Assembly: GCF_022846255.1 (NCBI RefSeq) | Contig: NZ_AP025682.1 | Length of the DNA stretch: 64,000 nt | Strand: one strand, 5' to 3' | Source: Escherichia coli | Lineage (GTDB): Bacteria; Pseudomonadota; Gammaproteobacteria; Enterobacterales; Enterobacteriaceae | Shown here: positions 1 through 64,000 of the stretch, piece after piece | Layout of the letters: each line of letters starts with the position of its first letter | Numbering within the stretch: the first letter of the stretch is position 1 | Translations under genes and position numbers: made by a program | The notes under the pieces: generated by a model | Seen by the model: only the letters and a program-made list of their open reading frames with translations | Told to the model about the DNA's origin: nothing | Database searches by the model: none

Positions 1-335
1 CCACTAAATAATTAGCTAGAACAATAAGAATAATTTTGGGCAGTAAAGACAGGATGTAAACTACACTTATTCCAGTATGTTGGTTATCGTAGTTATATAT
101 GATGAGCTCTAAAGTCCGCTTCTCGCTCATAACAGACATTCACTACAGTTATAGTAGAAGGTATGCATGCTGAGTGGGGAAAGTGTGAAAGAAAAGAAGA
201 CTGCTGCGTCGTTTGTCGTCACGTTTATCTTCATTGGTTATGCAAGTAGTAATACAAGATGGGACAAAACTGAGGCACACATAGCTTTGTACTGGATTGC
301 TAGGCTTTGTGCTCTTCGATAGTGGTTAAGGTGGA

Positions 336-1493
336 TCACTCCACCTTTTCATCAATCCAGTCCGCCCACCATTGCATCATTTCTCTGCGTTTATCGAGAT
401 ACTGAGCATGGTTGTAAATCCCACGCACAGATCCGCCGTTGGCATGTGCCAGTTGCACTTCAATAGCGTCAGCAGGCCATTCGTGCTCGTTCATAATTGT
501 GCTGAATTCATGCCTGAATCCGTGACCGCTTTCCAGACCCTCATAGCCGATTTGTTTGATCACAAGCAATACCGCGTTCTCGCAGATTGGCTTCTTCTTA
601 TCGTTGCGCCCGGCAAAAACAAACTCTGATACTGGTTTAGTGATGGAGCTTAGCGTAGTGAGAAGTTCAACCACCTGGTCTGACATAGGAACAACATGAA
701 TCTTGCGGCCCTTCATCACACTGGCGTCGATAGTGATAATCCTGTTTTCAAAATCGACGTTCTTCCATTGCATGGAGCGAAGCTCTTTCGTTCTTAGGGC
801 TGTGTAGCGTAAAACTTTGGTCGCAATGAGCGATATGATGCTTCCTGAAAATGTTGCCAGTGCTTTGTTGAATGCAGGGATCTGGTCTGCTGGGAGAAAC
901 GGGAAGTTCTTCTTGCGGTATCCCTTCATGGCGTCAGCAAGGTCAGGTGCCGGGTTATATTTAGCCCTACCAGTGACAATAGCGTAACGGAAAACCTCGC
1001 CGCATCTTCTGCGGGCTTTGTTGGCTCGCTCCATTGCACCGCGATCTTCAAATCTGCGGATTACTTCCAGCAGTTGCATCGGCTCAATATCCTGAATTTC
1101 AAGGCCGCCGATGATAGGTAAAATGTCGTCATCAAACATTTTTGCAAGTTCAGTTGCATAGCCTACTGACCAGACTTGCTTCTTGTGCTCGTACCATTCC
1201 TTGTAAATCGCACTAAAGGAATTGTTGTTAGACGAAGCCTTTTTCGCTTTTACCGGATCGATGCCAACCGAGATGTCTTTCCTCGCGGTCCATGCTTTAT
1301 CTCTTGCCTCCTGCAAAGTCATTAGCGGATATTTTCCTACGGTCAGGATTTTCTCCTTACCGTCAATCTTGTAGCGAAGCTGCCATACCTTTTTCCCTGA
1401 CACAGGGACATAAAGGTACAGGCCATTACCATCGAGTAGGCGGTATGGTTTTTCTTTCGGCTTTGCTGCTTCAATCTGCTTAACGGTGAGCAT
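336..1493 (-). CDS. intS: Prophage integrase IntS (tyrosine recombinase, P4-like)
   Basis: ORF-track frame 336..1529; translation MLTVKQIEAAKPKEKPYRLLDGNGLYLYVP... has an integrase N-terminus and a catalytic C-terminal domain. Start placed at ATG 1493 (385 aa); an upstream in-frame GTG at 1529 is possible. Confidence 0.9.
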   Translation of the reverse strand: MLTVKQIEAAKPKEKPYRLLDGNGLYLYVPVSGKKVWQLRYKIDGKEKILTVGKYPLMTLQEARDKAWTARKDISVGIDPVKAKKASSNNNSFSAIYKEWYEHKKQVWSVGYATELAKMFDDDILPIIGGLEIQDIEPMQLLEVIRRFEDRGAMERANKARRRCGEVFRYAIVTGRAKYNPAPDLADAMKGYRKKNFPFLPADQIPAFNKALATFSGSIISLIATKVLRYTALRTKELRSMQWKNVDFENRIITIDASVMKGRKIHVVPMSDQVVELLTTLSSITKPVSEFVFAGRNDKKKPICENAVLLVIKQIGYEGLESGHGFRHEFSTIMNEHEWPADAIEVQLAHANGGSVRGIYNHAQYLDKRREMMQWWADWIDEKVE

Positions 1494-1654
1494 GGGTAAA
1501 AATCCGGTGGGTAAAATTATTTTATCCACTTTTTACCCGTCATGGAGTGCGGCTGTCAACGATCTGACGCGAACCATTACGAACTGTGAATCTACGGAAG
1601 GCTTGATATTCAGGGGATTTTGCGGACTGGTACGGATGGGAGCGAACTGATAAA

Positions 1655-1729
1655 TGGTGTCCCCTGCAGGAATCGAACCTGCAATTAGCCCTTAGGAGGG
1701 GCTCGTTATATCCATTTAACTAAGAGGAC
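1655..1729 (-). tRNA. argW: tRNA-Arg (anticodon CCU)
   Basis: 75-nt sequence whose reverse complement reads GTCCTCTTAGTTAAATGGATATAACGAGCCCCTCCTAAGGGCTAATTGCAGGTTCGATTCCTGCAGGGGACACCA: cloverleaf-compatible, CCT anticodon, encoded CCA end. Confidence 0.85.
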
Positions 1730-1804
1730 AATGCGGCATGAGTATACCCGCTAATGGACTACGGAGTAAGTACACAGCCGCTCGATTGCTTAAACCCTCG
1801 CCAT

Positions 1805-2737
1805 TTATGCCGGGTTTTTATCATTTTTCTTAATGTTTTCCGCACGTTCTGCTTTTTGGCGTGCTTCTGCTTTGCGCTTGTTGCTCATGTCGTTACGAAT
1901 CTGTGCATGACTCATTAACGCGAAGATAAAGGTGCCGCCGCAGATGTTCCCCGCTAAAGTAGGTAGTGCGAAGGGCCAGATGAAATCGCTCCAGTGCAGC
2001 GTACCGTTAAACACCAGATAGAGGATTTCTACAGAACCGACAACGATGTGGGTGGTGTCACCCAGGGCAATAAGCCAGGTCATCAATATAATCACCACAA
2101 TCTTTGCCGCACCCGCTGCAGGAAACATCCATACCATAGTGGCGATCAGCCAGCCGGAAATGATCGCGTTGGCAAACATCTCGCTGGGGGTGTTCTTCAT
2201 CACATCCATGCCGATTTTGACAAATGCATCGCGAGTTTCTTCATTGAAGATTGGCATATATTCAAATGCCCACGCCGCAATACCTGTCCCGAGAATATTA
2301 CCCAGCAGCACGACGCCCCATAACCGCATAAGTAAGCCAACGTTGCTCATTGTCGGTTTTTGCATGACGGGTAGTACCGCAGTCACGGTGTTTTCGGTAA
2401 ATAATTGCTGGCGGGCCATAATGACGATAATAAAACCAAAGGTATAACCGAGATTCTCCAGCAAGAAGCTGCCCGGCACACCTTCCAGTTCGACATGAAA
2501 TATCCCTTTTGCCAGTAATGAAGCGCCCATCGACAGGCCCGCCGCAATGGCTGACCACAGTAGCGCCATTGCGTCGCGTTCCAGCTCTTTTTCACCATCC
2601 TGGCGGATATGCTCATGAATTGCCATCGCCCGGGAGGGGAGTCGGTCTTCATCTATTTCTATTTTTTTGCCGCGCTCTTTTTCTTCGCTCTCAACTTCAA
2701 TTTCGTCGCTGTGTTGATCAATTTTGTCGTTGTCCAT
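1805..2737 (-). CDS. yfdC: Inner membrane protein YfdC, formate/nitrite transporter (FNT) family
   Basis: 310-aa ORF with multiple hydrophobic helices; recognised as YfdC from sequence and position next to argW. Confidence 0.9.
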   Translation of the reverse strand: MDNDKIDQHSDEIEVESEEKERGKKIEIDEDRLPSRAMAIHEHIRQDGEKELERDAMALLWSAIAAGLSMGASLLAKGIFHVELEGVPGSFLLENLGYTFGFIIVIMARQQLFTENTVTAVLPVMQKPTMSNVGLLMRLWGVVLLGNILGTGIAAWAFEYMPIFNEETRDAFVKIGMDVMKNTPSEMFANAIISGWLIATMVWMFPAAGAAKIVVIILMTWLIALGDTTHIVVGSVEILYLVFNGTLHWSDFIWPFALPTLAGNICGGTFIFALMSHAQIRNDMSNKRKAEARQKAERAENIKKNDKNPA

Positions 2738-3030
2738 GGTCTCTTCTCTTGAATTAGCACGTATAGCTAAAGCGTAGCGGCTTTTTTGCTCGCAACTGGC
2801 GGGAGTTACTCTGAAAATGTAGAAAAGGCCGCGTTTGCCTTTTTCTGTTTCTATAGAATCAAGTAGCCTACAGGGCGGCGATTACCAGGCTATGATCAAA
2901 TCAGCAAATCAGGGCGTCTGGACATCAGTTGACGTGCTGTTACAATCGCCCACACCTAAACAGGCGGATACGGTATCGTTCCGTCATGGATGGCAAACTG
3001 CATAAGCCATAAAAAAACAGGGAGACATTT

Positions 3031-3786
3031 ATGAAGCTTCGCCTGTCGGCGCTTGCTCTGGGAACTACGCTTCTGGTGGGGTGTGCGAGTTCCGGTACAG
3101 ATCAGCAAGGGCGTTCTGACCCGTTAGAAGGGTTTAACCGCACTATGTACAACTTCAACTTCAATGTATTAGACCCGTATATTGTTCGACCGGTCGCTGT
3201 CGCCTGGCGTGATTATGTTCCGCAACCTGCGCGTAACGGTTTGAGCAACTTTACCGGCAACCTTGAAGAACCTGCGGTGATGGTTAACTACTTCTTGCAG
3301 GGCGACCCTTATCAGGGGATGGTCCACTTTACCCGCTTTTTCCTGAATACCATTTTGGGAATGGGCGGCTTTATTGATGTTGCAGGGATGGCGAACCCGA
3401 AACTGCAACGGACTGAACCTCACCGCTTCGGTAGTACGCTTGGTCATTATGGTGTGGGTTATGGGCCGTACGTTCAGTTACCGTTCTACGGTAGCTTCAC
3501 GCTGCGTGATGACGGTGGTGATATGGCGGATGGTCTTTACCCGGTTCTTTCCTGGCTGACCTGGCCGATGTCTGTGGGTAAATGGACGCTTGAAGGGATA
3601 GAAACTCGTGCGCAGTTGTTGGATTCCGACGGTCTGCTGCGTCAGTCCTCCGATCCTTATATTATGGTGCGTGAAGCGTACTTCCAGCGTCATGATTTCA
3701 TCGCTAATGGCGGTGAACTCAAACCGCAGGAAAATCCGAACGCGCAAGCGATTCAGGATGATTTAAAAGATATCGATTCTGAATAA
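3031..3786 (+). CDS. mlaA: Intermembrane phospholipid transport lipoprotein MlaA (VacJ)
   Basis: 251-aa ORF with lipoprotein signal peptide and lipobox (LLVGCASSG). Confidence 0.93.
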   Translation: MKLRLSALALGTTLLVGCASSGTDQQGRSDPLEGFNRTMYNFNFNVLDPYIVRPVAVAWRDYVPQPARNGLSNFTGNLEEPAVMVNYFLQGDPYQGMVHFTRFFLNTILGMGGFIDVAGMANPKLQRTEPHRFGSTLGHYGVGYGPYVQLPFYGSFTLRDDGGDMADGLYPVLSWLTWPMSVGKWTLEGIETRAQLLDSDGLLRQSSDPYIMVREAYFQRHDFIANGGELKPQENPNAQAIQDDLKDIDSE

Positions 3787-3791
3787 GAAAC

Positions 3792-3824
3792 AAAAAAGGT
3801 GAGTCGCAAAACTCACCTTTTTTC
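3792..3824. terminator. Bidirectional intrinsic terminator between convergent mlaA and fadL
   Basis: Stem AGGTGAGT / ACTCACCT with loop CGCAAA, flanked by an A-run upstream and a T-run downstream, so it works on both strands. Confidence 0.65.
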
Positions 3825-3843
3825 TTATTAAGCTAACGCGTTA

Positions 3844-5184
3844 TCAGAACGCGTAGTTAAAGTTAGTACCGAACAGCCAGGCTTTACCTTCAGACTCGAA
3901 CTGATATGGGCCTTCGTTAATTTTCACGCTCTGACCGTGCATATAAGAAACACCAACGTCGACTGAAGCGTCTTTATTAAATGCGTAAGTCGTACCTGCA
4001 CTCAGCCAGAAACGGTCCTGGTCCGGAATGGAGATAGAACGATTCTGTGCCGGAACTGGGCTGTCATCAAAGGCGATACCGGTACGGAAGGTCCAGTTAT
4101 CATCGTAGTAATAAGTGGTACCCAACGCGATGCGGTAAGCATCTTTAAAGCCTTCATGTTTCTGGAACAGCGTGTCGCCACTCGTTGAGGTCGCTTTCAG
4201 CTGCTGGAACTGACTCCAGCTGGTGTAAGCCAGGCTATAGTGAATTGCCCACTGCGGAGCAACACGGTTATAACCCGACACTTCCCACATTTCAGGCAGG
4301 TTCAGCGTCAGATAACCTGACTGCGTTGCGCCACCTGTCGCGGTAGGAATTGGCAAACCGTAGTTATTAAAAGCCGGGTTAAGATCGCTGCTGTAGTTAC
4401 CCTTGAAGTCAATTTTCACTTCAGAGCGGTAGGTCAATGCGTAGCGGTTGTTTTTATCCAGTTCATACAGGATACCGGCGTTCCAGCCAAAGCCCCACTG
4501 GTTACCGTTCAGGTGAGCGATTTTGGTATTACTGTCGATGCCGTTGGCGGTAGCTGCTAATGCTTGCCCCTGAGGAGTCAGCCAAGCAGGAGATTGCCTA
4601 ATCTGACCAGCCACCAGTTGCCCCAGATCGCCTGCGAAACGTTCAATTTTCGCGCGAGCGTAGACGGCGTTGAAACCAAGACCAAAGCTCCATGCATTAT
4701 TTAAGCGATATGCACCGCTTAAGTTCAGGTTCATGGTTTCGAGGTCGGTGGTACCACCGACAGAACCGCCTGCATAAGTATCGTTAAACTCTGTCGCCAG
4801 ACCATAGTTAGAGGTAATTGAAGCCCCCCAACCAAATTGGTCGTTAATCGGTGCAACAAAGTGCATGTTCGGAACCCATGCCGTAGGCGCGATGTTATCG
4901 GCTTTCAGGCTACGACCAGACGGAGACGTTCCGCTGATATTTACATCCGGATCAATATAAACCGCACCCGCAGAAAATGTCGGGCGGTCAAACATGGTAA
5001 TCAATGCGGGGTTACGGCTAACGTTACCTGCATCATCGGCAATTGCACCTTCCCCTGAATAAGCCCGGCCCAGGCCAGAGGAAGAAAATTCGTTTAACTG
5101 AAAGCCTGCCGACCAGGCCTGGGTGGAGATAAGTGCCACTGCGACTGCGAGAGCAGACTTTGTAAACAGGGTTTTCTGGCTCAT
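3844..5184 (-). CDS. fadL: Long-chain fatty acid outer membrane transporter FadL
   Basis: ORF-track frame 3844..5190; start trimmed to the third codon ([27 protein letters not shown] signal peptide); ends in the aromatic beta-barrel terminus ...NFNYAF. Confidence 0.93.
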
Positions 5185-5270
5185 GACCATAACCTCAATG
5201 ATTTATTTTTATACAAACTATGTTACGTGCTGTAACAGGAGCGCGAAGTGTAGGGTCTGAGGTACATCTT

Positions 5271-5310
5271 AGAAATCAGACCAGTGGCGAGAGTATAGGT
5301 CGGACCAGCT
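5271..5310 (-). promoter_or_regulatory. Two FadR operator-like sites in the fadL promoter/leader
   Basis: Minus-strand reads AGCTGGTCCGACCTATA (5294-5310) and CACTGGTCTGATTTCT (5271-5286); both fit the FadR TGGTCNGACC core. Confidence 0.6.
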
Positions 5311-5555
5311 GGAATGTTGCAAGTATGTTTCTATTTTTTTTCAGATATGATCTAAGAAACGCGATCCAGCTGGCAAAATTGGGAGGTGGCGCACTCATGG
5401 ATTCGGGTGAATTTTGTTTTAGATCATTTTTAAGTGTGATTTCGGTCACTTATCCGATTTTGCAGAATTAACAACTGGAGCAGCACTTTCCGGAAGCGTA
5501 AAATATCCACAACGTTTATCTGGCACCTTGGGTGCACATACAGAGGAAATCAACG

Positions 5556-5840
5556 ATGAGTAAATGTAGTGCTGATGAAACCCCGGTTTGCTGCTGTATG
5601 GATGTTGGCACCATTATGGACAACTCCGACTGCACCGCGTCTTACAGCCGTGTGTTTGCAAACCGCGCAGAAGCAGAACAAACGCTGGCGGCGCTGACTG
5701 AAAAAGCCCGTAGCGTGGAATCCGAACCGTGCAAAATCACCCCGACTTTCACTGAAGAGTCTGACGGTGTGCGCCTGGATATCGATTTCACTTTTGCCTG
5801 CGAAGCTGAAATGTTGATCTTCCAGCTGGGTCTGCGTTAA
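5556..5840 (+). CDS. yfcZ: UPF0381 family small protein YfcZ
   Basis: 94 codons from ATG 5556, preceded by GAGGAA; translation MSKCSADETPVCCCMDVG...; the ORF-track upstream extension was rejected. Confidence 0.88.
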   Translation: MSKCSADETPVCCCMDVGTIMDNSDCTASYSRVFANRAEAEQTLAALTEKARSVESEPCKITPTFTEESDGVRLDIDFTFACEAEMLIFQLGLR

Positions 5841-5856
5841 TTCCTCTCGGGTATAT

Positions 5857-5893
5857 ACGCCCCTGTCAGTTCCTGGCGGGGGCGTTTTATTTT
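5857..5893 (+). terminator. Intrinsic terminator downstream of yfcZ
   Basis: GC stem ACGCCCC ... GGGGCGT followed by TTTTATTTT. Confidence 0.55.
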
Positions 5894-5976
5894 CTCTTCT
5901 ACTTTTCTCTCTGTGTCATAGCTCCCACTTTCCCTTTTCTCCACTTGGCTAAATGTAAAAAAATGGTTAAGACTAT

Positions 5977-5993
5977 GATCAGGTCAGACCACT
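5977..5993 (-). promoter_or_regulatory. FadR operator-like site upstream of fadIJ
   Basis: Reverse complement reads AGTGGTCTGACCTGATC, a close fit to the FadR consensus, about 30-45 bp upstream of the fadI start. Confidence 0.55.
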
Positions 5994-6020
5994 TTATTTA
6001 TTATTTTACAGGGGAGTGTT

Positions 6021-7331
6021 ATGGGTCAGGTTTTACCGCTGGTTACCCGCCAGGGCGATCGTATCGCCATTGTTAGCGGTTTACGTACGCCTTTTGCCCG
6101 ACAGGCGACGGCTTTTCATGGCATTCCCGCGGTTGATTTAGGGAAGATGGTGGTAGGCGAACTGCTGGCACGCACCGAGATCCCCGCTGAAGTGATTGAA
6201 CAACTGGTCTTCGGTCAGGTCGTTCAGATGCCTGAAGCCCCCAACATTGCGCGTGAAATTGTTCTCGGTACTGGAATGAATGTGCATACCGATGCTTACA
6301 GCGTTAGCCGCGCTTGCGCTACCAGTTTCCAGGCGGTTGCAAACGTCGCAGAAAGCCTGATGGCGGGAACTATTCGAGCGGGGATTGCCGGTGGGGCAGA
6401 TTCCTCTTCCGTATTGCCAATTGGCGTCAGTAAAAAACTGGCGCGCGTACTGGTTGATGTCAACAAAGCCCGCACAATGAGCCAGCGCCTGAAACTTTTT
6501 TCTCGCTTACGTTTGCGTGACTTAATGCCGGTGCCTCCGGCAGTGGCGGAATACTCCACTGGATTACGGATGGGGGACACCGCAGAGCAAATGGCGAAAA
6601 CCTACGGCATCACCCGAGAACAGCAAGATGCACTGGCGCACCGTTCGCATCAGCGTGCCGCTCAGGCGTGGTCAGAAGGTAAACTCAAAGAAGAGGTGAT
6701 GACTGCCTTTATCCCCCCTTATAAACAACCGCTTGTCGAAGACAACAATATTCGCGGTAATTCCTCTCTTGCTGATTACGCAAAGCTGCGCCCGGCGTTT
6801 GATCGTAAACACGGGACGGTAACGGCGGCGAACAGTACGCCGCTGACCGATGGCGCGGCAGCGGTGATCCTGATGACTGAATCCCGGGCGAAAGAATTAG
6901 GGCTGGTACCGCTGGGGTATCTGCGCAGCTACGCATTTACTGCGATAGATGTCTGGCAGGACATGTTGCTCGGTCCAGCCTGGTCAACACCGCTGGCGCT
7001 GGAACGTGCCGGATTGACGATGGGCGATCTGACATTGATCGATATGCACGAAGCCTTTGCCGCCCAGACGCTGGCCAATATTCAGTTGCTGGGTAGCGAA
7101 CGTTTTGCTCGCGACGTACTGGGGCGTGCACATGCCACTGGCGAAGTGGACGAGAGCAAATTTAACGTGCTTGGCGGTTCGATTGCTTATGGGCATCCCT
7201 TCGCAGCGACCGGCGCGCGGATGATTACCCAGACATTGCATGAACTTCGCCGTCGTGGCGGTGGATTTGGTTTAGTGACCGCCTGTGCTGCGGGTGGGCT
7301 TGGCGCAGCAATGGTTCTGGAGGCGGAATAA
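6021..7331 (+). CDS. fadI: 3-ketoacyl-CoA thiolase FadI (anaerobic beta-oxidation)
   Basis: 436-aa ORF with thiolase family signatures, including the C-terminal ...[13 protein letters not shown]. Confidence 0.95.
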
Positions 7332-9475
7332 TGGAAATGGCATCAGCGTTTACTCTTAATGTTCGTCTGGACAACATTGCTATCATCACCATCGACGTAC
7401 CGGGTGAGAAAATGAATACCCTGAAGGCGGAATTTGCCTCGCAGGTACGCGCCATTATTAAGCAACTCCGTGAAAACAAAGAGTTGCGTGGCGTGGTGTT
7501 TGTCTCCGCGAAACCAGACAACTTCATTGCTGGCGCAGACATCAACATGATCGGCAACTGCAAAACGGCGCAAGAAGCGGAAGTACTGGCGCGGCAGGGG
7601 CAACAGTTAATGGCGGAGATTCATGCTTTGCCCATTCCGGTTATCGCGGCTATTCATGGCGCTTGCCTGGGCGGCGGGCTGGAGTTGGCGCTGGCGTGCC
7701 ACGGTCGCGTGTGTACTGACGATCCTAAAACGGTGCTCGGTTTGCCTGAAGTACAACTTGGATTGTTACCCGGTTCAGGCGGTACCCAGCGTTTACCGCG
7801 TCTGATAGGTGTCAGCACAGCATTAGAGATGATCCTCACTGGAAAACAACTTCGGGCGAAACAGGCGGTAAAGCTGGGGTTGGTGGATGACGTCGTTCCG
7901 CACTCCATATTGCTGGAAGCCGCTGTTGAGCTGGCAAAGCAGGATCGCCCATCTTCACGCCCTCTACCTGTTCGCGAGCGTATTCTGGCGGGGCCGTTAG
8001 GTCGTGCGCTGCTGTTCAAAATGGTCGGCAAGAAAACAGAACACAAAACGCAAGGTAACTATCCGGCGACAGAACGCATCCTGGAGGTTGTCGAAACGGG
8101 ATTAGCGCAGGGCACCAGCAGCGGCTATGACGCTGAAGCACGGGCGTTTGGCGAACTGGCGATGACGCCGCAATCGCAGGCGCTGCGCAATATCTTTTTT
8201 GCCAGTACGGAAGTGAAAAAAGATCCCGGCAGTGATGCGCCGCCTGCGCCATTAAACAGCGTGGGGATTTTAGGTGGTGGCTTGATGGGCGGCGGTATTG
8301 CTTATGTCACTGCTTGTAAAGCGGGGCTTCCGGTCAGAATTAAAGATATCAACCCGCGGGGCATAAATCATGCGCTGAAGTACAGTTGGGATCAGCTTGA
8401 GGGCAAAGTTCGCCGTCGTCATCTCAAAGCCAGCGAACGTGACAAACAGCTGGCATTAATCTCCGGAACGACGGACTATTGCGGCTTTGCCCATCGAGAT
8501 CTGATTATTGAAGCGGTGTTTGAAAATCTCGAATTAAAACAACAGATGGTGGCGGAAGTGGAGCAAAATTGCGCTACTCATACCATCTTTGCTTCGAACA
8601 CGTCATCTTTACCGATTGGCGATATCGCCGCTCACGCCGCGCGACCTGAGCAAGTTATTGGCCTGCATTTCTTCAGTCCGGTGGAAAAAATGCCGCTGGT
8701 GGAGATTATTCCTCATGCGAGTACATCGGCGCAAACCATCGCCACCACGGTAAAACTGGCGAAAAAACAGGGCAAAACGCCAATTGTCGTGCGTGACAAA
8801 GCCGGGTTTTACGTCAATCGCATCTTAGCGCCTTACATCAATGAAGCTATCCGCATGTTGACCGAAGGCGAGCGTATTGAGCATATCGATGCCGCGCTGG
8901 TGAAATTTGGTTTTCCGGTAGGCCCAATCCAACTTTTGGATGAGGTAGGAATCGACACCGGGACTAAAATTATTCCTGTACTGGAAGCCGCTTATGGAGA
9001 ACGTTTTAGCGCGCCTGCAAATGTTGTTTCTTCAATTTTGAACGACGATCGCAAAGGCAGAAAAAATGGCCGGGGTTTCTATCTTTATGGTCAGAAAGGG
9101 CGTAAAAGCAAAAAACAGGTCGATCCCGCCATTTACCCGCTCATTGGCGCACAAGGGCAGGGGCGACTCTCCGCACCGCAGGTTGCTGAACGGTGTGTGA
9201 TGTTGATGCTGAATGAAGCTGTACGTTGTCTGGACGAGCAGGTTATCCGTAGCGTGCGTGACGGGGATATTGGCGCGGTATTTGGCATTGGTTTTCCGCC
9301 ATTTCTCGGTGGTCCGTTCCGCTACATCGATTCTCTCGGTGCGGGTGAAGTGGTTGCAATAATGCAACGACTGGCCACGCAGTATGGTTCCCGTTTTACC
9401 CCTTGCGATCGTTTAGTTGAGATGAGCGAGCGTGGGGAAAGTTTTTGGAAAACAACTGCAACTGACCTGCAATAA
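7331..9475 (+). CDS. fadJ: Multifunctional fatty acid oxidation complex alpha subunit FadJ (enoyl-CoA hydratase / 3-hydroxyacyl-CoA dehydrogenase)
   Basis: 714-aa ORF; ATG overlaps the fadI stop (TAATGG), suggesting translational coupling; carries crotonase-fold and NAD-binding [10 protein letters not shown] motifs. Confidence 0.95.
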
Positions 9476-9611
9476 GAAGGTCAAAGTTATATGAATCCGC
9501 GCTGAATGGCGGAGTGTTGCTCAAAATGTAAACTCATATTGACTATACTTACGCCATTGAGGTAAAAAACAGCGTTTCATTCGGTGAATGGATAAGGCAC
9601 AATGCCGGCCA

Positions 9612-9648
9612 CCGTTTTCTTTCTCTGGTTTCAGATGAAAGAAAACGG
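9612..9648 (+). other. Perfect 12-bp inverted repeat (hairpin) in the fadJ-sixA intergenic region / sixA leader
   Basis: CCGTTTTCTTTC - 13-nt loop - GAAAGAAAACGG, about 30 nt upstream of the sixA start; no U-tract follows. Confidence 0.45.
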
Positions 9649-9677
9649 GCGAATCTGGTTAACAAAAGCGGTGCAAT

Positions 9678-10163
9678 ATGCAAGTTTTTATCATGCGTCA
9701 CGGCGACGCAGCCCTCGATGCCGCCAGTGATTCGGTTCGTCCTCTGACCACTAACGGTTGTGACGAATCTCGCCTGATGGCGAACTGGCTGAAAGGTCAA
9801 AAAGTGGAAATCGAACGCGTTCTGGTGAGCCCGTTCCTGCGAGCCGAGCAAACACTGGAAGAAGTAGGGGATTGTCTGAACCTGCCTTCCAGTGCAGAAG
9901 TTCTGCCGGAGTTAACGCCCTGCGGCGATGTTGGTCTGGTCGGCGCCTATTTGCAGGCGTTGACCAATGAAGGTGTTGCTTCGGTACTGGTGATCTCCCA
10001 CTTACCGTTAGTCGGGTATCTGGTTGCCGAGTTATGTCCGGGCGAAACGCCGCCTATGTTTACCACGTCAGCGATTGCCAGCGTAACGCTTGATGAAAGC
10101 GGAAAAGGCCAATTCAACTGGCAAATGAGCCCTTGTAATTTGAAGATGGCAAAAGCAATTTAA
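9678..10163 (+). CDS. sixA: Phosphohistidine phosphatase SixA
   Basis: 161-aa ORF starting MQVFIMRHGDA (RHG histidine-phosphatase motif). Confidence 0.92.
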   Translation: MQVFIMRHGDAALDAASDSVRPLTTNGCDESRLMANWLKGQKVEIERVLVSPFLRAEQTLEEVGDCLNLPSSAEVLPELTPCGDVGLVGAYLQALTNEGVASVLVISHLPLVGYLVAELCPGETPPMFTTSAIASVTLDESGKGQFNWQMSPCNLKMAKAI

Positions 10164-10171
10164 GCAATCAA

Positions 10172-10208
10172 TGCCCGGTTACGTGCGCGTACACCGGGCA
10201 GTTTCTCC
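10172..10208 (+). terminator. Probable intrinsic terminator after sixA
   Basis: Stem TGCCCGGT / ACCGGGCA with a 13-nt loop, followed by GTTTCTCC. Confidence 0.45.
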
Positions 10209-19171: not shown

Positions 19172-20257
19172 ATGGCTGGAAACACAATTGGACAACTCTT
19201 TCGCGTAACCACCTTCGGCGAATCGCACGGGCTGGCGCTCGGCTGCATCGTCGATGGTGTTCCGCCAGGCATTCCGCTGACGGAAGCGGACCTGCAACAT
19301 GACCTTGATCGTCGTCGCCCTGGGACATCGCGCTATACCACCCAGCGCCGCGAGCCGGATCAAGTCAAAATTCTCTCCGGTGTTTTTGAAGGTGTTACTA
19401 CTGGCACCAGCATCGGATTGTTGATCGAAAATACCGACCAGCGTTCTCAGGATTATAGTGCGATTAAGGACGTTTTCCGTCCAGGTCATGCCGATTACAC
19501 CTATGAACAAAAATACGGCCTGCGCGATTATCGCGGCGGTGGACGTTCTTCCGCCCGCGAAACCGCTATGCGCGTTGCAGCAGGGGCGATTGCCAAAAAA
19601 TATCTCGCCGAGAAATTTGGCATTGAGATTCGCGGCTGCCTGACCCAGATGGGTGATATTCCGCTGGAAATCAAAGACTGGTCGCAGGTCGAGCAAAATC
19701 CGTTTTTCTGCCCGGACCCGGACAAAATCGACGCGTTAGATGAACTGATGCGCGCGCTGAAAAAAGAGGGTGACTCCATCGGCGCGAAAGTCACCGTCGT
19801 TGCCAGTGGCGTACCCGCCGGACTTGGCGAGCCGGTTTTTGACCGCCTGGATGCCGACATCGCCCATGCGCTAATGAGCATTAACGCGGTGAAAGGTGTG
19901 GAAATTGGTGATGGTTTTGACGTGGTAGCGCTGCGTGGCAGCCAGAACCGTGACGAAATCACCAAAGACGGTTTCCAGAGCAACCATGCGGGCGGCATTC
20001 TTGGTGGTATCAGCAGCGGGCAGCAAATCATTGCCCATATGGCGCTGAAACCGACCTCAAGCATTACTGTGCCGGGGCGCACGATTAACCGCTTTGGCGA
20101 AGAAGTTGAGATGATCACCAAAGGCCGTCACGATCCGTGTGTTGGGATCCGCGCGGTGCCGATCGCTGAAGCGATGCTGGCGATCGTTTTAATGGATCAC
20201 CTGTTACGGCAACGGGCGCAAAATGCTGATGTGAAGACTGATATTCCACGCTGGTAA
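19172..20257 (+). CDS. aroC: Chorismate synthase
   Basis: 361 aa, [20 protein letters not shown]... Confidence 0.95.
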
Positions 20258-20259
20258 AA

Positions 20260-21084
20260 ATGAACAAAACTGCGATTGTGCTGCTGGCCCTGCTTGCCAG
20301 TAGCGCCAGCCTGGCAGCGACGCCGTGGCAAAAAATAACCCAACCTGTGCCGGGTAGTGCACAATCGATAGGCAGTTTTTCAAATGGCTGTATCGTCGGT
20401 GCTGACACGCTGCCGATACAGTCCGAACATTATCAGGTCATGCGTACCGATCAGCGTCGCTATTTCGGACACCCGGATCTGGTGATGTTTATCCAGCGTC
20501 TGAGTCGCCAGGTGAGCAATCTGGGTATGGGTACGGTGCTGATTGGCGATATGGGGATGCCTGCTGGTGGTCGTTTCAACGGCGGTCACGCCAGCCACCA
20601 GACTGGACTGGATGTCGATATCTTCCTGCAACTGCCAAAAACACGCTGGACCTCCGCGCAGCTCTTGCGCCCGCAAGCGTTAGATTTAGTTTCCCGCGAC
20701 GGTAAACACGTTGTCCCGACGCTGTGGAAGCCGGAAATTTTCAGCTTGATTAAACTCGCCGCGCAGGACAAAGACGTCACGCGCATTTTTGTTAATCCGG
20801 CGATTAAACAACAACTTTGCCTTGATGCGGGCACCGATCGCGACTGGTTACGCAAAGTGCGGCCCTGGTTCCAGCATCGCGCCCATATGCATGTACGACT
20901 ACGTTGTCCTGCCGATAGCCTGGAGTGTGAAGATCAACCTTTACCGCCACCGGGCGATGGTTGCGGGGCAGAACTGCAAAGCTGGTTTGAACCACCAAAA
21001 CCGGGAACAACAAAGCCTGAGAAGAAGACACCGCCTCCGTTGCCGCCTTCCTGCCAGGCGCTACTGGATGAGCACGTGATCTAA
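20260..21084 (+). CDS. mepA: Penicillin-insensitive murein DD-endopeptidase MepA
   Basis: 274-aa ORF with signal peptide; starts 3 nt after the aroC stop. Confidence 0.9.
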
Positions 21085-21893
21085 TGGAAACGTTTAATAG
21101 CCTGTTTATGGTTTCCCCGCTGCTGCTGGGAGTTCTCTTTTTTGTCGCCATGCTGGCGGGATTTATCGACTCGATTGCCGGTGGCGGTGGGTTACTCACC
21201 ATTCCGGCATTGATGGCGGCGGGGATGTCTCCGGCTAACGCGCTGGCAACCAATAAACTGCAAGCCTGCGGCGGCTCTATTTCCGCCACTATCTACTTTA
21301 TTCGCCGCAAAGTGGTTAGTTTAAGCGATCAGAAACTCAATATCGCCATGACCTTTGTCGGCTCAATGAGCGGCGCGCTACTGGTGCAGTATGTTCAGGC
21401 CGATGTCTTACGGCAGATTTTACCGATCCTCGTAATTTGTATCGGTCTTTATTTCTTACTGATGCCAAAGCTGGGTGAAGAAGATCGCCAGCGCCGGATG
21501 TACGGTTTACCCTTCGCGTTAATTGCAGGTGGTTGTGTCGGTTTTTACGATGGATTTTTTGGCCCGGCTGCCGGATCGTTTTACGCGCTGGCCTTCGTTA
21601 CGCTGTGCGGATTCAACCTCGCCAAAGCCACTGCTCACGCCAAATTACTTAACGCAACGTCAAACATTGGCGGTCTGCTGTTGTTTATTCTCGGCGGCAA
21701 AGTGATTTGGGCGACGGGCTTTGTGATGCTGGTGGGGCAGTTCCTCGGCGCGCGCATGGGTTCACGACTGGTGTTGAGCAAAGGACAAAAGCTGATCCGC
21801 CCGATGATCGTTATCGTCTCGGCGGTGATGAGTGCAAAATTACTTTACGATAGCCACGGACAGGAGATCCTCCACTGGTTGGGGATGAACTAA
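21084..21893 (+). CDS. yfcA: TauE/SafE-family inner membrane protein YfcA
   Basis: 269-aa polytopic membrane protein; start overlaps the mepA stop. Confidence 0.85.
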   Translation: METFNSLFMVSPLLLGVLFFVAMLAGFIDSIAGGGGLLTIPALMAAGMSPANALATNKLQACGGSISATIYFIRRKVVSLSDQKLNIAMTFVGSMSGALLVQYVQADVLRQILPILVICIGLYFLLMPKLGEEDRQRRMYGLPFALIAGGCVGFYDGFFGPAAGSFYALAFVTLCGFNLAKATAHAKLLNATSNIGGLLLFILGGKVIWATGFVMLVGQFLGARMGSRLVLSKGQKLIRPMIVIVSAVMSAKLLYDSHGQEILHWLGMN

Positions 21894-22441
21894 TGAACAG
21901 TACACACCACTATGAGCAGTTGATTGAGATTTTTAATAGCTGCTTTGCCGATGAATTTAATACCCGTCTGATTAAAGGCGACGACGAACCGATCTATCTT
22001 CCTGCTGATGCGGAAGTACCGTATAACCGAATCGTCTTTGCTCATGGCTTTTATGCCAGCGCAATTCATGAGATTTCGCACTGGTGTATTGCCGGAAAAG
22101 CGCGCCGTGAGCAGGTTGATTTCGGCTACTGGTATTGCCCGGACGGTCGCGATGCCCAGACGCAAAGCCAGTTTGAAGATGTTGAAGTGAAGCCGCAGGC
22201 GCTGGACTGGTTGTTCTGCGTGGCGGCGGGATATCCGTTTAATGTTAGCTGCGACAATCTGGAAGGGGATTTCGAACCGGACCGCGTGGTGTTTCAACGG
22301 CGGGTACATGCGCAGGTAATGGATTATCTGGCAAACGGCATTCCCGAACGTCCGGCACGCTTCATTAAAGCACTACAAAATTATTATCACACGCCGGAAC
22401 TTACGGCGGAACAGTTCCCGTGGCCGGAAGCGCTCAACTGA
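21893..22441 (+). CDS. epmC: Elongation factor P hydroxylase EpmC (YfcM)
   Basis: 182-aa ORF; start overlaps the yfcA stop. Confidence 0.85.
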   Translation: MNSTHHYEQLIEIFNSCFADEFNTRLIKGDDEPIYLPADAEVPYNRIVFAHGFYASAIHEISHWCIAGKARREQVDFGYWYCPDGRDAQTQSQFEDVEVKPQALDWLFCVAAGYPFNVSCDNLEGDFEPDRVVFQRRVHAQVMDYLANGIPERPARFIKALQNYYHTPELTAEQFPWPEALN

Positions 22442-22474
22442 AGCCAGCGCCACGTTTTACAATGAGGAAAGAAG

Positions 22475-22753
22475 ATGATCGCGGAGTTTGAATCACGCAT
22501 TCTGGCATTAATCGACGGTATGGTTGACCATGCCAGTGATGATGAGTTGTTTGCCAGTGGGTATTTGCGTGGCCACCTGACATTAGCCATCGCAGAACTG
22601 GAAAGTGGTGATGACCACTCCGCCCAGGCGGTACATACAACCGTTAGCCAGAGTCTGGAAAAAGCCATTGGCGCGGGTGAATTGTCGCCGCGTGACCAGG
22701 CGCTGGTTACCGATATGTGGGAACACCTGTTTCAGCAGGCCTCACAGCAGTAA
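22475..22753 (+). CDS. yfcL: Small uncharacterised protein YfcL
   Basis: 92-aa [38 protein letters not shown]... Confidence 0.8.
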
Positions 22754-22760
22754 GTTGTGA

Positions 22761-22857
<97 letters not shown>

Positions 22858-22873
22858 ACAATGCCAAAGCAGA

Positions 22874-24946
<2,073 letters not shown>

Positions 24947-24974
24947 CTATTAATTGGCTGATCGGACTTGTTCG

Positions 24975-24990
24975 GCGTACAAGTGTACGC
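24975..24990. promoter_or_regulatory. FabR operator palindrome in the fabB promoter
   Basis: GCGTAC-AAGT-GTACGC perfect palindrome about 50 bp upstream of the fabB start; matches the FabR operator as I recall it. Confidence 0.6.
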
Positions 24991-25038
24991 TATTGTGCAT
25001 TCGAAACTTACTCTATGTGCGACTTACAGAGGTATTGA

Positions 25039-26259
25039 ATGAAACGTGCAGTGATTACTGGCCTGGGCATTGTTTCCAGCATCGGTAATAACCAGCAGGA
25101 AGTCCTGGCATCTCTGCGTGAAGGACGTTCAGGGATCACTTTCTCTCAGGAGCTGAAGGATTCCGGCATGCGTAGCCACGTCTGGGGCAACGTAAAACTG
25201 GATACCACTGGCCTCATTGACCGCAAAGTTGTGCGCTTTATGAGCGACGCATCCATTTATGCATTCCTTTCTATGGAGCAGGCAATTGCAGATGCTGGCC
25301 TCTCTCCGGAAGCTTACCAGAATAACCCGCGCGTTGGCCTGATTGCAGGTTCCGGCGGCGGTTCCCCGCGTTTTCAGGTGTTCGGCGCTGACGCAATGCG
25401 CGGCCCGCGCGGCCTGAAAGCGGTTGGCCCGTATGTGGTCACCAAAGCGATGGCATCCGGCGTTTCTGCCTGTCTCGCCACGCCGTTTAAAATTCACGGT
25501 GTAAACTACTCCATCAGCTCCGCGTGTGCGACCTCCGCACACTGTATCGGTAACGCAGTAGAGCAGATCCAACTGGGCAAACAGGACATCGTGTTTGCTG
25601 GTGGCGGCGAAGAGCTGTGCTGGGAAATGGCTTGTGAATTCGACGCGATGGGTGCGCTGTCTACCAAATACAACGACACCCCGGAAAAAGCCTCCCGTAC
25701 TTATGACGCTCACCGTGACGGTTTCGTTATCGCTGGCGGCGGCGGTATGGTGGTGGTCGAAGAACTGGAACACGCGTTGGCACGTGGTGCTCATATCTAC
25801 GCTGAAATCGTTGGCTACGGCGCAACGTCTGATGGCGCAGACATGGTTGCTCCGTCTGGCGAAGGCGCAGTGCGTTGCATGAAGATGGCGATGCACGGTG
25901 TTGATACCCCAATCGACTACCTGAACTCCCACGGTACTTCGACTCCGGTTGGCGACGTGAAAGAACTGGCAGCTATCCGTGAAGTGTTCGGCGATAAGAG
26001 CCCGGCGATTTCTGCAACCAAAGCAATGACCGGTCACTCACTGGGCGCTGCTGGCGTACAGGAAGCTATCTACTCTCTGCTGATGCTGGAACACGGTTTT
26101 ATCGCCCCGAGCATCAACATTGAAGAGCTGGACGAGCAGGCTGCGGGTCTGAACATCGTGACCGAAACGACCGATCGCGAACTGACCACCGTTATGTCTA
26201 ACAGCTTCGGCTTCGGCGGCACTAACGCCACGCTGGTAATGCGCAAGCTGAAAGATTAA
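25039..26259 (+). CDS. fabB: 3-oxoacyl-[acyl-carrier-protein] synthase I (KAS I)
   Basis: 406 aa, [18 protein letters not shown]..., active-site SSACATS and C-terminal ...[16 protein letters not shown]. Confidence 0.95.
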
Positions 26260-26265
26260 TTCGGA

Positions 26266-26301
26266 GTAGGTCGGATAAGACGCGCCAGCGCCGCATCCGA
26301 C
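26266..26301. repeat. REP element
   Basis: GTAGGTCGGATAAGACGCGCCAGCGCCGCATCCGAC. Confidence 0.65.
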
Positions 26302-26335
26302 GTTACGCGCCAATGCGGCCTCCGGCACTAACGCA

Positions 26336-26362
26336 AAAGGGAACCCGATGGTTCCCTTTTTC
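26336..26362 (+). terminator. Intrinsic terminator downstream of fabB
   Basis: AAAGGGAAC / GTTCCCTTT stem followed by a T-run. Confidence 0.7.
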
Positions 26363-26520
26363 ACATCATTGACAATCGCCGCCAGTTCCAGGCAAACTTC
26401 CCGCTTTGTCGATTTCCTTCAGAAAAGACGTACGCGTTAAATCCTGCCAACGCACCGTAACCCTGAAACCAGAGAGATGAGACGGGGATACTCCTCGCCT
26501 TGCGCTGCATTCTGGAGTAA

Positions 26521-28694
<2,174 letters not shown>

Positions 28695-28792
28695 TACGTA
28701 TCCTTATACCTGAAATCTTCGCAAGTATGCCTGGCCGCGAGATTATGGCACACTTGTCTGGTTAACTCTCGTCTCATACAGGTAACACAAAC

Positions 28793-29929
28793 GTGAAAAT
28801 CCTTGTTGATGAAAATATGCCTTATGCCCGCGACTTATTTAGCCGTTTGGGTGAGGTGACCGCGGTTCCCGGGCGTCCAATTCCCGTCGCTCAACTGGCA
28901 GACGCGGATGCGCTTATGGTGCGTTCGGTCACGAAAGTGAATGAATCTTTGCTGGCAGGAAAACCCATTAAATTTGTTGGCACTGCCACCGCGGGGACCG
29001 ACCATGTCGATGAAGCATGGTTAAAGCAGGCGGGAATTGGTTTTTCCGCTGCACCTGGCTGTAATGCGATTGCGGTAGTGGAATATGTTTTCTCCTCCCT
29101 GCTGATGCTTGCCGAACGCGATGGATTTTCACTGCACGAGCGTACCGTGGGGATCGTTGGCGTTGGTAACGTTGGTCGTCGTTTACAGGCGCGACTGGAA
29201 GCTTTAGGGATCAAAACCTTACTTTGCGATCCGCCCCGCGCCGACCGTGGGGATGAGGGGGATTTCCGCTCGCTGGATGAATTAGTCCAGCATGCGGATA
29301 TTCTGACTTTCCATACGCCACTCTTTAAAGATGGTCCGTACAAAACGCTGCATCTGGCGGATGAAAAACTGATCCGTAGCCTGAAACCAGGAGCGATCCT
29401 GATTAACGCCTGCCGTGGCGCAGTCGTCGATAATACTGCCCTATTGACCTGTCTGAACGAAGGCAAGAAGTTAAGCGTAGTGCTGGATGTCTGGGAAGGC
29501 GAACCGGAACTCAACGTGGAATTGCTGAAAAAAGTGGATATCGGCACGCCGCATATCGCAGGCTATACCCTGGAAGGTAAAGCACGCGGTACTACGCAAG
29601 TGTTTGAAGCCTATAGCAAGTTTATTGGGCATGAACAACACGTTGCGCTGGATACGTTGCTGCCCGCGCCAGAGTTTGGCCGCATTACGCTGCATGGCCC
29701 GCTCGATCAACCGACGCTGAAAAGGCTGGTGCATTTGGTGTATGATGTGCGCCGCGATGACGCGCCACTGCGTAAAGTCGCCGGGATACCGGGTGAGTTC
29801 GATAAGCTGCGCAAAAACTATCTTGAGCGCCGTGAATGGTCATCTCTGTATGTGATTTGTGATGACGCCAGTGCGGCATCATTGCTGTGTAAACTGGGTT
29901 TTAACGCCGTTCATCATCCGGCACGTTAA
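28793..29929 (+). CDS. pdxB: Erythronate-4-phosphate dehydrogenase PdxB
   Basis: 378 aa from GTG 28793 ([16 protein letters not shown]...); D-2-hydroxyacid dehydrogenase NAD site [12 protein letters not shown]. Confidence 0.9.
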
Positions 29930-29994
29930 TCTCTTCTTCATGCTCTCTGCTGTAACATTGGCAGGGAGCTTTGCTATTTCTGGAGTAAACCACC

Positions 29995-31008
29995 ATGTCT
30001 GAAGGCTGGAACATTGCCGTCCTGGGCGCAACTGGCGCTGTGGGCGAAGCCCTGCTTGAAACGCTGGCTGAACGTCAGTTCCCGGTTGGGGAAATTTATG
30101 CACTGGCACGTAACGAAAGCGCAGGAGAACAACTGCGCTTTGGTGGTAAGACAATCACCGTGCAGGATGCCGCTGAATTCGACTGGACGCAGGCGCAGCT
30201 GGCGTTTTTTGTCGCAGGCAAAGAAGCTACCGCTACCTGGGTTGAAGAAGCGACCAACTCAGGTTGTCTGGTGATCGACAGCAGCGGATTGTTTGCTCTC
30301 GAACCCGACGTACCGCTGGTGGTGCCGGAAGTAAACCCGTTTATACTGACCGATTACCGCAACCGGAATGTCATCGCCGTACCAGACAGTCTGACCAGCC
30401 AGCTGCTGGCGGCACTGAAACCGCTAATTGATCAGGGCGGTTTATCACGTATCAGCGTTACCAGCCTGATTTCAGCCTCCGCCCAGGGCAAAAAAGCGGT
30501 CGATGCGTTAGCGGGGCAGAGTGCTAAATTACTCAATGGCATTCCGATTGACGAAGAAGATTTCTTCGGGCGTCAGCTGGCGTTCAACATGCTGCCGTTA
30601 CTGCCGGATAGCGAAGGTAGCGTGCGTGAAGAACGTCGTATCGTTGACGAAGTACGCAAAATCCTGCAGGACGAAGGGCTGATGATTTCGGCAAGCGTCG
30701 TCCAGGCACCGGTATTCTACGGTCATGCCCAGATGGTCAACTTTGAAGCACTGCGTCCGCTGGCGGCAGAAGAAGCGCGTGATGCGTTTGCTCAGGGCGA
30801 AGATATTGTGCTCTCTGAAGAGAACGAATTCCCGACTCAGGTAGGAGATGCTTCTGGTAGTCCGCATCTTTCTGTTGGCTGCGTACGTAATGACTACGGT
30901 ATGCCGGAGCAAGTCCAGTTCTGGTCGGTGGCCGATAACGTTCGCTTTGGCGGCGCGCTGATGGCAGTAAAAATCGCCGAGAAACTGGTGCAGGAGTATC
31001 TGTACTAA
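29995..31008 (+). CDS. usg: USG-1 protein (aspartate-semialdehyde dehydrogenase paralogue)
   Basis: 337 aa with N-terminal NAD(P)-binding VLGATGAVG. Confidence 0.88.
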
Positions 31009-31820
31009 TGTCCGACCAGCAACAACCGCCAGTTTATAAAATTGCGCTGGGCATTGAGTACGACGGCAGTAGGTATTACGGCTGGCAACGGCAGAATGAA
31101 GTCCGCAGTGTGCAGGAGAAGCTGGAAAAGGCGCTCTCCCAGGTGGCGAACGAACCCATCACCGTCTTCTGCGCCGGGCGTACTGACGCAGGGGTACACG
31201 GTACCGGGCAGGTGGTGCATTTCGAAACGACCGCGCAGCGCAAAGACGCTGCGTGGACGTTAGGCGTAAATGCGAATTTACCTGGTGACATCGCCGTGCG
31301 TTGGGTTAAAGCTGTACCTGATGATTTTCATGCCCGATTTAGCGCCACGGCTCGCCGTTATCGCTACATCATCTACAATCATCGGCTGCGCCCGGCGGTA
31401 CTGAGTAAAGGAGTAACCCATTTTTACGAGCCGCTGGACGCTGAACGGATGCATCGGGCTGCGCAATGCTTGCTGGGCGAGAATGATTTCACCTCGTTCC
31501 GTGCGGTGCAGTGCCAGTCCCGGACCCCGTGGCGCAACGTTATGCATATTAATGTCACGCGTCACGGTCCTTATGTGGTGGTAGATATCAAAGCGAATGC
31601 CTTTGTACATCATATGGTCAGGAATATTGTCGGCAGCCTGATGGAAGTCGGTGCCCACAACCAGCCGGAGAGCTGGATAGCAGAGTTGCTGGCGGCAAAG
31701 GACAGAACGCTGGCGGCAGCAACGGCAAAAGCGGAAGGGCTATATCTGGTCGCGGTGGATTACCCTGACCGATATGATCTTCCAAAACCGCCAATGGGCC
31801 CGCTATTTCTGGCGGACTAA
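31008..31820 (+). CDS. truA: tRNA pseudouridine(38-40) synthase TruA
   Basis: 270-aa ORF; start overlaps the usg stop (TAATG). Confidence 0.93.
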
Positions 31821-31843
31821 CGAGAATAATGCTCGGAACATTT

Positions 31844-31872
31844 CAGGCTGTAGCCAACGTAGTTACAGCCTG
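31844..31872 (+). other. Hairpin between truA and dedA
   Basis: CAGGCTGTA / TACAGCCTG, 9-bp stem with 11-nt loop; no U-tract. Confidence 0.4.
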
Positions 31873-31902
31873 ATAGATGACGAGTACAAGGCATAGGCAA
31901 AT

Positions 31903-32562
31903 ATGGACCTGATTTATTTCCTCATCGATTTTATCCTGCACATTGACGTGCATCTGGCAGAGCTGGTCGCGGAGTACGGCGTCTGGGTTTATGCCATTTT
32001 GTTCTTAATTTTGTTCTGTGAAACCGGTCTGGTGGTAACGCCGTTTTTACCGGGTGATTCATTGCTGTTTGTTGCCGGAGCGTTGGCATCACTGGAGACC
32101 AACGATCTCAACGTCCATATGATGGTGGTGCTGATGCTGATCGCCGCGATTGTGGGTGACGCGGTCAATTACACTATCGGGCGGTTGTTCGGTGAAAAGT
32201 TATTCAGTAATCCCAATTCGAAAATTTTCCGTCGCAGTTATCTCGACAAAACCCATCAGTTTTATGAGAAACATGGCGGCAAAACGATTATTCTCGCCCG
32301 TTTTGTGCCGATCGTCAGAACGTTCGCCCCGTTTGTTGCGGGAATGGGCCACATGTCGTACCGTCATTTCGCCGCTTATAACGTGATTGGCGCACTGTTG
32401 TGGGTACTGCTTTTTACCTACGCAGGCTATTTCTTCGGCACGCTCCCCTTCATTCAGAGCAACCTTAAACTGATGATTGTTGGCATTATTTTTGTTTCAA
32501 TATTGCCAGGTGTTTTCGAATTTATTCGCCACAAACGCGCAGCGGCACGCGCCGCAAAATAA
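31903..32562 (+). CDS. dedA: DedA-family inner membrane protein
   Basis: 219-aa polytopic membrane protein. Confidence 0.9.
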
Positions 32563-32717
32563 AAAGTAACTCTGCGGTTCGACCACTTTTTTATCCAAAG
32601 TTTCGGGCTGTTATGTTTTAATGTGCAACATTCATGGTCTGTTGGGGGCAAAAATGGCATTATGCGTCCCCAAAGATAAAACTGGCATCGAACCAGGTTC
32701 AGACAGAAAGGTCCCTA

Positions 32718-33632
32718 ATGAGCTGGATTGAACGAATTAAAAGCAACATTACTCCCACCCGCAAGGCGAGCATTCCTGAAGGGGTGTGGACTAAGTGTGA
32801 TAGCTGCGGTCAGGTTTTATACCGCGCTGAGCTGGAACGTAATCTTGAGGTCTGTCCGAAGTGTGACCATCACATGCGTATGACAGCGCGTAATCGCCTG
32901 CATAGCCTGTTAGATGAAGGAAGCCTTGTGGAGCTGGGTAGCGAGCTTGAGCCGAAAGATGTGCTGAAGTTTCGTGACTCCAAGAAGTATAAAGACCGTC
33001 TGGCATCTGCGCAGAAAGAAACCGGCGAAAAAGATGCGCTGGTGGTGATGAAAGGCACTCTGTATGGAATGCCGGTTGTCGCTGCGGCATTCGAGTTCGC
33101 CTTTATGGGCGGTTCCATGGGGTCTGTTGTGGGTGCGCGTTTCGTGCGTGCCGTTGAGCAGGCGCTGGAAGATAACTGCCCACTGATCTGCTTCTCCGCC
33201 TCTGGTGGCGCACGTATGCAGGAAGCACTGATGTCGCTGATGCAGATGGCGAAAACCTCTGCGGCACTGGCAAAAATGCAGGAGCGCGGCTTGCCGTACA
33301 TCTCCGTGCTGACCGACCCGACCATGGGCGGTGTTTCTGCAAGTTTCGCCATGCTGGGCGATCTCAACATCGCTGAACCGAAAGCGTTAATTGGCTTTGC
33401 CGGTCCGCGTGTTATCGAACAGACCGTTCGCGAAAAACTGCCGCCAGGATTCCAGCGCAGTGAATTCCTGATCGAGAAAGGCGCGATCGACATGATCGTC
33501 CGTCGTCCGGAAATGCGCCTGAAACTGGCGAGCATTCTGGCGAAGTTGATGAATCTGCCAGCGCCGAATCCTGAAGCGCCGCGTGAAGGCATAGTGGTGC
33601 CACCGGTACCGGATCAGGAACCTGAGGCCTGA
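32718..33632 (+). CDS. accD: Acetyl-CoA carboxylase carboxyltransferase beta subunit
   Basis: ORF-track frame 32634..33632; start trimmed to ATG 32718 ([11 protein letters not shown]...); 304 aa with zinc-finger CDSCGQVLY...CPKCDHH. Confidence 0.95.
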
Positions 33633-33640
33633 TAACTGAT

Positions 33641-33670
33641 AAGGGCAGGGCCACTGGCTCTGCCCTTTTG
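33641..33670 (+). terminator. Probable attenuating terminator between accD and folC
   Basis: AAGGGCAG / CTGCCCTT stem followed by TTTTG. Confidence 0.55.
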
Positions 33671-33701
33671 CTATTCTCACCGTAACGAATCAGCGGATAC
33701 C

Positions 33702-34970
33702 ATGATTATCAAACGCACTCCTCAAGCCGCGTCGCCTCTGGCTTCGTGGCTTTCTTATCTGGAAAACCTGCACAGTAAAACTATCGATCTCGGCCTTGAG
33801 CGCGTGAGCCAGGTCGCGGCGCGTCTTGGCGTTCTGAAACCAGCGCCATTTGTGTTTACCGTTGCGGGTACTAATGGCAAAGGCACCACCTGCCGTACGC
33901 TGGAGTCGATTCTGATGGCGGCAGGGTACAAAGTGGGCGTCTACAGTTCGCCGCATCTGGTGCGTTATACCGAGCGCGTACGTGTGCAGGGTCAGGAATT
34001 GCCGGAATCGGCCCACACCGCTTCTTTTGCGGAGATTGAATCGGCACGCGGTGATATTTCCCTGACCTATTTCGAGTACGGTACGCTCTCGGCGTTGTGG
34101 CTGTTCAAGCAGGCACAACTTGACGTAGTGATTCTGGAAGTAGGGCTGGGCGGTCGTCTGGACGCAACCAATATTGTCGATGCCGATGTCGCGGTAGTAA
34201 CCAGTATTGCGCTGGATCATACCGACTGGCTGGGGCCAGATCGTGAAAGTATTGGTCGCGAGAAAGCAGGTATCTTTCGCAGCGAAAAACCGGCAATTGT
34301 CGGTGAGCCGGAGATGCCTTCTACCATTGCTGATGTGGCGCAGGAAAAAGGTGCACTGCTACAACGTCGGGGCGTTGAGTGGAACTATTCCGTCACCGAT
34401 CATGACTGGACGTTTAGCGATGCTCACGGCACGCTGGAAAATCTGCCGTTGCCGCTTGTCCCGCAACCGAATGCCGCAACGGCGCTGGCGGCACTGCGTG
34501 CCAGCGGGCTGGAGGTCAGTGAAAATGCCATTCGCGACGGGATTGCCAGCGCAATTTTGCCGGGACGTTTCCAGATTGTGAGCGAGTCGCCACGCGTTAT
34601 TTTTGATGTCGCGCATAATCCACATGCGGCGGAATATCTCACCGGGCGTATGAAAGCGCTACCGAAAAACGGGCGCGTGCTGGCGGTTATCGGTATGCTA
34701 CATGATAAAGATATTGCCGGAACTCTGGCCTGGTTGAAAAGCGTGGTTGATGACTGGTATTGTGCGCCACTGGAAGGGCCGCGCGGTGCCACGGCAGAAC
34801 AACTGCTTGAGCATTTGGGTAACGGCAAATCATTTGATAGCGTGGCGCAGGCATGGGATGCCGCAATGGCGGACGCTAAAGCGGAAGATACCGTGCTGGT
34901 GTGTGGTTCGTTCCACACGGTCGCACATGTCATGGAAGTGATTGACGCGAGGAGAAGCGGTGGCAAGTAA
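33702..34970 (+). CDS. folC: Bifunctional folylpolyglutamate synthase / dihydrofolate synthase
   Basis: 422 aa with ATP P-loop VAGTNGKGTT. Confidence 0.95.
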   Translation: MIIKRTPQAASPLASWLSYLENLHSKTIDLGLERVSQVAARLGVLKPAPFVFTVAGTNGKGTTCRTLESILMAAGYKVGVYSSPHLVRYTERVRVQGQELPESAHTASFAEIESARGDISLTYFEYGTLSALWLFKQAQLDVVILEVGLGGRLDATNIVDADVAVVTSIALDHTDWLGPDRESIGREKAGIFRSEKPAIVGEPEMPSTIADVAQEKGALLQRRGVEWNYSVTDHDWTFSDAHGTLENLPLPLVPQPNAATALAALRASGLEVSENAIRDGIASAILPGRFQIVSESPRVIFDVAHNPHAAEYLTGRMKALPKNGRVLAVIGMLHDKDIAGTLAWLKSVVDDWYCAPLEGPRGATAEQLLEHLGNGKSFDSVAQAWDAAMADAKAEDTVLVCGSFHTVAHVMEVIDARRSGGK

Positions 34971-35616
34971 GTTTCAGAATCGGTTAGTGGGCACGATCGT
35001 GCTGGTGGCGCTGGGGGTGATTGTACTTCCAGGGCTGCTGGACGGGCAGAAAAAACATTATCAGGATGAGTTCGCGGCTATCCCGCTGGTGCCGAAAGCG
35101 GGCGATCGCGATGAGCCTGATATGATGCCAGCCGCCACCCAGGCGTTGCCGACGCAGCCGCCGGAAGGCGCAGCGGAAGAGGTGCGGGCAGGTGATGCCG
35201 CAGCACCGTCGCTCGATCCGGCCACTATTGCAGCCAATAACACCGAGTTTGAACCGGAACCTGCACCGGTCGTCCCACCGAAGCCGGTGGAGCCGCTTAA
35301 GCCAAAGGTTGAAGCACCACCTGCGCCGAAGCCAGAACCGAAGCCGGTCGTGGAAGAAAAAGCAGCGCCAACGGGTAAAGCCTATGTTGTACAACTGGGG
35401 GCGCTGAAAAATGCCGATAAAGTGAATGAGATTGTCGGTAAGCTGCGCGGTGCCGGTTATCGGGTTTATACGTCGCCATCCACGCCAGTGCAGGGTAAAA
35501 TTACCCGTATTCTGGTTGGGCCAGATGCCTCGAAAGATAAGCTGAAAGGTTCGCTGGGTGAGCTCAAGCAACTTTCTGGCTTAAGTGGTGTGGTAATGGG
35601 CTATACACCGAATTAA
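34960..35616 (+). CDS. dedD: Cell division protein DedD (SPOR domain)
   Basis: ORF-track frame from TTG 34942; start trimmed to GTG 34960, overlapping the folC 3' end; N-terminal transmembrane helix, Pro/Lys/Glu-rich linker, C-terminal SPOR-like region. Confidence 0.85.
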   Translation: MASKFQNRLVGTIVLVALGVIVLPGLLDGQKKHYQDEFAAIPLVPKAGDRDEPDMMPAATQALPTQPPEGAAEEVRAGDAAAPSLDPATIAANNTEFEPEPAPVVPPKPVEPLKPKVEAPPAPKPEPKPVVEEKAAPTGKAYVVQLGALKNADKVNEIVGKLRGAGYRVYTSPSTPVQGKITRILVGPDASKDKLKGSLGELKQLSGLSGVVMGYTPN

Positions 35617-35625
35617 TACGGTCTT

Positions 35626-35781
35626 GCCTGATGCGACGCTGGCGCATCTTATCAGGCCTGGGCTGGAGTAGCCCCGTAGGTCGGATAAGGCGTTTACGCC
35701 GCATCCGACAGTCGTTGCCTGATGCGACACTGGCGTGTCTTATCAGGCCTACGCTGGAGCAGCCCCGCGCCGCATCCGACA
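35626..35781. repeat. BIME cluster (at least four REP units in alternating orientation)
   Basis: Repeated GCCTGATGCGACG...CTTATCAGGCCT and GTAGGTCGGATAAGGCGTTTACGCCGCATCCGACA units. Confidence 0.75.
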
Positions 35782-35873
35782 CGCATTGCACGATGCCGCA
35801 AAGGCATAAAAAGTCGATGGCGTTGAATATTTTTTCAGCGCCATTTTTATTGATGCGCGGGAAGGAAATCCCT

Positions 35874-35889
35874 ACGCAAACGTTTTCTT
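35874..35889 (+). promoter_or_regulatory. PurR operator (PUR box) of the cvpA-purF operon
   Basis: ACGCAAACGTTTTCTT matches the PUR box consensus ACGCAAACGTTTGCGT; a TAGAAT -10-like hexamer lies 8 nt downstream. Confidence 0.7.
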
Positions 35890-35945
35890 TTTCTGTTAGA
35901 ATGCGCCCCGAACAGGATGACAGGGCGTAAAATCGTGGGACACAT

Positions 35946-36434
35946 ATGGTCTGGATTGATTACGCCATAATCGCGGTGATTGCTTTTTCCTCTCTGGTTA
36001 GCCTGATCCGCGGCTTTGTTCGTGAAGCGTTATCGCTGGTGACATGGGGTTGTGCTTTCTTTGTTGCCAGTCATTACTACACTTACCTGTCAGTCTGGTT
36101 TACGGGCTTTGAAGACGAACTGGTTCGAAATGGGATTGCCATCGCGGTACTGTTTATCGCTACCCTGATCGTTGGTGCTATCGTGAACTTCGTGATAGGC
36201 CAGTTGGTGGAGAAAACGGGGTTGTCAGGCACCGATCGGGTGTTGGGCGTCTGTTTCGGTGCGTTGCGCGGTGTGTTGATTGTTGCTGCCATTCTCTTCT
36301 TTCTCGACTCCTTTACCGGGGTGTCGAAAAGCGAAGACTGGAGCAAATCACAGCTGATCCCGCAGTTCAGTTTTATCATCAGATGGTTTTTTGATTATCT
36401 GCAAAGCTCGTCAAGTTTCTTGCCCAGAGCGTAA
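35946..36434 (+). CDS. cvpA: Colicin V production membrane protein CvpA
   Basis: 162-aa hydrophobic ORF MVWIDYAIIAVIAFSSLVSLIRG... Confidence 0.9.
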   Translation: MVWIDYAIIAVIAFSSLVSLIRGFVREALSLVTWGCAFFVASHYYTYLSVWFTGFEDELVRNGIAIAVLFIATLIVGAIVNFVIGQLVEKTGLSGTDRVLGVCFGALRGVLIVAAILFFLDSFTGVSKSEDWSKSQLIPQFSFIIRWFFDYLQSSSSFLPRA

Positions 36435-36470
36435 GTGCTCTGAGATGTGGCTTAACGAGGAAAAAGACGT

Positions 36471-37988
36471 ATGTGCGGTATTGTCGGTATCGCCGGTGTT
36501 ATGCCGGTTAACCAGTCGATTTATGATGCCTTAACGGTGCTTCAGCATCGCGGTCAGGATGCCGCCGGCATCATCACCATAGATGCCAATAACTGCTTCC
36601 GTTTGCGTAAAGCGAACGGGCTGGTGAGCGATGTATTTGAAGCTCGCCATATGCAGCGTTTGCAGGGCAATATGGGCATTGGTCATGTGCGTTACCCTAC
36701 GGCTGGCAGCTCCAGCGCCTCTGAAGCGCAGCCGTTTTACGTTAACTCTCCGTATGGCATTACGCTTGCCCACAACGGCAATCTGACCAACGCTCACGAG
36801 TTGCGTAAAAAACTGTTTGAAGAAAAACGCCGCCACATCAACACCACTTCCGACTCGGAAATTCTGCTTAATATCTTTGCCAGCGAACTGGACAACTTCC
36901 GCCACTACCCGCTGGAAGCCGACAACATTTTCGCCGCCATCGCTGCTACAAACCGCTTAATCCGCGGCGCGTATGCCTGTGTGGCGATGATTATCGGCCA
37001 CGGTATGGTTGCTTTCCGCGATCCAAACGGGATTCGTCCGCTGGTACTGGGGAAACGTGATATTGACGAGAACCGTACAGAATATATGGTCGCTTCCGAA
37101 AGCGTTGCGCTCGATACGCTGGGCTTTGATTTCCTGCGTGACGTCGCGCCGGGCGAAGCGATTTACATCACTGAAGAAGGGCAGTTGTTTACCCGTCAAT
37201 GTGCTGACAATCCGGTCAGCAATCCGTGCCTGTTTGAGTATGTATACTTTGCCCGCCCGGACTCGTTCATCGACAAAATTTCCGTTTACAGCGCGCGCGT
37301 GAATATGGGCACCAAACTGGGCGAAAAAATTGCCCGCGAATGGGAAGATCTGGATATCGACGTGGTGATCCCTATTCCGGAAACCTCGTGCGATATCGCG
37401 CTGGAAATTGCGCGTATTCTGGGCAAACCGTACCGCCAGGGCTTCGTTAAAAACCGCTATGTTGGCCGCACCTTCATCATGCCGGGTCAGCAGCTGCGTC
37501 GTAAGTCCGTGCGCCGTAAACTGAACGCCAACCGCGCCGAGTTCCGCGATAAAAACGTCCTGCTGGTCGACGACTCTATCGTCCGTGGCACCACGTCTGA
37601 GCAGATTATCGAGATGGCACGCGAAGCCGGAGCGAAGAAAGTGTACCTCGCTTCTGCGGCACCGGAAATTCGCTTCCCGAACGTTTACGGTATCGATATG
37701 CCGAGCGCCACGGAACTGATCGCTCACGGTCGCGAAGTAGATGAAATTCGCCAGATCATCGGTGCTGACGGGTTGATTTTCCAGGATCTGAACGATCTGA
37801 TCGAAGCCGTTCGCGCTGAAAACCCGGATATCCAGCAGTTTGAATGCTCGGTGTTCAACGGCGTCTACGTCACCAAAGACGTTGATCAGAGCTATCTCGA
37901 TTTTCTTGATACTTTACGTAATGACGATGCCAAAGCCGTGCAACGTCAGAACGAAGTGGAAAATCTCGAAATGCATAACGAAGGATAA
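36471..37988 (+). CDS. purF: Amidophosphoribosyltransferase
   Basis: 505 aa, MCGIVGIAG... (N-terminal nucleophile Cys) and PRPP-binding [13 protein letters not shown]. Confidence 0.95.
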
Positions 37989-37997
37989 CACCTTCGC

Positions 37998-38022
37998 TCA
38001 GGGTGCCGGTCTGGCACCCTGA
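37998..38022 (+). other. Perfect 10-bp hairpin between purF and ubiX
   Basis: TCAGGGTGCC - GGTCT - GGCACCCTGA; no U-tract follows. Confidence 0.45.
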
Positions 38023-38082
38023 CTTGCAACTCCCGTCGAAATCCTGCAAAGTCTGCCTGCAAGTCTGACAGGGCAACTATTT

Positions 38083-38652
38083 ATGAAACGACTCATTGTA
38101 GGCATCAGCGGTGCCAGCGGCGCGATTTATGGCGTGCGCTTATTACAGGTTCTGCGCGATGTCGCAGATGTTGAAACGCATCTGGTGATGAGCCAGGCCG
38201 CGCGCCAGACCTTATCTCTTGAAACGGATTTTTCCCTGCGCGAAGTGCAGGCGTTAGCTGATGTGACGCACGATGCGCGCGATATTGCTGCCAGCATCTC
38301 TTCTGGTTCTTTCCAGACGCTGGGGATGGTGATTTTACCCTGTTCAATCAAAACCCTGTCCGGCATTGTCCATAGCTATACTGATGGCTTACTGACCCGT
38401 GCGGCAGATGTGGTGCTGAAAGAGCGTCGCCCGCTGGTGCTCTGCGTGCGTGAAACACCATTGCACTTAGGCCATCTGCGTTTAATGACCCAGGCGGCAG
38501 AAATTGGTGCGGTGATTATGCCTCCCGTTCCGGCGTTTTATCATCGCCCGCAATCCCTTGATGATGTGATAAATCAGACGGTTAATCGTGTTCTTGACCA
38601 GTTTGCGATAACCCTTCCTGAAGATCTCTTTGCCCGCTGGCAGGGCGCATAA
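38083..38652 (+). CDS. ubiX: Flavin prenyltransferase UbiX
   Basis: 189 aa, MKRLIVGISGASGAIYGVRLL... Confidence 0.9.
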   Translation: MKRLIVGISGASGAIYGVRLLQVLRDVADVETHLVMSQAARQTLSLETDFSLREVQALADVTHDARDIAASISSGSFQTLGMVILPCSIKTLSGIVHSYTDGLLTRAADVVLKERRPLVLCVRETPLHLGHLRLMTQAAEIGAVIMPPVPAFYHRPQSLDDVINQTVNRVLDQFAITLPEDLFARWQGA

Positions 38653-38833
38653 CTCCGCTGTTGCCCTGTTTCAGGGCAATTTTGCAACCGCGATCAAATC
38701 CTCGACATTTTGTTCCTTTCGATGAATCGAAACGCTGCGATTCAACCGCCATACCTGCTATCTTCAACTCTAGGACAATAATGCAACGTCTTATTAACAT
38801 ATTTAACGTTGAATGTTACTGTTGTCGTAAAGA

Positions 38834-38849
38834 TGGCATAAGACCTGCA
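38834..38849 (+). promoter_or_regulatory. Sigma54-type promoter (-24 GG / -12 GC) upstream of argT
   Basis: TGGCAT-N7-TGCA with exactly 10 nt between the GG and GC dinucleotides, about 70 bp upstream of the argT start; nitrogen (NtrC) control of argT is established. Confidence 0.5.
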
Positions 38850-38917
38850 TGAAAGAGCCTGCAAACACACAACACAATACACAACATAAAAAAGCCATTT
38901 TCACTTGAGGGTTATGT

Positions 38918-39700
38918 ATGAAGAAGTCGATTCTCGCTCTGTCTTTGTTAGTCGGTCTCTCCGCAGCGGCTTCCAGCTATGCGGCGCTACCGGAGACGGT
39001 ACGTATCGGAACCGATACCACCTATGCGCCGTTCTCATCGAAAGATGCCAAAGGTGACTTTGTTGGCTTTGATATCGATCTCGGTAACGAGATGTGCAAA
39101 CGGATGCAGGTGAAATGTACCTGGGTTGCCAGTGACTTTGACGCGCTGATCCCCTCACTAAAAGCGAAAAAAATCGACGCCATTATTTCGTCGCTCTCCA
39201 TTACCGATAAACGTCAGCAGGAGATTGCTTTCTCCGACAAGTTGTACGCCGCAGATTCTCGTTTGATTGCCGCCAAAGGTTCACCGATTCAGCCAACGCT
39301 GGATTCACTGAAAGGTAAACATGTGGGTGTGCTGCAGGGATCAACCCAGGAAGCATACGCTAACGAGACCTGGCGTAGCAAAGGCGTGGATGTGGTGGCC
39401 TATGCCAACCAGGATTTGGTTTATTCCGATCTGGCTGCAGGACGTCTGGATGCTGCGTTACAAGATGAAGTTGCTGCCAGTGAAGGATTCCTCAAGCAAC
39501 CTGCTGGTAAAGATTTCGCCTTTGCTGGCTCATCAGTGAAAGACAAAAAATACTTCGGTGACGGTACCGGTGTAGGGCTACGTAAAGATGATGCTGAACT
39601 GACGGCGGCGTTTAATAAGGCGCTTGGCGAGCTGCGTCAGGACGGTACCTACGACAAGATGGCGAAAAAGTATTTCGACTTTAATGTCTACGGTGACTGA
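38918..39700 (+). CDS. argT: Lysine/arginine/ornithine-binding periplasmic protein
   Basis: 260 aa with signal peptide; close paralogue of HisJ (shared ...[32 protein letters not shown]...). Confidence 0.9.
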
Positions 39701-39920
39701 TACGTCGCAGGGAAACTGTACCTGATGGAATGATCATCATGGTGCACGCCAGGTTTGTTGCACTATCGTGGTGCATTGAAATGCATACTTAAGCATTTTT
39801 AATGAAAAATAATACGTCTAACGGGGCGGGATATTTTGCCTTGATGGTCAATTTTATGGCACGATAAGTGTAACAAACCTGTAAATATTCCCTATAAAAA
39901 GACTGTCAGTTGAGGACATT

Positions 39921-40703
39921 ATGAAAAAACTGGTGCTATCGCTCTCTCTGGTTCTGGCCTTCTCCAGCGCAACTGCGGCGTTTGCTGCGATTCCGCAAAA
40001 CATCCGCATCGGTACCGATCCGACCTATGCGCCATTTGAATCAAAAAATTCACAAGGCGAACTGGTTGGCTTCGATATCGATCTGGCGAAGGAGTTGTGC
40101 AAACGCATCAATACGCAATGTACGTTTGTCGAAAACCCACTGGATGCGTTAATCCCGTCCTTAAAAGCGAAGAAGATTGACGCCATCATGTCATCGCTTT
40201 CCATTACGGAAAAACGTCAGCAAGAAATTGCCTTCACCGACAAACTGTACGCTGCCGATTCTCGTCTGGTGGTGGCGAAAAATTCCGACATTCAGCCGAC
40301 AGTCGAGTCGCTGAAAGGCAAACGGGTAGGCGTATTGCAGGGCACCACCCAGGAGACGTTCGGTAACGAACATTGGGCACCAAAAGGCATTGAAATCGTT
40401 TCTTATCAGGGGCAGGACAACATTTATTCTGACCTGACTGCCGGACGTATTGATGCCGCGTTCCAGGATGAGGTCGCTGCCAGCGAAGGTTTCCTCAAAC
40501 AACCCGTCGGTAAAGATTACAAATTCGGTGGTCCGTCTGTTAAAGATGAAAAACTGTTTGGCGTAGGGACCGGCATGGGCCTGCGTAAAGAAGATAACGA
40601 ACTGCGCGAGGCACTGAACAAAGCCTTTGCCGAAATGCGCGCTGACGGTACTTACGAGAAATTAGCGAAAAAGTACTTCGATTTTGATGTTTATGGTGGT
40701 TAA
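39921..40703 (+). CDS. hisJ: Histidine-binding periplasmic protein
   Basis: 260 aa with signal peptide; type II periplasmic binding fold. Confidence 0.9.
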
Positions 40704-40792
40704 TCGCCATCGGTGAAAGAAAGTCCGCTCCCTTCGGGTAACCGGAGGGAGACAAGAGGCGGTAATTCACCACACACGACAGGACAGGCAGC

Positions 40793-41479
40793 ATGTTGTA
40801 TGGGTTTTCAGGTGTTATTTTACAGGGTGCGCTCGTCACGCTGGAGCTGGCTATCAGCTCTGTAGTGCTCGCTGTAATCATCGGTTTAATTGGCGCTGGC
40901 GGTAAGCTCTCGCAAAATCGGCTTTCGGGCCTTATTTTCGAAGGGTACACCACGCTGATTCGAGGCGTGCCGGACTTGGTGTTGATGCTGCTAATTTTCT
41001 ACGGTTTGCAGATTGCACTAAACACGGTGACGGAGGCGATGGGCGTCGGGCAGATTGATATTGATCCGATGGTCGCAGGTATTATCACTCTCGGTTTTAT
41101 CTACGGTGCTTACTTTACCGAAACGTTCCGTGGCGCGTTTATGGCTGTGCCGAAAGGGCATATAGAGGCGGCGACGGCGTTCGGTTTTACTCGTGGGCAA
41201 GTGTTTCGGCGGATTATGTTTCCGGCGATGATGCGTTACGCTCTGCCAGGCATTGGCAACAACTGGCAGGTGATTCTCAAATCTACCGCTTTGGTTTCGT
41301 TACTCGGCCTGGAAGATGTGGTCAAAGCCACGCAGCTGGCAGGCAAAAGTACCTGGGAACCGTTCTATTTCGCTATCGTCTGCGGCGTGATTTACCTGGT
41401 TTTCACCACCGTTTCCAATGGTGTGCTGCTGTTCCTTGAGCGCCGCTACTCCGTGGGTGTGAAGAGGGCTGACTTGTGA
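40793..41479 (+). CDS. hisQ: Histidine/lysine/arginine/ornithine ABC transporter permease HisQ
   Basis: 228-aa polytopic permease. Confidence 0.9.
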   Translation: MLYGFSGVILQGALVTLELAISSVVLAVIIGLIGAGGKLSQNRLSGLIFEGYTTLIRGVPDLVLMLLIFYGLQIALNTVTEAMGVGQIDIDPMVAGIITLGFIYGAYFTETFRGAFMAVPKGHIEAATAFGFTRGQVFRRIMFPAMMRYALPGIGNNWQVILKSTALVSLLGLEDVVKATQLAGKSTWEPFYFAIVCGVIYLVFTTVSNGVLLFLERRYSVGVKRADL

Positions 41480-42192
41480 TCGAAATCTTACATGAATACT
41501 GGAAACCACTGCTGTGGACTGACGGTTATCGCTTTACTGGCGTGGCGATCACCCTGTGGCTGCTGATTTTGTCGGTAGTGATAGGCGGAGTTCTGGCGCT
41601 GTTTCTGGCGATTGGTCGCGTCTCAAGTAATAAATACATCCAGTTTCCAATCTGGTTATTTACCTATATTTTTCGCGGTACGCCGCTGTATGTTCAGTTG
41701 CTGGTGTTCTATTCCGGCATGTACACGCTGGAGATTGTTAAGGGAACCGAGTTCCTTAACGCCTTTTTTCGCAGTGGTCTGAACTGTACCGTGCTGGCGC
41801 TGACGCTTAACACCTGCGCTTACACTACCGAGATTTTTGCCGGGGCAATCCGTTCAGTGCCGCATGGGGAAATTGAAGCCGCCAGAGCCTATGGCTTCTC
41901 GACCTTTAAAATGTATCGCTGCATTATTTTGCCTTCTGCGCTGCGTATTGCGTTACCGGCATACAGCAACGAAGTGATCCTGATGCTGCACTCTACTGCG
42001 CTGGCATTTACTGCCACGGTGCCGGATCTGCTGAAAATTGCCCGCGATATTAACGCCGCCACGTATCAACCTTTTACCGCCTTCGGCATTGCCGCGGTGC
42101 TCTATTTAATCATCTCTTATGTCCTGATCAGCCTCTTTCGCAGAGCGGAAAAACGCTGGTTGCAGCATGTGAAACCTTCTTCAACGCACTGA
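41476..42192 (+). CDS. hisM: Histidine/lysine/arginine/ornithine ABC transporter permease HisM
   Basis: 238-aa permease; start overlaps the hisQ stop (GTGA). Confidence 0.9.
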
Positions 42193-42199
42193 GAATACG

Positions 42200-42973
42200 A
42201 TGTCCGAGAATAAATTAAACGTTATCGATTTGCACAAACGCTACGGCGAACACGAAGTGCTGAAAGGGGTTTCACTGCAAGCGAATGCCGGAGATGTAAT
42301 TAGCATCATCGGATCGTCGGGATCGGGGAAAAGTACCTTTCTGCGCTGCATTAACTTCCTCGAAAAACCGAGCGAAGGATCGATCGTGGTCAATGGCCAG
42401 ACGATCAATCTGGTGCGCGACAAAGATGGTCAACTCAAAGTCGCCGATAAAAATCAGCTGCGCTTACTGCGCACACGCCTGACGATGGTATTCCAGCACT
42501 TCAATCTCTGGAGCCATATGACGGTGCTGGAAAACGTCATGGAAGCGCCGATTCAGGTGTTGGGCCTGAGCAAGCAGGAAGCGCGCGAGCGGGCGGTGAA
42601 GTATCTGGCGAAAGTCGGGATAGACGAACGTGCGCAGGGGAAATATCCGGTGCATCTTTCCGGCGGTCAGCAACAGCGTGTTTCCATCGCAAGGGCGCTG
42701 GCAATGGAACCGGAAGTTTTACTGTTTGATGAACCTACCTCGGCGCTCGATCCTGAACTGGTAGGCGAAGTGTTGCGTATTATGCAGCAACTGGCAGAAG
42801 AGGGGAAAACCATGGTGGTGGTGACTCACGAAATGGGCTTTGCTCGCCATGTTTCTACTCACGTCATTTTTCTCCATCGGGGGAAAATAGAGGAAGAAGG
42901 CGCGCCGGAGCAGTTATTTGGCAACCCGCAAAGCCCTCGTCTGCAACAGTTCCTTAAGGGATCGCTGAAATAA
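42200..42973 (+). CDS. hisP: Histidine/lysine/arginine/ornithine ABC transporter ATP-binding protein HisP
   Basis: 257 aa with Walker [13 protein letters not shown] signature LSGGQQQRV and Walker [12 protein letters not shown]. Confidence 0.95.
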
Positions 42974-42979
42974 TTCCCC

Positions 42980-43009
42980 CTCCGGTAGCTAACGCTGCCG
43001 GAGTATTTT
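42980..43009 (+). terminator. Weak terminator-like hairpin after hisP
   Basis: CTCCGG / CCGGAG stem with 12-nt loop followed by TATTTTC. Confidence 0.35.
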
Positions 43010-43169
43010 CAAGGGAAATTTGCGAGTCCGCTTCCGCTGAAATGTAAAAGTTGCAGCACGCTAAAAATACTTCTGAATTCGCTGTCCAAAGATAAAAACT
43101 GCCTGCTGCATTGGGTGTTAATCGTGGTTATTGTCGCGTCATCTTAAATTTGAGGGGTGACGGAACGCC

Positions 43170-44060
43170 ATGACAATATCGACAACTTCCACGCCGCATG
43201 ATGCGGTATTTAAATCTTTTTTACGCCATCCAGACACCGCCCGGGATTTTATTGATATTCATCTCCCCGCGCCGCTGCGCAAACTGTGTGATTTAACGAC
43301 GCTTAAACTGGAACCAAACAGTTTTATTGATGAAGACCTGCGGCAATATTATTCCGACCTCTTGTGGTCTGTGAAAACGCAGGAGGGAGTGGGTTATATT
43401 TATGTGGTGATAGAGCACCAAAGTAAGCCGGAAGAATTAATGGCTTTTCGCATGATGCGCTATTCCATTGCGGCGATGCAAAACCATCTTGATGCAGGCT
43501 ATAAAGAGCTTCCATTGGTGATCCCGATGCTGTTTTATCATGGTTGCAGAAGTCCTTATCCTTATTCACTCTGCTGGCTTGATGAATTTGCCGAGCCTGC
43601 TATAGCCCGCAAAATATATTCATCGGCTTTTCCGCTGGTGGATATTACCGTGGTGCCAGATGACGAGATTATGCAACATCGCAAAATGGCGCTGTTGGAG
43701 TTAATTCAGAAACATATTCGTCAGCGCGATCTGTTGGGATTAGTCGACCAAATTGTTTCGCTGCTAGTTACAGGGAACACTAATGACAGACAGCTAAAAG
43801 CCCTGTTTAATTATGTATTACAAACGGGGGATGCCCAGCGTTTCCGTGCATTTATTGGTGAGATAGCGGAACGCGCACCACAAGAAAAGGAGAAACTGAT
43901 GACCATTGCTGACAGATTACGTGAAGAAGGCGCAATGCAGGGCAAACACGAAGAAGCCCTGCGCATTGCTCAGGAGATGATGGAAAAAGGATTTGACCAC
44001 GAAGTCATCCTGACGCTGACCCGACTTTCACCAGACGATCTTATCGCGCAAAGCCACTAA
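43170..44060 (+). CDS. rpnB: Recombination-promoting nuclease RpnB (YfcI; transposase_31 / PD-(D/E)XK-like)
   Basis: 296-aa [36 protein letters not shown]..., typical Rpn/YhgA-like N-terminus. Confidence 0.85.
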
Positions 44061-44107
44061 CCCTGTAACACCGGGAGTTAACTGGCGGATGTTTGCAGTA
44101 AACCACA

Positions 44108-45001
44108 TCAGCGAACGACATCCGCCAGCGCCTCTTCTAAATCGTACCAGCGAAACGCAAAACCCGCTTCTTCCAGCTTTTTTGGCAGCGTGCGTTGACC
44201 GCCTAATACCAGAACTGAAGATTCGCCCATTAACAACCGAATGGCGGTCGCAGGGACGCGCAAAATGGCCGGGCGATGCAGCGCATGACCCAGTGCATGG
44301 GCAAATTGTTCATTGCGCACCGGGTAGGGCGAAACCATATTAAATGGCCCGCGCAGCTCTTTATCCAGCAGCCAGAGAATACCGTTGACCATATCATCAA
44401 TATGAATCCAGGCCAGATACTGCCGACCAGAGCCAATCGGCCCGCCCAGGCCAAAACGAAATGGCGGCAGCATTTTACCGAGAATACCGCCATCCGGTGC
44501 CAGCACTACGCCGGTACGCAGCAGGCACACTCGCGTTTTGTCACTTTGTGCCCGGCAGGCAATTTCTTCCCAGCGGGCGCAGAGTTTATGGGTAAATTCG
44601 TTATGCGGCGGTTCCTCTTCGGTAACCACCACTTCACCTAAGTCGCCATAATAGCCCGTTGCCGAGCCGGAAATGAGTACCGACGGCGGCGTGTCGCTGG
44701 CATTAATCAAATCGACCAGTTTTTGCGTGATATTCCAGCGGCTTTGGCAGAGACGCTCTTTTTGCTCGTGAGTCCAGCGTTTATCAGCAATCGGCTCTCC
44801 GGCCAGGTTGATTACCGCATCAACGCCGTTGAGGTTACTTTGATCGGCAAGCCCTTGCCATAGTGTCACCCGAGGGCCGAGAACAGAACTGGCTTTCTGC
44901 GGGTTACGCGTCATTACCGTGATTTGATGGCCCAGCTCCAGCAAACGTGGAATCAAATGGCGACCAATTAATCCCGTCCCTCCGGTGATCACTATGTTCA
45001 T
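44108..45001 (-). CDS. yfcH: NAD-dependent epimerase/dehydratase-family protein YfcH
   Basis: 297 aa, N-terminal Rossmann motif [16 protein letters not shown]. Confidence 0.85.
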
Positions 45002-45021
45002 GCAGCCTCCCGATATGGCGG

Positions 45022-45384
45022 TTAACGCTGCCAGCTTAAGGTCATGGATACCGAATCGGCGTAGCGCAGCGCGTGCAGTTTATCGATCTCCACTTCAGCA
45101 TACGTCACCCAGTGATGTTCACGTGCGATATCGAGCACATCCTGAGTTAATTTTTCCAGCAAAGAGAAACGGTTATTCTCTACATGCTGAATAATGTTTT
45201 TCGTTACGGTGCGATAATTCAGCGCATCGTTGATATCTTCGCTAGTGCGCGCTTTATCGGCGGGGTAGTGGATCGTCACATTGATAACAATATCCTGACG
45301 GTTGTTAATTTCTTCTTCCTTAATTCCGATAAACGTACGTAAACGAAGGTTCTTTATACGAATAATAGCGGCAGGTTGTGCCAT
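45022..45384 (-). CDS. folX: Dihydroneopterin triphosphate 2'-epimerase
   Basis: 120 aa, [25 protein letters not shown]... Confidence 0.9.
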
Positions 45385-45440
45385 TGCAGGTTCTCCGTTG
45401 TTTTACTTAGAATGAAATAATACACGAGAACCTGTTTCTG

Positions 45441-46917
<1,477 letters not shown>

Positions 46918-46920
46918 TGA

Positions 46921-47475
46921 GTGATGAAACTGATGTTTGCATCGGACATTCATGGGTCGTTACCGGCGACGGAACGTGTTCTGGAGTTGTTTGCCCAAAG
47001 CGGTGCCCAGTGGCTGGTGATCCTTGGCGACGTGTTGAATCATGGCCCGCGTAATGCTTTACCGGAGGGTTACGCGCCAGCCAAAGTCGCTGAACGGCTT
47101 AATGAAGTGGCACATAAGGTTATCGCTGTGCGCGGCAACTGCGACAGCGAAGTGGATCAAATGCTGCTGCATTTCCCGATAACCGCGCCGTGGCAACAGG
47201 TATTACTGGAAAAACAACGTCTGTTTTTGACGCATGGTCATCTTTTTGGCCCGGAAAATCTACCTGCTTTAAACCAGAACGATGTGCTGGTGTACGGTCA
47301 TACCCATCTGCCAGTGGCAGAACAGCGGGGGGAGATTTTCCACTTCAACCCCGGCTCGGTGAGTATTCCGAAAGGCGGTAATCCGGCGAGTTATGGCATG
47401 CTGGATAATGACGTACTTAGTGTAATCGCACTCAATGATCAAAGTATCATTGCGCAGGTCGCGATTAATCCGTAA
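46921..47475 (+). CDS. yfcE: Metallophosphoesterase (phosphodiesterase) YfcE
   Basis: 184 aa from GTG; calcineurin-like motifs DIHG, GDVLNHG, GNCD, THGH, GHTH. Confidence 0.85.
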   Translation: MMKLMFASDIHGSLPATERVLELFAQSGAQWLVILGDVLNHGPRNALPEGYAPAKVAERLNEVAHKVIAVRGNCDSEVDQMLLHFPITAPWQQVLLEKQRLFLTHGHLFGPENLPALNQNDVLVYGHTHLPVAEQRGEIFHFNPGSVSIPKGGNPASYGMLDNDVLSVIALNDQSIIAQVAINP

Positions 47476-47532
47476 TTTACCCACAACTCAAAATGCGCCG
47501 TAAGAGCGCCAGAAAAAGAAGGTTTCCTGATA

Positions 47533-48075
47533 ATGGAACAGCGTCGTTTGGCAAGTACTGAATGGGTGGATATTGTCAATGAAGAGAACGAAGTCATTGC
47601 ACAAGCCAGCCGGGAACAAATGCGGGCACAGTGTCTGCGTCATCGTGCAACTTATATCGTCGTGCATGATGGCATGGGCAAAATTCTGGTCCAGCGTCGT
47701 ACCGAGACAAAAGACTTTTTACCCGGCATGTTAGATGCGACCGCAGGCGGTGTAGTCCAGGCCGATGAGCAACTGCTGGAATCCGCGCGTCGCGAAGCGG
47801 AAGAAGAGTTGGGCATTGCCGGTGTCCCCTTTGCCGAGCACGGGCAGTTCTATTTCGAAGATAAAAATTGCCGTGTCTGGGGCGCGTTGTTCAGCTGCGT
47901 CTCTCACGGTCCCTTCGCTCTACAGGAAGATGAAGTCAGTGAAGTTTGCTGGCTGACGCCGGAAGAAATCACCGCACGCTGCGATGAGTTCACTCCAGAC
48001 TCGCTGAAAGCGCTGGCGTTGTGGATGAAGCGCAATGCCAAAAATGAAACCGTAGAGACTGAAACGGCAGAATGA
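47533..48075 (+). CDS. yfcD: Nudix hydrolase YfcD
   Basis: 180 aa with Nudix box-like [24 protein letters not shown]. Confidence 0.85.
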
Positions 48076-48078
48076 AAA

Positions 48079-48100
48079 AAGAGCCGCAATTGCGGCTCTT
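48079..48100. terminator. Bidirectional terminator between convergent yfcD and yfcC
   Basis: AAGAGCCGC - AATT - GCGGCTCTT perfect hairpin flanked by an A-run upstream and a T-rich run downstream. Confidence 0.7.
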
Positions 48101-48107
48101 AACATTT

Positions 48108-49628
48108 TTAGTGGTAGCCCATCAACTGAGCGCCGATCACCACGACGCTGGACATAATAAACAGCAGTCCAAGCAGTGTCGCGCCCACCTTCAGCCAGTT
48201 ACGGAAGTCCACCCGGCAAACACCGAGCGTTGCCATTAACGAAGCTGAGGTCGGGTAAATGATGTGGCTGAAGCCATCACCAAACTGGAACGCCAGAACG
48301 GTAACCTGACGGTTTACACCGACCAGATCGCCAAGCGGTGCCAGTAACGGCATGGTTAACGCCGCCTGACCAGAACCAGACGTCACGAAGAAATTAAATA
48401 CCGCCTGGAAGAGCAACATAAACCAGGCCGCGACCGCGTTATCCAGACCGCTAATGGCATTGGCAATGCTGTTGAGGATGGTATTTAACACGCTGGCATC
48501 ACCCGCTTCACCATTACCGACCAGCAGCAAAATCCCTTTGGCGAAACCCACCAGCAGGGCAGGGGCGATCATCATTCGCGCTCCTTCGGTAAAGGATGAA
48601 GCCATGGTATTAACCGTCATGCCGTTAAGGCGGAAAACAACGCCGATGATGCCAATCACCAGACCCATGGTGAAGAACTGGCTGGCAATTTCAGGAATAA
48701 ACCAGGCATTAACGATCACGCCCCAAATCACCCAGACCATTACGGCGGTCAGGACAATTAATACCAGCCAGTCACCAAAGGTAAACGGACGTTGTTCAAC
48801 ATCCGCCTGCTTTTCACGAAAGAAGCGGTCGGACTCATGCACGCGTGACAGAAGAGGATTCTTTTTCACTCGTGAGGCGTACACCATGGTAAAGATCAGG
48901 CCAATCAGAGTGGCGATAACCCACACCACGATGCGCAACCCGGAGCCAGAAAGCACCGGAACGCCGGCAATCCCCTGAGCAACAACCACACAAAACGGGT
49001 TCATCCACGAACTGGCAAAACCGATTTGCGTGGCGATATAGGTCACCAGGACGGTGGTAATACTGTCATAGCCCAGCCGGACCATTAGCGGTGCGATGAT
49101 AATGGCAAAGGCGACGGCCTCTTCTCCCATACCAAATACCGCGCCGCCAAGTGAAAACAGAATAAAGAGCGCAGGAATAAAGAGAATTTCATTTCCGCGG
49201 GTATGGCGAATAAGCGCCAGGATACCGTTATCAATGGTTCCTGTACGCATCACAATGCCAAACGCGCCGCCAATCACCAGCATAAACATGATGATGCCAA
49301 CGGCTGTCCCGTATTTCGATCCTGAGGTTAACCCTTCAAACGGGAAGTTCATCAGGCCCGGGCGTTCATCGCCCGTCGTGAACAGCTGTACGCGGTGATA
49401 CTCAGGTTCGCCTGCTTCGTTAGTCAGAATGCGAAATGAGTGTGGATCTACGACTTTGCGTGTTTTTGTTTGACCATCAACCTGATACTGCACTTCCTGA
49501 CTGTCAAACATGCCCACCGGAACTACCCAGGTGGCAAGGCTGGTTAAAATGGCAACAAAAAAGATAATCACCAACGTATCGGGCATTGCCCATCTTCTTG
49601 TTGGTTTAGATTCAGTGATTGCGGACAT
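48108..49628 (-). CDS. yfcC: Putative inner membrane transporter YfcC
   Basis: ORF-track frame 48108..49649; start trimmed to ATG 49628 (MSAITESKPTRRWAMPDTLVIIFF...); 506-aa polytopic protein. Confidence 0.85.
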   Translation of the reverse strand: MSAITESKPTRRWAMPDTLVIIFFVAILTSLATWVVPVGMFDSQEVQYQVDGQTKTRKVVDPHSFRILTNEAGEPEYHRVQLFTTGDERPGLMNFPFEGLTSGSKYGTAVGIIMFMLVIGGAFGIVMRTGTIDNGILALIRHTRGNEILFIPALFILFSLGGAVFGMGEEAVAFAIIIAPLMVRLGYDSITTVLVTYIATQIGFASSWMNPFCVVVAQGIAGVPVLSGSGLRIVVWVIATLIGLIFTMVYASRVKKNPLLSRVHESDRFFREKQADVEQRPFTFGDWLVLIVLTAVMVWVIWGVIVNAWFIPEIASQFFTMGLVIGIIGVVFRLNGMTVNTMASSFTEGARMMIAPALLVGFAKGILLLVGNGEAGDASVLNTILNSIANAISGLDNAVAAWFMLLFQAVFNFFVTSGSGQAALTMPLLAPLGDLVGVNRQVTVLAFQFGDGFSHIIYPTSASLMATLGVCRVDFRNWLKVGATLLGLLFIMSSVVVIGAQLMGYH

Positions 49629-49817
49629 AGCGCAAATATTCCCTTGCACAAAACAAAGTGGTAAGTATGCAAATTGAGATGGCGCAATTCATTGATGCAG
49701 CGCAGTTAAGCAAGATAATCAGAAAGGATTAATGCAAATTAAGAGAATAAAAAACCGGAAATAGTGACTATTTCCGGTTCAGATATCCGCAGCGTAAAGC
49801 TGCGGATGATGACGAGA

Positions 49818-51962
49818 TTACTGCTGCTGTGCAGACTGAATCGCAGTCAGCGCGATGGTGTAGACGATATCGTCAACCAGTGCGCCACGGGACAGGTCGT
49901 TAACCGGCTTGCGCATACCCTGCAGCATCGGTCCGATAGAGATCAGGTCAGCAGAACGCTGTACCGCTTTGTAGGTGGTGTTACCGGTGTTCAGATCCGG
50001 GAAGATGAACACGGTAGCGCGACCTGCAACCGGAGAGTTCGGTGCTTTGGATTTCGCAACGTCAGCCATTACCGCAGCGTCGTACTGCAGCGGACCGTCG
50101 ATCATCAGGTCAGGACGTTTTTCCTGCGCCAGACGAGTTGCTTCGCGAACTTTTTCTACGTCGCTACCAGCACCAGAAGTCCCGGTGGAGTAGGAGAGCA
50201 TAGCAACGCGCGGTTCGATACCGAAGGCCGCAGCGGAATCTGCGGACTGAATCGCGATTTCTGCCAGCTGTTCTGCGGTCGGATCCGGGTTGATCGCACA
50301 GTCACCGTAAACGTAAACCTGTTCCGGCAGCAGCATGAAGAACACGGAAGATACCAGGGAGCTGCCCGGTGCAGTTTTGATCAGCTGCAGCGGCGGACGG
50401 ATGGTGTTTGCGGTAGTGTGAACAGCACCGGAAACCAGACCATCAACTTCATCCTGTTCCAGCATCAGCGTACCGAGAACCACGTTGTCTTCCAGCTGTT
50501 CGCGGGCAACGGTTTCGGTCATGCCTTTGTTCTTACGCAGTTCGACCAGACGACCAACATAGCTTTCGCGAACCACTTCTGGATCAACGATTTCAATGCC
50601 TGCACCCAGTTCTACACCCTGAGACGCTGCAACACGGTTGATCTCTGCCGGATTACCCAGCAGTACGCAAGTTGCGATACCACGTTCAGCACAGATAGCG
50701 GCTGCCTTAACGGTACGCGGTTCGTCACCTTCCGGCAGAACGATACGTTTGCCCGCTTTGCGCGCAAGTTCAGTCAGCTGATAACGGAACGCCGGCGGAG
50801 ACAGACGACGGCTGCGCTCAGAAGTGGCCGTCAGAGAATCGATCCAGTCAGCGTTGATGTAGTTAGCAACGTATTCCTGAACTTTCTCGATACGCTCGTG
50901 ATCGTCAACCGGAACTTCCAGGTTGAAGCTCTGCAGGCTCAGAGAAGTCTGCCAGGTGTTGGTGTTCACCATAAATACCGGCAGGCCTGTAGCGAAAGCA
51001 CGTTCGCACAGTTTAGAAATGCGCGCGTCCATTTCGTAGCCGCCAGTCAGCAGCAGGGCACCGATTTCTACGCCGTTCATGGCAGCCAGGCACGCGGCAA
51101 CCAGCACGTCAGGACGGTCTGCGGAAGTCACCAGCAGAGAACCGGCACGGAAGTGCTCCAGCATGTGTGGAATGCTGCGTGCGCAGAAAGTGACGGATTT
51201 AACGCGGCGAGTATTGATGTCGCCTTCGTTGATGATGGTCGCATTCAGGTGGCGAGCCATATCGATCGCACGAGTCGCGATCAGGTCAAAGCTCCACGGC
51301 ACCGCGCCGAGAACCGGCAGCGGGCTGGATTCTTGCAGCTTCGCCGGATCAACATTGTTTACTTTAGCTTTGGAAGAGTCGTCGAAAATCTCGGACAGAT
51401 CCGGGCGAGTACGACCCTGTTCATCAACCGGTGCGTTCAGTTTGTTAACGATAACGCCGGTGATGTTGGTGTTTTTGGCACCGCCGAAGCTGTTGCGGGT
51501 CAGTTCGATACGCTCTTTCAGCTGTTCCGGGGTGTCAGTGCCCTGAGACATAACGAAGACGATTTCCGCATTCAGCGTTTTAGCGATTTCGTAGTTCAGA
51601 GACTGGGCAAACTGGTGTTTACGTGTCGGGACCAGACCTTCAACCAGAACGACTTCAGCGTCTTTGGTGTTAGCGTGGTAGTTCGCGATGATCTCTTCCA
51701 TCAGCACATCTTTCTGATTGCTGGAAAGCAGACCTTCAACGTAGCTCATTTTCAGCGGTTCAGCGGCCGTCGTGGTGGAAGAGTTCGCACGCACGATAGT
51801 CGTAGTCTGATCGGGCGCATCGCCACCGGTACGCGGCTGAGCGATAGGTTTGAAAACGCTCAGACGAACGCCTTTGCGTTCCATTGCACGGATCACGCCA
51901 AGGCTGACGCTGGTCAGACCGACGCTGGTTCCGGTAGGGATCAGCATAATAATACGGGACAC
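49818..51962 (-). CDS. pta: Phosphate acetyltransferase
   Basis: 714 aa, [31 protein letters not shown]..., full-length Pta with N-terminal regulatory and C-terminal catalytic domains. Confidence 0.95.
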
Positions 51963-52008
51963 GGTTTATCCTCTTTCGTTACCGCCGATTTGGCGGGTTA
52001 CAAAACAG

Positions 52009-52031
52009 CACCGCCAGCTGAGCTGGCGGTG
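52009..52031 (-). other. Perfect 10-bp palindrome in the ackA-pta intergenic region
   Basis: CACCGCCAGC - TGA - GCTGGCGGTG immediately downstream of the ackA stop; on the transcribed strand it is followed by CUGUUUUGU. Possible partial terminator or processing site. Confidence 0.45.
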
Positions 52032-52036
52032 TGAAA

Positions 52037-53239
52037 TCAGGCAGTCAGGCGGCTCGCGTCTTGCGCGATAACCAGTTCTTCGTTGGTTGGGATAACCACC
52101 GCAGGACGGGTACCTTCTTTGTTGATGAAACCAGATTTGCCGAAACGTGCAGCCAGGTTGCGTTCATGATCAACTTCAAAGCCCAGCACGCCCAGTTTGC
52201 CCAGAGACAGTTCACGAACCATCGCGGCATTTTCACCGATACCACCGGTGAATACAACAGCGTCCAGACGACCATCCATCAGCGCAGTGTAGGCACCGAT
52301 GTATTTGGCCAGGCGGTGGCAGTAAACGTCCATTGCGCGCTTCGCGTCTTCTTTCGTCGCGTAGTTGTCTTCAACATAGCGGCAGTCGCTGGTCACTTCG
52401 GTCAGACCCAGCAGGCCAGACTCTTTGGTCAGCAGTTTGTTGATTGCGTCAACGCTCATGCCCAGGGTGTCGTGCAGGTGGAAGATGATCGCCGGATCGA
52501 TATCACCAGAACGGGTACCCATGACCAGACCTTCCAGCGGGGTCAGGCCCATAGAGGTGTCAACGCATTTACCGTTGCGGATAGCAGAAACGGAACCACC
52601 GTTGCCCAGGTGGCAGGTGATGATGTTCAGTTCTTCTACCGGTTTGTTCAGCATTTTTGCCGCTTCCTGGGTTACATAGAAGTGGCTGGTGCCGTGCGCG
52701 CCGTAACGACGGATGCCGTGCTCTTTGTACAGGTTGTACGGCAGGGCGTAGAGGTAAGACTCTTCCGGCATAGTCTGGTGGAACGCGGTGTCAAATACAG
52801 CAACGTTTTTGTCTTTCAGCTGTGGGAAAGATTTCAGAGCTTCTTCGATACCGATCAGGTGAGCCGGGTTGTGCAGCGGTGCAAAAGAAGCTGCATCTTT
52901 GATACCCTGAATAACAGACTCATCGATCACTACGGAGCTGGTATACTTTTCGCCGCCGTGTACGATACGGTGACCGATAGCGGTCAGCTGCGCAGACAGT
53001 TCTGGTTTTTGTGCCAGAATAGTATTAACGATAAAGTTGAGCGCTTCGCTGTGAGCGGCGCCTGCACCTAAAGCCGCTTCCTGTTTATTGCCGTCCATTT
53101 TCCATTTGATACGTGCTTCGGGCAGGTGGAAACATTCGGCTAAACCAGAAAGGTACTCTTCACCATTTACTGCATCGATGATTGCAAATTTCAGTGAAGA
53201 ACTACCGCAGTTCAGAACCAGTACTAACTTACTCGACAT
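52037..53239 (-). CDS. ackA: Acetate kinase
   Basis: 400 aa, [23 protein letters not shown]... Confidence 0.95.
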
Positions 53240-53576
53240 GGAAGTACCTATAATTGATACGTGGCTAAAAAAACGTCAGGGAGCCATAGAGCGTAGCGCA
53301 TGATGACACTGACATTTATGATTAACATCATGCACTGCAAATTTTTTTTGCATGATGGAAGAAATATCTTGAGTCTATGCCATTTTGCGTAATTTTCAGC
53401 CAATGGCATAATGTATATGAATTTGACGACTCAATGAATATGTACTACTTAGGCCTTCAGGCTGCTAAAGGATACCTGATAGTGGGTATGGAAGACAAAA
53501 TGTTTTGAACGTTGTCCCGCTGAGTTGTGAATTTGCACAAATTTTTGAATCTTTATATGTGAAGTTGAGGTGAAGC

Positions 53577-54032
53577 ATGTCAACGCCGGATAATCGTTCT
53601 GTTAATTTTTTTAGCTTGTTTCGCCGGGGACAGCATTACTCAAAGACGTGGCCGCTGGAAAAACGCCTTGCCCCGGTCTTTGTCGAAAATCGCGTTATCA
53701 AGATGACGCGTTATGCGATCCGTTTTATGCCGCCGATCGCCGTATTTACTCTCTGCTGGCAGATTGCCCTGGGCGGTCAGCTTGGGCCGGCAGTTGCCAC
53801 TGCGCTGTTCGCTTTAAGTTTACCCATGCAGGGATTGTGGTGGCTGGGCAAACGTTCTGTAACGCCATTACCCCCTGCAATCCTTAACTGGTTTTATGAA
53901 GTTCGCGGTAAATTGCAGGAGTCTGGACAGGTGTTGGCACCCGTTGAAGGCAAGCCTGATTACCAGGCATTAGCTGACACGCTTAAGCGCGCCTTCAAAC
54001 AACTGGATAAAACTTTCCTTGATGATTTGTAA
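53577..54032 (+). CDS. yfbV: UPF0208 inner membrane protein YfbV
   Basis: 151-aa ORF with two hydrophobic helices; divergent from ackA. Confidence 0.85.
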
Positions 54033-54036
54033 TTGA

Positions 54037-54609
<573 letters not shown>

Positions 54610-54619
54610 GGAGGCCCGC

Positions 54620-55270
54620 GTGCGGTGCAAAGGTTTTCTGTTTGATCTTGATGGAACGCTGGTGGATTCCCTGCCTGCGGTAGAACGGGCGTGGAGCAAC
54701 TGGGCCAGACGTCATGGGTTATCGCCGGAAGAGGTGCTGGCTTTCATTCACGGTAAACAGGCGATCACCTCTCTGCGCCATTTTATGGCGGGCAAATCCG
54801 AGGCAGACATTGCCGCCGAGTTTACGCGTCTGGAGCACATCGAGGCCACGGAAACCGAAGGTATTACTGCGCTTCCGGGGGCAATCGCCTTACTCAATCA
54901 TTTGAATAAAGCAGGTATTCCGTGGGCTATTGTGACTTCTGGCTCCATGCCGGTAGCGCGAGCGCGTCATAAAATAGCGGGGCTTCCCGCGCCAGAGGTG
55001 TTTGTAACCGCTGAGCGGGTGAAGCGCGGAAAACCAGAACCTGATGCGTATCTGTTAGGCGCGCAGCTGCTGGGGCTTGCGCCGCAGGAGTGTGTTGTGG
55101 TGGAAGATGCTCCCGCTGGCGTGCTTTCAGGTCTGGCGGCGGGTTGCCATGTTATTGCGGTTAATGCCCCGGCAGATACCCCGCGCCTGAATGAAGTCGA
55201 TTTAGTCCTCCACAGTCTGGAGCAAATTACTGTGACCAAACAGCCAAATGGCGATGTTATTATTCAGTGA
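54620..55270 (+). CDS. yfbT: HAD-superfamily sugar phosphatase YfbT
   Basis: 216 aa with HAD motif I FLFDLDGTLVDS. Confidence 0.85.
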   Translation: MRCKGFLFDLDGTLVDSLPAVERAWSNWARRHGLSPEEVLAFIHGKQAITSLRHFMAGKSEADIAAEFTRLEHIEATETEGITALPGAIALLNHLNKAGIPWAIVTSGSMPVARARHKIAGLPAPEVFVTAERVKRGKPEPDAYLLGAQLLGLAPQECVVVEDAPAGVLSGLAAGCHVIAVNAPADTPRLNEVDLVLHSLEQITVTKQPNGDVIIQ

Positions 55271-55356
55271 AACACCTGATCATGATTTAGCCCCGTCTCG
55301 TCGGGGCTTTTTTATGGCAGAATCAAGTTATCCCCCTCAATTAACAAGGATAAGTT

Positions 55357-57189
55357 GTGAACGGTGAATTGATTTGGGTTCTTTCATTACTGGCCGTTGC
55401 CATCGTCTTGTTTGCGACGGGCAGAGTGCGTATGGATGCGGTCGCTTTGTTTGTTATTGTCGCGTTTGCATTAAGCGGAACGCTGACGGTCCCCGAAGTA
55501 TTTTCCGGCTTTTCCGATCCTAACGTTGTCCTGATTGCCGCCTTGTTCATTATTGGCGATGGTTTGGTCCGTACCGGTGTTGCCACTGTAATGGGGACAT
55601 GGCTGGTCAAAGTGGCGGGCAACAGTGAAATCAAAATGTTGGTTTTGTTGATGCTGACCGTCGCGGGGCTTGGCGCGTTTATGAGTTCAACCGGCGTTGT
55701 CGCTATCTTTATTCCCGTGGTGTTAAGCGTTGCCATGCGTATGCAAACGTCGCCGTCGCGTCTGATGATGCCGTTAAGTTTTGCCGGGCTGATAAGCGGC
55801 ATGATGACGCTGGTGGCGACGCCGCCGAACCTGGTAGTCAACAGTGAATTGCTGCGTGAAGGCTATCACGGCTTCAGTTTCTTTAGCGTAACACCTATTG
55901 GCCTGGTCGTGCTGGTGCTGGGTATTTTGTATATGTTAGTGATGCGTTTCATGCTGAAAGGGGATACCCAGACCCCACAACGCGAAGGCTGGACGCGCCG
56001 AACCTTTCGCGATCTTATCCGTGAATATCGACTGACCGGGCGTGCGCGACGTCTGGCTATTCGCCCCGGATCGCCAATGATTGGTCAACGGCTGGACGAT
56101 CTCAAATTACGTGAACGTTATGGTGCTAACGTCATCGGTGTTGAACGCTGGCGGCGTTTTCGTCGCGTTATCGTGAACGTTAATGGGGTTTCTGAATTTC
56201 GCGCGCGTGACGTTTTGCTTATTGATATGTCTGCGGCTGATGTCGATCTCCGGCAATTTTGTAGTGAGCAATTGCTGGAGCCGATGGTACTGCGCGGCGA
56301 GTATTTTTCTGACCAGGCCCTTGATGTGGGCATGGCAGAGATTTCATTAATTCCTGAGTCAGAACTTATTGGTAAATCGGTGCGCGAAATTGGTTTTCGT
56401 ACCCGCTACGGATTGAATGTGGTGGGGCTAAAGCGCAATGGTGTGGCGCTGGAAGGTTCGCTGGCGGATGAGCCTCTGCTGCTGGGCGATATCATTCTGG
56501 TTGTTGGTAACTGGAAACTGATCGGTATGCTGGCCAAACAGGGCCGCGACTTCGTAGCGCTGAACTTACCGGAAGAGGTGAGTGAAGCATCGCCCGCGCA
56601 CAGCCAGGCACCCCATGCCATTTTCTGTCTGGTGCTAATGGTGGCGTTAATGCTGACCGATGAAATTCCTAATCCTGTTGCCGCTATTATCGCCTGCCTG
56701 CTGATGGGGAAATTCCGCTGTATAGATGCTGAAAGCGCCTATAAATCCATTCACTGGCCGAGCATTATTTTGATCGTTGGGATGATGCCATTTGCTGTGG
56801 CATTACAGAAAACGGGAGGTGTCGCGCTGGCGGTGAAAGGGCTGATGGACATTGGCGGCGGTTATGGGCCACATATGATGCTGGGTTGTTTGTTTGTCTT
56901 GTCGGCGGTTATTGGGCTATTTATTTCTAATACCGCGACGGCGGTGTTGATGGCTCCGATTGCGCTGGCTGCTGCCAAAACGATGGGGGTGTCGCCTTAT
57001 CCATTTGCGATGGTCGTGGCGATGGCAGCATCCGCCGCCTTTATGACACCGATATCTTCACCTGTTAACACACTGGTTTTAGGTCCGGGGAATTACAGCT
57101 TCAGTGACTTTGTTAAGTTGGGGGTACCGTTCACCATTATCGTGATGGCGGTTTGTGTGGTGATGATCCCGATGCTGTTTCCGTTTTGA
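55357..57189 (+). CDS. yfbS: Putative anion transporter YfbS (permease with two internal TrkA-C-like domains)
   Basis: 610-aa ORF; hydrophobic N- and C-terminal halves flank a soluble central region. Confidence 0.85.
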
Positions 57190-57194
57190 CAAGA

Positions 57195-57246
57195 GCCTGA
57201 TGTCGCATCCGGTGCTTATTGCCTGATGCGACGCAGACTCCGGCTG
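57195..57246. repeat. REP-like palindromic units
   Basis: GCCTGATGTCGCATCCGG... and ...GCCTGATGCGACGCAG between convergent yfbS and yfbR. Confidence 0.55.
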
Positions 57247-57247
57247 C

Positions 57248-57847
57248 TTACAGCGGTGAATCCTGGCTAATCTCATCGAGCGAAAGATGGAAGCTGGGAA
57301 CAAATACTTCCATGAAGTAGTCCATCTCCTGGCTGCGGCGCGCTTCAAGCGTCGCTTCCAGTCGCGTTTTTGCCAGCAAGAATTCATTATTTCCGGCCGC
57401 AAGTTCTTCCAGGCATTTCAGATATGCACACAGTGCATCTGCCTGTTTCACCAGCGATTTTTCTTCATCGCTATATGCATGCTCGTCAATTAACGGCGCA
57501 AAGATATCCTGCAGCTCTTCCGGAACCATATCGACCAGTTTTTGCTGAGCGATTTTTTCAATAGCCTTGTATTCCTGAGCGATTTGCGAATTGAAGTATT
57601 TCACCGGAGTAGGGAGATCGCCGGTGAGCACTTCTGAAGCATCGTGGTACATCGCCAGTAAAGCGATACGTTCGGCGTTGACATTACCGCCAAATTTACG
57701 ATTTTTGATAGCTGCCAGCGCATGGGCGACCATCGCTACCTGCAAACTGTGTTCGGACACATTTTCCGTCCGCACGTTGCGCATTAGCGGCCAGCGGTTA
57801 ATGAGTTTCAGGCGGGAGAGATGGGCAAAAAAATGGCTCTGTTTCAT
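57248..57847 (-). CDS. yfbR: 5'-deoxynucleotidase YfbR (HD domain)
   Basis: 199 aa with HD-domain residues (…[13 protein letters not shown]… …[16 protein letters not shown]…). Confidence 0.85.
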
Positions 57848-57930
57848 AGTGACCTTACGTATGATGACATCATCAGGTCATTGTGGCGGGATAACACTGC
57901 CGGATGCAATCTCCGGCAGTGAAATTAAGA

Positions 57931-59148
57931 TTACAGCTGATGATAACCAGAAAGGAAACGCGCGAACTTGCTCAAAGACAGCTCGATATCATCGACACGC
58001 GGTAGCGTGACAATGCGGAAGTGATCCGGCCACGGCCAGTTGAATGCCGTCCCTTGCACCAACAGGACTTTTTCCTGCAACAGGAAATCCAGCACCATTT
58101 TCTGATCGTCGTGAATGTTAAAGCGTTTGGCGTCGATTTTCGGGAACATATACAGCGCACCACGAGGTTTCACGCAGGAAACGCCCGGAATATCGTTGAT
58201 CAATTCCCACGCGCGGTTACGCTGCTCATAAAGACGACCGCCAGGGGTAATAAATTCACTGATGCTCTGATAACCACCCAGCGCGGTCTGAATGGCGTGT
58301 TGCGCAGGAACGTTAGCACACAGGCGCATTGAAGCCAGCATTTCCAGACCTTCGATGTAACCTTTGGCGTGTTTTTTCGGCCCGTTCAATACCATCCACC
58401 CCTGACGGAAGCCTGCAACGCGGTACGTTTTCGACAGTCCGTTAAAGGTAATGGTCAGCAGGTCAGGTGCCAGCGGCGCAATGGAGTGATGCTCAGCGTC
58501 GTCGTAGAGAATTTTGTCATAAATTTCATCGGCGAAGATAATGAGATTATGCTGACGTGCAATCTCCACAATCTCCATTAAAAGCTCTTTGGAATATACC
58601 GCGCCGGTTGGGTTATTTGGGTTGATAATAACGATCCCACGCGTACGAGGCGTAATTTTAGCGCGAATATCATCGAGGTCCGGGAACCAGTCAGAGGATT
58701 CATCGCAAAGATAATGCACCGCTTTACCGCTGGAGAGCGAAACCGCTGCGGTCCATAGTGGGTAATCAGGTGCAGGAACCAACATTTCGTCCCCGCTGTT
58801 CAGCAATGCCTGCATTGCCTGAACGATAAGCTCCGATACACCATTGCCGATGTAAATATCTTCCACGGTAACATCACGCATGCCACGAGCCTGGTAGTGC
58901 TGCATGATGGCTTTACGCGCGGAGTAAAGACCTTTGGAATCGCAATACCCTTGAGCGGTAGGCAGGTTGCGTATCACGTCAACGAGAATTTCATCTGGCG
59001 CGTCAAAACCGAACGGGGCAGGGTTGCCGATGTTCAGTTTCAGTACCTTGTTACCTTCTTCTTCCAGGCGTTTTGCTTCTTTCAGCACCGGACCACGGAT
59101 GTCATAACAGACATTCTCTAATTTGCTGGATTTTTCAATGGGGGACAT
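57931..59148 (-). CDS. alaA: Glutamate-pyruvate aminotransferase AlaA (YfbQ)
   Basis: 405-aa class I aminotransferase (…NGLSKTYRVAGFRQGW… PLP-lysine region). Confidence 0.9.
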   Translation of the reverse strand: MSPIEKSSKLENVCYDIRGPVLKEAKRLEEEGNKVLKLNIGNPAPFGFDAPDEILVDVIRNLPTAQGYCDSKGLYSARKAIMQHYQARGMRDVTVEDIYIGNGVSELIVQAMQALLNSGDEMLVPAPDYPLWTAAVSLSSGKAVHYLCDESSDWFPDLDDIRAKITPRTRGIVIINPNNPTGAVYSKELLMEIVEIARQHNLIIFADEIYDKILYDDAEHHSIAPLAPDLLTITFNGLSKTYRVAGFRQGWMVLNGPKKHAKGYIEGLEMLASMRLCANVPAQHAIQTALGGYQSISEFITPGGRLYEQRNRAWELINDIPGVSCVKPRGALYMFPKIDAKRFNIHDDQKMVLDFLLQEKVLLVQGTAFNWPWPDHFRIVTLPRVDDIELSLSKFARFLSGYHQL

Positions 59149-60064
59149 GAATCTTGACCTTTTTTGCTGTTATCGCCACTCCCTGCCGTGGAAGTCAGCT
59201 TAGAACAATGTACTCCCCCAGGACGGTGTTTTGAAGGTCTGCAGAATAAGATTTTGCCAGAGGGGAAGGCTCGATTGTGCTGTTAATAACTTAATAATGG
59301 CAAAATAATGAGGTGCATATGCTTAATAAGTAATGTTATGTAGTGAATTGTTCTGATTATTAATTGTAAGTGTGGTTTTTTTATCTGTAAGATAATTGTG
59401 TGAAAATGCCTCGTTTAAGAATTCACTACTGAATCGCGATGATGATATTTCCGCATTACGGAGAGTTTAACAGCGTGATGATTTCCGAGGTGTCACAATG
59501 GGGGCAAGGCGTGAAACTATTGTTAAGCGGAATTAATGAATGGGGATGATGCTAATTAATTATTATTTAATATTCAAAAAGGTTTTGTTGTGCTTATTAA
59601 TAATAGAAGATTACTTTGCCTAACATAACATAACTTTGCATCAGATAATTCGCAATGACCCTTATAAATAAAAGGTTTTTGGGGTAAAATGCTTGCATAA
59701 ATGACGGATCCCTGCTCTTGATGCCGCCTCACCATTGCTGTTTGTACGTGTTCGCGTATGACCAGCGATGCTGTACGAGAGTGGAACAAGGACTCACATT
59801 TACATTTATACAAACACGCGCATGTCATAAATAGAAAAGAGTGAGTAACTTAATAGATATGCGATCCCTGAAGATATATTCTGTGATCTACTTCAGGCAT
59901 TATAACGGAACAATGTGAGTCACTTTTTTAGTGCAACTCATATGCATTTTTACTTTCGTCCGGGTTCCGGATGAAACTGCCAGGGAGGCACATTACAAAT
60001 GGAATTGCTTGTTTGTGTGTGCACAGCATTAACCAGCTCAGTATGAGCCGCCAGTAAGTGATAA

Positions 60065-61006
<942 letters not shown>

Positions 61007-61050
61007 TCGACGGACCATAGATAATTTCTGAGACAATAGTGTAAAAACGA

Positions 61051-61088
61051 GCCGCTGGGGGTGTTTTAAACCCCAGCGGCTTTTTTTT
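61051..61088 (+). terminator. Intrinsic terminator after lrhA
   Basis: GCCGCTGGGG / CCCCAGCGGC 10-bp stem with 9-10-nt loop, followed by an 8-T run. Confidence 0.8.
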
Positions 61089-61634
61089 AGTAAAAAGCCT
61101 TCCTCGTATCGTGCAGAACGCACAAAACTGTTCATTTTTCAATCACCAGAGATTCACGTCCCGAACGCACAAATAATCGCCTGAAAAAAATCACCTGCTA
61201 CAATGATGTTAAAAATACGTAAATTTGTTGCTGCGTTTTTGTTATGGAATGACAAAAGCGTGTCACAGATCAAGAAAATACTCTCTTTTGGGGGGAGGAA
61301 TCGACACAAATTCCTGTCAAAATAGACCCGTATTTTTTCCATTGCTTCACAACGGACACGATTCAACAACATCTAATTATCCTGGAGTCGTCAAGGATCT
61401 GGGGTGAAAGGGCATTAAATGCTAATGGTGTTGATATTATGTAAACTAATGTGAAGAAACTTTTGTTAAAGTTGACAAAAGGTTATAGAAAGGAGTAAAA
61501 GACCACATCAATTAGCTGTATAAAAGAATTTCTACAGTGATTGTAAGGTTTTTTTTATTCCTCCCCATGAATCGATGTGGCGTCCATCTGCCGTGAAGAG
61601 CAGTGAATCTGGCGCTACTTTTGATGAGTAAGCA

Positions 61635-62078
61635 ATGAGTATGTCAACATCCACTGAAGTCATCGCTCATCACTGGGCATTCGCTATCTTTCTTATCGTT
61701 GCCATTGGCCTGTGTTGCCTGATGCTGGTAGGCGGTTGGTTTTTAGGCGGTCGCGCACGCGCGAGGTCGAAAAACGTGCCGTTTGAATCCGGTATCGACT
61801 CGGTCGGCTCCGCCCGCTTACGCCTGTCCGCCAAGTTTTATCTGGTGGCCATGTTCTTCGTTATCTTCGACGTTGAAGCGCTGTATCTGTTCGCATGGTC
61901 AACCTCTATCCGCGAAAGCGGCTGGGTAGGCTTTGTGGAAGCTGCAATTTTTATTTTTGTGTTACTGGCAGGTCTGGTTTATCTGGTGCGTATTGGCGCG
62001 CTGGACTGGACGCCCGCGCGTTCACGCCGCGAGCGTATGAACCCGGAAACGAACAGTATCGCTAATCGTCAACGCTAA
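61635..62078 (+). CDS. nuoA: NADH-quinone oxidoreductase subunit A
   Basis: 147 aa, [26 protein letters not shown]... Confidence 0.95.
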
Positions 62079-62093
62079 CCGCGAGGCATTAAG

Positions 62094-64000: not shown

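Follow-up and report, generated by a model that had tools for sequence, protein, structure and literature searches.

The integrase-proximal end of an argW-inserted element in Escherichia coli joins an IntS module, a lambda sib/tI-like module and the end of a cargo cassette

The argW gene is a classical integration hotspot, and the layout in which argW and intS lie side by side is well known, so that the tRNA–integrase junction considered here brings nothing new in itself. The question raised by the present locus is rather what kind of element begins at this junction and what it carries. The DNA analysed, referred to as the window, is a stretch of 64,000 nucleotides from an E. coli contig (NZ_AP025682.1), and the region of interest comprises its first 1,729 positions. 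A preliminary description of the same DNA had placed the left end of the window inside an argW-integrated island, the cargo of which would lie wholly outside the window. The first part of this description stands, on the evidence of an attL site and an alignment with an empty site; the second does not, because positions 1-125 are the end of a cargo cassette. The locus is useful chiefly as a correct signpost that accessory DNA begins at the left edge of the window, and a modest added value lies in its composite int-proximal end.

The tRNA gene, argW, occupies positions 1655-1729 on the minus strand and was identified as tRNA-Arg(CCU) by ARAGORN (anticodon CCT) and by the Rfam tRNA model (63.4 bits). 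ARAGORN finds this tRNA-Arg as the sole tRNA of the 64-kb window, and a tRNA-Arg is likewise the neighbour of yfdC in annotated E. coli genomes. The yfdC gene (1805-2737, minus strand) encodes a member of the formate/nitrite transporter family (PF01226, E=1.1e-48) and is annotated under this name in E. coli. It is the first chromosomal gene across the tRNA from the island and lies outside it; the chromosome to the right of the tRNA contains yfdC, mlaA, fadL and fadIJ.

On the opposite side of the tRNA, intS (336-1493, minus strand) encodes an intact tyrosine integrase of the argW-specific IntS/HK620/Sf6/CUS-3 group, as assigned from its Pfam domains and protein identity. The open reading frame extends over 336-1529 on the minus strand; the start was taken as the ATG at 1493, as in annotated genomes, which gives a protein of 385 residues. 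Its domains follow the order Arm-DNA-bind_3, Phage_int_M/SAM-like and Phage_integrase, with matches to PF13356 (N-terminal arm-DNA-binding, E=2.3e-25), PF22022 (central SAM-like, E=6.1e-28) and PF00589 (E=3.4e-39, profile positions 2-170 of 172). The motifs ALRTKELR, KGRKIHVVP, HGFRHEF, LAHANG and GIYNH are legible in the translation, and catalysis is predicted from the R-K-H-R-H-Y catalytic domain of tyrosine recombinases, which is recognizable in IntS. The protein is identical to K-12 IntS at 382 of 385 residues and to HK620 Int at 379 of 385, it is matched by PDB entry 2kj8 (‘putative prophage CPS-53 integrase’, E=1.1e-70), and 535 blocks of public assemblies index exactly the same sequence. 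A P4-like satellite found at argW elsewhere, which comes with Psu, Ogr/Delta and primase genes, has an integrase that is 30% identical to IntS over its full length (E=2e-60), and the architecture of IntS, as judged from its sequence, is of the P4 type. The gap between the int start and the 3' end of the tRNA measures 161 bp (1494-1654), the same as the argW-intS gap in K-12. The earlier statement that a P4-type tyrosine integrase lies about 160 bp from the 3' end of tRNA-Arg(CCU), on the same strand, is thus borne out. We infer that IntS is still active.

The space between intS and the tRNA contains the P' arm of attL together with the integrase promoter region (1494-1653, minus strand), all within a match to phage HK620 of 96.6% identity. 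Two annotated features of HK620 map to this segment, the repeats of the attP arm and the promoter labelled ‘prophage excision’, and a sigma-70-like site is found at 1543-1516 on the minus strand. The segment is followed by the 16-bp attL core (1654-1669, minus strand; CTGCAGGGGACACCAT on the tRNA strand), which overlaps the argW 3' end. It was located by an att alignment composed of the attB of an E. coli strain with an empty site (L034), the HK620 attP, the window and both ends of CPS-53 from K-12. The core is identical in attB (L034), attP (HK620, annotated), attL (the window and K-12) and attR (K-12 pawZ), while its flanks switch between the four sites exactly as the textbook predicts. In the 64-kb window the core, CTGCAGGGGACACCA, has a single occurrence, with 0 expected in shuffles. 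The annotated 16-bp attP core of HK620 corresponds to 1654-1669, and phage matches stop at base 1669. Since the core stands between the tRNA and the phage P' arm, the site in the window is an attL. In the strain with unoccupied argW, dsdC-dsdXA adjoins the tRNA in place of the island; this sequence is 99.2% identical to the window, but the alignment begins only at base 1653 and runs rightwards, and positions 1-1652 are therefore inserted DNA.

Positions 1-1669 would be the attL end, on the integrase side, of an element that derives from a temperate phage. IntS would have placed this element in the 3' end of argW by recombining a phage attP site-specifically with the 16-bp core that the tRNA gene contains. 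This reading as a whole is very probably correct. The order away from the tRNA would be the att core, the P' arm with the int promoter, intS, a terminator module resembling lambda sib/tI, a 24-bp site and the end of a cargo cassette. By analogy with K-12, the element probably continues to the left as far as an attR copy of the core beside dsdC, and would carry a TorI-like excisionase there.

The intS-argW-yfdC arrangement is present in 1684 of 5426 complete E. coli genomes (~31%), counting those in which at least 80% of window 1-3000 is covered. The cargo that follows an identical IntS consists of P22-like prophage genes in some cases, of ompT and a hydrolase in others, or of a 384-residue protein and a caspase. 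Occupants of argW elsewhere include P22-like prophages (K1 endosialidase types among them), the P4-like satellite with its different integrase, ompT-bearing remnants and large LPD-domain proteins. The expectation that island cargo at argW is strain-variable therefore holds, with at least three unrelated cargos behind an identical IntS in other genomes.

It is quite possible, at a little under an even chance, that the element is a short decayed remnant, made up of a solitary integrase and a few morons, which has neither attR nor phage genes and has lost the ability to excise. CPS-53 of K-12 provides a precedent at the same site, as a cryptic remnant of 10 kb in which intS is just as intact, and the two islands closest to the window in the segment downstream of int (L005 and L012) contain IS fragments and tail-fibre gene remnants beyond their cassettes. 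Against this, there is no sign of decay within the window, where intS has its full length and neither the attL core nor the P' arm is damaged. The exact IntS protein is also widespread, and complete-looking P22-like prophages with the same IntS exist in other genomes (L004, L028-L033).

The first 335 bp are AT-rich, as had been noted before, with a GC content of 39.1% versus 51.5% for the whole window. This AT-rich start consists of two parts, the cassette end at 1-125 and a lambdoid module at 138-335; GC content is 31.6% over 1-114, 43.0% over 115-335 and 47.6% in intS. The module (138-335, minus strand) is a conserved non-coding segment downstream of intS and is designated a sib/tI homologue on the basis of its homology to lambda, with a tI-like inverted repeat at about 275-313. 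Over 232 aligned columns, window 87-313 shows 77% identity with the stretch of lambda (27295-27510) that closes the b region on its right, and lambda 27479-27510, which contains the sib/tI inverted repeat, aligns with window 275-313. A 171-bp portion (138-308) is 79-94% identical to sequences located close to the termini of 26 lambdoid viral contigs and is also found at prophage borders in about 2000 E. coli genomes, while window 115-340 is 99.1% identical to the IntS islands L005 and L012. In HK620 the terminator for the excision transcript is annotated at the position equivalent to this module. The hairpin formed by 255-340 on the minus strand (-11.7 kcal/mol, z = -0.21) folds no better than shuffles, and what is proposed here is for this reason homology to sib/tI and not its function. 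A small RNA within 1-335 was considered as well and rejected, a search of Rfam at E<=1 returning tRNA only.

The likeness to lambda includes the 77% identity, the inverted repeat and a 24-bp site at lambda 27322-27345. The arrangement, however, is different. The lambda attP lies between int and sib, and integration separates the two (retroregulation), whereas here the module sits directly behind intS and attP is upstream of int. Neither the core search nor the att alignment gives an att site between intS and the sib-like element. With attP upstream of int and none between intS and sib, the lambda-style retroregulation switch cannot apply.

To the left of the sib/tI-like module, positions 1-113 (plus strand) form the 3' flank of a mobile cassette of ~1.9 kb, recognized by its identity to the right end of that cassette. 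Window 1-125 is identical at 125 of 125 positions to the cassette end in two P2-like prophages (L037 and L015) and in a genomic island (L047), and at 124 of 125 to that in a Salmonella IncFIB plasmid (CP053577). The cassette occurs in four unrelated contexts with 98-99.5% identity. In P2-like prophages it is located between the tail-fibre-assembly gene G and the sheath gene FI; the remaining contexts are the Salmonella IncFIB plasmid, a genomic island beside a SduA_C (Shedu-like) gene, and another chromosomal locus. In the known loci the cassette contains a gene for a protein of 479 residues (L037 10001-11440, L016 14434-15873, L047 7055-8494), and ~130 bp separate the end of this gene from the position that corresponds to window base 1. 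By analogy, a complete cassette with this gene, a putative hydrolase, would lie immediately to the left of the window, on the plus strand and convergent with intS, the sole basis for the gene in the source genome being its last 125 flanking bases. At one further locus (L048) the cassette flank is present and the 479-residue gene is disrupted. In the island L047 the gene adjoins a SduA_C (Shedu-like) cassette. An ENA contig of 1418 bp (L014) shows the 3' flank between inverted ends of an IS110-family element, which could reflect either a palindromic assembly artefact or insertion of an IS at the site.

An open reading frame at 2-130 on the minus strand (MSEKRTLELIIYNYDNQ..., MSEKRTLEL...) runs off the left end of the window and is probably spurious; it lies antisense in the AT-rich 3' flank of the cassette. 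It belongs to a six-member cluster of predicted proteins of 59-83 residues, none of which is named, and it starts exactly at the 24-bp site.

The 479-residue protein itself reaches the threshold for no entry of Pfam, PADLOC, PHROGs or NCBIfam, and the 384-residue cassette protein is without a match in PADLOC, PHROGs and NCBIfam. There are ~1900 relatives of the 479-residue protein at E<=0.001, and members of the family match Hydrolase_4, Abhydrolase_6, DUF676 and Tle3. The residues that are invariant across the family alignment include H109-G110, S177 within an HSHG motif, D299 and H451; of these S177, D299 and H451 are read from the alignment as a putative serine hydrolase catalytic triad. 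A confident AlphaFold (AF2) model was obtained, with a pLDDT of 90.8 and a pTM of 0.88. In this model the N-terminal region and the connections between core strands contain long helices, which are read as probable transmembrane segments wrapped round an α/β-hydrolase core. Comparison of structures with the PDB gives weak matches to thioesterases, esterases and lipases (best E=7e-4, with TM-scores on the query of 0.17-0.24). Our best guess is that the protein is a membrane-embedded serine esterase or lipase that would serve in lysogenic conversion or exclusion. A role as the transposase of its own cassette was ruled out, as the protein is a membrane α/β-hydrolase.

The cassette and the sib/tI-like module meet at a 24-bp boundary site (114-137), GTCCGCTTCTC-GC-TCATAACAGAC, which has inverted arms of 7 bp around a centre of 10 bp. 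The consensus of such sites is GTCYGCT-N4-GC-N4-AGCRGAC. The site in the window scores 15/16 on the rule derived for them, and it is the only one present, the remainder of the 64-kb window containing zero sites that score >=14/16; in shuffled lambda DNA, 0.055 sites per 9 kb would be expected at a score >=13. Its left half belongs to the cassette and its right half to the module downstream of int. In every context the cassette has one site at each end, with a GTGCCA centre upstream of the gene and a TCGCTCA centre downstream. Across the four contexts of the 479-residue cassette the cassette-side half-site is constant and the context-side half-site is variable. The boundary that abuts the cassette end in the window is of the TCGCTCA type expected on the right-hand side, which places it with the sites of the P2 Z/fun type. 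From this pattern a GTGCCA-type left site is predicted by analogy ~1.9 kb to the left of base 137, with a sequence of about G[GAT]CTGCTATGT-GC-CAATAGCAGAC; the predicted form of an emptied site is GTCCGCTNTGT-GC-TCAWAGCAGAC.

The same pair of sites flanks fun(Z) of phage P2 (NC_001895, 15335-15358 and ~17.43 kb). Among 52 P2-like contigs that share the right flank, up to 31 distinct cassette ends are found, either singly or in arrays of two or three. The 26 lambdoid contigs that share the right half-site and flank of the window have up to 13 distinct cassette ends, and their partner sites of the GTGCCA type lie 1-4.5 kb upstream. In L005 and L012, the IntS islands nearest to the window, there are two cassettes, which encode the 384-residue protein and a caspase-like protease. 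Sites are located at 6791, 8687, 9970, 10012 and 10855 in L047 and at 11357, 12772, 12812 and 16358 in L005. Lambda itself (J02459) has one orphan site (27322-27345); a partner was looked for in the b region and none was found.

The cassette-site phenomenon is already described: according to a review (PMC8987985), Nilsson et al. (2004) proposed site-specific recombination at inverted repeats flanking fun. A 2026 preprint (10.64898/2026.02.27.708500) states that the recombination processes by which defence loci of P2 and P4 are swapped still need elucidation. With the P2 Z/fun cassettes, as the review presents them, the present case shares both site types, which flank fun(Z) and also the 479-residue cassette between G and FI; it is unlike them in that the cassette here lies behind an integrase in an argW island and not between tail genes. 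An analogy may also be drawn with integron cassettes (attI/attC), which are likewise promoter-poor units of a single or a few genes with short imperfect inverted repeats, are inserted singly or in tandem at fixed platforms, and recur as the same cassette in unrelated replicons. The 24-bp sites, in contrast, have no similarity to the R'/R'' cores of attC, and there is no adjacent IntI-like integrase.

We infer that the cassette in the window arrived by recombination at the 24-bp site. There is about an even chance that this site represents a second platform, at the int/sib-proximal end of lambdoid and IntS prophages, of a little-studied cassette-exchange system that also operates at P2 Z/fun, on plasmids and in islands by means of a trans-acting recombinase. 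As part of the same proposal, the units exchanged would comprise the membrane hydrolase, the Shedu-like SduA_C protein, the caspase-like protease and fun(Z). The two flavours of site, GTGCCA and TCGCTC, could act as heterospecific swapping sites, or crossover could take place at the central GC that they share; the data fit either. The former would resemble recombinase-mediated cassette exchange with heterospecific sites, which is cited as an analogy only.

It is unlikely that the repeat at 114-137 is instead a chance palindrome or terminator-like hairpin, with the junction produced by illegitimate or homologous recombination. Such an explanation would suit the arms of the repeat, which match each other imperfectly and fail to fold as DNA (-0.3 kcal/mol, z = 0.51), as well as the lack of any recombinase linked to the site and the cassette arrays with mixed site arrangements, which one simple mechanism does not explain. 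It is opposed by the observation that the same cassette ends exactly at such sites in all four of its unrelated contexts, and by the many different cassette ends, up to 31 and up to 13, that abut the site in P2-like and lambdoid contigs. The constancy of the cassette-side halves beside variable context-side halves, the rarity of the site both in the window and in shuffled lambda DNA, and the proposal of Nilsson et al. cited above also argue against it.

The junction in the window brings together an IntS module, a sib module of the lambda kind and a cassette that is known elsewhere from P2-like phages, from a Salmonella plasmid and from an island of the defence type. Composite in this way, it provides a clean natural case of a cassette moving at a defined 24-bp site. 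The exact junction is absent from the 5426 complete E. coli genomes, where megablast and blastn searches with 1-340 and 1-250 gave no record covering >=80%, and from the GTDB representatives and JGI metagenomes, which were searched with exact junction patterns. Look-ups of exact proteins (IntS, YfdC, FadL and the 479-residue protein) returned related loci and never the junction of the window.

The preliminary description had also pointed out that K-12 carries CPS-53 at argW, and this is indeed seen, with the same spacing between tRNA and integrase; torI and the other copy of the core (pawZ) lie at the distal end of CPS-53. CPS-53/KpLE1 and the present island have in common the attachment site, the 161-bp spacing, the 16-bp core and an IntS identical at 382 of 385 residues. 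The comparison with CPS-53 that had been suggested nevertheless separates the two islands, for K-12 homology covers window 258-1800 only, ends 78 bp past the intS stop and is gone to the left of base 258. K-12 goes on with yfdG/yfdH/yfdI (gtrABS), which the window does not contain; window 1-257 matches other sequences, and an identity with CPS-53 is refuted for the int-proximal cargo. That the island is CPS-53/KpLE1 itself, as the shared site and spacing and the 99.2% identity of IntS might suggest, is extremely improbable in view of the lambdoid sib-like module and cassette end that follow intS where K-12 has yfdG/yfdH/yfdI.

The int-attP module of the P22-like phages HK620, Sf6 and CUS-3, which is also used by the Stx phage VT2phi_272, is closely related to that of the window: across intS and the P' arm the nucleotide sequences are 96-97.5% identical, and the attP core is the same. 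The annotated HK620 promoter and terminator map to the corresponding places in the window. Matches to these phages begin between window 250 and 343. Past the terminator HK620, Sf6 and CUS-3 continue with genes of their own (tailspike side), whereas the window has the sib-like module and the cassette.

The chromosomal part of the window shows a core identity of ~99.2-99.3% with the best complete E. coli genomes, a value low enough to indicate that the source lineage is thinly represented among complete RefSeq genomes. Its backbone is 98.8-99.2% identical to genomes with the same FadL allele. Between mlaA and fadL (window 3787-3843) yfdF is missing, which is present there in K-12 and many other strains. 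The 3' part of fadL (3835-4640) is ~77-80% identical to that of some E. coli lineages and matches the genomes that share the FadL allele.

Follow-up and report, generated by a model that had tools for sequence, protein, structure and literature searches.

The operators of the FadR regulon summarised by Feng and Cronan (2012, PMC3460868) control fadL and fadIJ, and in that work both FadR boxes between fadL and yfcZ cover positions -25 to +16 of the fadL promoter, with the fadL ArcA site placed 5 bp from FadR site 1. The same study described a site, fadL-CRP-site1, that is bound by cAMP-CRP in EMSA and lies at -157 of fadL, which its authors regarded as 'too far upstream' for the usual mechanism; fadL-lacZ was the sole reporter tested for this site, and yfcZ was never considered. 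In class I CRP promoters the site is centred near -61.5, -71.5, -82.5 or -92.5. The protein family of YfcZ, variously named YfcZ/YiiS, DUF406 or UPF0381, is represented by NMR structures of the E. coli/Shigella paralogue YiiS (2k3i) and of the Vibrio proteins VC_A0919 (2khd) and VPA0419 (2jz5). The NMR family paper describes the function as unknown and the papers examined that mention yfcZ, DUF406 or yiiS give none, so that the first-pass annotation of this DNA was right to call the protein uncharacterised.

We examined yfcZ within a 64-kb stretch of Escherichia coli DNA, referred to below as the window. The genes relevant to the comparison are as follows.

3844-5190, minus strand: fadL, with its ATG at 5190 (or at 5184 for the MSQKT start), a Toluene_X match (5.2e-168) and RefSeq annotation
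5556-5840, plus strand: yfcZ coding sequence, 94 aa, DUF406 (YfcZ/YiiS family), seven cysteines, containing PVCCCMDVG
5857-5895, plus strand: intrinsic terminator of yfcZ found by terminator scan, a 13-pair stem with 9 G-C pairs followed by TTTTATTTTCT
6021-7331, plus strand: fadI, first gene of the anaerobic beta-oxidation operon (Pfam thiolase and 3HCDH/ECH domains for fadI and fadJ)
7331-9475, plus strand: fadJ, second gene of that operon

Translation from the ATG at 5556, within an enclosing open reading frame at 5532-5840 on the plus strand, yields a product beginning MSKCSADETPVCCCMDVG, of 10.3 kDa and pI 4.25, with 17 D+E vs 8 K+R residues. It matches PF04175 (DUF406) in Pfam over residues 3-94 (1.3e-36, 125.4 bits against a cut-off of 25) and TIGR00743 (1.5e-46, 157.2 bits against a cut-off of 71.45), and RefSeq labels the gene 'yfcZ: YfcZ/YiiS family protein'. 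The initial description of a 94-residue, PVCCCMDVG-containing product transcribed divergently from fadL thus agrees with the reading frame, the profile matches and the RefSeq annotation. Of 5426 complete E. coli genomes, 5425 carry the yfcZ region at >=95% identity. The terminator hairpin occupies 5857-5885 with the T-run after it, and both stem arms and the T-run are conserved among the species compared; with this strong terminator and a predicted promoter of its own (see below), yfcZ would form an independently transcribed single-gene unit.

The gene, its divergence from fadL and the FadR boxes are already annotated or published. Because the original observation re-describes them, it changes nothing by itself; the new lead is that the pairing of yfcZ with fadL is retained in distantly related bacteria. 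We tentatively favour, with a confidence a little short of even, the reading that YfcZ is a CRP-controlled cytoplasmic metal/redox-cysteine protein associated with FadL-mediated uptake, expressed from its own promoter and not a direct target of FadR.

Conservation of the fadL-yfcZ pair

The order mlaA-fadL<->yfcZ-fadIJ-sixA is found in 80 Enterobacteriaceae species, where the fadL-yfcZ spacer measures 365-381 bp (371 bp in E. coli). Beyond this family, fadL stands head-to-head with a DUF406 gene in Proteus, in Haemophilus influenzae and in a second, Pasteurellaceae-like genome. All other neighbors at the latter two loci are different and fadIJ is absent, while the short Proteus contig does not reach the genes flanking the pair. 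A looser association is seen in two Alteromonadales-like genomes, in which a Toluene_X (FadL-family) gene lies 2-4 genes from the DUF406 gene. The profile scan covered the 80 Enterobacteriaceae, and the distant contexts come from 12 exact-protein look-ups, several of them on short contigs; among the non-Enterobacteriaceae loci covered far enough, none has fadIJ beside yfcZ. The pairing was seen only for YfcZ-type genes among those examined, and the structure-solved yiiS and Vibrio genes lie outside this comparison.

Judged from gene order, the link of yfcZ is to fadL and not to fadIJ. The first-pass annotation had suggested, short of proof, a role in fatty-acid or redox metabolism on the basis of a position between fadL and fadIJ. 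The fatty-acid part of that suggestion is plausible, since a FadL-family gene is still paired with the DUF406 gene in Proteus, H. influenzae and the Pasteurellaceae-like genome while other neighbors differ. The fadIJ part is unsupported: a strong terminator separates yfcZ from fadI, the FadR box in between belongs to the fadI promoter, and fadIJ is missing at the distant loci covered far enough. The retention of the pair across Enterobacterales and Pasteurellaceae provides a concrete first lead on function, pointing to uptake and not to beta-oxidation, and we propose that YfcZ may act together with FadL-type uptake of fatty or other hydrophobic acids. A more specific version of this proposal is that YfcZ is a cytoplasmic partner of FadL whose cysteine cluster, made up of a flexible CCC tail and of C26, C59 and C82 at one pole, binds a metal or Fe-S center or is transiently S-acylated or oxidised, the CRP site of the spacer being primarily the class I activator site of yfcZ or bidirectional. 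We give this only a slim chance; if it is true, the ancient head-to-head coupling with fadL would reflect the handling of incoming long-chain or hydrophobic acids.

The adjacency may instead carry no functional meaning, yfcZ being an old neighbor of fadL that was kept by descent or by interlocked promoters and that serves an unrelated process. The Enterobacteriaceae loci are all close relatives, and at least four other DUF406 genes are found away from any fadL-family gene, in the contexts of tfoX, macAB/ppiD, clpB/osmC and uvrD. For yiiS, the E. coli paralogue, membership in other regulons (YdeO/GadE) is reported, and no lipid phenotype of yfcZ appears in the papers examined that mention the gene. 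Shared ancestry, rather than selection, could account for some of the synteny. Against this, the pair survives across Enterobacterales, Pasteurellaceae and, loosely, Alteromonadales-like genomes while the other flanking genes have been replaced, as is usual when the pairing itself is under selection. We regard an accidental association as doubtful, though with an appreciable chance of being correct, and prefer the reading in which YfcZ is associated with FadL-mediated uptake.

FadR operators in the fadL-yfcZ spacer

The sites bearing on FadR control are listed here.

5270-5286, minus strand: FadR operator 2 of fadL, CACTGGTCTGATTTCTA, which spans the start of fadL transcription (3 mismatches; conservation 0.96 in 81 sequences)
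5294-5310, minus strand: FadR operator 1 of fadL, AGCTGGTCCGACCTATA, lying over the fadL -10/-35 (1 mismatch; conservation 0.95)
5315-5330, no strand assigned: ArcA-type direct repeat, TGTTGCAAGTATGTTT, adjoining FadR operator 1, with probable limits
5978-5994, no strand assigned: FadR operator of fadIJ, ATCAGGTCAGACCACTT, which precedes the fadI ATG by 27 bp (matching the pattern with 2 mismatches on either strand; 0.98 conserved across 78 sequences)

A search with the FadR pattern allowing up to 3 mismatches gave 18 matches in the 64 kb, against 13 expected, a count that is not above chance. Despite this, the boxes can be taken as real because of their high conservation (95-98% vs a background of 67-82% in 80 Enterobacteriaceae species) and their identity to the probes of Feng and Cronan. 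Operator 2 is identical to the fadL-FadR-site2 probe (PMC3460868), operator 1 is the LldR/FadR-type box of PMC10272880, and all three boxes in the window correspond to published operators matching the consensus ANCTGGTCNGACNTNTT. The claim of two FadR boxes in the fadL-yfcZ spacer and a third before fadI is therefore sound. Within the ArcA-type repeat, TGTTGCAA and the TGT that follows are invariant in the 81 sequences, and the same block occurs in Proteus (L081).

These operators raise the possibility that yfcZ itself belongs to the FadR regulon, repressed through the two spacer operators, derepressed by acyl-CoA and acting in degradation with fadL and fadIJ. Both boxes lie within the 371-bp spacer and are 95-96% conserved, their spacing to the yfcZ promoter elements never varies, and nitrogen depletion lowers the mRNAs of fadL and yfcZ together (PMC8743547). 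In addition, LldR, a FadR-family regulator that binds the same two boxes, is reported to activate yfcZ, changing its mRNA more than 2-fold (PMC10272880), so that binding there may influence yfcZ after all. The geometry of the published operators nevertheless argues against direct repression of yfcZ. The boxes sit on the fadL promoter, some 190-230 bp upstream of the predicted promoter of yfcZ; their centres fall roughly 209 and 233 bp before its predicted start, a distance from which no FadR repression is known, and the control of yfcZ implied by the first-pass annotation is thus unsupported. No FadR operator overlaps or adjoins the predicted promoter of yfcZ, the H. influenzae fadL-yfcZ spacer has no FadR-like box, and the papers examined that mention yfcZ report neither FadR nor oleate effects on its expression. 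The terminator before fadIJ and the absence of fadIJ at the distant loci covered far enough likewise speak against a shared degradation role. We consider membership in the FadR regulon unlikely; the spacer operators belong to the fadL promoter, and yfcZ is probably not a direct FadR target. The mRNAs of fadL and yfcZ move together in both the rpoN/nitrogen and the lldR experiments (PMC8743547, PMC10272880), and yfcZ may co-vary with fadL because the two genes share a control region of invariant spacing.

Predicted yfcZ promoter, CRP site and leader repeat

Upstream of yfcZ, the following elements were recognised.

5432-5453, no strand assigned: CRP site, AAGTGTGATTTCGGTCACTTAT, centred at 5442.5 (conservation 0.94)
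5499-5504, plus strand: predicted yfcZ -10 hexamer TAAAAT, invariant in 81 sequences, with a predicted start near 5511
5521-5536, plus strand: inverted repeat GCACC-TTG-GGTGC in the yfcZ leader, which in E. coli reads TGGCAC-N5-GTGCA and resembles a sigma-54 -24/-12 element
5542-5548, plus strand: yfcZ Shine-Dalgarno sequence AGAGGAA, 90-100% conserved

The consensus promoter scan did not call a yfcZ promoter because its -35 is weak, and the candidate was found via conservation instead. TAAAAT is the best conserved block of the spacer (1.00 vs a background of 0.67-0.79), and its distance to the ATG is 55-60 bp in 74 of 76 species. The CRP site, which is identical to fadL-CRP-site1 (PMC3460868), is centred 56.5 bp from this hexamer in 73 of 76 species, corresponding to -68.5 to -70.5 of the predicted yfcZ start. 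The arrangement resembles a class I CRP promoter in that a near-consensus site, TGTGA-N6-TCAC, stands at a fixed distance upstream of a promoter whose -35 is weak and whose -10 is good; it differs in a predicted position slightly off-register, by 1-3 bp from the canonical -71.5, and in the published assignment of the site to fadL, at -157. The distance from the CRP site to the fadL promoter is no less constant, at 138.5 bp (74 of 74 species), and its -157.5 position is roughly in helical phase, so that CRP could serve fadL, yfcZ or both. Catabolite control of yfcZ through the site near -69 appears the most likely arrangement. The only experimentally verified CRP site of the 'fadL promoter' would then be much better placed for yfcZ, and the odd distance that struck Feng and Cronan may be explained in this way.

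YfcZ counts among the conserved E. coli orphan proteins that are well expressed. In strain O157:H7, yfcZ was up 3-fold together with FNR-type genes on oxygen limitation (PMC2241611). An FNR box (TTGAT-N4-ATCAA) was not apparent by eye in the E. coli fadL-yfcZ spacer, nor was one detected by regular-expression scan in the Proteus, H. influenzae, Pasteurellaceae-like and Alteromonadales-like spacers. The yfcZ mRNA has been studied from its native promoter (PMC8565310), and a dCas9 off-target site in the yfcZ promoter silences the gene (PMC10123097). Elsewhere yfcZ is a single-table entry, in papers on copper evolution, colistin TraDIS, the AHL proteome and the iron-halide proteome; the copper-evolution entry, 'yfcZ/fadL A262E', is ambiguous as to the gene affected.

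Between the predicted start and the ATG lies the leader repeat, four stem pairs of which are kept in 78-79 of 81 sequences, with a compensatory fifth pair in three. The element also has the -24 GG and -12 GC of sigma-54 promoters in the 11-bp register (TGGCACCTTGGGTGCA, 5521-5536). In gSELEX, binding to the fadL-yfcZ spacer was reported for RpoN holoenzyme and for NtrC, the RpoN peak being 13 bp upstream of the yfcZ ATG and coinciding with the repeat, and the spacer also served as a gel-shift probe (PMC8743547). Its authors propose a repressor role, having found repression and not activation. In spite of the right spacing, the element is unlike a productive promoter for yfcZ. Transcription starting about 12 nt past the GC (near 5546) would begin inside the Shine-Dalgarno sequence and leave most of it outside the transcript, and no productive, translatable mRNA would be expected. 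One species, a Leclercia (L075), is without the motif and carries a different stem that is again complementary, an argument that selection acts on a hairpin. Folding of the predicted leader (5511-5570) gave no thermodynamic signal relative to shuffled sequences (z = -0.62), RNAalifold retained nothing beyond the 4-bp stem and showed hardly any covariation, and an Rfam scan of 5100-6100 at E<=1 returned no known RNA, only a sub-threshold Spot 42 match (19.9 bits vs a gathering threshold of 80). From its sequence, the repeat may be a hairpin, a sigma-54 element or a palindromic protein-binding site.

The YfcZ domain and its cysteines

In the AF2 model of YfcZ, the core is predicted with pLDDT >90 and residues 1-21 with pLDDT <50. 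The model has the fold of the family, in which two helices lie against a single face of a three-stranded antiparallel sheet (order A-C-B) and the N-terminus is disordered, and the protein matches the NMR-solved relatives 2k3i (1e-16), 2khd and 2jz5. The core would be read as a beta-alpha-beta-beta-alpha fold, and the flexible tail at the N-terminus, ahead of it, carries C12, C13 and C14. The triple cysteine noted in the first-pass annotation is present, but describes the protein incompletely, as there are seven cysteines overall (C4, C12, C13, C14, C26, C59 and C82); seven in 94 residues has P ~1e-4 at an assumed proteome frequency of 1.15%. In 36 diverse members, cysteine is conserved at position 12 in 32, at 13 in 25, at 14 in 23, at 26 in 23, at 59 in 28 and at 82 in 31. 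The C-terminal motif F-x-C-Q/E-A-E...I-F is also found in YfcZ, with F80 in 36/36, E85 in 34/36 and F89 in 34/36.

According to the predicted fold, C26 would lie at the start of strand 1, C59 at the start of strand 2 and C82 at the start of helix 2. Given the sheet order A-C-B, we infer that these three residues converge on one pole of the domain, near the almost invariant E85, where they may be capped by the CCC tail and form a metal or Fe-S site or a redox-thiol site. The redox/metal role suggested at the outset is plausible in view of the six conserved cysteines and the induction on oxygen limitation, the function itself remaining conjectural. No Fe-S or metal family was matched by YfcZ in Pfam. 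The NMR preparations of YiiS and VPA0419, which were aerobic and contained DTT, are monomers with no bound metal reported, their N-termini being disordered or removed. YiiS differs from YfcZ in having a single cysteine (GCA) at the position of the CCC and in lacking the cysteine of the SEPC motif (C59), and the two Vibrio proteins lack most of the cysteine positions of YfcZ but keep E85. Since the Vibrio structures are without most of the cysteines and some members have few, the cysteines cannot define the core function of the family.

A different view of the domain is that of a small enzyme or ligand binder organised around the conserved glutamate (E85; Glu89 in YiiS), with a surface like that of DCoH/pterin-carbinolamine dehydratase (PCD), as the NMR authors proposed, and the cysteines being secondary. 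F80, E85 and F89 are conserved at the counts given above, E85 persists in both Vibrio proteins, which lack most of the cysteine positions, and the NMR authors, who aligned the structure to DCoH, report that conserved residues of the family lie on the corresponding surface. The same paper states, on the other hand, that the PCD ligand-binding residues are not conserved, and in most sampled members C12, C59 and C82 are conserved to about the same degree as E85. We assign a glutamate-centred site a small probability and retain the metal/redox-cysteine reading for YfcZ. A role in RNA binding or regulation, by analogy with the RRM/S10-like split beta-alpha-beta fold, is very improbable, as that fold is very common, YfcZ is strongly acidic, and according to the NMR authors the surface of the sheet is neutral and RNA-binding residues are not conserved.

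The six-cysteine pattern offers a simple handle for mutants and for metal or redox assays, and a function for YfcZ, if established, would supply a missing piece in the picture of how fatty acids enter the gamma-proteobacterial cytoplasm. As a separate observation, the representative search for family members returned some long matches made up of multiple stretches, which are likely to reflect low-complexity, Ala/Glu-rich helix rather than domain fusions.

Gene order around yfcZ

The window comes from the E. coli chromosome. Of 5426 complete E. coli genomes, 5425 contain the interval 5100-6100 at 95% identity or more, annotated there as fadL, yfcZ ('YfcZ/YiiS family protein') and fadI. The span that the first-pass annotation had assigned to the yfcZ feature, 5185-5893, begins exactly at the base next to the fadL start codon and stops where the yfcZ terminator ends.

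Features of the yfcZ locus and its surroundings (window positions)
336-1529, minus: P4-type integrase ORF
1655-1729, minus: tRNA-Arg(CCT)
1805-2737, minus: 310-aa membrane-protein ORF, which we take to be yfdC
3031-3786, plus: 251-aa ORF, the 'MlaA' query of the synteny search, presumably mlaA
3844-5190, minus: fadL
5270-5286, minus: FadR-type box (operator 2), consensus match
5294-5310, minus: FadR-type box (operator 1), consensus match
5432-5453: CRP site AAGTGTGATTTCGGTCACTTAT, between the fadL and predicted yfcZ promoters, the same as 'fadL CRP site 1'
5523-5535: conserved inverted repeat GCACC-TTG-GGTGC in the yfcZ leader
5556-5840, plus: yfcZ
5857-5885 plus T-run: yfcZ terminator, 13 pairs, G+C-rich
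5978-5994: FadR-type box before fadI, consensus match
6021-7331: fadI
7331-9475: fadJ
9678-10163: 161-aa ORF, the 'SixA' query of the synteny search, presumably sixA

The terminator separates yfcZ from fadIJ. At the far end of the region, the integrase ORF directly adjoins the tRNA-Arg(CCT) gene on the same strand, an arrangement typical of a genomic-island integration site.

The order mlaA-fadL<->yfcZ-fadI-fadJ-sixA is kept in 80 Enterobacteriaceae species wherever the contig is long enough, with a fadL-yfcZ spacer of 365-381 bp; these species are too closely related to inform by themselves. We recovered distant contexts by exact-protein look-ups of distant representatives of DUF406, the family of YfcZ. 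The divergent upstream gene in Proteus (YfcZ 60% identical) is fadL. The DUF406 gene of Haemophilus influenzae (44% identical) and a FadL-family gene that shares 40% identity with E. coli FadL are likewise arranged head-to-head. One flank of this pair holds ogt and mutH, the other a metallophosphatase, a NUDIX gene and xseA, and fadIJ is absent from this locus. The fadL/DUF406 pair of a second Pasteurellaceae-like genome lies between ogt and hcr/hcp. In two Alteromonadales-like genomes (Corallincola; CP096670.1) a FadL-family gene is found two to four genes from the DUF406 gene, beside which an ECF sigma/anti-sigma pair has been inserted, and four other DUF406 genes occur in unrelated contexts. 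Since several distant loci keep a fadL partner while their other neighbours change, the association that outlasts changes in gene order is yfcZ-fadL and not yfcZ-fadIJ. The first-pass interpretation is thereby partly right: a connection of yfcZ to the fatty-acid neighbourhood is supported, with fadL and not with FadR or fadIJ as the partner.

Two features of these distant loci were noticed in passing. The pair inserted in the Alteromonadales-like loci (L094, 2571-3849; L090, 2539-3832) consists of an ECF sigma factor and a DUF3379 protein, possibly the anti-sigma factor, between the FadL-family and DUF406 genes; both loci have a BatD/VWA/TPR cluster downstream, and BatD is also found downstream in L092, the second contig with the Celerinatantimonas-type protein. 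In one H. influenzae assembly (L083, 4426-5722) the FadL-family gene matches in two pieces and is not called as a gene, which may reflect a frameshift or a pseudogene; its DUF406 neighbour is intact.

FadR operators, CRP and the predicted yfcZ promoter

We searched the window for FadR boxes using the consensus ANCTGGTCNGACNTNTT with up to 3 mismatches. The whole window holds 18 matches against 13 expected, which is not above chance, and a pattern match alone is no proof. The two spacer boxes and the one before fadI are nonetheless genuine, because they are the same sequences as the probes of Feng and Cronan 2012 (PMC3460868) and are conserved. Across the aligned spacers of 80 Enterobacteriaceae species and the window (81 sequences), the two boxes are conserved at 95-96% versus a background of 67-79%; the fadI box is 98% conserved. 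The first-pass annotation was accurate in reporting these three boxes, but the operators were already known from the literature. The fadL homologues of Proteus and of the second Pasteurellaceae-like genome are also preceded by a FadR-like box, with 2 and 3 mismatches respectively; the same search upstream of the H. influenzae homologue found none.

With the reported fadL start, 95 bp upstream of the fadL ATG, both spacer boxes fall between about -25 and +16 of that promoter, and an ArcA site lies 5 bp past them (PMC3460868). The most conserved spacer block in the 81 sequences is an invariant TAAAAT at 5499-5504, 190 bp beyond the FadR boxes and 55-60 bp upstream of the yfcZ ATG in 74 of 76 species. 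We read it as the predicted -10 hexamer of yfcZ, with a predicted start near 5511. The FadR box centres would then lie about 209 and 233 bp upstream of this start, a position from which repressors do not normally act. This geometry does not support direct FadR control of yfcZ.

A different candidate regulator lies between the two promoters. The CRP site bound cAMP-CRP in EMSA; at -157 of fadL, it was considered atypical by the authors, 'too far upstream' for the RNA polymerase alpha-CTD, and yfcZ is absent from the text of that paper (PMC3460868). The distance from the CRP centre to TAAAAT is 56.5 bp in 73 of 76 species; relative to the predicted yfcZ start, the centre would be at about -68.5 to -70.5, near a class I position. 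Spacing to FadR operator 1 is likewise constant (138.5 bp in 74/74 species), and the 235-bp core from FadR operator 2 through the yfcZ -10 has no indels. CRP may serve the fadL promoter, the yfcZ promoter or both, so that 5432-5453 may belong to yfcZ or act bidirectionally. In the model we propose, yfcZ would be a monocistronic, CRP-activated gene; we hold the regulatory anatomy with moderate confidence.

Two other parts of the spacer are strongly conserved. The block TTTTAGATCATTTTTAAG (5414-5431), directly beside the CRP site, is near-invariant in the 81 sequences, and no factor was matched to it. The 95-nt fadL leader (5185-5269) has a conservation of 0.89, unusually high for non-coding sequence, and is where the spacer length variation is located. 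The fadL mRNA is a target of RybB, a sigma-E-dependent small RNA, and such targeting could account for the conservation of the leader.

The inverted repeat in the yfcZ leader doubles in E. coli as a sigma-54 -24/-12-like element, TGGCAC-N5-GTGCA (5521-5536). The RpoN/NtrC gSELEX peak, located 13 bp before the yfcZ ATG, falls in the same place (PMC8743547), as does, in our reading, the dCas9 off-target ACCCA+AGG that silences yfcZ (PMC10123097). The Leclercia locus (L075) forms the stem from another sequence that is perfectly complementary, and a compensatory fifth pair is present in three species; because the stem does not vary elsewhere, its sequence does not separate the hairpin and sigma-54 readings.

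Published expression data describe co-variation of yfcZ and fadL, and those that we found do not address FadR. Nitrogen depletion lowers both mRNAs about 3-fold (PMC8743547), and LldR, a FadR-family protein using the same two boxes, is reported as an activator of both genes (PMC10272880). A gSELEX peak of the RpoE holoenzyme likewise falls within the spacer. In O157:H7 at oxygen exhaustion yfcZ rises 3-fold alongside pflB, ackA, yfiD, hyp and nrd genes (PMC2241611), and yfcZ mRNA transcribed from its native promoter is a standard RppH-dependent decay substrate (PMC8565310).

The cysteine pattern of YfcZ

The yfcZ product (94 aa, MSKCSADETPVCCCMDVGTIMDNSDC...) matches Pfam DUF406 (1.3e-36) and TIGR00743 (1.5e-46), is acidic (pI 4.25) and has no signal-peptide-like sequence at its N-terminus. 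DUF406 is a small family: 1.84 billion representatives contain 108 clusters of it at 50% identity, and NMR structures have been solved for three relatives (YiiS 2k3i, VC_A0919 2khd, VPA0419 2jz5). According to the NMR paper, the family is confined to gamma-proteobacteria and has no known function; its members are monomers built from two helices and a three-stranded sheet of strand order A-C-B, resemble DCoH-like and RRM-like structures, and have a Glu as the most conserved residue, while the N-terminus is disordered in YiiS and was left out of the VPA0419 construct (PMC2860719).

YfcZ has seven Cys among its 94 residues. Among 36 diverse members, six are widely kept (C12 in 32, C13 in 25, C14 in 23, C26 in 23, C59 in 28 and C82 in 31), as is E85 (34/36), indicating that the 'CCC' motif is the most conspicuous part of a six-Cys pattern that is conserved. 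C26 begins strand A, C59 begins strand B and C82 lies in the turn into helix II; from the sheet order, these three should lie at one sheet end, beside E85. Together with a flexible CCC cap, this is plausibly the arrangement expected of a metal/Fe-S or redox-thiol site. Three observations count against such a site: the aerobic NMR preparations of the paralogues, which contained DTT, had no reported metal; most Cys positions are missing in the Vibrio members whose structures are solved; and there is no match to any known metal-binding family. The redox role suggested by the first-pass annotation, or a metal role, is plausible from Cys conservation. In the proposed model YfcZ would be a cytoplasmic cysteine-cluster protein acting alongside FadL-mediated uptake; our confidence in this biochemical function is low.

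Divergent fadL alleles within E. coli

Within E. coli, fadL falls into two deeply diverged classes of allele. Over the central 500 bp (4250-4750) of the coding stretch 3900-4900, identity is 60-80% in 1212 and at least 90% in 4170 of the 5425 complete genomes, and the adjacent spacer and yfcZ are at least 95% identical in all 5425. In comparisons with the E. coli loci L002 and L003, the drop in identity (to 0.55-0.79) is confined to the fadL coding sequence, and the flanks stay at 0.91-0.99. This pattern points to replacement of the allele or to diversifying selection acting on the outer-membrane protein, with yfcZ and the promoter region lying outside the swapped segment.

Follow-up and report, generated by a model that had tools for sequence, protein, structure and literature searches.

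A conserved hairpin in the structured sixA leader of Escherichia coli and other Enterobacteriaceae, with RNA 3′ ends mapped at its foot

The perfect inverted repeat that lies between fadJ and sixA in the window (the whole stretch of 64,000 nt of Escherichia coli DNA that was analysed) forms a genuine hairpin in the RNA of the sixA strand. It is placed downstream of the mapped sixA transcription start, in the sixA leader, of which it is the third and largest stem-loop (SL3). Judging by the sequences compared, this structured leader is conserved throughout the Enterobacteriaceae and its modules recur in other Enterobacterales, while selection on SL3 acts on the pairing and not on the sequence. 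RNA 3′ ends have been mapped at the foot of the hairpin, and SL3 probably sets or protects the RNA 3′ end of a leader RNA of about 83 nt, either as an exonuclease barrier after cleavage or by weak attenuation, and would thereby contribute to the control of sixA past transcription initiation.

The arms of the stem, 9612-9623 (CCGTTTTCTTTC) and 9637-9648 (GAAAGAAAACGG) on the + strand, were recovered by a repeat finder with 12/12 complementary positions and a gap of 13 nt, in agreement with the sequence-only reading from which this analysis started. That reading had also located the repeat about 30 nt before sixA and past fadJ; the distance measured from the end of the 3′ arm to the sixA ATG was 29 nt, with the fadJ coding sequence (7331..9475, +) as upstream neighbour and the sixA coding sequence (9678..10163, +) encoding a phosphohistidine phosphatase of 161 aa. 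These limits come from the list of open reading frames and from RefSeq annotation, which in the case of sixA is that of identical loci, and the gene names follow the RefSeq annotation of matching E. coli loci. The bases directly 3′ of the 9648 arm are GCGAATCTGGTT. SixA homologues match Pfam His_Phos_1. Some of the database SixA entries (P0001, P0005, P0006, P0008, and P0037) have 192-223 aa and not 161, and seem to have start codons called too far upstream, which carries the reading frame into the conserved leader.

The same earlier reading considered a 12-bp perfect stem improbable by chance, a judgement that the calculation bears out. Under a first-order Markov model, 0.10 perfect inverted repeats of at least 12 bp with a gap of 3-30 nt are expected per 64-kb window; three were observed, and the other two are ordinary terminators. 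When the complete E. coli genomes were searched with a query of 361 nt around the site, the sixA leader site was found as a single copy in 5425 of 5426 genomes, with 95-100% identity. REP/BIME repeats were rejected as a candidate on the same basis, as the site occurs at a single position in each of the 5425 E. coli genomes.

Regarding the other two repeats of the window, the first is a perfect 13-bp inverted repeat at 3792-3823 (AAAAAAGGTGAGT / ACTCACCTTTTTT), located between the convergent open reading frames 3031-3786 (+) and 3844-5190 (-), and it resembles an ordinary bidirectional intrinsic terminator. The second, a perfect 12-bp repeat at 49753-49808 (AACCGGAAATAG / CTATTTCCGGTT), comes after an A-run (a T-run when the - strand is read) and looks like the terminator of the - strand open reading frame 49818-51962; after this repeat comes a second hairpin (ATCCGCAGC...GCTGCGGAT).

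The start of sixA transcription is given at 9574..9575 (+) by two published 5′-end maps made with independent methods. By SMRT-Cappable-seq, b2340 is a monocistronic operon that starts at 2456915/2456916 on the reverse strand, which corresponds to window 9575/9574 (PMC6131387, supplementary file 4). By dRNA-seq, the start RVS_(II)-2454939 in U00096.2 equals 2456916 in version 3 (PMC4681348); the offset of 1977 was checked by the yfcZ start, which is present in both lists. The conversion to MG1655 (NC_000913.3) was 2456812 + (9678 - window position), with the sixA ATG at 2456812, and from the mapped start to the ATG the sixA 5′ UTR has 104 nt. The promoter consists of a -35 hexamer TTGACT (9539..9544, +) that fits the mapped start and, after an 18-nt spacer, a conserved -10 hexamer TAAAAA (9563..9568, +) placed 5 nt before the mapped start G9574. 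TTGACT is invariant in the 81 Enterobacteriaceae sequences compared and recurs in Erwinia and Pantoea. TAAAAA was missed by our promoter scan, since the scan needs a T at position 6 of the -10 element. The sixA promoter is a sigma-70 promoter of its own. By eye only, we also considered GcvB pairing, an ArcA box, and other promoter types (sigma-54, and sigma-S with a -10 element TATACT at 9544-9549); they were dropped, either for poor matches or in view of the fit of the mapped start to TTGACT/TAAAAA.

The 84-nt leader folds as three consecutive hairpins with an energy of -30.8 kcal/mol (z = -4.46). In this fold, SL1 (9576..9592, +) is UUUCAUUC-NNN-GAAUGGA with 7 bp and starts 2 nt after the 5′ end, at +3. 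Its loop triplet is variable (14 versions), the changes in its stem are nearly all from U-A to U-G, and pairing is kept in 97.9% of the cells. SL2 (9596..9606, +) is GGCA-CAA-UGCC in the fold, with an invariant stem and a C to A change in the loop as the sole variation; it has no covariation support because the stem never varies. SL3 occupies 9610..9651 (+) and includes the 12-bp core, an apical helix of 4 bp (9624-9627 / 9632-9635), and the basal CAYC/GRUG pairing seen in the family. According to the E. coli folds, the 13-nt gap is only partly loop, as 9624-9627 contribute 4 extra pairs with 9632-9635, the apex is a GUUU tetraloop, U9636 is bulged, and the hairpin holds 16 pairs in all. The core is A/U-rich, with G-C pairs at 5/12 positions. 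In the ensemble of the full leader, the pair probability was 0.99-1.0 for 10/12 core pairs and about 0.6 for the two outermost, and by this modelling SL3 is a module that forms autonomously and is very stable. A basal helix CCGG/CUGG (9605-9608 with 9655-9658), considered with the segment folded alone, was rejected: it shows no covariation, shares 1-2 nt with SL2, and is broken in CTGT taxa.

Downstream of SL3, the translation initiation region UUAACAAAAGCGGUGCAAUAUG (9659..9680, +) is single-stranded and invariant, being at least 90% identical in the 81 sequences and kept in Yersiniaceae, Erwiniaceae, and the distant locus L090. It contains an A-rich stretch with three ARN triplets (9661-9669), an SD-like GCGGUG (9668-9673), and the AUG (9678-9680). 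Translational control of sixA was among the roles first suggested for the repeat. Some form of it may operate, but not by simple masking of the SD: the predicted unpaired probability was 0.33-0.34 for the SD and 0.45 for the AUG, the same with or without the leader. An SD-sequestering switch or RNA thermometer was discarded on this unchanged accessibility of SD and AUG. A leader peptide read from ATG 9588 was also discarded, considering that this frame gives 63 different peptides, of about 10-48 aa among the commonest, in which the shared residues are only those encoded by invariant nucleotides. Neither a leader peptide nor a convincing antiterminator was found in the sixA leader.

In order to compare this region across the family, 80 sixA loci were fetched, with one genome per species, and 81 Enterobacteriaceae sequences were compared, from genera including Escherichia, Citrobacter, Salmonella, Enterobacter, Klebsiella, Raoultella, Kosakonia, Lelliottia, Leclercia, Trabulsiella, and Kluyvera. 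The spacer between fadJ and sixA was about 200 nt in most of the sampled loci. Across genera, 9538-9611 and 9649-9722 are nearly invariant and 9612-9648 is the least conserved part, and a long hairpin is found between the same two anchors in all 81 sequences. These hairpins measure 42-65 nt, fall into 25 mutually unalignable sequence types, and have bulge-interrupted stems of about 14 to 25 pairs. With plain MAFFT alignments the upper stem escaped RNAalifold, since hairpins of such unlike length and sequence defeat this approach; each sequence was instead folded separately, ungapped types were grouped, and pairs were counted only where the register was safe.

Within the ungapped groups, double compensation was observed at 21 pairs and changes of the G-U type at 39. 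In the alignment of 40 species, the basal six pairs of SL3 showed double-sided changes at 4/6. When SL1, SL2, and these basal six pairs were taken together, there were 27 cells with changes on both sides, against 9.8 ± 3.1 after shuffling (0/500 shuffles reached the observed value), and 93.5% of the cells in the 40 species were paired, against 18-50% when the partner column was slid. The sequence-only reading had named compensatory base pairs across the Enterobacteriaceae as a way of checking the hairpin, and both compensatory and G-U changes are present. A sequence that drifts while its pairing is kept is the signature of hairpins that act by shape.

The strand on which the structure is selected was also evident. 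The mean folding energy of SL3 was -23.0 kcal/mol on the + strand and -15.7 kcal/mol on the - strand, on average 7.3 kcal/mol weaker, and the + fold was more stable in 80/81 sequences. The + strand folds hold 274 G-U pairs, and they fold better because these turn into A-C mismatches on the other strand. The repeat was also considered as a palindrome in DNA recognised by a dimeric protein and as a site of RNase III processing; in favour of these proposals, the palindrome is perfect in E. coli, and the stem has 16 pairs there and reaches about 25 in some other genera. The first of these proposals is refuted, as the sequence of the half-sites is not conserved between genera while the pairing is, and the G-U pairs are found on the + strand only. 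The second finds no support in the mapped 3′ ends, which lie outside the stem and are not staggered inside it; besides, the stems of about 14-25 pairs are interrupted by bulges, and in E. coli the 16 pairs with a bulge do not make two near-continuous turns. A role of either kind is extremely improbable.

The first search for SixA homologues returned close Enterobacteriaceae only, and more distant loci were obtained with a representative search and with a second search seeded with Rahnella SixA. The whole leader is kept in Cedecea-like, Shimwellia-like, and Atlantibacter loci. In Yersiniaceae (Rahnella, Serratia, Yersinia) the -10/start region, SL2 (here GGCAAAAUGCC), and the initiation region are kept, and a structured domain of about 110-190 nt takes the place of the central hairpin. 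In Erwiniaceae (Erwinia, Pantoea) the promoter, SL1 with G-U pairs at different positions, and the initiation region are kept, together with a short unrelated hairpin, and SL2 is absent. SixA of locus L090 is 59% identical; at a locus where SixA is 51% identical there was no recognisable leader. In two of the Yersiniaceae loci (L092, Serratia, and L093, Yersinia) the ribosome-binding site is preceded by UUUUGU[UC]AACAA, in which a U-run and an A-run are almost perfectly self-complementary; by folding back, this segment could mask the A-rich stretch, which in E. coli is single-stranded.

Mapping of RNA ends had been suggested as a further check of the hairpin, and published Term-seq data place RNA 3′ ends at its foot, at 9655 and 9657 (+), 7 and 9 nt past the perfect stem. 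They are listed by Adams et al. 2021 as 2456835(-) and 2456833(-), with the class "orphan" and at -23/-21 from the sixA start (PMC7815308, supplementary files 1 and 3), and the printed context ...GAAAGAAAACGGGCGAATCTG confirms this placement. Both ends are listed for the second and third conditions, and neither is in the LB OD 0.4 sheet (PMC7815308); by caption order only, the second and third sheets would be LB OD 2.0 and M63 glucose (PMC7815308). Taking the start site and these 3′ ends together, an RNA of 82-84 nt is predicted. The 5′ and 3′ ends come from different experiments, and we infer that the 5′ end at 9574 and the 3′ ends at 9655/9657 belong to one molecule.

As Term-seq alone assigns no 5′ end, SL3 could also be the protective 3′-terminal hairpin of fadIJ read-through transcripts, in line with the early suggestion of a stabiliser for the fadIJ messenger. 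The hairpin is 137 nt past the fadJ stop and on the same strand, and the absence of the 9655/9657 ends from the LB OD 0.4 sheet leaves room for a condition-dependent read-through source. Nevertheless, the hairpin is downstream of the sixA start site and is conserved as a single block with the sixA promoter and initiation region, and fadIJ (b2342|b2341) is a separate operon from 2460509, defined by full-length capped reads that do not include sixA (PMC6131387). Moreover, a third "orphan" 3′ end at 2456929 (window 9561) is found in the LB OD 0.4 sheet with a Rho score of 1.02 ("No") and an intrinsic-terminator score of 6.7 (PMC7815308). This end is upstream of the sixA start and so belongs to fadIJ transcripts or to those from a start at 9491; it fits a fadIJ transcript end and, lying at the base of a different hairpin, is enough to explain the upstream transcripts. 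The assignment of SL3 to fadIJ is thus very unlikely.

Several other features were observed in the same intergenic region. The long hairpin at 9502-9561, in which CUGAAUGGCGGAGUGU... pairs with ...AUACUUACGCCAUUGAG (-22 kcal/mol, z = -3.7), has the 9561 end exactly at its foot, and its 3′ arm is also the sixA promoter spacer. It is strong in Escherichia, and elsewhere only a short AUGGY/GCCAU helix is left. An extra dRNA-seq start is listed at window 9491 (2455022 in the old numbering), 16 nt past the fadJ stop (PMC4681348), and together with the 9561 end it would make an intergenic transcript of 71 nt. Across the fadJ stop codon there is a small hairpin (9464-9482), with GACCU (9464-9468) and AGGUC (9478-9482), whose arms differ in sequence in other genera and still pair, as in GACCUC/GAGGUC.

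With respect to termination, the sequence-only reading described the hairpin as one that is not a canonical intrinsic terminator, and this is correct in E. coli, where a pattern scan of 9300-10400 found no terminator-like site and the tail GCGAAUCUG (GCGAAUCUGGUU) has only 2 U and no U-tract. The absence of a U-tract, as first stated, is valid for Escherichia (AAUCUGGUU) and Salmonella, the U-poor exceptions; the consensus tail of the family, AUUCUGGUU, is more U-rich, with a borderline U-tract, and at least 5 U are found in the 8 nt past the basal helix in 64/81 Enterobacteriaceae sequences. Some other Enterobacterales are terminator-like: Erwinia persicina and locus L090, alone in carrying a U-tract directly past the stem, have a hairpin with a T-rich tail at the equivalent position that passed the terminator-like scan. 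SL3 shares with intrinsic terminators and attenuators a stable hairpin (16 pairs) followed by 3′ ends 7-9 nt downstream, and it differs from them in the A/U-rich stem and the tail without U-tract of E. coli. The 9655/9657 ends are also compatible with an exonuclease stall, and true intrinsic termination is doubtful in E. coli because the tail has only 2 U.

These observations bear on the possibility of a regulated transcription attenuator, in which an alternative pairing with the 5′ base of SL3, or a bound factor, would choose between termination and read-through. The 3′ ends at +7/+9 from the stem are typical of hairpin-dependent termination, and the terminator-like tails of Erwinia and L090 go in the same direction. 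In E. coli an alternative helix of -9.7 kcal/mol can be drawn between the loop and 3′ arm of SL1 (GGUGAAUGG, 9583-9591) and CCGGCCACC (9605-9613), and cognate SL1/SL3 pairs were slightly better than non-cognate ones (-7.9 vs -6.7 kcal/mol). However, this helix opens only the two outermost of the 12 bp and so cannot block the hairpin, the gap between cognate and non-cognate pairs is small and confounded by relatedness, and the E. coli tail is poor in U. The SL1/SL3 pairing was rejected as an antiterminator, given its weak signal and a stem that would stay closed. Regarding Rho, no termination region was flagged in the sixA leader at LB OD 0.4, a further point against attenuation; the nearest one, at 2456198 (-), window about 10290, has a Rho score of 9.3 and is located about 130 nt past the sixA stop (PMC7815308, supplementary file 2), which suggests that the sixA mRNA is itself terminated by Rho. 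Taken as a whole, a regulated attenuator is quite unlikely.

We return to the most likely role of SL3, that of setting and protecting the 3′ end of the leader RNA, for which two routes can be proposed. In the first one, an endonucleolytic cut would occur in the single-stranded UUAACAAAAG and 3′-exonucleases would then stall at SL3. A MazF cut 16 nt before the sixA AUG is listed in a study of the MazF regulon (PMC5001579), and the invariant ACA at 9662-9664 matches the reported position. In the second one, a weak hairpin-dependent termination would take place just past the stem; it is plausible from the terminator-like versions of other lineages and doubtful in E. coli. By either route, transcripts would be trimmed to, or left at, 7-9 nt beyond the stem, and the product would be a stable leader RNA of about 82-84 nt formed by SL1, SL2, and SL3. 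The share of this dead-end RNA with respect to full-length sixA mRNA would then set sixA expression. The split may depend on the growth condition, since the 3′ ends are found in two conditions and not in the LB OD 0.4 sheet. Both the route of 3′ end formation, nuclease barrier or weak termination, and the effect on sixA output are what we infer from the position of these ends. Against the mechanism, it must be considered that read-through fadIJ transcripts could supply the 9655/9657 ends, that these ends are listed for two conditions only, in sheets that carry neither Rho nor intrinsic-terminator scores for them, and that the leader leaves the modelled accessibility of SD and AUG unaffected, so no effect on translation is predicted.

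The leader RNA of about 83 nt might in turn be a trans-acting sRNA derived from the sixA 5′ UTR, with SL3 as its 3′-terminal hairpin and the invariant sequences as seed or protein-binding site. With both of its ends discrete and mapped, it would be a compact, stable RNA of three hairpins, the sequence conservation outside the hairpin is extreme, and the source dataset was built to discover RNAs derived from 5′ UTRs (PMC7815308). On the other hand, the RNA does not have the poly-U 3′ tail that is normal for Hfq-dependent sRNAs, and the most conserved single-stranded stretch, the initiation region, falls outside its 83 nt. Among the supplementary files searched, sixA was found in the 3′-end tables (supplementary files 1 and 3) and not in the others (PMC7815308), and a link between sixA and an sRNA was not found in the literature searched. 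It is consequently unlikely that the leader RNA works as an sRNA of this kind.

A key aspect of the leader is that its flanks are more conserved than a nuclease barrier needs. The near-invariance covers about 100 nt of non-coding sequence, the promoter spacer, and the first sixA codons. The conservation of the promoter spacer may come in part from its second role as 3′ arm of the hairpin at 9502-9561, and the conservation of the remaining flanks suggests an extra factor acting on the leader. It is conceivable, though on balance we do not expect it, that the whole leader is a new class of cis-regulatory RNA in which a factor decides between the RNA of about 83 nt and productive sixA mRNA. Such a factor would be a protein, a small RNA, or a metabolite tied to phosphohistidine/PTS-Ntr signalling or to starvation, and the short RNA might act in trans as well.

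By analogy, SL3 resembles protective stem-loops and 5′-UTR 3′ ends in mechanism and leaders of the ompA type in architecture. The ompA 5′ UTR is an mRNA-stabilising leader of more than 100 nt, conserved in enteric bacteria, with a hairpin a few nt from the 5′ end, a second large hairpin after it, and single-stranded A/U-rich segments beside the ribosome-binding site. The sixA leader shares this layout; it shows no sequence similarity, so that the likeness is one of architecture alone, and it would differ in yielding a discrete short RNA, if the two ends are linked as we suppose. As regards mechanism, stem-loops are described by Dar and Sorek (2018, PMC6061677) as fixing stable 3′ ends by blocking 3′-to-5′ exonucleases after Rho termination or cleavage. 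The likeness with SL3 consists of a stable hairpin without U-tract, precise 3′ ends a few nt past the stem, and a stem whose sequence is free while the pairing is kept, and the difference is the location of SL3 inside a 5′ UTR, 20-30 nt before the start codon, and not at a gene end. The sixA site is also listed among the 5′-UTR 3′ ends of Adams et al. 2021 (PMC7815308), with which it shares the logic of short leader versus full-length mRNA; it is listed there as "orphan" and, in the supplementary files searched, in the 3′-end tables only.

Rfam was searched with 9000-10500 on both strands, at E values up to 10, and gave three matches at chance level, none of them on the leader. In the literature searched on sixA, including the old names yfcW/yfcX, no description of the leader was found, and a term search of a recent paper on SixA physiology returned no sixA UTR and nothing on the control of sixA expression. 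SixA dephosphorylates the phosphohistidine of ArcB. It also removes phosphate from the phosphohistidines of NPr and nucleoside diphosphate kinase. In this context, the conserved hairpin, its near-invariant flanks, and the 3′ ends listed by condition offer a testable handle on the regulation of sixA, and the sixA leader is a candidate RNA family not yet in Rfam. If SL3 is only a nuclease barrier, it would be a clean and well-conserved example of an ordinary mechanism.

Follow-up and report, generated by a model that had tools for sequence, protein, structure and literature searches.

Probably unrelated origins of three intercistronic hairpins between pdxB and ubiX in Escherichia coli

Do the hairpins that stand between co-directional housekeeping genes form one class of regulatory RNA element, or have they arisen separately? 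In the window (the whole 64-kb stretch of DNA that was analyzed), the + strand carries pdxB-usg-truA-dedA-accD-folC-dedD-cvpA-purF-ubiX in this order, with hairpins in the truA-dedA (H1), accD-folC (H2) and purF-ubiX (H3) spacers. These are probably three unrelated, ordinary elements of different origins, H2 being a terminator, H3 the 3′ end of purF and H1 an ERIC fossil.

The three hairpins had been picked out in a sequence-only reading, which placed them correctly to within 1 nt and assigned the surrounding genes correctly. Coordinates are collected in Table 1, together with those of a similar fourth hairpin, in the pdxB-usg spacer, that was missing from that reading.

Table 1. Positions of hairpins and associated features in the window
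Feature	Position	Strand	Description	Basis
pdxB-usg hairpin	29942..29969	+	11 pairs, then TTTGCTATTT; conserved, with variable upper stem	Terminator scan
H1, whole element	31830..31886	+	~57 nt; short ERIC-like palindromic insertion	Spacer length, blastn, nhmmer, shuffles
H1, core stem-loop in truA-dedA spacer	31843..31873	+	Arms TCAGGCTGTA (31843-31852) and TACAGCCTGA (31864-31873); 10 perfect bp, 11-nt loop; 12-14 pairs as RNA	
H2, accD 3′ hairpin and T-rich tail	33641..33677 (hairpin 33641-33667)	+	Tail TTTTGCTATTCT	Intrinsic-terminator anatomy
H3, purF 3′ hairpin	37998..38022	+	Arms TCAGGGTGCC (37998-38007) and GGCACCCTGA (38013-38022); 10 perfect bp, 5-nt loop GGTCT, no U-tract	Sequence, fold, conserved position
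E. coli K-12 Term-seq 3′ end 2428685(-)	equivalent to 38024	+	'primary, purF' (...GGCACCCUGACU-3′)	PMC7815308
Conserved block upstream of ubiX	38024..38052	+	TTGCAA (38024-38029), 17 nt, CAAAGT (38047-38052); candidate ubiX promoter or cis-element	

Hairpin statistics and gene order

Stems of 10 bp or more without a mismatch, closing loops of 3-12 nt, were counted in the window and in 60 dinucleotide shuffles of it; the window contained 11, against an average of 0.52 and never more than 2 in a shuffle. Folding energies of H1-H3 were compared with those of 200 dinucleotide shuffles per hairpin, and no shuffle folded as well as H1, H2 or H3 (0/200 each). If the stems were chance inverted repeats without biological meaning, only their small size would speak for it. 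The shuffle statistics (11 perfect 10-bp hairpins against 0.5 expected, z = -4 to -7) and the conserved positions of H2 and H3 in ~80 species refute a chance origin, which retains practically no probability; the hairpins are real and not random. A search of the window against Rfam with E-values up to 1 gave no match at H1, H2 or H3. REP or BIME identity was rejected for all three, as the REP-type naRNA4 match in Rfam lies only at 35590-35749.

The sequence-only reading had taken these genes for one long co-directional array in which the stems set the expression ratios of neighbors. The genes make up several transcription units instead, among them that of cvpA, purF and ubiX. These three are named as one operon in the literature and behave alike in in-vitro run-off profiling. 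Setting of expression ratios was unsupported for all three hairpins.

Several points favor one class of intercistronic RNA elements tuning their neighbors within one long transcript array: each of the three hairpins folds strongly and sits in a short spacer flanked by genes of one direction, the pdxB-usg spacer holds a further hairpin of the kind, and a 3′ end has been mapped at H3. Such a class is decidedly unlikely, because the array consists of several operons, no 3′ end is listed at either H1 or H2, and the hairpins differ in evolutionary behavior. Across the comparison set of 80 enterobacterial loci, the sequence of H2 is nearly invariant, H3 is conserved in structure only and H1 is a lineage-specific insertion that sister taxa of identical gene order lack or carry in reduced form. 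The earlier grouping of the three stems did not survive, H1 being an ERIC-related insertion of Escherichia only that is absent or much shorter in sister lineages.

The accD and purF 3′ hairpins

H2 was the top match in a terminator scan of the window. Its 12-pair stem (8 perfect pairs, one G:T, which is G:U as RNA, then 3 pairs; 8 G-C among the 12) closes a loop of ACT, lies 9 nt after the accD stop codon and 32 nt before folC, and folds at -22.1 kcal/mol (z = -4.2 against dinucleotide shuffles). At least 5 T fall in the 8-nt tail window, as the scan's rule demands; the short T-run noted earlier is present as TTTT directly after the stem, and the U-tract is short (UUUUGCUAUU). A hairpin with a T-run of 4-8 was found at this position in 80/80 loci, and the stem is near-invariant, GGGCAG.GCC / GGC.CTGCCC being exact in 57/82 loci and almost so in the rest. 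The pairs hardly vary at all, so RNAalifold had no covariation to score.

The curated Term-seq tables of Adams et al. 2021 list no RNA 3′ end at H2 (K-12 2432900-2433099), which is weak evidence because minus-strand entries there begin near 23,000 reads. The anatomy suggests that H2 is a factor-independent terminator or a leaky attenuator ending the accD transcript. The RNA hairpin followed by UUUU would release RNA polymerase, and read-through past it would feed folC-dedD transcription.

Terminator function would seem to require far less constancy than the stem sequence shows, with the exact matches given above, and the purF hairpin of the same genomes turns over freely. A role beyond termination, as a protein or Hfq site or as the 3′ part of a small RNA derived from accD, would explain why the sequence, and not just the fold, is frozen across the family (~80 enterobacterial species). 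That the frozen stem marks a sequence-specific RNA or DNA signal of this kind is nevertheless very unlikely. The base of the pdxB-usg hairpin is also fairly constant, which may reflect no more than slow evolution of short spacers in this region; H2 matches no Rfam family; and there is no experimental hint of such a signal. A 3′ signal shared by acc genes was rejected as well, since no motif is common to the accA terminator and H2. Were it true, a protein or Hfq site at H2 could couple expression of accD (fatty-acid synthesis) to that of folC (folate). Termination remains the preferred reading of H2.

H3 folds at -21.2 kcal/mol (z = -4.1 against dinucleotide shuffles). The bases after the stem (CTTGCAAC) form no U-rich tract, only 2/8 nt being U, and H3 was absent from the output of the terminator scan. 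A hairpin just after the purF stop codon was present in 71/71 distinct enterobacterial sequences, with 44 different arm 8-mers among them. The uninterrupted helix had a median of 10 bp against a median of 5 and a maximum of 9 in controls from purF coding sequence, and 94% of the purF 3′ windows folded at -18 kcal/mol or better against 11% of the coding controls. These per-sequence statistics were used in place of column-wise covariation counts, which were dropped because offsets differ slightly and indels are paired; MAFFT followed by RNAalifold gave no consensus structure for the purF 3′ hairpins. A canonical T-run follows the purF hairpin in Klebsiella, Raoultella, Franconibacter, Cedecea and Kluyvera, and at loci where ubiX lies elsewhere, and H3 in Escherichia, Citrobacter and Enterobacter is without a U-tract.

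Term-seq had been proposed as one check on all three stems, and the published tables (Adams et al. 2021; PMC7815308, supplementary file 1) bear on it in part: a 3′ end is listed at H3, in two growth conditions, and none at H1 or H2. By our own count of the position equivalent to K-12 2428685, this end falls 4 nt after the H3 stem. A stable stem that lacks a U-tract and has a 3′ end directly downstream has been described as shielding Rho-dependent transcripts from exonucleases (Dar & Sorek 2018; PMC6061677). H3 fits the published 3′ end as a stability or termination element. It would be the 3′-end hairpin of the cvpA-purF message, with transcripts that end at or beyond it accumulating as molecules whose 3′ end lies 4 nt after the stem. 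This end may arise by inefficient hairpin-driven termination or, more likely, by 3′-to-5′ exonucleases halting at the stem, a block being favored over termination because the U-tract is missing.

Termination has a lesser but real chance of being the whole explanation. H3 would then be a weak intrinsic terminator at which RNA polymerase releases despite the poor U-tract and the product loses a few nucleotides by trimming, Rho and endonucleases playing no part. The closeness of the 3′ end to the stem agrees with this, as does the canonical T-run at the equivalent hairpin in several genera, which points to termination as the ancestral or common role of the purF 3′ hairpin. Against it stand the paucity of U after the H3 stem, a 3′ end at 4 nt rather than at 7-9 nt, the match of the anatomy to the U-less protective stems of PMC6061677 and the reported membership of ubiX in the same operon. 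The exonuclease block is therefore retained as the preferred reading of H3. Concerning the attenuator, processing or stability role once proposed for all three stems, H2 has the anatomy of a terminator or attenuator throughout the family and H3 has its published 3′ end; for H1 the role is unsupported.

The TTGCAA element (-35-like) begins 2 nt after the H3 stem, which leaves no room for a U-tract. The block TTGCAA-17-CAAAGT is conserved in an alignment of 65 distinct ubiX upstream regions and accompanies ubiX even where purF is not its neighbor; in Enterobacter, the purF hairpin overlaps it. The -10-like CAAAGT matches the consensus at 3/6 positions, and the block did not pass the promoter scan. 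From its conservation, the block is a candidate ubiX promoter or other ubiX cis-element, in which case ubiX would be served by read-through and by its own promoter. The purF-ubiX junction has a compact 3′-end hairpin abutting a conserved ubiX block. A sigma-54 promoter composed of the H3 right arm and TTGCA was rejected: the spacing is TGGCAC-N6-TTGCA and not TGGCAC-N5-TTGCA, TGGCAC is absent in Citrobacter and Enterobacter, and RpoN gSELEX peaks are listed at argT and cvpA/dedD, with none at purF-ubiX.

The truA-dedA element

H1 folds at -19.4 kcal/mol (z = -6.9) and the whole truA-dedA spacer at -28.6 kcal/mol (z = -4.7 against dinucleotide shuffles). As RNA, the core has 12 pairs and a 7-nt loop, and an outer stem of 6 pairs (31830-31835 / 31881-31886) is added; the element is an imperfect palindrome whose termini are inverted repeats. 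No U-rich tract follows (next bases TAGATGAC), and H1 was absent from the output of the terminator scan. ERIC (enterobacterial repetitive intergenic consensus), or IRU, is a 127-bp MITE, reportedly described by Sharples and Lloyd in 1990 and by Hulton et al. in 1991.

The E. coli ERIC consensus of Wilson & Sharp 2006, in the form given in PMC2759123, was used as reference. With blastn, ERIC positions 91-125 matched window positions 31852-31886 at 80% identity (E = 2.3e-4), and the consensus with its center deleted matched H1 at 74% over 50 nt (E = 3.4e-6); the match is short, and these E-values of 1e-4 to 1e-6 hold for a 64-kb search space. A profile of 12 full ERIC copies gave H1 as the sole significant nhmmer match in the 64 kb (E = 2.7e-4), and the gapped alignment score of H1 against ERIC was reached by 0/500 shuffles. 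Because the element is palindromic, its left arm is no independent evidence for ERIC. Similarity of H1 to ERIC is accepted with moderate confidence from this short match. ERIC insertions are marked by TA dinucleotides flanking both termini as a target duplication (PMC3184786); the H1 flanks are ...AATA|ATGCTCG on the left and CGAGTA|CAAGG on the right, with TA at each end only if the terminal bases of the element are counted.

The distribution of H1 is that of an insertion polymorphism, with filled and empty truA-dedA sites among related genomes. E. coli, three other Escherichia lineages and E. whittamii have a spacer of 82 nt. That of E. albertii measures 26 nt, and most Citrobacter, Enterobacter, Kosakonia and other genera have one of 23-28 nt, so that among the enterobacterial loci compared the ~57-nt element is restricted to Escherichia. 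In E. albertii, Citrobacter and Salmonella arizonae it is lost or shortened with the gene order unchanged. The 23-28-nt 'empty' spacers were tried as ERIC remnants and rejected, their scores being reached by 13/500 and 82/500 shuffles (non-significant). H1 was found by blastn once per genome in 5425/5426 complete E. coli genomes, and only at the truA-dedA site, in a search (67-nt query, 28 Gb, 5,426 genomes) too insensitive to find other diverged ERIC copies. In Citrobacter sp. FP75 (L020), an independent short ERIC shares the deletion boundaries of H1 (GCAG|CCAACG), and its sister species have the complete 127-nt element at the site concerned; locus L014 carries an ERIC insertion derivative.

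H1 would accordingly be the fossil of an ERIC/IRU miniature transposable element that was inserted into the truA-dedA spacer, became fixed in the E. coli lineage and had ~70 nt deleted from its center, the ERIC core hairpin included, which would account for its length of only ~57 nt. It would be co-transcribed and folded, with an effect on truA and dedA expression that is probably small or neutral. Across 7 Escherichia sequences, 97% of cells were paired, 2 pairs had changed on both sides, and the covariation score was reached by 3/500 shuffles; 'neutral' may be too strong, because the two compensatory changes hint at a maintained fold.

An ERIC transcribed along with its neighbors can introduce a site for RNase E and set off decay of the upstream mRNA (De Gregorio 2005, as summarized in PMC3184786), an effect of this kind having been reported in Yersinia. 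By analogy, H1 might be a functional ERIC-type RNA whose RNase E site is exposed or hidden by folding, or by unfolding through ribosomes ending truA, with altered decay of truA relative to dedA. Beyond that precedent, fixation of H1 in E. coli, the pairing retained through two double changes and the lengthening of a probably translationally coupled 24-nt junction to 82 nt agree with such a role. It is fairly unlikely all the same, because the Term-seq tables of Adams et al. 2021 (PMC7815308) list no 3′ end at H1, the element has been lost or shortened elsewhere as described, and the ERIC center is deleted. A largely neutral fossil is the preferred reading of H1.

The truA-dedA spacer may be a nested-deletion series of one old ERIC insertion across Escherichia, Salmonella and Citrobacter (127 -> 57 -> ~25 -> 0 nt), a proposal more likely than the sequence-specific signal at H2. 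If true, nested ERIC deletions would be a route from transposon fossil to look-alike 'regulatory' hairpin. The spacer illustrates how an ERIC copy in decay can be mistaken for a regulatory stem.

Comparison with known systems

H1-H3 belong to established types of element, in the bacterium that has been studied best, and the current view of E. coli gene regulation is unchanged by these results. The caution they carry is that similar-looking hairpins between co-directional housekeeping genes can have unrelated origins. A quick comparison over related genomes separates a frozen sequence (H2), a conserved fold of freely changing sequence (H3) and a lineage-specific insertion (H1).

Like intrinsic (Rho-independent) terminators, H2 has a G+C-rich 12-pair stem with a 3-nt loop, AA upstream and UUUU directly downstream; unlike typical ones, it has a short U-run and no listed 3′ end. 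The counterparts of H3 in Klebsiella, Raoultella, Franconibacter and others are canonical intrinsic terminators. Hairpins that stabilize mRNA at 3′ or intercistronic positions, such as the REP in malE-malF, are an older concept; H3 differs from that stabilizer in not being a REP sequence, the Rfam REP-type matches lying elsewhere. H3 resembles the protective stem-loops of Dar & Sorek in being stable, in lacking a U-rich tail, in having a precise steady-state 3′ end a few nucleotides downstream and in the C-rich stretch (CUUGCAACUCCCGCCG) beyond that end, and differs from them in that ubiX starts only 60 nt downstream and is reported to be co-operonic. Compared with ERIC/IRU elements, H1 is shorter (~57 against 127 nt), diverged (74-80% identity) and single-copy at that divergence in E. 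coli. Like them, it is intergenic, co-transcribed, an imperfect palindrome and present or absent among related genomes; its right arm and terminus match ERIC positions 88-126 (CCAACG...CTGAAAGATGACGAGTA), and a short copy with the same internal deletion occurs in Citrobacter L020.

Locus, comparison set and stem anatomy

Spacers were compared across 80 Enterobacteriaceae loci with 10-kb flanks, collected by a FolC-anchored scan with one genome per species, and K-12 was added. Orthologues were placed by tblastn and all three spacers were taken from every locus. The window was about 97% identical to K-12 over 28003-40000 and 98.8% identical to E2348/69 over 31000-38700, with pdxB, usg, truA, dedA, accD, folC, dedD, cvpA, purF and ubiX on the + strand throughout. 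We take pdxB-usg-truA-dedA, accD and folC-dedD to be transcription units (Arps & Winkler, 1987; Nonet et al., 1987; Li & Cronan, 1992). The mechanical accD ORF spanned 32634-33632 (332 aa); the K-12 annotation uses the ATG at 32718 (304 aa). Positions 32408-32607, where dedA ends and the dedA-accD spacer begins, were 85.5% identical to K-12 and 98% to E. albertii, between flanks that are both 99-100% K-12-like. These positions form a short recombinant (mosaic) segment that also changes the C-terminus of DedA.

The sequence-only reading had proposed that stems between truA and dedA (H1), accD and folC (H2), and purF and ubiX (H3) act as attenuators, processing sites or stability elements setting the expression of neighboring genes in one co-directional array. 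All three stems were present at those junctions, with fold z scores against dinucleotide shuffles of -6.9 (H1), -4.2 (H2) and -4.1 (H3), each equalled by 0 of 200 shuffles, and the window contained 11 perfect stems 10 bp or longer where 0.52 were expected. An Rfam search returned no REP element or Rfam family match at H1, H2 or H3. The stems do not form one class: H2 is near-invariant in sequence, H3 is free in sequence, and H1 is a lineage-limited insertion.

Hairpins, repeats and the ubiX upstream block (window positions, or positions within the named comparison locus)
Feature	Source	Position	Strand	Description
H1	window	31843-31873	+	perfect 10-bp stem, 11-nt loop
H1 as RNA	window	31830-35 / 31881-86	+	outer 6-pair stem, plus 12 pairs
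H2	window	33641-33667	+	12 pairs including one G:U, loop ACT, then TTTTGCTATTCT
H3	window	37998-38022	+	perfect 10-bp stem, loop GGTCT, then CTTGCAAC
TTGCAA-17 nt-CAAAGT block	window	38024-38052	+	conserved upstream of ubiX
ERIC copies	L007, L008, L009, L013, L019, L021, L023, L055	about 9800-9940		accD-folC spacer
ERIC with ~76-nt internal insertion	L014	9750-9936		accD-folC spacer
Short deletion-form ERIC	L020	about 9870-9930		accD-folC spacer
ERIC	L025	8853-8979		dedA-accD spacer

A fourth look-alike hairpin, not listed in that reading, lies in the pdxB-usg spacer (29942-29969; 11 pairs, then TTTGCTATTT); every locus has it, the upper stem varying between loci, and its tail, TTTGCTATT, is identical to that of H2. 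The dedD-cvpA spacer matched the Rfam family naRNA4 (REP-type repeat) at 35590-35658 and 35679-35749, the latter on the + strand with 80.3 bits, exceeding the gathering score.

Hairpins after accD and purF

H2, at the end of accD and 32 nt before folC, has intrinsic-terminator anatomy. The hairpin was present in every locus, followed by 4-8 T, and was the top match of a terminator scan over the 14-kb region. Its stem, GGGCAG.GCC / GGC.CTGCCC, was nearly invariant across loci, with variation confined to the loop and one central position (G:G, G:U, A:G, A:U or a bulge), and covariation was uninformative because the pairs never vary. Such constancy exceeds what a terminator would seem to require; no motif common to H2 and the accA terminator was found.

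The curated K-12 Term-seq tables (Adams et al., 2021; PMC7815308) contained no 3′ end within 2432900-2433099, which is a weak negative because minus-strand entries begin only near 23,000 reads. The same tables list a 3′ end in folC, 54 nt after its start (K-12 2432888, minus strand; window about 33756) and 87 nt downstream of the H2 U-run, and a second folC end at K-12 2431708, 24 nt before dedD. Since these ends lie inside folC, some transcription crosses or starts near the accD-folC junction, and the first of them points to a further site of termination or processing near the start of folC.

A strong hairpin was found just 3′ of the purF stop codon in 71 of 71 distinct sequences. Its uninterrupted helix had a median of 10 bp, whereas in windows from the purF coding sequence the median was 5 and none exceeded 9, and 94% of purF 3′ windows folded at -18 kcal/mol or better versus 11% of controls. 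The sequences were diverse, comprising 44 different arm 8-mers, and carried paired indels; MAFFT alignment was defeated. A canonical T-run followed the hairpin in Klebsiella, Raoultella, Franconibacter, Cedecea, Kluyvera and genomes with non-adjacent ubiX, and was missing in Escherichia, Citrobacter, Enterobacter and Kosakonia. For K-12, a 3′ end at 2428685 (minus strand) has been reported as 'primary, purF' in two growth conditions (Adams et al., 2021; PMC7815308); the RNA reads ...GGCACCCUGACU and ends 4 nt after the H3 stem. In the account of Dar & Sorek (2018; PMC6061677), Rho-dependent transcripts have 3′ ends of this anatomy, which resist exonucleases. As cvpA-purF-ubiX is treated as a single operon, with similar responses of all three genes in in-vitro run-off profiling, H3 must be leaky, and it is best read as a hairpin that defines and stabilizes the cvpA-purF mRNA 3′ end within a leaky operon, an end that polymerase release, Rho or processing may create. 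The functional proposal is borne out only in part, and generically, for H2, through terminator anatomy, and for H3, through the published 3′ end.

The TTGCAA-17 nt-CAAAGT block, a conserved stretch following H3, was abutted or overlapped by the H3-type stem in Escherichia, Citrobacter, Enterobacter and Kosakonia, and remained with ubiX in five loci where kilobases part ubiX from purF (L013, L051, L065, L072, L079). The block is probably a promoter of ubiX, or else another cis-element of that gene; as a -10 element, CAAAGT is poor. TGGCAC-N6-TTGCA at H3 was considered as a sigma-54 promoter and rejected for its spacing, its lack of conservation and the RpoN binding already published. In L064, the 210-nt purF-ubiX spacer carried a long CCCTCTCCC / GGGAGAGGG palindrome in tandem copies in place of the simple purF hairpin, and the whole spacer folded at -116 kcal/mol.

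The truA-dedA hairpin and ERIC repeats

The truA-dedA spacer was 82 nt only in E. coli, E. whittamii and three further Escherichia lineages; E. albertii has 26 nt there and most other genera 23-28 nt, which places H1 within an insertion of ~56 nt. In its right arm and terminus (CCAACGTAGTTACAGCCTGA.AGATGACGAGTA), H1 matched the E. coli consensus (Delihas, 2007; PMC2759123) of ERIC, a 127-bp enterobacterial mobile repeat. The blastn E value was 2.3e-4 against ERIC positions 91-125 and 3.4e-6 against the consensus with its center removed, and the gapped alignment outscored 500 of 500 shuffles. With an nhmmer profile of 12 full-length ERIC copies from the loci, H1 was the sole significant match in the window (E = 2.7e-4). 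ERICs belong to the MITEs, have TA at their flanks and are transcribed with neighboring genes; through RNase E they can change the decay of upstream mRNA (PMC3184786, summarizing De Gregorio, 2005). At H1 a TA can be assigned to each flank only if terminal bases of the element are counted in, and its length of about 57 nt falls well short of the 127-nt form.

Several Citrobacter species and one Enterobacter-labelled genome had full-length 127-nt copies between accD and folC, just 5′ of H2. At this site, where sister species have full copies, L020 (Citrobacter) carries a short one deleted at the boundaries seen in H1, GCAG|CCAACG, and L014 an insertion derivative, so full ERICs do give rise to short forms. 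A long palindrome of another kind, 100-150 nt in length (CGTATACGC..CATCCTTCAGGC ... GAAGGAT..ACGTAT), occupied both the truA-dedA and accD-folC spacers of L054, L062, L065 and L069 (Raoultella terrigena, Raoultella sp. and two Enterobacter-labelled genomes).

Of 5426 complete E. coli genomes, 5425 had a single copy of H1. Standard pairs made up 97% of the pair cells in a set of seven Escherichia sequences, two pairs were altered on both sides, and the covariation score was reached by 3 of 500 shuffles, a hint from a small sample that pairing is maintained. No U-tract follows H1 in the sequence, and the Term-seq tables (Adams et al., 2021) listed no 3′ end there. In the K-12 aceF-lpd spacer, a Term-seq 3′ end at 127845 (plus strand) lies a few nt past the hairpin at the center of a full ERIC (Adams et al., 2021; PMC7815308), so intact ERICs can give stable RNA ends; the sequence at that end is identical to the ERIC core, which is deleted from H1. 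In the truA-dedA spacer, S. arizonae and some Citrobacter had only a mini-hairpin like ERIC termini and other sister lineages lacked even that, which argues against an important role for H1. A regulatory role is unlikely for this ERIC-like insertion, reduced or missing in sister lineages and lacking a listed 3′ end.

In the 48-49-nt truA-dedA spacers of L026, L012, L017 and L018, the mini-hairpin arms resembled ERIC termini (ATACCCG...GAATATGACGGGTA), with alignment scores reached by 1 (L026), 24 (L012) and 6 (L017) of 500 shuffles. These mini-hairpins may be deeper-deleted remnants, either of the ERIC insertion that gave H1 or of a parallel one, and a nested-deletion history of ERIC in this spacer is possible.

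Relation to known elements

Each of the three hairpins belongs to an already known type of element, in the most thoroughly studied of bacteria, and the H3 3′ end was already in a published table (Adams et al., 2021; PMC7815308). Loose ends are limited to the frozen H2 sequence and the possible ERIC nested deletions between truA and dedA. H2 is like the intrinsic-terminator family in anatomy, its 3′ end in vivo having been sought and not found in the Adams et al. (2021) tables; H3 agrees with the protective 3′ stem class (Dar & Sorek, 2018) on the two features examined; and H1 agrees with ERIC on sequence similarity, palindromy and insertion polymorphism.

Follow-up and report, generated by a model that had tools for sequence, protein, structure and literature searches.

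The closest described counterparts of the region analysed here are argTp of Escherichia coli K-12 and the argT region of Salmonella Typhimurium, in which the 17-mer, the succession ubiX-argT-hisJQMP and the spacing between motif and start codon are all the same. In the literature, argT is sigma-54/NtrC dependent, hisJQMP is sigma-70/ArgR dependent, and HisQMP2 is common to both binding proteins, ArgT and HisJ (PMC6640053).

Other systems resemble the locus in single respects. In the glnAp1/glnAp2 pair, NtrC sites, which for glnAp2 lie at about –108 and –140, overlap a sigma-70 promoter and activate a sigma-54 promoter further downstream. In glmY/glmZ of Salmonella, one and the same stretch of DNA forms the sigma-54 –24/–12 element and the sigma-70 –10 region (PMC3844500). 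The pspA and pspG promoters, TTGGCACGCAAATTGTA and TTGGCATGATTCTTGTA, have GT in the –12 position usually held by GC (TTGTA) in otherwise good motifs, and are both bound and confirmed (PMC4591121); their activator is PspF, not NtrC. At artJ/artPIQM, the paralogous binding proteins ArtJ and ArtI serve one ABC membrane complex and are regulated by ArgR like hisJ. Unlike at the argT-hisJ locus, sigma-70 alone serves the art promoters, and sigma-54/NtrC input is unreported for them (PMC6640053).

The window analysed here is a stretch of 64,000 nucleotides of the E. coli chromosome. It carries the gene order ubiX-argT-hisJ-hisQ-hisM-hisP, the well-known argT-hisJQMP amino-acid uptake locus, with the following coding sequences:

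38083–38652, plus strand: ubiX, the upstream neighbour of argT (open reading frame list; RefSeq annotation of identical DNA; NCBIfam UbiX family, 310 bits)
38918–39700, plus strand: argT, 260 aa, periplasmic protein that binds lysine, arginine and ornithine (NCBIfam equivalog NF011586 at 583 bits, cut-off 440; RefSeq annotation)
39921–40703, plus strand: hisJ, 260 aa, periplasmic protein that binds histidine (NCBIfam equivalog NF011965 at 599 bits, cut-off 459)
40793–42973, plus strand: hisQ (40793–41479), hisM (41476–42192) and hisP (42200–42973) (NCBIfam, 479 bits with a cut-off of 319, 465 with 306 and 576 with 466, respectively; annotation)

ArgT, HisJ and all three QMP components pass their specific NCBIfam family models, and the equivalog models and the RefSeq annotation of identical DNA agree with the gene assignments of a preliminary description of this DNA. 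The same description had called argT and hisJ 260-aa paralogues with long identical blocks, and our comparison gives 69% identity (BLASTP; 175/260 ungapped), with longest identical runs of 15 aa. By comparison, ArgT and HisJ reach only about 178–191 bits against the ArtI/ArtJ models. A single permease/ATPase set, hisQ, hisM and hisP, follows argT and hisJ in the cluster, and the products of the tandem paralogues would hand basic amino acids and histidine to the single HisQMP2 encoded downstream. An Rfam scan of 38000–41000 at E ≤ 1 returned no RNA families.

The argT core promoter

The argT core promoter lies in sense orientation within the 265-nt intergenic spacer between ubiX and argT:

38833–38849, plus strand: argT sigma-54 core promoter ATGGCATAAGACCTGCA (sequence; weight-matrix rank 2; K-12 site OS22; Salmonella site; 81/81 loci)

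At 38834–38849 the motif reads TGGCAT-AAGACC-TGCA, i.e. TGGCAT-N6-TGCA. Its doublets, GG at 38835–38836 (–25/–24) and GC at 38847–38848 (–13/–12), are separated by exactly 10 nt, the canonical gap for sigma-54, and the GC and the motif end lie 70 and 68 nt, respectively, before the argT ATG at 38918. The preliminary description had likewise placed a motif with canonical GG/GC spacing about 70 bp upstream of argT, but had written it as TGGCAT-N7-TGCA, although six bases are counted between the two parts. A literal search for TGGCAY-N7-TGCA skips the argT site and matches at 38012 instead, where the GG–GC gap is 11 nt, and the notation is therefore corrected to N6. The sigma-54 consensus with two mismatches allowed does recover the argT motif.

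The bare pattern is not above chance. With up to two mismatches, the sigma-54 consensus matched 35 times in the window against 45 matches expected, showing no enrichment. In a weight matrix derived from 41 sigma-54 sites of the ChIP-seq literature, argT omitted, the argT motif scored 14.9 bits, within the range of the training sites (8.4–21.7, median 16.1), and ranked second among about 128,000 window positions, and about 1.2 matches with this score or better are expected by chance per 64-kb window. The top-ranking match of the window sits inside dedA and goes unnamed in the ChIP-seq paper's main text.

Because the consensus counts are unenriched, the case for the argT promoter is built on placement, conservation and published occupancy, of which the first two raise the motif above chance. 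Such a match in sense orientation within the 265-nt spacer has a chance expectation of about 0.0025 (arithmetic from the matrix result). GG-N10-GC is present in all 81 Enterobacteriaceae argT upstream regions (syntenic loci from about 30 genera), and column identity is 0.99–1.00 in the –24/–12 elements as compared with 0.71 across the whole spacer. Relative to K-12, the window carries 10 substitutions in the ubiX-argT spacer, all of them outside the –24/–12 elements and none in the motif; the closest to these elements is at 38829, about –31. The argT promoter position in this strain is exactly that of K-12, and the promoter stretch was found in 5425 of 5426 complete E. coli genomes.

In the argT case, sequence, geometry, conservation and gene identities are established directly here, whereas sigma-54 occupancy, NtrC dependence and GcvB targeting come from literature on the identical K-12 or Salmonella sequence. 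The 17-mer is letter for letter the K-12 sigma-54 ChIP-seq site OS22 upstream of argT, the signal of which was 12-fold above threshold (PMC4591121). A sigma-54-bound site detected by ChIP-chip in Salmonella matches the argT motif, and Salmonella argT expression was 3.5-fold higher in the wild type than in an rpoN mutant (PMC3844500). In addition, an RpoN holoenzyme gSELEX peak is located in the ubiX-argT spacer, over the argT motif (PMC8743547). The published K-12 argTp fragment corresponds to 38662–38859 of the window (198 bp, ending at –1); on a plasmid in nitrogen-poor medium it gave the highest GFP of 12 sigma-54 promoters, and an argTp-lacZ fusion at the lac locus still follows GlnK/NtrC status. 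NtrC ChIP-seq at argT was weak, with a 5.4-fold peak added by eye (PMC4066584).

Taken together, 38833–38849 is very probably argTp, the NtrC-activated sigma-54 promoter of E. coli argT. The identity with OS22, the binding in Salmonella, the gSELEX peak and the NtrC/sigma-54 literature bear out the earlier claim of a sigma-54-type, nitrogen-controlled promoter, and the label "established biology" attached to it was apt, since sigma-54/NtrC control of argT is already documented. In the proposed mechanism, sigma-54 RNA polymerase would wait as a closed complex on the GG (–24) and GC (–12) of argTp, phosphorylated NtrC bound upstream would reach it through DNA looping under nitrogen limitation, and argT transcription would then begin at about 38860. 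The argT finding is correct but ordinary: promoter, nitrogen control, ArgT/HisJ paralogy and the common use of HisQMP2 all belong to the textbooks, and the argT result has little import beyond annotation. The promoter is already in use as a biotechnological part.

Upstream elements and leader of argT

Upstream of the core promoter, the ubiX-argT spacer contains three further elements:

38661–38679, plus strand: dyad TTGCCCTG-TTT-CAGGGCAA, right after the ubiX stop codon (pattern search, folding, comparison)
38679–38711, plus strand: strongly conserved block ATTTTGCAACCGCGATCAAATCCTCGACATTTT (20/33 columns at ≥95% in 81 Enterobacteriaceae spacers)
38782–38811, plus strand: A/T-rich conserved block TGCAACGTCTTATTAACATATTTAACGTTG, past the dyad and ahead of the core promoter (11/30 columns at ≥95%)

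The dyad core TGCCCTGTTTCAGGGCA (38662–38678) is NtrC-like, with 2 mismatches in 10, and its centre lies at about –189 from the predicted argT start. The dyad can also form a hairpin followed by TTTT, and the 51-nt stretch 38645–38695 that includes it has a predicted folding energy of –17.7 kcal/mol (z –2.7). Its position is constant at –189/–190 in most of the 81 loci, and the pair counts across loci include T:A to C:G exchanges. On these sequence features, the dyad could be a ubiX terminator or an NtrC-like site. The K-12 argTp fragment in the literature begins exactly at the dyad core, 38662.

In Escherichia this dyad is the only NtrC-like site upstream of argT, whereas other genera carry NtrC-like sites with 0–1 mismatch at –220 and –190, the former of which has been lost in Escherichia. 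For NtrC acting on Escherichia argTp, the sole recognisable upstream site is this weak dyad at about –189, with other genera adding a stronger one at about –220. A DNA-bending or IHF-type function is no more than a guess for the A/T-rich block, and no match to the IHF consensus was seen in 38782–38811 when checked by eye.

Downstream of the core promoter, the start and the leader element can be placed as follows:

38860, plus strand: predicted argT transcription start (rule of PMC4591121; end of the cloned fragment at 38859; GcvB complementarity)
38860–38887, plus strand: C/A-rich leader element TGCAAACACACAACACAATACACAACAT, GcvB (seed R1) target (duplex prediction; literature)

By the rule of PMC4591121, transcription starts 19 nt past the motif centre, here 58 nt from the argT start codon, and we infer a 58-nt leader from the start at 38860. 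The E. coli argT promoter was flagged "P", predicted, in EcoCyc 2015 (Table 1, PMC4591121), and for this reason the earlier call to confirm the exact argT start was fair. Complementarity to GcvB starts at 38860, the predicted +1, and the leader at 38860–38887 forms a predicted duplex with K-12 GcvB residues of about 63–92, with none of 300 mononucleotide shuffles as good. The literature counts argT among the R1 targets of the small RNA GcvB, with the bound stretch lying ahead of the ribosome site (PMC9299463, PMC2639303). GcvB would pair with the C/A-rich start of the leader, reducing ArgT synthesis when amino acids are plentiful.

The control region of hisJ

The argT-hisJ spacer combines an NtrC site, sigma-70 elements and a sigma-54-like motif:

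39741–39775, plus strand: NtrC enhancer, consisting of half-site GGTGCA (39741–39746) and full site TGCACTATCGTGGTGCA (39759–39775) (pattern; ChIP-seq peak)
39776–39803, plus strand: sigma-70 "constitutive promoter" TTGAAA-16-TTTAAT, adjoining the NtrC site (in-vitro prediction, PMC3946193; located by reading the sequence)
39780–39818, plus strand: candidate ArgR box pair, AATGCATACTTAAGCATT at 39780–39797 and AATGAAAAATAATACGTC at 39801–39818 (from spacing and literature)
39836–39865, plus strand: putative hisJ sigma-70 promoter with extended –10 (conserved layout in 75/81 loci; literature on sigma-70/ArgR)
39856–39872, plus strand: hisJ sigma-54-like motif ATGGCACGATAAGTGTA (12.7 bits, third in the window by weight matrix)

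The full NtrC site has 0 mismatches in the 10 specified bases of the dyad used as the criterion (TGCACC-N5-GGTGCA, 17 bp), and is the only perfect TGCAC-N7-GTGCA in the 64-kb window. An NtrC ChIP-seq peak at 2424941–2425021, 23.7-fold (PMC4066584), converts to 39710–39790 of the window and coincides with this site. In other genera, NtrC-like sites repeat upstream of hisJ at about –113, –135 and –165. As at glnA, the NtrC site abuts a predicted sigma-70 –35 (TTGAAA at 39776), a –24/–12-type motif follows about 116 nt further downstream, and the TTGAAA/TTTAAT hexamer pair has been assigned to the hisJ-argT spacer (PMC3946193). Unlike at glnA, NtrC repression of hisJ is not documented in the literature examined.

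The sigma-54-like motif reads TGGCAC-GATAAG-TGTA at 39857–39872, with GG at 39858–39859 and, as the preliminary description had stated, GT at 39870–39871 where GC is expected. GG-N10-GC is thus absent from the hisJ motif; an in-register GC occurs in 41 of the 81 orthologous regions, with every Escherichia locus lacking it. TGGCAC is invariant in all 81 loci, and conservation within the motif is lowest around –12. In Citrobacter and Franconibacter the motif is TGGCACGATAACTGCA, which scores 18.4 bits. As compared with TTGTA of pspA and pspG, hisJ has GTGTA and lacks the T at –15; as compared with glnAp2, the Escherichia motif has GT at –12 and lacks published sigma-54 occupancy in the sources covered. 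In the K-12 ChIP-seq paper, the text and those supplementary tables that were covered list no sigma-54 site near hisJ (PMC4591121), no peak in the argT-hisJ spacer is found among the gSELEX table rows examined (PMC8743547), and the main text of the Salmonella sigma-54 study does not mention hisJ (PMC3844500).

The sigma-70 layout comprises TTGCCT (39836–39841), an 18-nt spacer ending in TGG (39857–39859), within the accepted length of 17 ± 1 nt, and the –10 CACGAT (39860–39865). TTGCCT matches the –35 consensus at 4/6 positions, while CACGAT retains A2, A5 and T6, and in 75 of 81 loci TTGCC[T/A/C] or TTGCTT stands exactly 18 nt ahead of a TGG-preceded CACGAT or CACATT. ArgR binds hisJ 17 bp upstream of the –35 (PMC6640053), and the candidate ArgR boxes, in a 21-nt register, end 17 nt before TTGCCT, as that study reports. 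Conservation in 39782–39797 reaches ≥95% in 10 of 16 columns. A search with the ArgR-box consensus gave weak matches at chance level, and the box coordinates are therefore given as candidates placed by spacing and literature. A strict sigma-70 scan of 38550–40050 returned no promoter, omitting the hisJ layout because its hexamers are weak; a terminator scan returned a single weak candidate, at 39815–39828.

The layout TTGCCT-N15-TGG-CACGAT, with its putative hexamers, fits the published sigma-70/ArgR promoter of hisJQMP. The motif whose –12 element had been called degenerate does carry the GT, but in view of the better-conserved sigma-70 layout that it overlaps it is better read as a sigma-70 extended –10. 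Our comparison suggests that the sigma-54-like motif is mostly the extended –10 of this sigma-70 promoter, which may lie on top of an older, ancestral sigma-54 promoter. A common regulatory origin of the argT and hisJ upstream regions, as expected if the duplication had included them, was considered and rejected, as local alignments were no better than shuffles in most species and the two regions have only short motifs in common.

Rival accounts of the two promoters

For argT, a functionless chance match would accord with the unenriched consensus counts and with the 1.2 equal-score matches expected per window, but it is at odds with the correct placement and orientation of the motif, its invariance in 81/81 loci and the sigma-54 binding published in two species; given conservation and published occupancy, this account is effectively refuted. 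An account in which the motif holds sigma-54 polymerase with little transcription, argT being driven mainly by a so far overlooked spacer promoter of the sigma-70 type, draws on the observation that many sigma-54 binding sites may never yield productive transcription (PMC4591121), and on the conserved block 38679–38711, which includes TTGCAA-N18-CATTTT, a weak sigma-70-like pair read by eye. However, the strict sigma-70 scan was empty here, argT depends on rpoN in Salmonella and responds to NtrC status in E. coli, and nitrogen-poor medium elicits high activity from the 198-bp fragment that ends at –1, all of which render a sigma-70-driven argT very unlikely. The best NtrC site of the Escherichia locus is found upstream of hisJ, the sigma-54-type motif of which has lost its –12 GC, while the strongly nitrogen-induced argT has only a weak NtrC-like dyad upstream. 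One reading of this mismatch is that the hisJ-proximal site 39759–39775 is the main enhancer of argTp in Escherichia, looping from about 900 bp downstream. NtrC sites are able to act from afar and from downstream; this site is the only strong one of the locus, its ChIP enrichment exceeds that at argT (23.7-fold versus 5.4-fold), and Escherichia lacks the –220 site of other genera. Since the 198-bp upstream fragment suffices for strong activity on a plasmid, the reading is down-weighted; furthermore, the argTp fusion moved to the lac locus keeps its response to Ntr status, and genera with strong NtrC sites upstream of argT also conserve NtrC sites upstream of hisJ. We regard this pairing as improbable. 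The preferred account of argT remains an NtrC-activated sigma-54 promoter, probably served from upstream.

For hisJ, it is conceivable, though doubtful, that the motif at 39856–39872 is a working, weak sigma-54 promoter activated by NtrC from about 116 nt upstream and overlapping the sigma-70 promoter. Its 12.7 bits fall inside the range of bound sites, the confirmed pspA and pspG promoters share the GT at –12, a perfect NtrC site with a strong NtrC ChIP peak lies at a suitable distance, the motifs of Citrobacter, Franconibacter and Pseudocitrobacter are near-consensus (17.6–18.4 bits), and an in-register GC in 41/81 loci is far above the chance expectation of 1/16. This evidence is countered by the missing sigma-54 site in the portions of the K-12, gSELEX and Salmonella sources described above, by the assignment of hisJQMP to sigma-70 and by the poor conservation of the –12 region; moreover, the invariant TGGCAC is explained equally well or better as a TG plus –10 CACGAT at a fixed 18 nt from TTGCCT. 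A related reading, to which we give a similarly low weight, is that TGGCAC has a double role, as part of a sigma-70 extended –10 and of an ancestral promoter of the NtrC/sigma-54 type. The –12 GC of the latter persists in about half of the Enterobacteriaceae lineages but is gone from Escherichia, where the perfect NtrC site, strongly occupied in vivo, is retained and would still be functional. In this regard, the dual use documented for glmY/glmZ is at hisJ suggested by sequence and conservation, and NtrC-site quality upstream of hisJ did not track with GC at –12 (Spearman –0.14, p 0.2). If dual use is true, the hisJ NtrC site could activate a weak GT promoter, repress the adjoining sigma-70 promoter or help argTp at long range. 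Knowing which promoter this NtrC site serves would sharpen the picture of nitrogen control at argT-hisJ and offer a small case study of sigma-54 promoter decay or overlay by sigma-70 promoters.

The argT promoter and its conservation

The 1.35-kb stretch around the argT motif is found in 5425 of 5426 complete E. coli genomes, with 100% identity to several complete chromosomes. An identical copy annotated in RefSeq has the order dedA-accD-folC-dedD-cvpA-purF-ubiX-argT-hisJ-hisQ-hisM-hisP-rpnB, and all six proteins from UbiX to HisP (UbiX/ArgT/HisJ/HisQ/HisM/HisP) score above the curated cut-offs of their own specific NCBIfam models.

Genes from ubiX to hisP (window coordinates)
38083-38652, ubiX
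38918-39700, argT
39921-40703, hisJ
40793-41479, hisQ
41476-42192, hisM
42200-42973, hisP

The sigma-54 motif ahead of argT reads aTGGCATAAGACCTGCAtg (38833-38851). As the preliminary description stated, GG (38835-38836) and GC (38847-38848) show the canonical spacing, with 10 nt between them; the distance from GC to the ATG is 70 nt. The TGGCAT-N7-TGCA given there is correct in its two blocks but not in its spacing, which is six bases; the literal N7 pattern misses the motif, and the sigma-54 consensus with two mismatches recovers it. The consensus with at most two mismatches gives 35 matches in the window versus 45 expected from shuffles. On a weight matrix built from 41 intergenic ChIP-seq sites of PMC4591121, argT excluded, the motif scores 14.9 bits and ranks second of ~128,000 positions, with ~1.2 matches of this score expected per window. 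By itself, the argT motif is not above chance; it is convincing because it is conserved and sense-oriented in the 265-nt ubiX-argT spacer, where ~0.0025 such matches are expected by arithmetic from the weight-matrix rate.

The top match in the window, TTGGCATTATTTTTGTT (32480-32496, plus strand; 15.2 bits), lies inside the dedA 3' end and goes unmentioned in the main text of the K-12 sigma-54 ChIP-seq paper (PMC4591121), which illustrates the limits of motif scoring; it probably matches by chance and makes a useful negative control. In the purF-ubiX spacer, TGGCACCCTGACTTGCA (38012-38028, plus strand) resembles a strong sigma-54 motif, with a GG-GC gap of 11 nt, one too many; in the correct register its weight-matrix score falls below zero.

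One scan of species-representative genomes yielded 80 loci from ~30 Enterobacteriaceae genera, all with ubiX-argT-hisJ-hisQ synteny. TGGCA[T/C]-N6-TGC[A/T] occurs 50-89 nt before the argT ATG in 81 of 81 sequences, window included, and GG-N10-GC is therefore likewise present in 81/81. Column identity reaches 0.99 in TGGCAT and 1.00 in TGCA; the six intervening bases stand at 0.87 and the spacer overall at 0.71. Conservation over ~30 genera is also very strong in two spacer blocks, ATTTTGCAACCGCGATCAAATCCTCGACATTTT (38679-38711) and TGCAACGTCTTATTAACATATTTAACGTTG (38782-38811).

The nitrogen-controlled promoter proposed in the preliminary description is the known argTp. In E. coli K-12, ATGGCATAAGACCTGCA is the sigma-54 ChIP-seq site OS22, with a start predicted 19 nt past the motif centre, 58 nt ahead of argT (PMC4591121), corresponding to window 38860; the promoter carried the EcoCyc flag 'predicted' at the time of that paper. 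In Salmonella the same 18-mer is bound and argT expression is 3.5-fold higher in the wild type than in an rpoN mutant (PMC3844500), and an RpoN holoenzyme gSELEX peak is listed for the ubiX-argT spacer (PMC8743547). A review of arginine transport gives argT a sigma-54 promoter activated by NtrC (PMC6640053). The K-12 'argTp' clone, defined by the genomic primer parts TGCCCTGTTTCAGGGCAATT and the complement of AAGACCTGCATGAAAGAGCC (PMC7045595), equals window 38662-38859 and gave the strongest expression among 12 sigma-54 promoters tested (PMC7045595). Placed at the lac locus, an argTp-lacZ fusion tracks GlnK/NtrC status. The ubiX-argT spacer differs from K-12 at 10 positions, none in the motif and the nearest at 38829, so the promoter position here can be taken as that of K-12.

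Six of these 10 differences fall within 38715-38724, a stretch not conserved between genera; a 7-bp inverted repeat (TTTCGAT-GA-ATCGAAA) present there in the window is absent from K-12. Ahead of cvpA-purF-ubiX, at window ~35659 in the dedD-cvpA spacer, RpoN gSELEX gave a weak peak (31-32%; PMC8743547); the weight matrix found no good motif near it, the best reaching at most 9.5 bits at 35355-35371 on the minus strand.

Everything proposed beforehand is already established. Once its spacing is corrected to N6 the observation is confirmed, and its interpretation is supported. The comparison adds the family-wide invariance of argTp, loss of a -220 NtrC site in Escherichia and a dual reading of TGGCAC ahead of hisJ.

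NtrC-like sites and the argT leader

In most other genera two NtrC-like sites occupy fixed positions, ~-220 and ~-190 from the argT start, whereas Escherichia has only TGCCCTGTTTCAGGGCA (38662-38678; two mismatches; centre ~-189). The -220 site, often with 0-1 mismatch in Enterobacter, Klebsiella, Trabulsiella and Pseudocitrobacter, and present only in degenerate versions in Salmonella and most Citrobacter, matches the NtrC consensus well in most genera and directly follows the ubiX stop codon (for example TGCACCTGCAGGGTGCA in Enterobacter cloacae; window 38653-38661 compared with the orthologous loci L027, L035, L046 and others). It is missing in Escherichia, where the spacer is ~23 nt shorter.

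The -189 dyad may be an NtrC site, a terminator or both. Directly 3' of the ubiX stop codon, it is predicted to form an 8-9-bp hairpin followed by TTTT (51 nt, 38645-38695: -17.7 kcal/mol, z -2.7), and in some lineages its outer pair changes from T:A to C:G, which keeps the hairpin and moves the sequence further from the NtrC consensus. The published promoter fragment begins exactly at the dyad and suffices for activity, which argues that the dyad matters.

The argT leader starts with TGCAAACACACAACACAATACACAACAT (38860-38887), which is predicted to pair with the G/U-rich R1 region of the K-12 small RNA GcvB (residues ~63-92). Because this target of a regulatory RNA begins at the predicted +1, it lends indirect support to a start at 38860. 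In the pig-farm isolate E. coli NT1N34 (NZ_CP075465.1; locus L084, 2477-2550, corresponding to window 38857-38893), GCCTGCAAACACACAACACAATACACAACATAAAAAA is present as a perfect tandem duplication of 37 bp, so that this GcvB-target element occurs twice and the spacer measures 302 nt.

Two readings of the hisJ motif

The -12 degeneracy described for hisJ, GT in place of GC, stands. With 12.7 bits the motif ATGGCACGATAAGTGTA (39856-39872) ranks third in the window, where 4.5 matches of that score are expected. TGGCAC does not vary among the 81 sequences, and conservation within the motif is lowest in the -12 tetranucleotide: Citrobacter and Franconibacter have TGCA there, the motif reaching 18.4 bits, and the remaining loci have TGCT, TGCC, CGCA, GGCA, TGTA or other variants, with GC in register in 41 of 81.

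The invariance of TGGCAC is also explained by a sigma-70 layout of the extended -10 type: in 75 of 81 sequences a TGG-preceded CACGAT/CACATT follows TTGCC[T/A/C] or TTGCTT at a distance of exactly 18 nt.

Candidate sigma-70 layout ahead of hisJ (hexamer spacing in 75/81)
39836-39841, -35
39857-39858, TG of the extended -10
39860-39865, -10

The published hisJQMP promoter is of the sigma-70 type and repressed by ArgR (PMC6640053). If the conserved TGCATACTTAAGCA and a second stretch 21 nt further on (39780-39797 and 39801-39818), both weak matches, are the two ArgR boxes, they end 17 nt before the -35, the distance reported for hisJ (PMC6640053). No hisJ-proximal sigma-54 site appears in the text of the K-12 ChIP-seq paper or in those of its supplementary tables that were examined (PMC4591121), nor a peak among the gSELEX table rows examined (PMC8743547), and hisJ goes unnamed in the main text on Salmonella (PMC3844500). 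Pointing the other way, the confirmed promoters pspA and pspG likewise have GT at -12 (PMC4591121).

NtrC-like sites ahead of hisJ, which also speak for the sigma-54 side, recur in most genera at ~-113, -135 and -165 relative to the sigma-54-type start, with or without the -12 GC. The sole perfect match to TGCAC-N7-GTGCA in the 64 kb lies here, in the argT-hisJ spacer (39759-39775), and not ahead of argT. It falls, after coordinate conversion, under a 23.7-fold NtrC ChIP-seq peak assigned to hisJQMP; the argT peak is just 5.4-fold and was added by eye (PMC4066584). Immediately adjoining the perfect NtrC site is TTGAAA-16-TTTAAT (39776-39803), a sigma-70 prediction based on in vitro data (PMC3946193), and this abutment may be likened to glnAp1/glnAp2. 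In our reading, the E. coli hisJ motif is mainly a sigma-70 extended -10 region, which is probably superimposed on an ancestral NtrC/sigma-54 promoter that some genera keep intact and that has decayed in Escherichia; that the sigma-54 motif still fires in E. coli is unlikely.

The ArgT and HisJ paralogues

The paralogy claimed from long identical blocks holds, as ArgT and HisJ share 69% identity over 236 aa (BLASTP), with identical runs of up to 15 aa and 175 of 260 residues identical without gaps. They are given as 70% identical in PMC6640053, which also describes HisQMP2 as common to both. Both the paralogy and the shared transporter are classical. At the DNA level 539 of 783 positions are identical; the longest identical run is 11 nt, which gives no sign of recent gene conversion. 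Beyond short motifs, no homology was detected between the two upstream regions.

The hisJ-hisQ spacer (40712-40788) carries a strong hairpin (core CTCCCTTCGG/CCGGAGGGAG at 40728-40751; 100-nt fold, -33.2 kcal/mol, z -3.3), followed by the C/A-rich CACCACACACGACAGGACAGG (40768-40788) just before the hisQ ATG.

Follow-up and report, generated by a model that had tools for sequence, protein, structure and literature searches.

The window (the whole stretch of Escherichia coli DNA analysed, 64,000 nucleotides) carries an open reading frame of 296 codons, which lies downstream of hisQ, hisM and hisP on the same strand and is followed by yfcH, folX and yfcG on the opposite strand. The order of these neighbours is that of E. 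coli K-12 and of 5,425 of 5,426 complete E. coli genomes, and the gene is annotated as rpnB. Its orthologue in Escherichia marmotae occupies the identical locus. The following features define the frame and its surroundings:

43170..44060, + strand: long ORF of rpnB (RpnB_L), 296 aa and a stop, from ATG to stop codon (ORF list, profile matches)
43191..43796, + strand: Transposase_31/YhgA-like domain, residues 8-209 (Pfam limits)
42980..43011, + strand: terminator-like hairpin and T-run after hisP, with a 10-bp stem (7 G-C pairs) followed by TATTTTCAAG (terminator scan)
43137..43162, + strand: possible hairpin in the rpnB_L leader, covering part of the Shine-Dalgarno (SD) sequence (RNA fold centroid; weak, z-score only -1.7)

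The product was matched by the Pfam family PF04754 (Transposase_31; residues 8-209, E = 4.5e-91, 304.4 bits against a cut-off of 21) and by the NCBIfam model TIGR01784, [quoted passage not shown] (187.8 bits against a cut-off of 52.1). These profiles, the synteny and the annotation concur with the original prediction, which had named the gene rpnB/yfcI, placed it between the his transport operon and yfcH, and recognized a YhgA/Rpn PD-(D/E)XK domain at its N-terminus. The score obtained with NF007361, the equivalog model of RpnA, was 467.2 bits against a cut-off of 583; the window protein is a paralogue of RpnA and not RpnA itself. RefSeq entry WP_137501124.1, named RpnB [E. coli], is the exact window protein and recurs on 34 contigs, while K-12 RpnB (b2305), also of 296 aa, shares 285 of 296 residues with it (96% aa identity). 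The best match in Salmonella was considered as a possible rpnB orthologue and rejected; it is located at the rpnA locus. Neither a separate downstream rpnSs copy nor a second rpn gene was found within the window. The identification of rpnB is far above chance expectation and is confirmed: the window contains an intact, ordinary and previously described gene.

The residues of the PD-(D/E)XK core are in place, namely D11, D63, E82, Q84 and R94, together with D165 in a PDDE motif. These are the positions mutated in RpnA (D11A, D63A, E82A, Q84K, R94A, D165A; PMC5350276), all of which are found in window RpnB at identical numbers and show full or at least 90% conservation among 45 homologues. Loss of catalytic residues, which the original prediction had named as evidence that would count against it, was looked for and has not occurred. 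An AF2 model of the full-length protein, of low confidence (mean pLDDT 63), placed a helix, three strands, a helix and a strand over residues 9-124. When this low-confidence model was compared with the PDB using Foldseek, the nuclease domain had no match at E<=0.001; the weak matches included BamHI, PaqCI, Card1, MspJI and XisH. In a comparison with K-12, codons 1-243 gave a dN/dS of 0.02 (dS 0.077, dN 0.002), which indicates strong purifying selection on the nuclease part. Divalent-cation-dependent DNA endonuclease activity has been demonstrated in vitro for K-12 RpnA, and toxicity and SOS induction in vivo for K-12 RpnB (PMC5350276, PMC10400941). By analogy with the K-12 allele, from whose experiments its toxicity is taken, RpnB_L can be regarded as a toxic PD-(D/E)XK DNA endonuclease.

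The expression signals in front of the long frame are modest. The SD of rpnB_L is weak (GAGGGG, 43152-43157, 12 nt from the ATG). The terminator-like hairpin after hisP, which is retained in strains lacking rpnB (see below), appears to part the his transport operon from rpnB.

A check for a small toxin-antitoxin-like ORF overlapping the C-terminus, recommended in the original prediction, revealed one: a 53-aa product, RpnB_S, starting in frame at M244 (43899). Three features are associated with it:

43899..44060, + strand: nested in-frame rpnB_S (RpnB_S antitoxin), 53 aa, M244-H296 and a stop (published mutant, conservation, match to 7th0)
43887..43892, + strand: Shine-Dalgarno sequence AAGGAG of the internal start, encoded by codons K240-E241, 6 nt before the ATG
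43783..43811, + strand: candidate promoter for a short rpnB_S transcript, ATGACA-N17-TTTAAT (deduced from sequence and conservation)

Such an RpnL/RpnS "gene-within-gene" toxin-antitoxin arrangement was described by Zhong et al. (PNAS 2023; PMC10400941). The start of RpnB_S was assigned to M244, since the published D29stop mutation of RpnB_S corresponds to K-12 D272 (244+28). This places it within the range of about 50-80 codons from the stop that characterizes the internal starts of RpnL/RpnS pairs. The tetrapeptide M-T-I-A occurs at the internal start in nearly all listed homologues, with M and T invariant, and the K-E pair encoding the SD is conserved in nearly all homologues. At the nucleotide level, eight of the nine rpn genes in the comparison carry the identical AAGGAG; AGGGAG is found in rpnD and GGGGAG in the divergent rpnC. 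The equivalents of K240R+E241D+M244L in RpnA abolish RpnA_S (PMC10400941). In an RNA fold of 43818-43930, both the internal SD and the AUG were unpaired.

Residues 244-295 matched the sequence of RpnA-S in PDB entry 7th0 (phmmer, E=0.0037). The AF2 model of RpnB_S (pLDDT 79) has helices at 3-30, 34-41 and 45-52, and its best PDB match was again 7th0, with a probability of 1.00, TM scores of 0.69/0.78 and an rmsd of 2.3 A. RpnB_S is thus predicted to fold as a three-helix bundle like RpnA_S, with which it shares 43% identity. Pfam searches with RpnB_S alone returned sub-threshold noise only (RecX_HTH2, DEP, PPR), and PF27070 (HTH_Rpn_C) appeared only in precomputed annotations of homologues, with no match in the Pfam scans of the window. 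Designer pentatricopeptide-repeat proteins held the top phmmer rank in the PDB (E down to 9e-17). These were rejected as a repeat-summation artefact, because the individual stretches had i-Evalues of 22-200 and the score was summed over 10 identical repeats; the signal reflects the resemblance of one helix-turn-helix.

When 42900-44250 was scanned with a simple sigma-70 model, no + strand promoter was called near the internal start or in the hisP-rpnB spacer. The scan accepts a -10 hexamer only if its second base is A and therefore missed the string ATGACA-N17-TTTAAT, which was found by reading the sequence and is backed by conservation. Its -35 element (ATGACA, 43783-43788) and -10 element (TTTAAT, 43806-43811) match 10 of the 12 consensus bases, and the predicted transcript would start near 43818, approximately 80 nt before the internal ATG. 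Both strings are conserved, at a fixed spacing, in rpnB, rpnA, rpnD, rpnE, the Salmonella gene at the rpnA locus and a Kluyvera rpn gene. Among the 133 codons with an invariant amino acid in six divergent rpn genes, only 18 are codon-identical. These include N205, D206, L212, F213 and N214, which underlie the candidate promoter, as well as K240 and E241, which underlie the SD. Identical codons adjoin one another, in runs of at least two, only beneath the SD and the predicted -35 and -10 elements (7 of the 18). Plain coding sequence fails to explain why synonymous sites should be frozen at these places across paralogues. Internal transcription start sites have been reported in all K-12 rpn genes (PMC10400941). 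The internal promoter of rpnB is predicted to lie at 43783-43811.

The experimental evidence for two products comes from K-12, where RpnB_S neutralizes the toxic full-length RpnB_L, as judged by an SOS reporter and growth assays. SOS induction by RpnB_LS was specifically blocked by RpnB_S, and RpnB_L* was more toxic than RpnB_LS (PMC10400941). K-12 RpnB (YfcI, b2305; Kingston et al. 2017, PMC5350276; Zhong et al. 2023, PMC10400941) shares with the window gene the hisP-rpnB-yfcH locus, the length, the catalytic residues and the internal SD and ATG. The window RpnB_S differs from the experimentally tested K-12 RpnB_S at 10 of 53 residues, which belong to a recombinant tract at residues 271-283 (discussed below). 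Because the frame holds a nested gene, and because K-12 RpnB_S neutralizes RpnB_L, the locus is interpreted as a two-product toxin-antitoxin module. Activity and neutralization are taken from experiments with the K-12 allele, and we assign this reading a probability of roughly 85%. Of the "stand-alone recombination-promoting nuclease" of the original prediction, the nuclease free of IS hallmarks stands, but the gene does not stand alone, since a second gene is nested at M244 and two products are expected.

The principal alternative is the single-product view shared by the original prediction and the 2017 study. It holds that only the 296-aa protein is made, that this protein, by nicking or cutting DNA, promotes the acquisition of foreign DNA independently of RecA, and that the internal ATG is a mere methionine codon. 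Overexpressed RpnB did increase RecA-independent recombination 19-fold, kill recA cells and induce SOS (PMC5350276), and the intact catalytic residues agree with this; as regards the activity of RpnB_L, the single-product view is compatible with the nested one. However, ribosome profiling, SPA-tag immunoblots and genetics in K-12 revealed a separate RpnB_S (PMC10400941), and the internal start codon, the SD and the DNA upstream of them are identical in the window, save for three synonymous changes in the 130 nt preceding the internal SD/ATG. Moreover, basal recombination was unchanged when the four active rpn genes were deleted (PMC5350276). With the frozen synonymous sites added, a single product is improbable.

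The distribution of rpnB was examined in complete E. coli genomes. An rpnB match was absent from 671 of 5,426 (approximately 12%), in which the flanks were present. In the other 4,755 genomes the gene is single-copy and always at the same locus, never on plasmids. All ten of the rpnB-less loci sampled have the same contracted hisP-yfcH interval. Two of the rpnB-less loci, L008 and L009, were compared with the window by local alignment, as MAFFT misplaced the gap, and the following features were delimited:

43080..44081, no strand: segment missing from rpnB-less chromosomes, running from the region upstream of rpnB through the ORF to 21 nt past its end (alignment with L008 and L009)
43614..43643, + strand: rpnB stretch kept as a 30-nt relic in the rpnB-less haplotype, 27/30 identical (L008 and L009 aligned), ending in CTGGTGGAT (43635-43643)
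44082..44090, + strand: right-hand deletion junction CTGGCGGAT, repeating 43635-43643 in direct orientation with 8/9 bases identical

Homology to both loci stops at 43079 and restarts at 44082, and one base of the junction is variable (T in L008, C in L009). The local alignment of the relic scored 45, compared to a maximum of 29 in 2,000 shuffles; for the 27 nt found only at the empty site, the score was reached by 2 of 2,000 shuffles. Because the empty site contains these 27 nt of other sequence, including the relic of mid-rpnB, and not a clean excision, the absence of rpnB is ascribed to deletion. Other strains carry a broken rpnB: KL53, among the top whole-locus matches, has L18stop, and insertions of ISVsa5 and IS1A were also found. 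The gene is dispensable in E. coli.

The deletion and these disruptions in other strains, together with the weakness of the leader promoter and SD, could be taken to mean that rpnB is a decaying remnant, whose ORF is intact by chance in the window while its function has been lost in the lineage. This is very improbable, more so than a single product. The ORF is of full length with its catalytic residues kept, and the low dN/dS over 243 codons is seen at a dS of 0.077. In addition, the exact protein is found on 34 contigs and the internal expression signals are intact.

The repeat search found no inverted repeats bracketing the ORF (the repeats detected were all short, with lengths of 10-21 nt, and either imperfect or internal), and no target-site duplication was detected at rpnB. 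The gene is not an IS element, since it lacks both, in line with the original prediction, which had seen no inverted repeats or other mobile-element hallmarks and had singled out membership of an intact IS as grounds for rejecting it. That the locus is an IS transposase inserted between hisP and yfcH, as suggested by the Pfam name Transposase_31, by the NF007418 match ("ISNCY family transposase", E=3.6e-138), by the "putative transposase" annotation and by its presence or absence in different E. coli strains, is the least credible of the alternatives and barely conceivable, given an NF007418 score of 459.8 below the cut-off of 583, an empty site that is a deletion with a relic, a single fixed chromosomal locus shared with E. 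marmotae, and the conclusion reached in PMC10400941 against this origin for the Rpn family.

Two sites of variation between alleles of the two-product module lie in the nested gene:

43929..43943, + strand: length polymorphism of four amino acids, located in helix 1 of RpnB_S at 11 residues past the internal Met; the window has the short form EEGA-MQGKH
43980..44018, + strand: mosaic patch that differs from K-12, spanning codons 271-283 and, in RpnB_S, the end of helix 1, the turn and helix 2

Strains E2348/69, 55989 and MRY15-117, and also E. marmotae, carry EEGRNDGLILGKR at the first site and encode 300 aa. This +4-aa allele is present in 1,225 of 5,426 complete E. coli genomes (approximately 23%). 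Length variation in steps of four amino acids, 8-20 residues past the internal Met, is a hallmark of RpnL/RpnS pairs and is displayed by the 296-aa and 300-aa alleles of rpnB. Across homologues, RpnS lengths are 49, 53, 57 and so on up to 77, through GxxxGxxx repeats at the polymorphic site, and the full proteins vary in the same 4-aa steps up to 320 aa. Of the 11 amino-acid substitutions relative to K-12, 10 are at the second site, and 17 of the 30 nucleotide differences fall within ORF nucleotides 811-847. The dS of 0.79 and dN of 0.55 in the patch differ from the values for codons 1-243, and the patch was therefore most probably imported as a divergent tract. The window-type patch is found in 866 of 5,426 E. 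coli genomes (16%), O157:H7 included.

Several known systems resemble rpnB in part. RpnA (YhgA) has the same domain order, catalytic numbering, internal Met 244 and K-E-encoded SD, and RpnA_S (PDB 7TH0) shares the three-helix fold of RpnB_S. However, rpnA lies at a different locus (feoC-bioH), RpnA_S has 49 aa compared to the 53 aa of RpnB_S, and RpnB is not neutralized by RpnA_S (PMC10400941). In classical type II toxin-antitoxin systems (e.g., YhaV-PrlF), a small, helical, HTH-like protein antitoxin present in excess likewise binds and inhibits a protein toxin, but the two are encoded by adjacent genes, whereas the Rpn toxin and antitoxin occupy one reading frame. Since this frame is shared, the Rpn antitoxin is a copy of the C-terminal domain of its toxin and the two necessarily co-vary. 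The plasmid-borne RpnP2_LS belongs to the same family and has the same nested L/S architecture as rpnB (PMC10400941). RpnP2 is the only Rpn shown to lower plaquing, for T-even phages at pH 8.5; it was assayed on a low-copy plasmid with its native promoter, and its deletion from the native host ECOR13 also lowered protection (PMC10400941). The window rpnB, in contrast, is chromosomal, syntenic and single-copy, with housekeeping neighbours (his transport, yfcH, folX) and no defence island, and no matching defence model for it was found in PADLOC-DB. The role in defence suggested by the original prediction is plausible for this gene, but neither the database nor the genomic context speaks for it, and protection has been published for RpnP2 only.

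In the model that we propose for the two-product module, RpnB_L would act as a Mg-dependent, largely sequence-nonspecific DNA endonuclease, whose C-terminal three-helix domain mediates oligomerization. A separate and probably stronger expression unit inside the gene (promoter 43783-43811, SD, ATG 43899) would yield RpnB_S alone, presumably in excess over RpnB_L. RpnB_S would bind RpnB_L because the oligomerization helix is shared, and DNA cleavage would be blocked in the resulting complex (2:2 in the RpnA paradigm). If the complex were disturbed, possibly by phage infection or alkaline conditions, the nuclease would be freed and would damage DNA, leading to SOS induction, growth arrest or abortive infection. 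The chromosomal rpnB copy may in this way have an antiphage role. The surface of interaction would evolve fast, by gain and loss of the 4-aa repeat in helix 1 and by import of mosaic tracts in helix 2. As the same nucleotides encode both, toxin and antitoxin would always change together.

A more speculative proposal is that the helix-2 patch is a second specificity determinant of RpnB_L/RpnB_S, beside the published four-amino-acid repeat number, and, relatedly, that ATGACA-N17-TTTAAT (codons 205-214) is a family-wide internal promoter kept by synonymous-site selection. We consider this unlikely, with odds well below even. If true, the three common E. coli rpnB allele classes (K-12 type, window type and +4-aa type) would be mutually non-neutralizing "immunity groups", shuffled by short-tract recombination.

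The single CDS of the annotation appears to hide a toxic nuclease and an antitoxin that has an SD, and probably also a promoter, of its own inside the coding sequence, and the deletion, tagging or overexpression of rpnB that ignores the nested gene leads to misleading phenotypes. The population data (the deletion with its relic, the +4-aa allele, the helix-2 patch and the frozen synonymous sites) are a modest addition to a described system and do not define a new one. They may be useful for testing the specificity classes of rpnB or its contribution to phage defence.

The open reading frame at 43170-44060 was confirmed by its ORF call, profile matches and synteny as rpnB (yfcI), located between hisP and yfcH as the original prediction had stated. 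Residues 8-209 of the product match Pfam PF04754 (Transposase_31, YhgA-like; E=4.5e-91), and the protein scores above the cut-off of NCBIfam TIGR01784 (Rpn family recombination-promoting nuclease/putative transposase); it does not reach the equivalog thresholds of RpnA (NF007361) or of the 'ISNCY family transposase' model NF007418. The genes hisQ, hisM and hisP lie upstream on the same strand, and yfcH, folX and yfcG lie downstream in convergent orientation, which is the gene order around rpnB (b2305) in K-12. The flanks of rpnB were found by megablast in 5,425 of 5,426 complete E. coli genomes, with annotation always in the order hisP, rpnB, yfcH. Earlier work has described the gene together with its nested antitoxin and its variability, and an identical protein is annotated in RefSeq on 34 contigs (WP_137501124.1, 'recombination-promoting nuclease RpnB [Escherichia coli]'). 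The RpnB and HisP sequences are present in a collection of 15 billion proteins, and the exact YfcH sequence (44108-45001, - strand) is absent from it. Since, in addition, there is no very close relative among the complete genomes, the best being 98.5% identical over 20 kb, the window seems to represent a poorly sampled E. coli lineage.

An insertion sequence was rejected as an explanation of rpnB: no inverted repeats bracketing the gene were found, and in the complete E. coli genomes that carry it, it is single-copy, chromosomal and always at the same locus. The orthologue in Escherichia marmotae is 91% identical and also lies in the context hisJQMP-rpnB-yfcH-folX.

The nuclease part is intact and constrained. 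The functional residues defined by mutagenesis of the paralogue RpnA, D11, D63, E82, Q84, R94 and, in a PDDE motif, D165 (PMC5350276, Kingston et al.), are all present with the same numbering; an alignment of 45 sequences shows each of them to be invariant or conserved in at least 90%. Codons 1-243 differ from K-12 by 12 synonymous changes and one non-synonymous change (dN/dS 0.02). The full-length AlphaFold model shows the helix, three-strand, helix, strand order of the PD-(D/E)XK core at low confidence (pLDDT 63), and its nuclease domain has no significant Foldseek match; the putative fold is therefore assigned from family membership.

In K-12, all five rpn genes have internal transcription and translation starts, from which the C-terminal domain is made as a separate small protein, RpnS, an inhibitor that binds the full-length, toxic RpnL (PMC10400941, Zhong et al., PNAS 2023). 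The small protein of K-12 RpnB was seen by chromosomal SPA tagging, and RpnB_L with a mutated internal start exceeded the wild-type gene in toxicity. RpnB-dependent SOS induction was suppressed by RpnB_S and not by RpnA_S, and suppression was lost when D29 of RpnB_S was replaced by a stop codon (PMC10400941). Because D29 corresponds to K-12 D272 when counted from M244, M244 is the internal start. The corresponding features in the window are:

43170-44060, + strand: rpnB (ORF list), ATG start, 296 codons
43783-43788, + strand: -35 element ATGACA of a candidate internal promoter, read from the sequence
43806-43811, + strand: -10 element TTTAAT of the same candidate, 17-nt spacer from the -35, read from the sequence
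43887-43892, + strand: internal Shine-Dalgarno sequence (SD) AAGGAG, 6 nt from the ATG
43899, + strand: internal ATG start (M244), the same codon as the K-12 start
43899-44060, + strand: nested ORF rpnB_S, 53 aa

The small ORF overlapping the C terminus, for which the original prediction had advised a search, is thus present. Of the stand-alone nuclease it proposed, a nuclease gene free of IS features stands, but a single product does not, given the nested rpnB_S with its SD. Nearly all of 106 listed homologues (at least 283 aa) have the M-T-I-A start and, ahead of it, the K-E encoded by the AAG GAG of the SD. The AlphaFold model of RpnB_S (pLDDT 79) has three helices, and the PDB offers a single convincing counterpart, the crystal structure of RpnA_S, 7TH0 (probability 1.00, TM 0.69/0.78, rmsd 2.3 A, 43% identity; sequence-level E=0.0037). 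A search of the 64-kb window found neither another rpn gene nor a detached copy of rpnS.

The helix-turn-helix at residues 253-285 (43929-44030) resembles the consensus pentatricopeptide (PPR) motif 'GKLDEALKLFEEMVEKGIKPDVVTY'. Designer PPR proteins rank first in a PDB sequence search solely through summation over ten identical repeats, Pfam PPR is sub-threshold (13.7 bits against a cut-off of 25), and the likeness is probably convergence of a helical hairpin.

A promoter-scanning tool made no call near the internal start. The candidate ATGACA-N17-TTTAAT matches 10 of 12 consensus positions and lies ~80 nt upstream of the internal ATG. Its spacing is kept in K-12 rpnA, rpnB, rpnD (with TTAAAT instead of TTTAAT as the -10) and rpnE, in E. 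marmotae rpnB, in an rpn gene of Kluyvera and in a Salmonella gene that sits at the rpnA locus. Codon usage was compared in six genes (51-91% identical). At 133 codons the amino acid is invariant and degenerate, and the same codon is used in all six genes at just 18. Seven of these are N205-D206 (-35), L212-F213-N214 (-10) and K240-E241 (SD); nowhere else do two or more such residues adjoin. The pattern is good indirect evidence that functional DNA or RNA signals overlie the coding sequence, but stops short of mapping a transcription start. The SD of RpnB_L is poor (GAGGGG, 12 nt from the ATG), which fits the published excess of the small over the full-length product, and may be partly buried in a weakly predicted hairpin (z = -1.7). 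On the - strand, a cluster of promoter-like sites (43346-43377; best TTCACA-16-AATAAT, 10/12 positions) is antisense to the 5' half of rpnB, and a predicted 81-aa antisense ORF, of purely hypothetical function like these sites, lies at 43324-43569.

Variation at the locus was surveyed in the 5,426 complete genomes. A 300-aa allele with four extra residues was found in 1,225 (23%). Its sequence 11 residues after the internal Met is EEGRNDGLILGKR, against EEGA-MQGKH in the window, which corresponds to the four-amino-acid repeat polymorphism already published (PMC10400941). In more distant homologues the same site is lengthened by GxxxGxxx units, giving an RpnS of up to 77 aa. Ten of the 11 amino-acid differences from K-12 fall in residues 271-283, the end of helix 1 and helix 2 of RpnB_S, with 17 nucleotide differences inside 37 nt. 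Because dS (0.79, about ten-fold up) and dN (0.55 versus 0.002) are both raised, import of a divergent tract is a likelier origin of the patch than point mutation in place. It recurs in 866 genomes, including O157:H7 strains. In P0030, an E. coli homologue of 361 aa annotated 'ISNCY family transposase', the C-terminal RpnS module is tandemly duplicated (KERLMTIAERLRQEG twice), as if an rpnE-like gene had fused with its downstream small-copy gene (ypaA/rpnE_Ss), a case mentioned in PMC10400941.

In 671 genomes rpnB is missing and both flanks are kept. Ten sampled loci of this kind, including the ATCC 25922-type 'Seattle 1946', share the same contracted hisP-yfcH interval (821-824 bp). In the two that were aligned (L008 and L009), homology to the window ends at 43079 and restarts at 44082, and the intervening 27 nt include a remnant of mid-rpnB sequence (27/30 identical to 43614-43643; score 45, maximum 29 in 2,000 shuffles), joined to the right flank via the direct repeat CTGGTGGAT/CTGGCGGAT. 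The absence of rpnB is therefore a secondary deletion; the site is not one that was never occupied. At 44082-44128, where rpnB and yfcH converge, there is a perfect inverted repeat with 11-nt arms separated by 25 nt (CTGGCGGATGT / ACATCCGCCAG). It extends across the junction of the two genes and into the stop codon of yfcH, and the deletion has its right-hand junction at the left arm. A canonical terminator was rejected here, with a T-run on neither strand.

Independent inactivations include an L18stop nonsense codon in KL53 (locus L001, 3271-4161), an ISVsa5 (IS4-like) insertion splitting the gene in strain 3985 (L005, 766-3006) and an IS1A insertion in YZ22PE67 (genome match H83). KL53 also carries an IS1B copy between yfcG and yfcF. 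In MRY15-117 (L007) and R32_14_1F (L010), a trans-sulfuration enzyme gene and then nhaC, not yfcH, lie 3' of rpnB. The last ~10 residues of MRY15-117 RpnB differ (SPEELLNQKQ), placing the breakpoint inside the 3' end of rpnB/rpnB_S, at about 44042.

Elsewhere in the window, an intS-like prophage integrase gene (397 aa, 336-1529, - strand) adjoins tRNA-Arg(CCU) argW (1655-1729); at 336-1729 (- strand) the window edge thus carries the end of a CPS-53/KpLE1-type prophage that holds its attachment site. The first ~250 nt are not common to the best-matching genomes. Rfam naRNA4 (RF02564, nucleoid-associated noncoding RNA, REP-derived) was matched at 35679-35749, + strand (80.3 bits against a cut-off of 59.5).

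The neighbourhood of rpnB consists of housekeeping genes, PADLOC has no model matching it, and phage protection is published only for the plasmid RpnP2 (PMC10400941); the trigger and any antiphage role of the chromosomal gene are conjectural and unproven. The anatomy of the gene and its evolutionary signatures were observed directly in this analysis. We put at roughly 85% the reading of rpnB as a nested toxin-antitoxin, in which toxicity and neutralisation would carry over from experiments on the K-12 allele. RpnB_L would be a DNA endonuclease, toxic and with little sequence specificity. RpnB_S, separately produced from the same frame and sharing its oligomerisation helix with RpnB_L, would sequester it in an inactive hetero-oligomer, and release of RpnB_L would lead to DNA damage.

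Follow-up and report, generated by a model that had tools for sequence, protein, structure and literature searches.

The question raised by this locus is what kind of element separates two cistrons whose products, AckA and Pta, act back to back and by their balance set the level of acetyl-phosphate, which donates phosphoryl and acetyl groups globally, with effects on two-component signalling and on the acetylation of proteins. The locus is the E. coli ackA-pta operon, located on the minus strand of the window, the whole 64-kb stretch of DNA analysed here. A first-pass annotation had reported a perfect 10-bp palindrome at 52009-52031, between the two genes, and had proposed that it could be a leaky terminator or a processing or stability element. 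The sequence and a repeat search confirm the palindrome as described. The proposal holds as regards the kind of element, given a position kept in 69 of 79 species, compensatory and G-U changes and canonical terminator scores in four other orders, while the leakiness is inferred. Comparative sequence evidence indicates that the RNA form of this palindrome, hereafter hairpin 1, is real and has been under selection, as an element of the intrinsic-terminator type on the sense strand between the two genes. Elements of this kind are ordinary and well known, and nothing about hairpin 1 challenges current understanding. The explanation that we favor, with moderate confidence, is that hairpin 1 acts as a leaky intercistronic terminator that would also protect the 3' end of the ackA mRNA.

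Hairpin 1 and its place in the ackA-pta spacer

The ackA coding sequence (400 aa; 52037..53239, minus strand), identified from the ORF list and from the RefSeq annotation of identical DNA in O157:H7 and K-12, ends with a UGA stop at 52039..52037. The pta coding sequence (714 aa; 49818..51962, minus strand; ORF list and RefSeq annotation) begins with a GTG codon at 51962..51960, a start that the first-pass annotation had proposed, that agrees with the RefSeq annotation and that is conserved at this position in Enterobacterales, Aeromonas, and Photobacterium. Between the two genes lies a 74-nt spacer (51963..52036, minus strand). Its downstream end contains the pta ribosome-binding site AGAGGA (51974..51969), which together with the GUG start (51960..51974 as a whole, minus strand) is supported by sequence, annotation, and conservation, the combination of AAGAGG and GTG being kept across Enterobacterales. 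Read in the direction of transcription, the junction runs UGA(ackA stop)-UUUCA-CACCGCCAGC-UCA-GCUGGCGGUG-CUGUUUUGU-AAC-CCGCC-AAAUC-GGCGG-UAACGAA-AGAGGA-UAAACC-GUG(pta). In K-12 MG1655, ackA ends at 2,414,672 and pta starts at 2,414,747 (MG1655 position = 2,414,672 + (52037 - window coordinate)), and the annotation of that genome lists no RNA, ncRNA, repeat, binding, or regulatory feature between ackA and pta. A 241-nt query around the site has one match each in 5424 of 5426 complete E. coli genomes, with at least 99% identity in 5405, and the matches are annotated as ackA and pta. One further E. coli genome that was inspected harbors identical hairpins.

At the DNA level, the repeat search returned two arms of 11 nt (52009-52019 and 52021-52031) that are 100% complementary and 1 nt apart. 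As RNA, the segment (52009..52031, minus strand) forms a perfect 10-bp stem with eight G-C pairs and a 3-nt loop, composed of the 5' arm CACCGCCAGC (52031..52022), the loop UCA (52021..52019), and the 3' arm GCUGGCGGUG (52018..52009). The stem had been described as beginning immediately after the ackA stop, but a 5-nt spacer, UUUCA (52036..52032, minus strand), lies between the UGA and the stem. Likewise, the "TGA" that had been written between the arms is the loop as it appears on the plus strand and not a stop codon, the transcript reading CACCGCCAGC-UCA-GCUGGCGGUG. The U-containing stretch reported 3' of the stem on the transcribed strand was correctly identified and corresponds to the interrupted U-tract CUGUUUUGU (52008..52000, minus strand). 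The first-pass annotation had overlooked the minus-strand orientation of the genes and a second conserved hairpin (51996..51982).

Hairpin 1 has a free energy of about -18.9 kcal/mol and a core pair probability of 0.99. The 37-nt region that contains it reaches -20.1 kcal/mol (z = -4.96), with none of 200 shuffles folding as well, and the whole 74-nt spacer folds at -36.5 kcal/mol (z = -3.98). In addition, weak pairing across a bulged C is possible between the spacer residues C(-2) and A(-1) on one side and U(+2) and G(+3) on the other; these extension pairs (A-U and C-G) belong to the MFE structure of the 37-nt fragment and have a probability of 0.2 in the full spacer.

The 64-kb window contains 10 perfect stems of at least 10 bp whose loops do not exceed 8 nt, compared with 0.5 in Markov shuffles, so that the chance of encountering such a stem in a given 74-nt spacer is below 1e-3; the remaining stems of this class lie mostly at gene ends. 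No second copy of the hairpin 1 sequence occurs in the window, even when up to 3 mismatches are allowed. A terminator-pattern scan flags both the hairpin 1 site and the terminator that follows pta, but its matches are not enriched over the region (4 versus 6.0 +/- 2.7 in shuffles), and the scan is therefore no evidence in its own right. The significance of hairpin 1 rests on stem length and conservation. Searches of Rfam with both strands of the spacer at a permissive E-value gave best scores of 15-17 bits against thresholds of 39-43 (E 1.9-5.8); the sub-threshold matches, to NsiR1, sucA, and P9, were rejected as chance hits, and an Rfam scan of 10 related loci likewise returned no family match.

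Conservation and terminator strength across Gammaproteobacteria

One genome per species was scanned with AckA, which yielded 80 loci ranging from Escherichia to Shewanella, and the spacer of each locus, bounded by the ackA stop and the pta start, was extracted. Hairpins of -8 kcal/mol or lower that lie within 30 nt of the ackA stop and have at least four U among the 8 nt after them are present in 69 of 79 gammaproteobacterial species and in 0.5% of dinucleotide shuffles. Hairpins of -16 kcal/mol or lower after the ackA stop are found in 51 of the 79 species and in no shuffles. The species with a hairpin span Escherichia, Vibrio, Pasteurellaceae, Aeromonas, and Shewanella; it is absent in Yersinia thracica, Rosenbergiella, a Photodesmus symbiont, and some Shewanella relatives. 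The position is the same throughout, and the stem sequences are unrelated between lineages, with CACCGCCAGC in Escherichia, CCCCGCAGGCC in Hafnia, CCGUCAGC/GCUGACGG in Pantoea, AAGGCCGCCC in Aeromonas, AAACUGCCGA in Pasteurellaceae, AAACCGCC in Gilliamella, and stems that differ again in Vibrio, Photobacterium, and Shewanella. The distance from the ackA stop to the stem, 5 nt in E. coli, ranges from 5 to 21 nt (median 8) in all 73 species with a hairpin, and the distance from the stem to the pta start is 26-36 nt in Pasteurellales, Aeromonas, and Orbales and 62-125 nt in Vibrionales.

When 29 Enterobacterales are aligned, pairing is kept in 87.8% of the cells, and both sides have changed in 10 of the 13 pairs; none of 500 shuffles reaches any of these measures, and a slid 3' partner is only 25-58% paired. 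One stem pair occurs as C-G (17), U-G (7), and U-A (5). Because U-G pairs form only in the sense RNA, the antisense equivalent being A-C, selection acts on the ackA-sense RNA and not on the DNA or an antisense transcript, and the compensatory changes as a whole point to RNA-level selection on the sense strand. Compensatory changes are also present in 7 of 11 pairs among seven Vibrio spacers. Across 21 Enterobacteriaceae genera, both arms and the motif UGUUUU (YUGUUUU) are invariant and the loop is hypervariable in sequence and length, with a pairwise identity of only 0.72 at the synonymous sites of ackA in the same genomes.

Terminator strength was scored with a discriminant d of the d'Aubenton-Carafa type, in which the energy of the hairpin per nucleotide and a position-weighted U score are taken together. 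The operon-end intrinsic terminator after pta (49752..49780, minus strand), a 13-bp stem followed by UUUUUUAUUC, served as an internal yardstick and scores d = +26.4 with a U score (T-score) of 5.04; other gene-end hairpins in the window range from +9 to +36. The 10-bp form of E. coli hairpin 1 falls below the classical threshold, at d = -7.4 with a U score of 1.66, owing to the C at +1 and the G at +3 of CUGUUUUGU, a tract with only four consecutive U and 5 U in its first 8 nt. In intrinsic terminators, the U run is typically 7-9 nt long and its first positions are U. Scoring without bulges understates E. coli hairpin 1, however: in the bulged 12-bp form, which is marginal, the two-pair extension (A-U and C-G across the bulged C) puts UUUUGU directly after the helix, and rescoring gives d = +12.7.

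Among the other lineages, d is positive in all eight Pasteurellales, 10 of 12 Vibrionales, all three Aeromonas, all three Orbales, 12 of 26 other Enterobacterales, and 5 of 21 Enterobacteriaceae. Yersinia, Pectobacterium, and Brenneria encode a 13-bp stem (CAA...UUG) with UUUUU directly after it. Judged from these sequences, hairpin 1 looks like an ancestral canonical terminator whose U-tract has been weakened in the Escherichia lineage.

Predicted read-through into pta, the second hairpin, and competing explanations

A pta promoter is said to have been placed inside ackA by Kakuda et al. in 1994. The two genes are described as an operon in which pta uses the ackA promoter and also a promoter of its own (PMC7047895, PMC5670510). 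Codons 262-280 of ackA, which show high synonymous conservation, were considered as an internal pta promoter and rejected, as their conservation looks like codon bias (CTG, ACC, AAA) and no convincing -35/-10 elements were seen. A scan for sigma-70-like promoters on the minus strand between 49000 and 54500 returned none, and hence none between hairpin 1 and pta, where hairpin 2 and the ribosome-binding site fill the 37 nt that separate the U-tract from the pta start. As no promoter-like site lies between them, all pta transcription would have to cross hairpin 1, and because read-through into pta would then be obligatory, hairpin 1 should be leaky. We infer this leakiness from the weakened U-tract, the 5-nt distance from the stop codon, and the lack of a promoter-like site before pta. 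The same read-through logic applies with greater force in Pasteurellales, Aeromonas, and Orbales, in which canonical terminators stand 26-36 nt from the pta start.

Proximity to the stop codon bears on how often termination might occur. In a reporter study by Li et al., the lambda tR2 terminator was almost fully repressed when placed 8-9 bp after a stop codon, because the ribosome blocks folding of the hairpin, and an efficiency of about 0.9 was attained only beyond 30 bp (PMC4824070). By analogy, the position of hairpin 1 predicts translation-sensitive termination, and since a distance of 5 nt predicts strong repression on translated transcripts, net termination may be very small. The proximity itself is not anomalous, since natural terminators are mostly found no more than 50 bp from a stop codon (PMC4824070).

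In the mechanism that we favor, hairpin 1 of E. coli would be a weak, partial terminator that descends from one already present between the two genes in a gammaproteobacterial ancestor. Some RNA polymerases would release in CUGUUUUGU and yield an ackA-only mRNA, on which the hairpin would then shield the 3' end from 3'-to-5' exonucleases, and the remaining polymerases would read through into pta. Read-through would be favored by the interrupted U-tract and by the 5-nt distance from the stop, at which a terminating ribosome would cover the 5' arm. The spacer as a whole, with hairpin 1 followed by hairpin 2 before the pta ribosome-binding site, may uncouple the amounts and fates of the ackA and pta segments. 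Termination in E. coli, its efficiency, the protection of the 3' end, and an effect on the AckA:Pta ratio are all predicted on this basis.

Hairpin 2 (51982..51996, minus strand), identified by folding and conservation, consists of CCGCC (51996..51992), the loop AAAUC, and GGCGG (51986..51982). It has a free energy of -9.2 kcal/mol (z = -2.68) and ends 7 nt upstream of the pta Shine-Dalgarno sequence. A structure-anchored analysis of each sequence, used for these counts in place of MAFFT pair counts, which are unreliable as the alignment is out of register, found hairpin 2 in 21 of 21 Enterobacteriaceae genera, with 9 different stems, free loops, and energies from -5.7 to -10.3 kcal/mol; the stems include CCGUC/GACGG, GUGAGCA/UGCUCGC, GCGCC/GGCGC, GCCAG/CUGGC, and GCGCCUG/CAGGUGC. 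Hairpins of -6 kcal/mol or lower are present here in 95% of Enterobacteriaceae genera compared with 9% of shuffles. Hairpin 2 is missing from most lineages outside Enterobacteriaceae that keep hairpin 1. As it has no U-tail, it is not a second terminator. Together, hairpins 1 and 2 flank the unpaired, U-rich linker UGUUUUGUAAC. Two hairpins around an unpaired linker are the classic layout for endonucleolytic separation of cistrons, in which the 3' hairpin protects the upstream piece and the 5' hairpin the downstream piece. By its resemblance to this layout, the ackA-pta spacer may be a cistron-separation arrangement. RNase E cleaves at the motif RN|WUU, and GU|UUU within CUGUUUUGU fits this motif as a putative cleavage site.

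In the curated Term-seq tables of Adams et al. 2021, no 3' end is given at MG1655 2,414,5xx-2,414,7xx and no entry is named ackA or pta; near the end of pta, the tables show only a Rho region at 2,416,989. The strong pta terminator near 2,416,960 is equally missing from these tables, so their silence on hairpin 1 is weak evidence. The TIER-seq supplement, whose tables may use locus tags, has no entry named ackA or pta, the SMRT-Cappable-seq and TERMITe supplements have no entry for either gene, and the literature searched yielded no northern-blot evidence for or against an ackA-only transcript. As for expression, the ackA-pta locus is itself an SdhX target. SdhX represses AckA and not Pta, an example of discoordinate regulation (PMC6393394, PMC9438474), and the absence of a significant change in Pta when SdhX represses ackA translation is reported as data not shown (PMC6393394). 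In addition, deletion of ackA lowers Pta activity to 62%, and deletion of pta lowers AckA activity to 69% (PMC2731896).

The main alternative scenario, possible though on the unlikely side, is purely post-transcriptional. In E. coli, polymerase would read through essentially always, RNase E would cut the linker, hairpin 1 would be only a 3' exonuclease barrier that stabilizes ackA, and hairpin 2 would protect the 5' end of pta, so that differential decay and not transcription would separate the two messages. The two stable hairpins around the unpaired UGUUUUGUAAC and the fit of GU|UUU to RN|WUU are consistent with this scenario, as is the retention of hairpin 2 as a structure, through 9 stems in 21 of 21 Enterobacteriaceae genera, for which a plain terminator would have no need. 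The weakened U-tract of E. coli and a stop distance that predicts little termination point in the same direction, as do the absence of a called termination 3' end at hairpin 1 in Adams et al. 2021 and the observation that SdhX-triggered repression of ackA does not spread to pta. However, full-length U-tracts and canonical scores occur in four other orders, and an exonuclease barrier needs neither; UGUUUU is invariant in Enterobacteriaceae; and, outside this family, most lineages with hairpin 1 have no hairpin 2. The TIER-seq supplement, with no ackA- or pta-named entry, also speaks against this scenario, weakly in view of the possible use of locus tags. A further and distinctly doubtful possibility is that a competent terminator is masked by the ribosome finishing ackA, in which case ackA translation would license transcription of pta from the ackA promoter and untranslated transcripts would be cut short. 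The stop-to-stem distance of 5-21 nt (median 8) in all 73 species with a hairpin is in keeping with such gating, terminators this near a stop codon are repressed by ribosomes in experiments (PMC4824070), and Pasteurellales, Aeromonas, and Orbales, with canonical U-tracts 26-36 nt from the pta start, must still express pta. Proximity alone is not unusual, however, as most natural terminators lie within 50 bp of the stop (PMC4824070), and Pta does not change significantly when SdhX represses the translation of ackA, whereas strong gating would predict the opposite.

Hairpin 1 and its U-tail could also serve as the 3' part by which a regulatory RNA derived from the ackA 3' end binds Hfq or ProQ, which we consider very improbable. 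In sRNAs derived from 3' UTRs, Hfq generically binds a terminator stem-loop and its U-tail (PMC9438474), and SdhX, CpxQ, and SroC likewise carry a terminator-like hairpin and U-tail at the end of a metabolic gene. Unlike these sRNAs, the 3' end of ackA has no conserved upstream seed, a very short 3' UTR, a weak U-tail, and no Rfam family. Identity at synonymous sites is 0.52-0.70 over the final 12-20 codons of ackA, at or below the gene average (means 0.64-0.72), and reveals no conserved seed; the 3' UTR comprises just the stem and the 5 nt before it, the U-tail is both short and interrupted, no Rfam match was obtained, and no ncRNA is annotated here in K-12. An sRNA seed or a nearby promoter at the ackA 3' end was accordingly rejected, the synonymous sites being unconstrained and the minus-strand promoter scan empty. 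Finally, a perfect DNA palindrome near the pta start invites a DNA-level reading, whether as an operator or recombination site, as one copy of a repeated element (REP, for example), or as a functionless chance palindrome; taken together, these are hardly credible. The loop, which would be the spacer of a DNA site, varies from 3 to 7 nt and is free to change in sequence, and G-U wobbles and wholly different stems preserve RNA pairing and not DNA sequence. A transcription-factor operator was rejected on the basis of this variable spacer of 3-7 nt together with compensatory and G-U changes in the half-sites. Membership in REP/BIME or any other repeat family was rejected on the basis of the single copy per genome, in 5424 E. 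coli genomes, and of uniqueness in the window, and K-12 has no annotated repeat or binding feature at the site. A chance palindrome would be expected at less than 1e-3, and the hairpin is kept in 69 of 79 species.

Relation to known elements and possible significance

Hairpin 1 resembles intrinsic terminators such as lambda tR2 and the pta terminator in its GC-rich perfect stem, short loop, and U-rich tail, and, like them, it lies on the sense strand just after a stop codon and is kept in structure but not in sequence. Unlike canonical terminators, it is situated inside an operon, where the downstream gene depends on read-through, and in E. coli its U-tract is interrupted and only 5 nt separate it from the stop codon. 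The rplL-rpoB and rpsU-dnaG-rpoD operons are the textbook cases of intra-operon partial terminators or attenuators that set stoichiometry. Hairpin 1 shares with these a terminator-type hairpin between two cistrons of one operon, and ackA-pta also resembles such operons in having an extra promoter for the downstream gene (pta, PMC5670510) and discoordinate expression (SdhX).

Classic intercistronic hairpins that stabilize mRNA and give the segments of a message different stabilities include the malE-malF REP, the Rhodobacter puf operon, and papB-papA. The ackA-pta spacer is similar to these in its stem-loop at the upstream 3' end, its single-stranded A/U-rich linker, and its second hairpin before the downstream cistron. 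Unlike the malE-malF REP, hairpin 1 is not a REP, being single-copy and unannotated, and the likeness is one of architecture.

The SdhX literature indicates that cells regulate ackA separately from pta, deliberately, and a conserved terminator or stabilizer hairpin is a plausible fixed part of this uncoupling. A more speculative and rather unlikely extension is that the whole spacer is a two-hairpin "insulator valve", comprising a ribosome-gated terminator, a U-rich linker open to cleavage, and a hairpin at the 5' end of the pta segment, such that pta output would depend on the translation status of ackA and the fates of the two halves of the message would be separated. If true, it would provide a structural basis for discoordinate control of AckA and Pta, for example by SdhX, and hence for the setting of the acetyl-phosphate pool. 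The element appears to be ancient across Gammaproteobacteria, with a weakened U-tract and an added second hairpin in Enterobacteriaceae, and the comparison may be a useful worked example of how an internal terminator evolves. Hairpin 1 could also offer metabolic engineers a simple handle for tuning acetate overflow. An engineered BL21 derivative in which the whole spacer has been replaced by a foreign promoter cassette is viable, and hairpin 1 is therefore dispensable for viability.

A second conserved stem-loop upstream of pta

The ackA-pta spacer contains, in addition to the terminator-type hairpin that follows the ackA stop codon (hairpin 1), a second stem-loop, CCGCC-AAAUC-GGCGG (hairpin 2; 51982-51996, minus strand), located directly upstream of the pta Shine-Dalgarno sequence. 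The structure of hairpin 2 is retained in all 21 Enterobacteriaceae genera compared, in which it is built from nine different stem sequences. The same 5-mers, CCGCC/GGCGG, that make up its arms are also found at the core of hairpin 1. The two hairpins of Siccibacter likewise have a sequence in common, in this case GCCAG/CUGGC. These common sequences may reflect alternative pairing or an origin by duplication.

Hairpin 2 is absent in Yersinia, Brenneria, Photorhabdus, Pectobacterium, and Acerihabitans (ackA-pta loci L020, L029, L030, L034, L037, L040, and L044), which have in common a conserved unstructured block, UUGACUAACGAGCAACCGUAAAGAGG. This block follows the terminator and precedes the ribosome-binding site of pta, at a distance of ~35 nt from the pta start. 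In Vibrio spacers, the terminator is followed by a second element that is also conserved (L056 2715-2770, L062 2760-2820, and L082 2765-2815), with the sequence GGGGCUYAACUCCUAUUCC ... GGAAUARGYARUUGRGCUUUUAU, which forms a long imperfect inverted repeat ending in a U-run. This element had no Rfam match and was not called by RNAalifold.

Natural and engineered loss of spacer elements

Hairpin 1 has been lost entirely in Yersinia thracica (L023) and Rosenbergiella (L047 and L078), in which the ackA-pta spacers are just 41-42 nt long. These genomes constitute natural 'deletion mutants' that can be compared with their sister species. In E. coli BL21 NZ_CP170101.1 (L084 1605-1837), a cassette of ~230 bp, annotated as a partial integrase, takes the place of the entire native spacer. 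The cassette resembles a class 1 integron/aacC1 promoter region, and NZ_CP170101.1 is evidently an engineered strain in which a foreign promoter drives pta.

Synonymous conservation and antisense reading frames

Across Enterobacteriaceae, synonymous-site conservation in ackA codons 262-280 (52400-52456, minus strand) reaches 0.91-0.98, compared with a mean of 0.72. Inspection of this segment as a candidate internal pta promoter revealed no clear -35/-10 elements, and its conservation looks more like the outcome of strong codon bias (CTG, ACC, AAA). Synonymous sites in ackA codons 1-5 (53225-53239, minus strand) are invariant across the family, consistent with the published pairing site of SdhX, an sRNA repressing AckA but not Pta, together with the translation-initiation region.

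Very long antisense shadow ORFs occur on the plus strand opposite both pta (756 aa, 49764-52034) and ackA (346 aa, 52031-53071), and are probably artefacts of codon-biased genes. The TGA that ends the 756-aa frame overlaps the base of hairpin 1.

Tandem hairpins at the pta 3' end

Folding placed tandem hairpins at the pta 3' end on the minus strand (49785-49807 and 49752-49780). The first, directly past the pta stop, has a 9-bp stem without a U-tract, and the second is a canonical terminator comprising a 13-bp stem and UUUUUUAUUC. Folded jointly, they yield -32.9 kcal/mol (z = -9.2). A Rho-dependent termination region (MG1655 2,416,989) lies ~30 nt downstream of these hairpins (Adams et al.).
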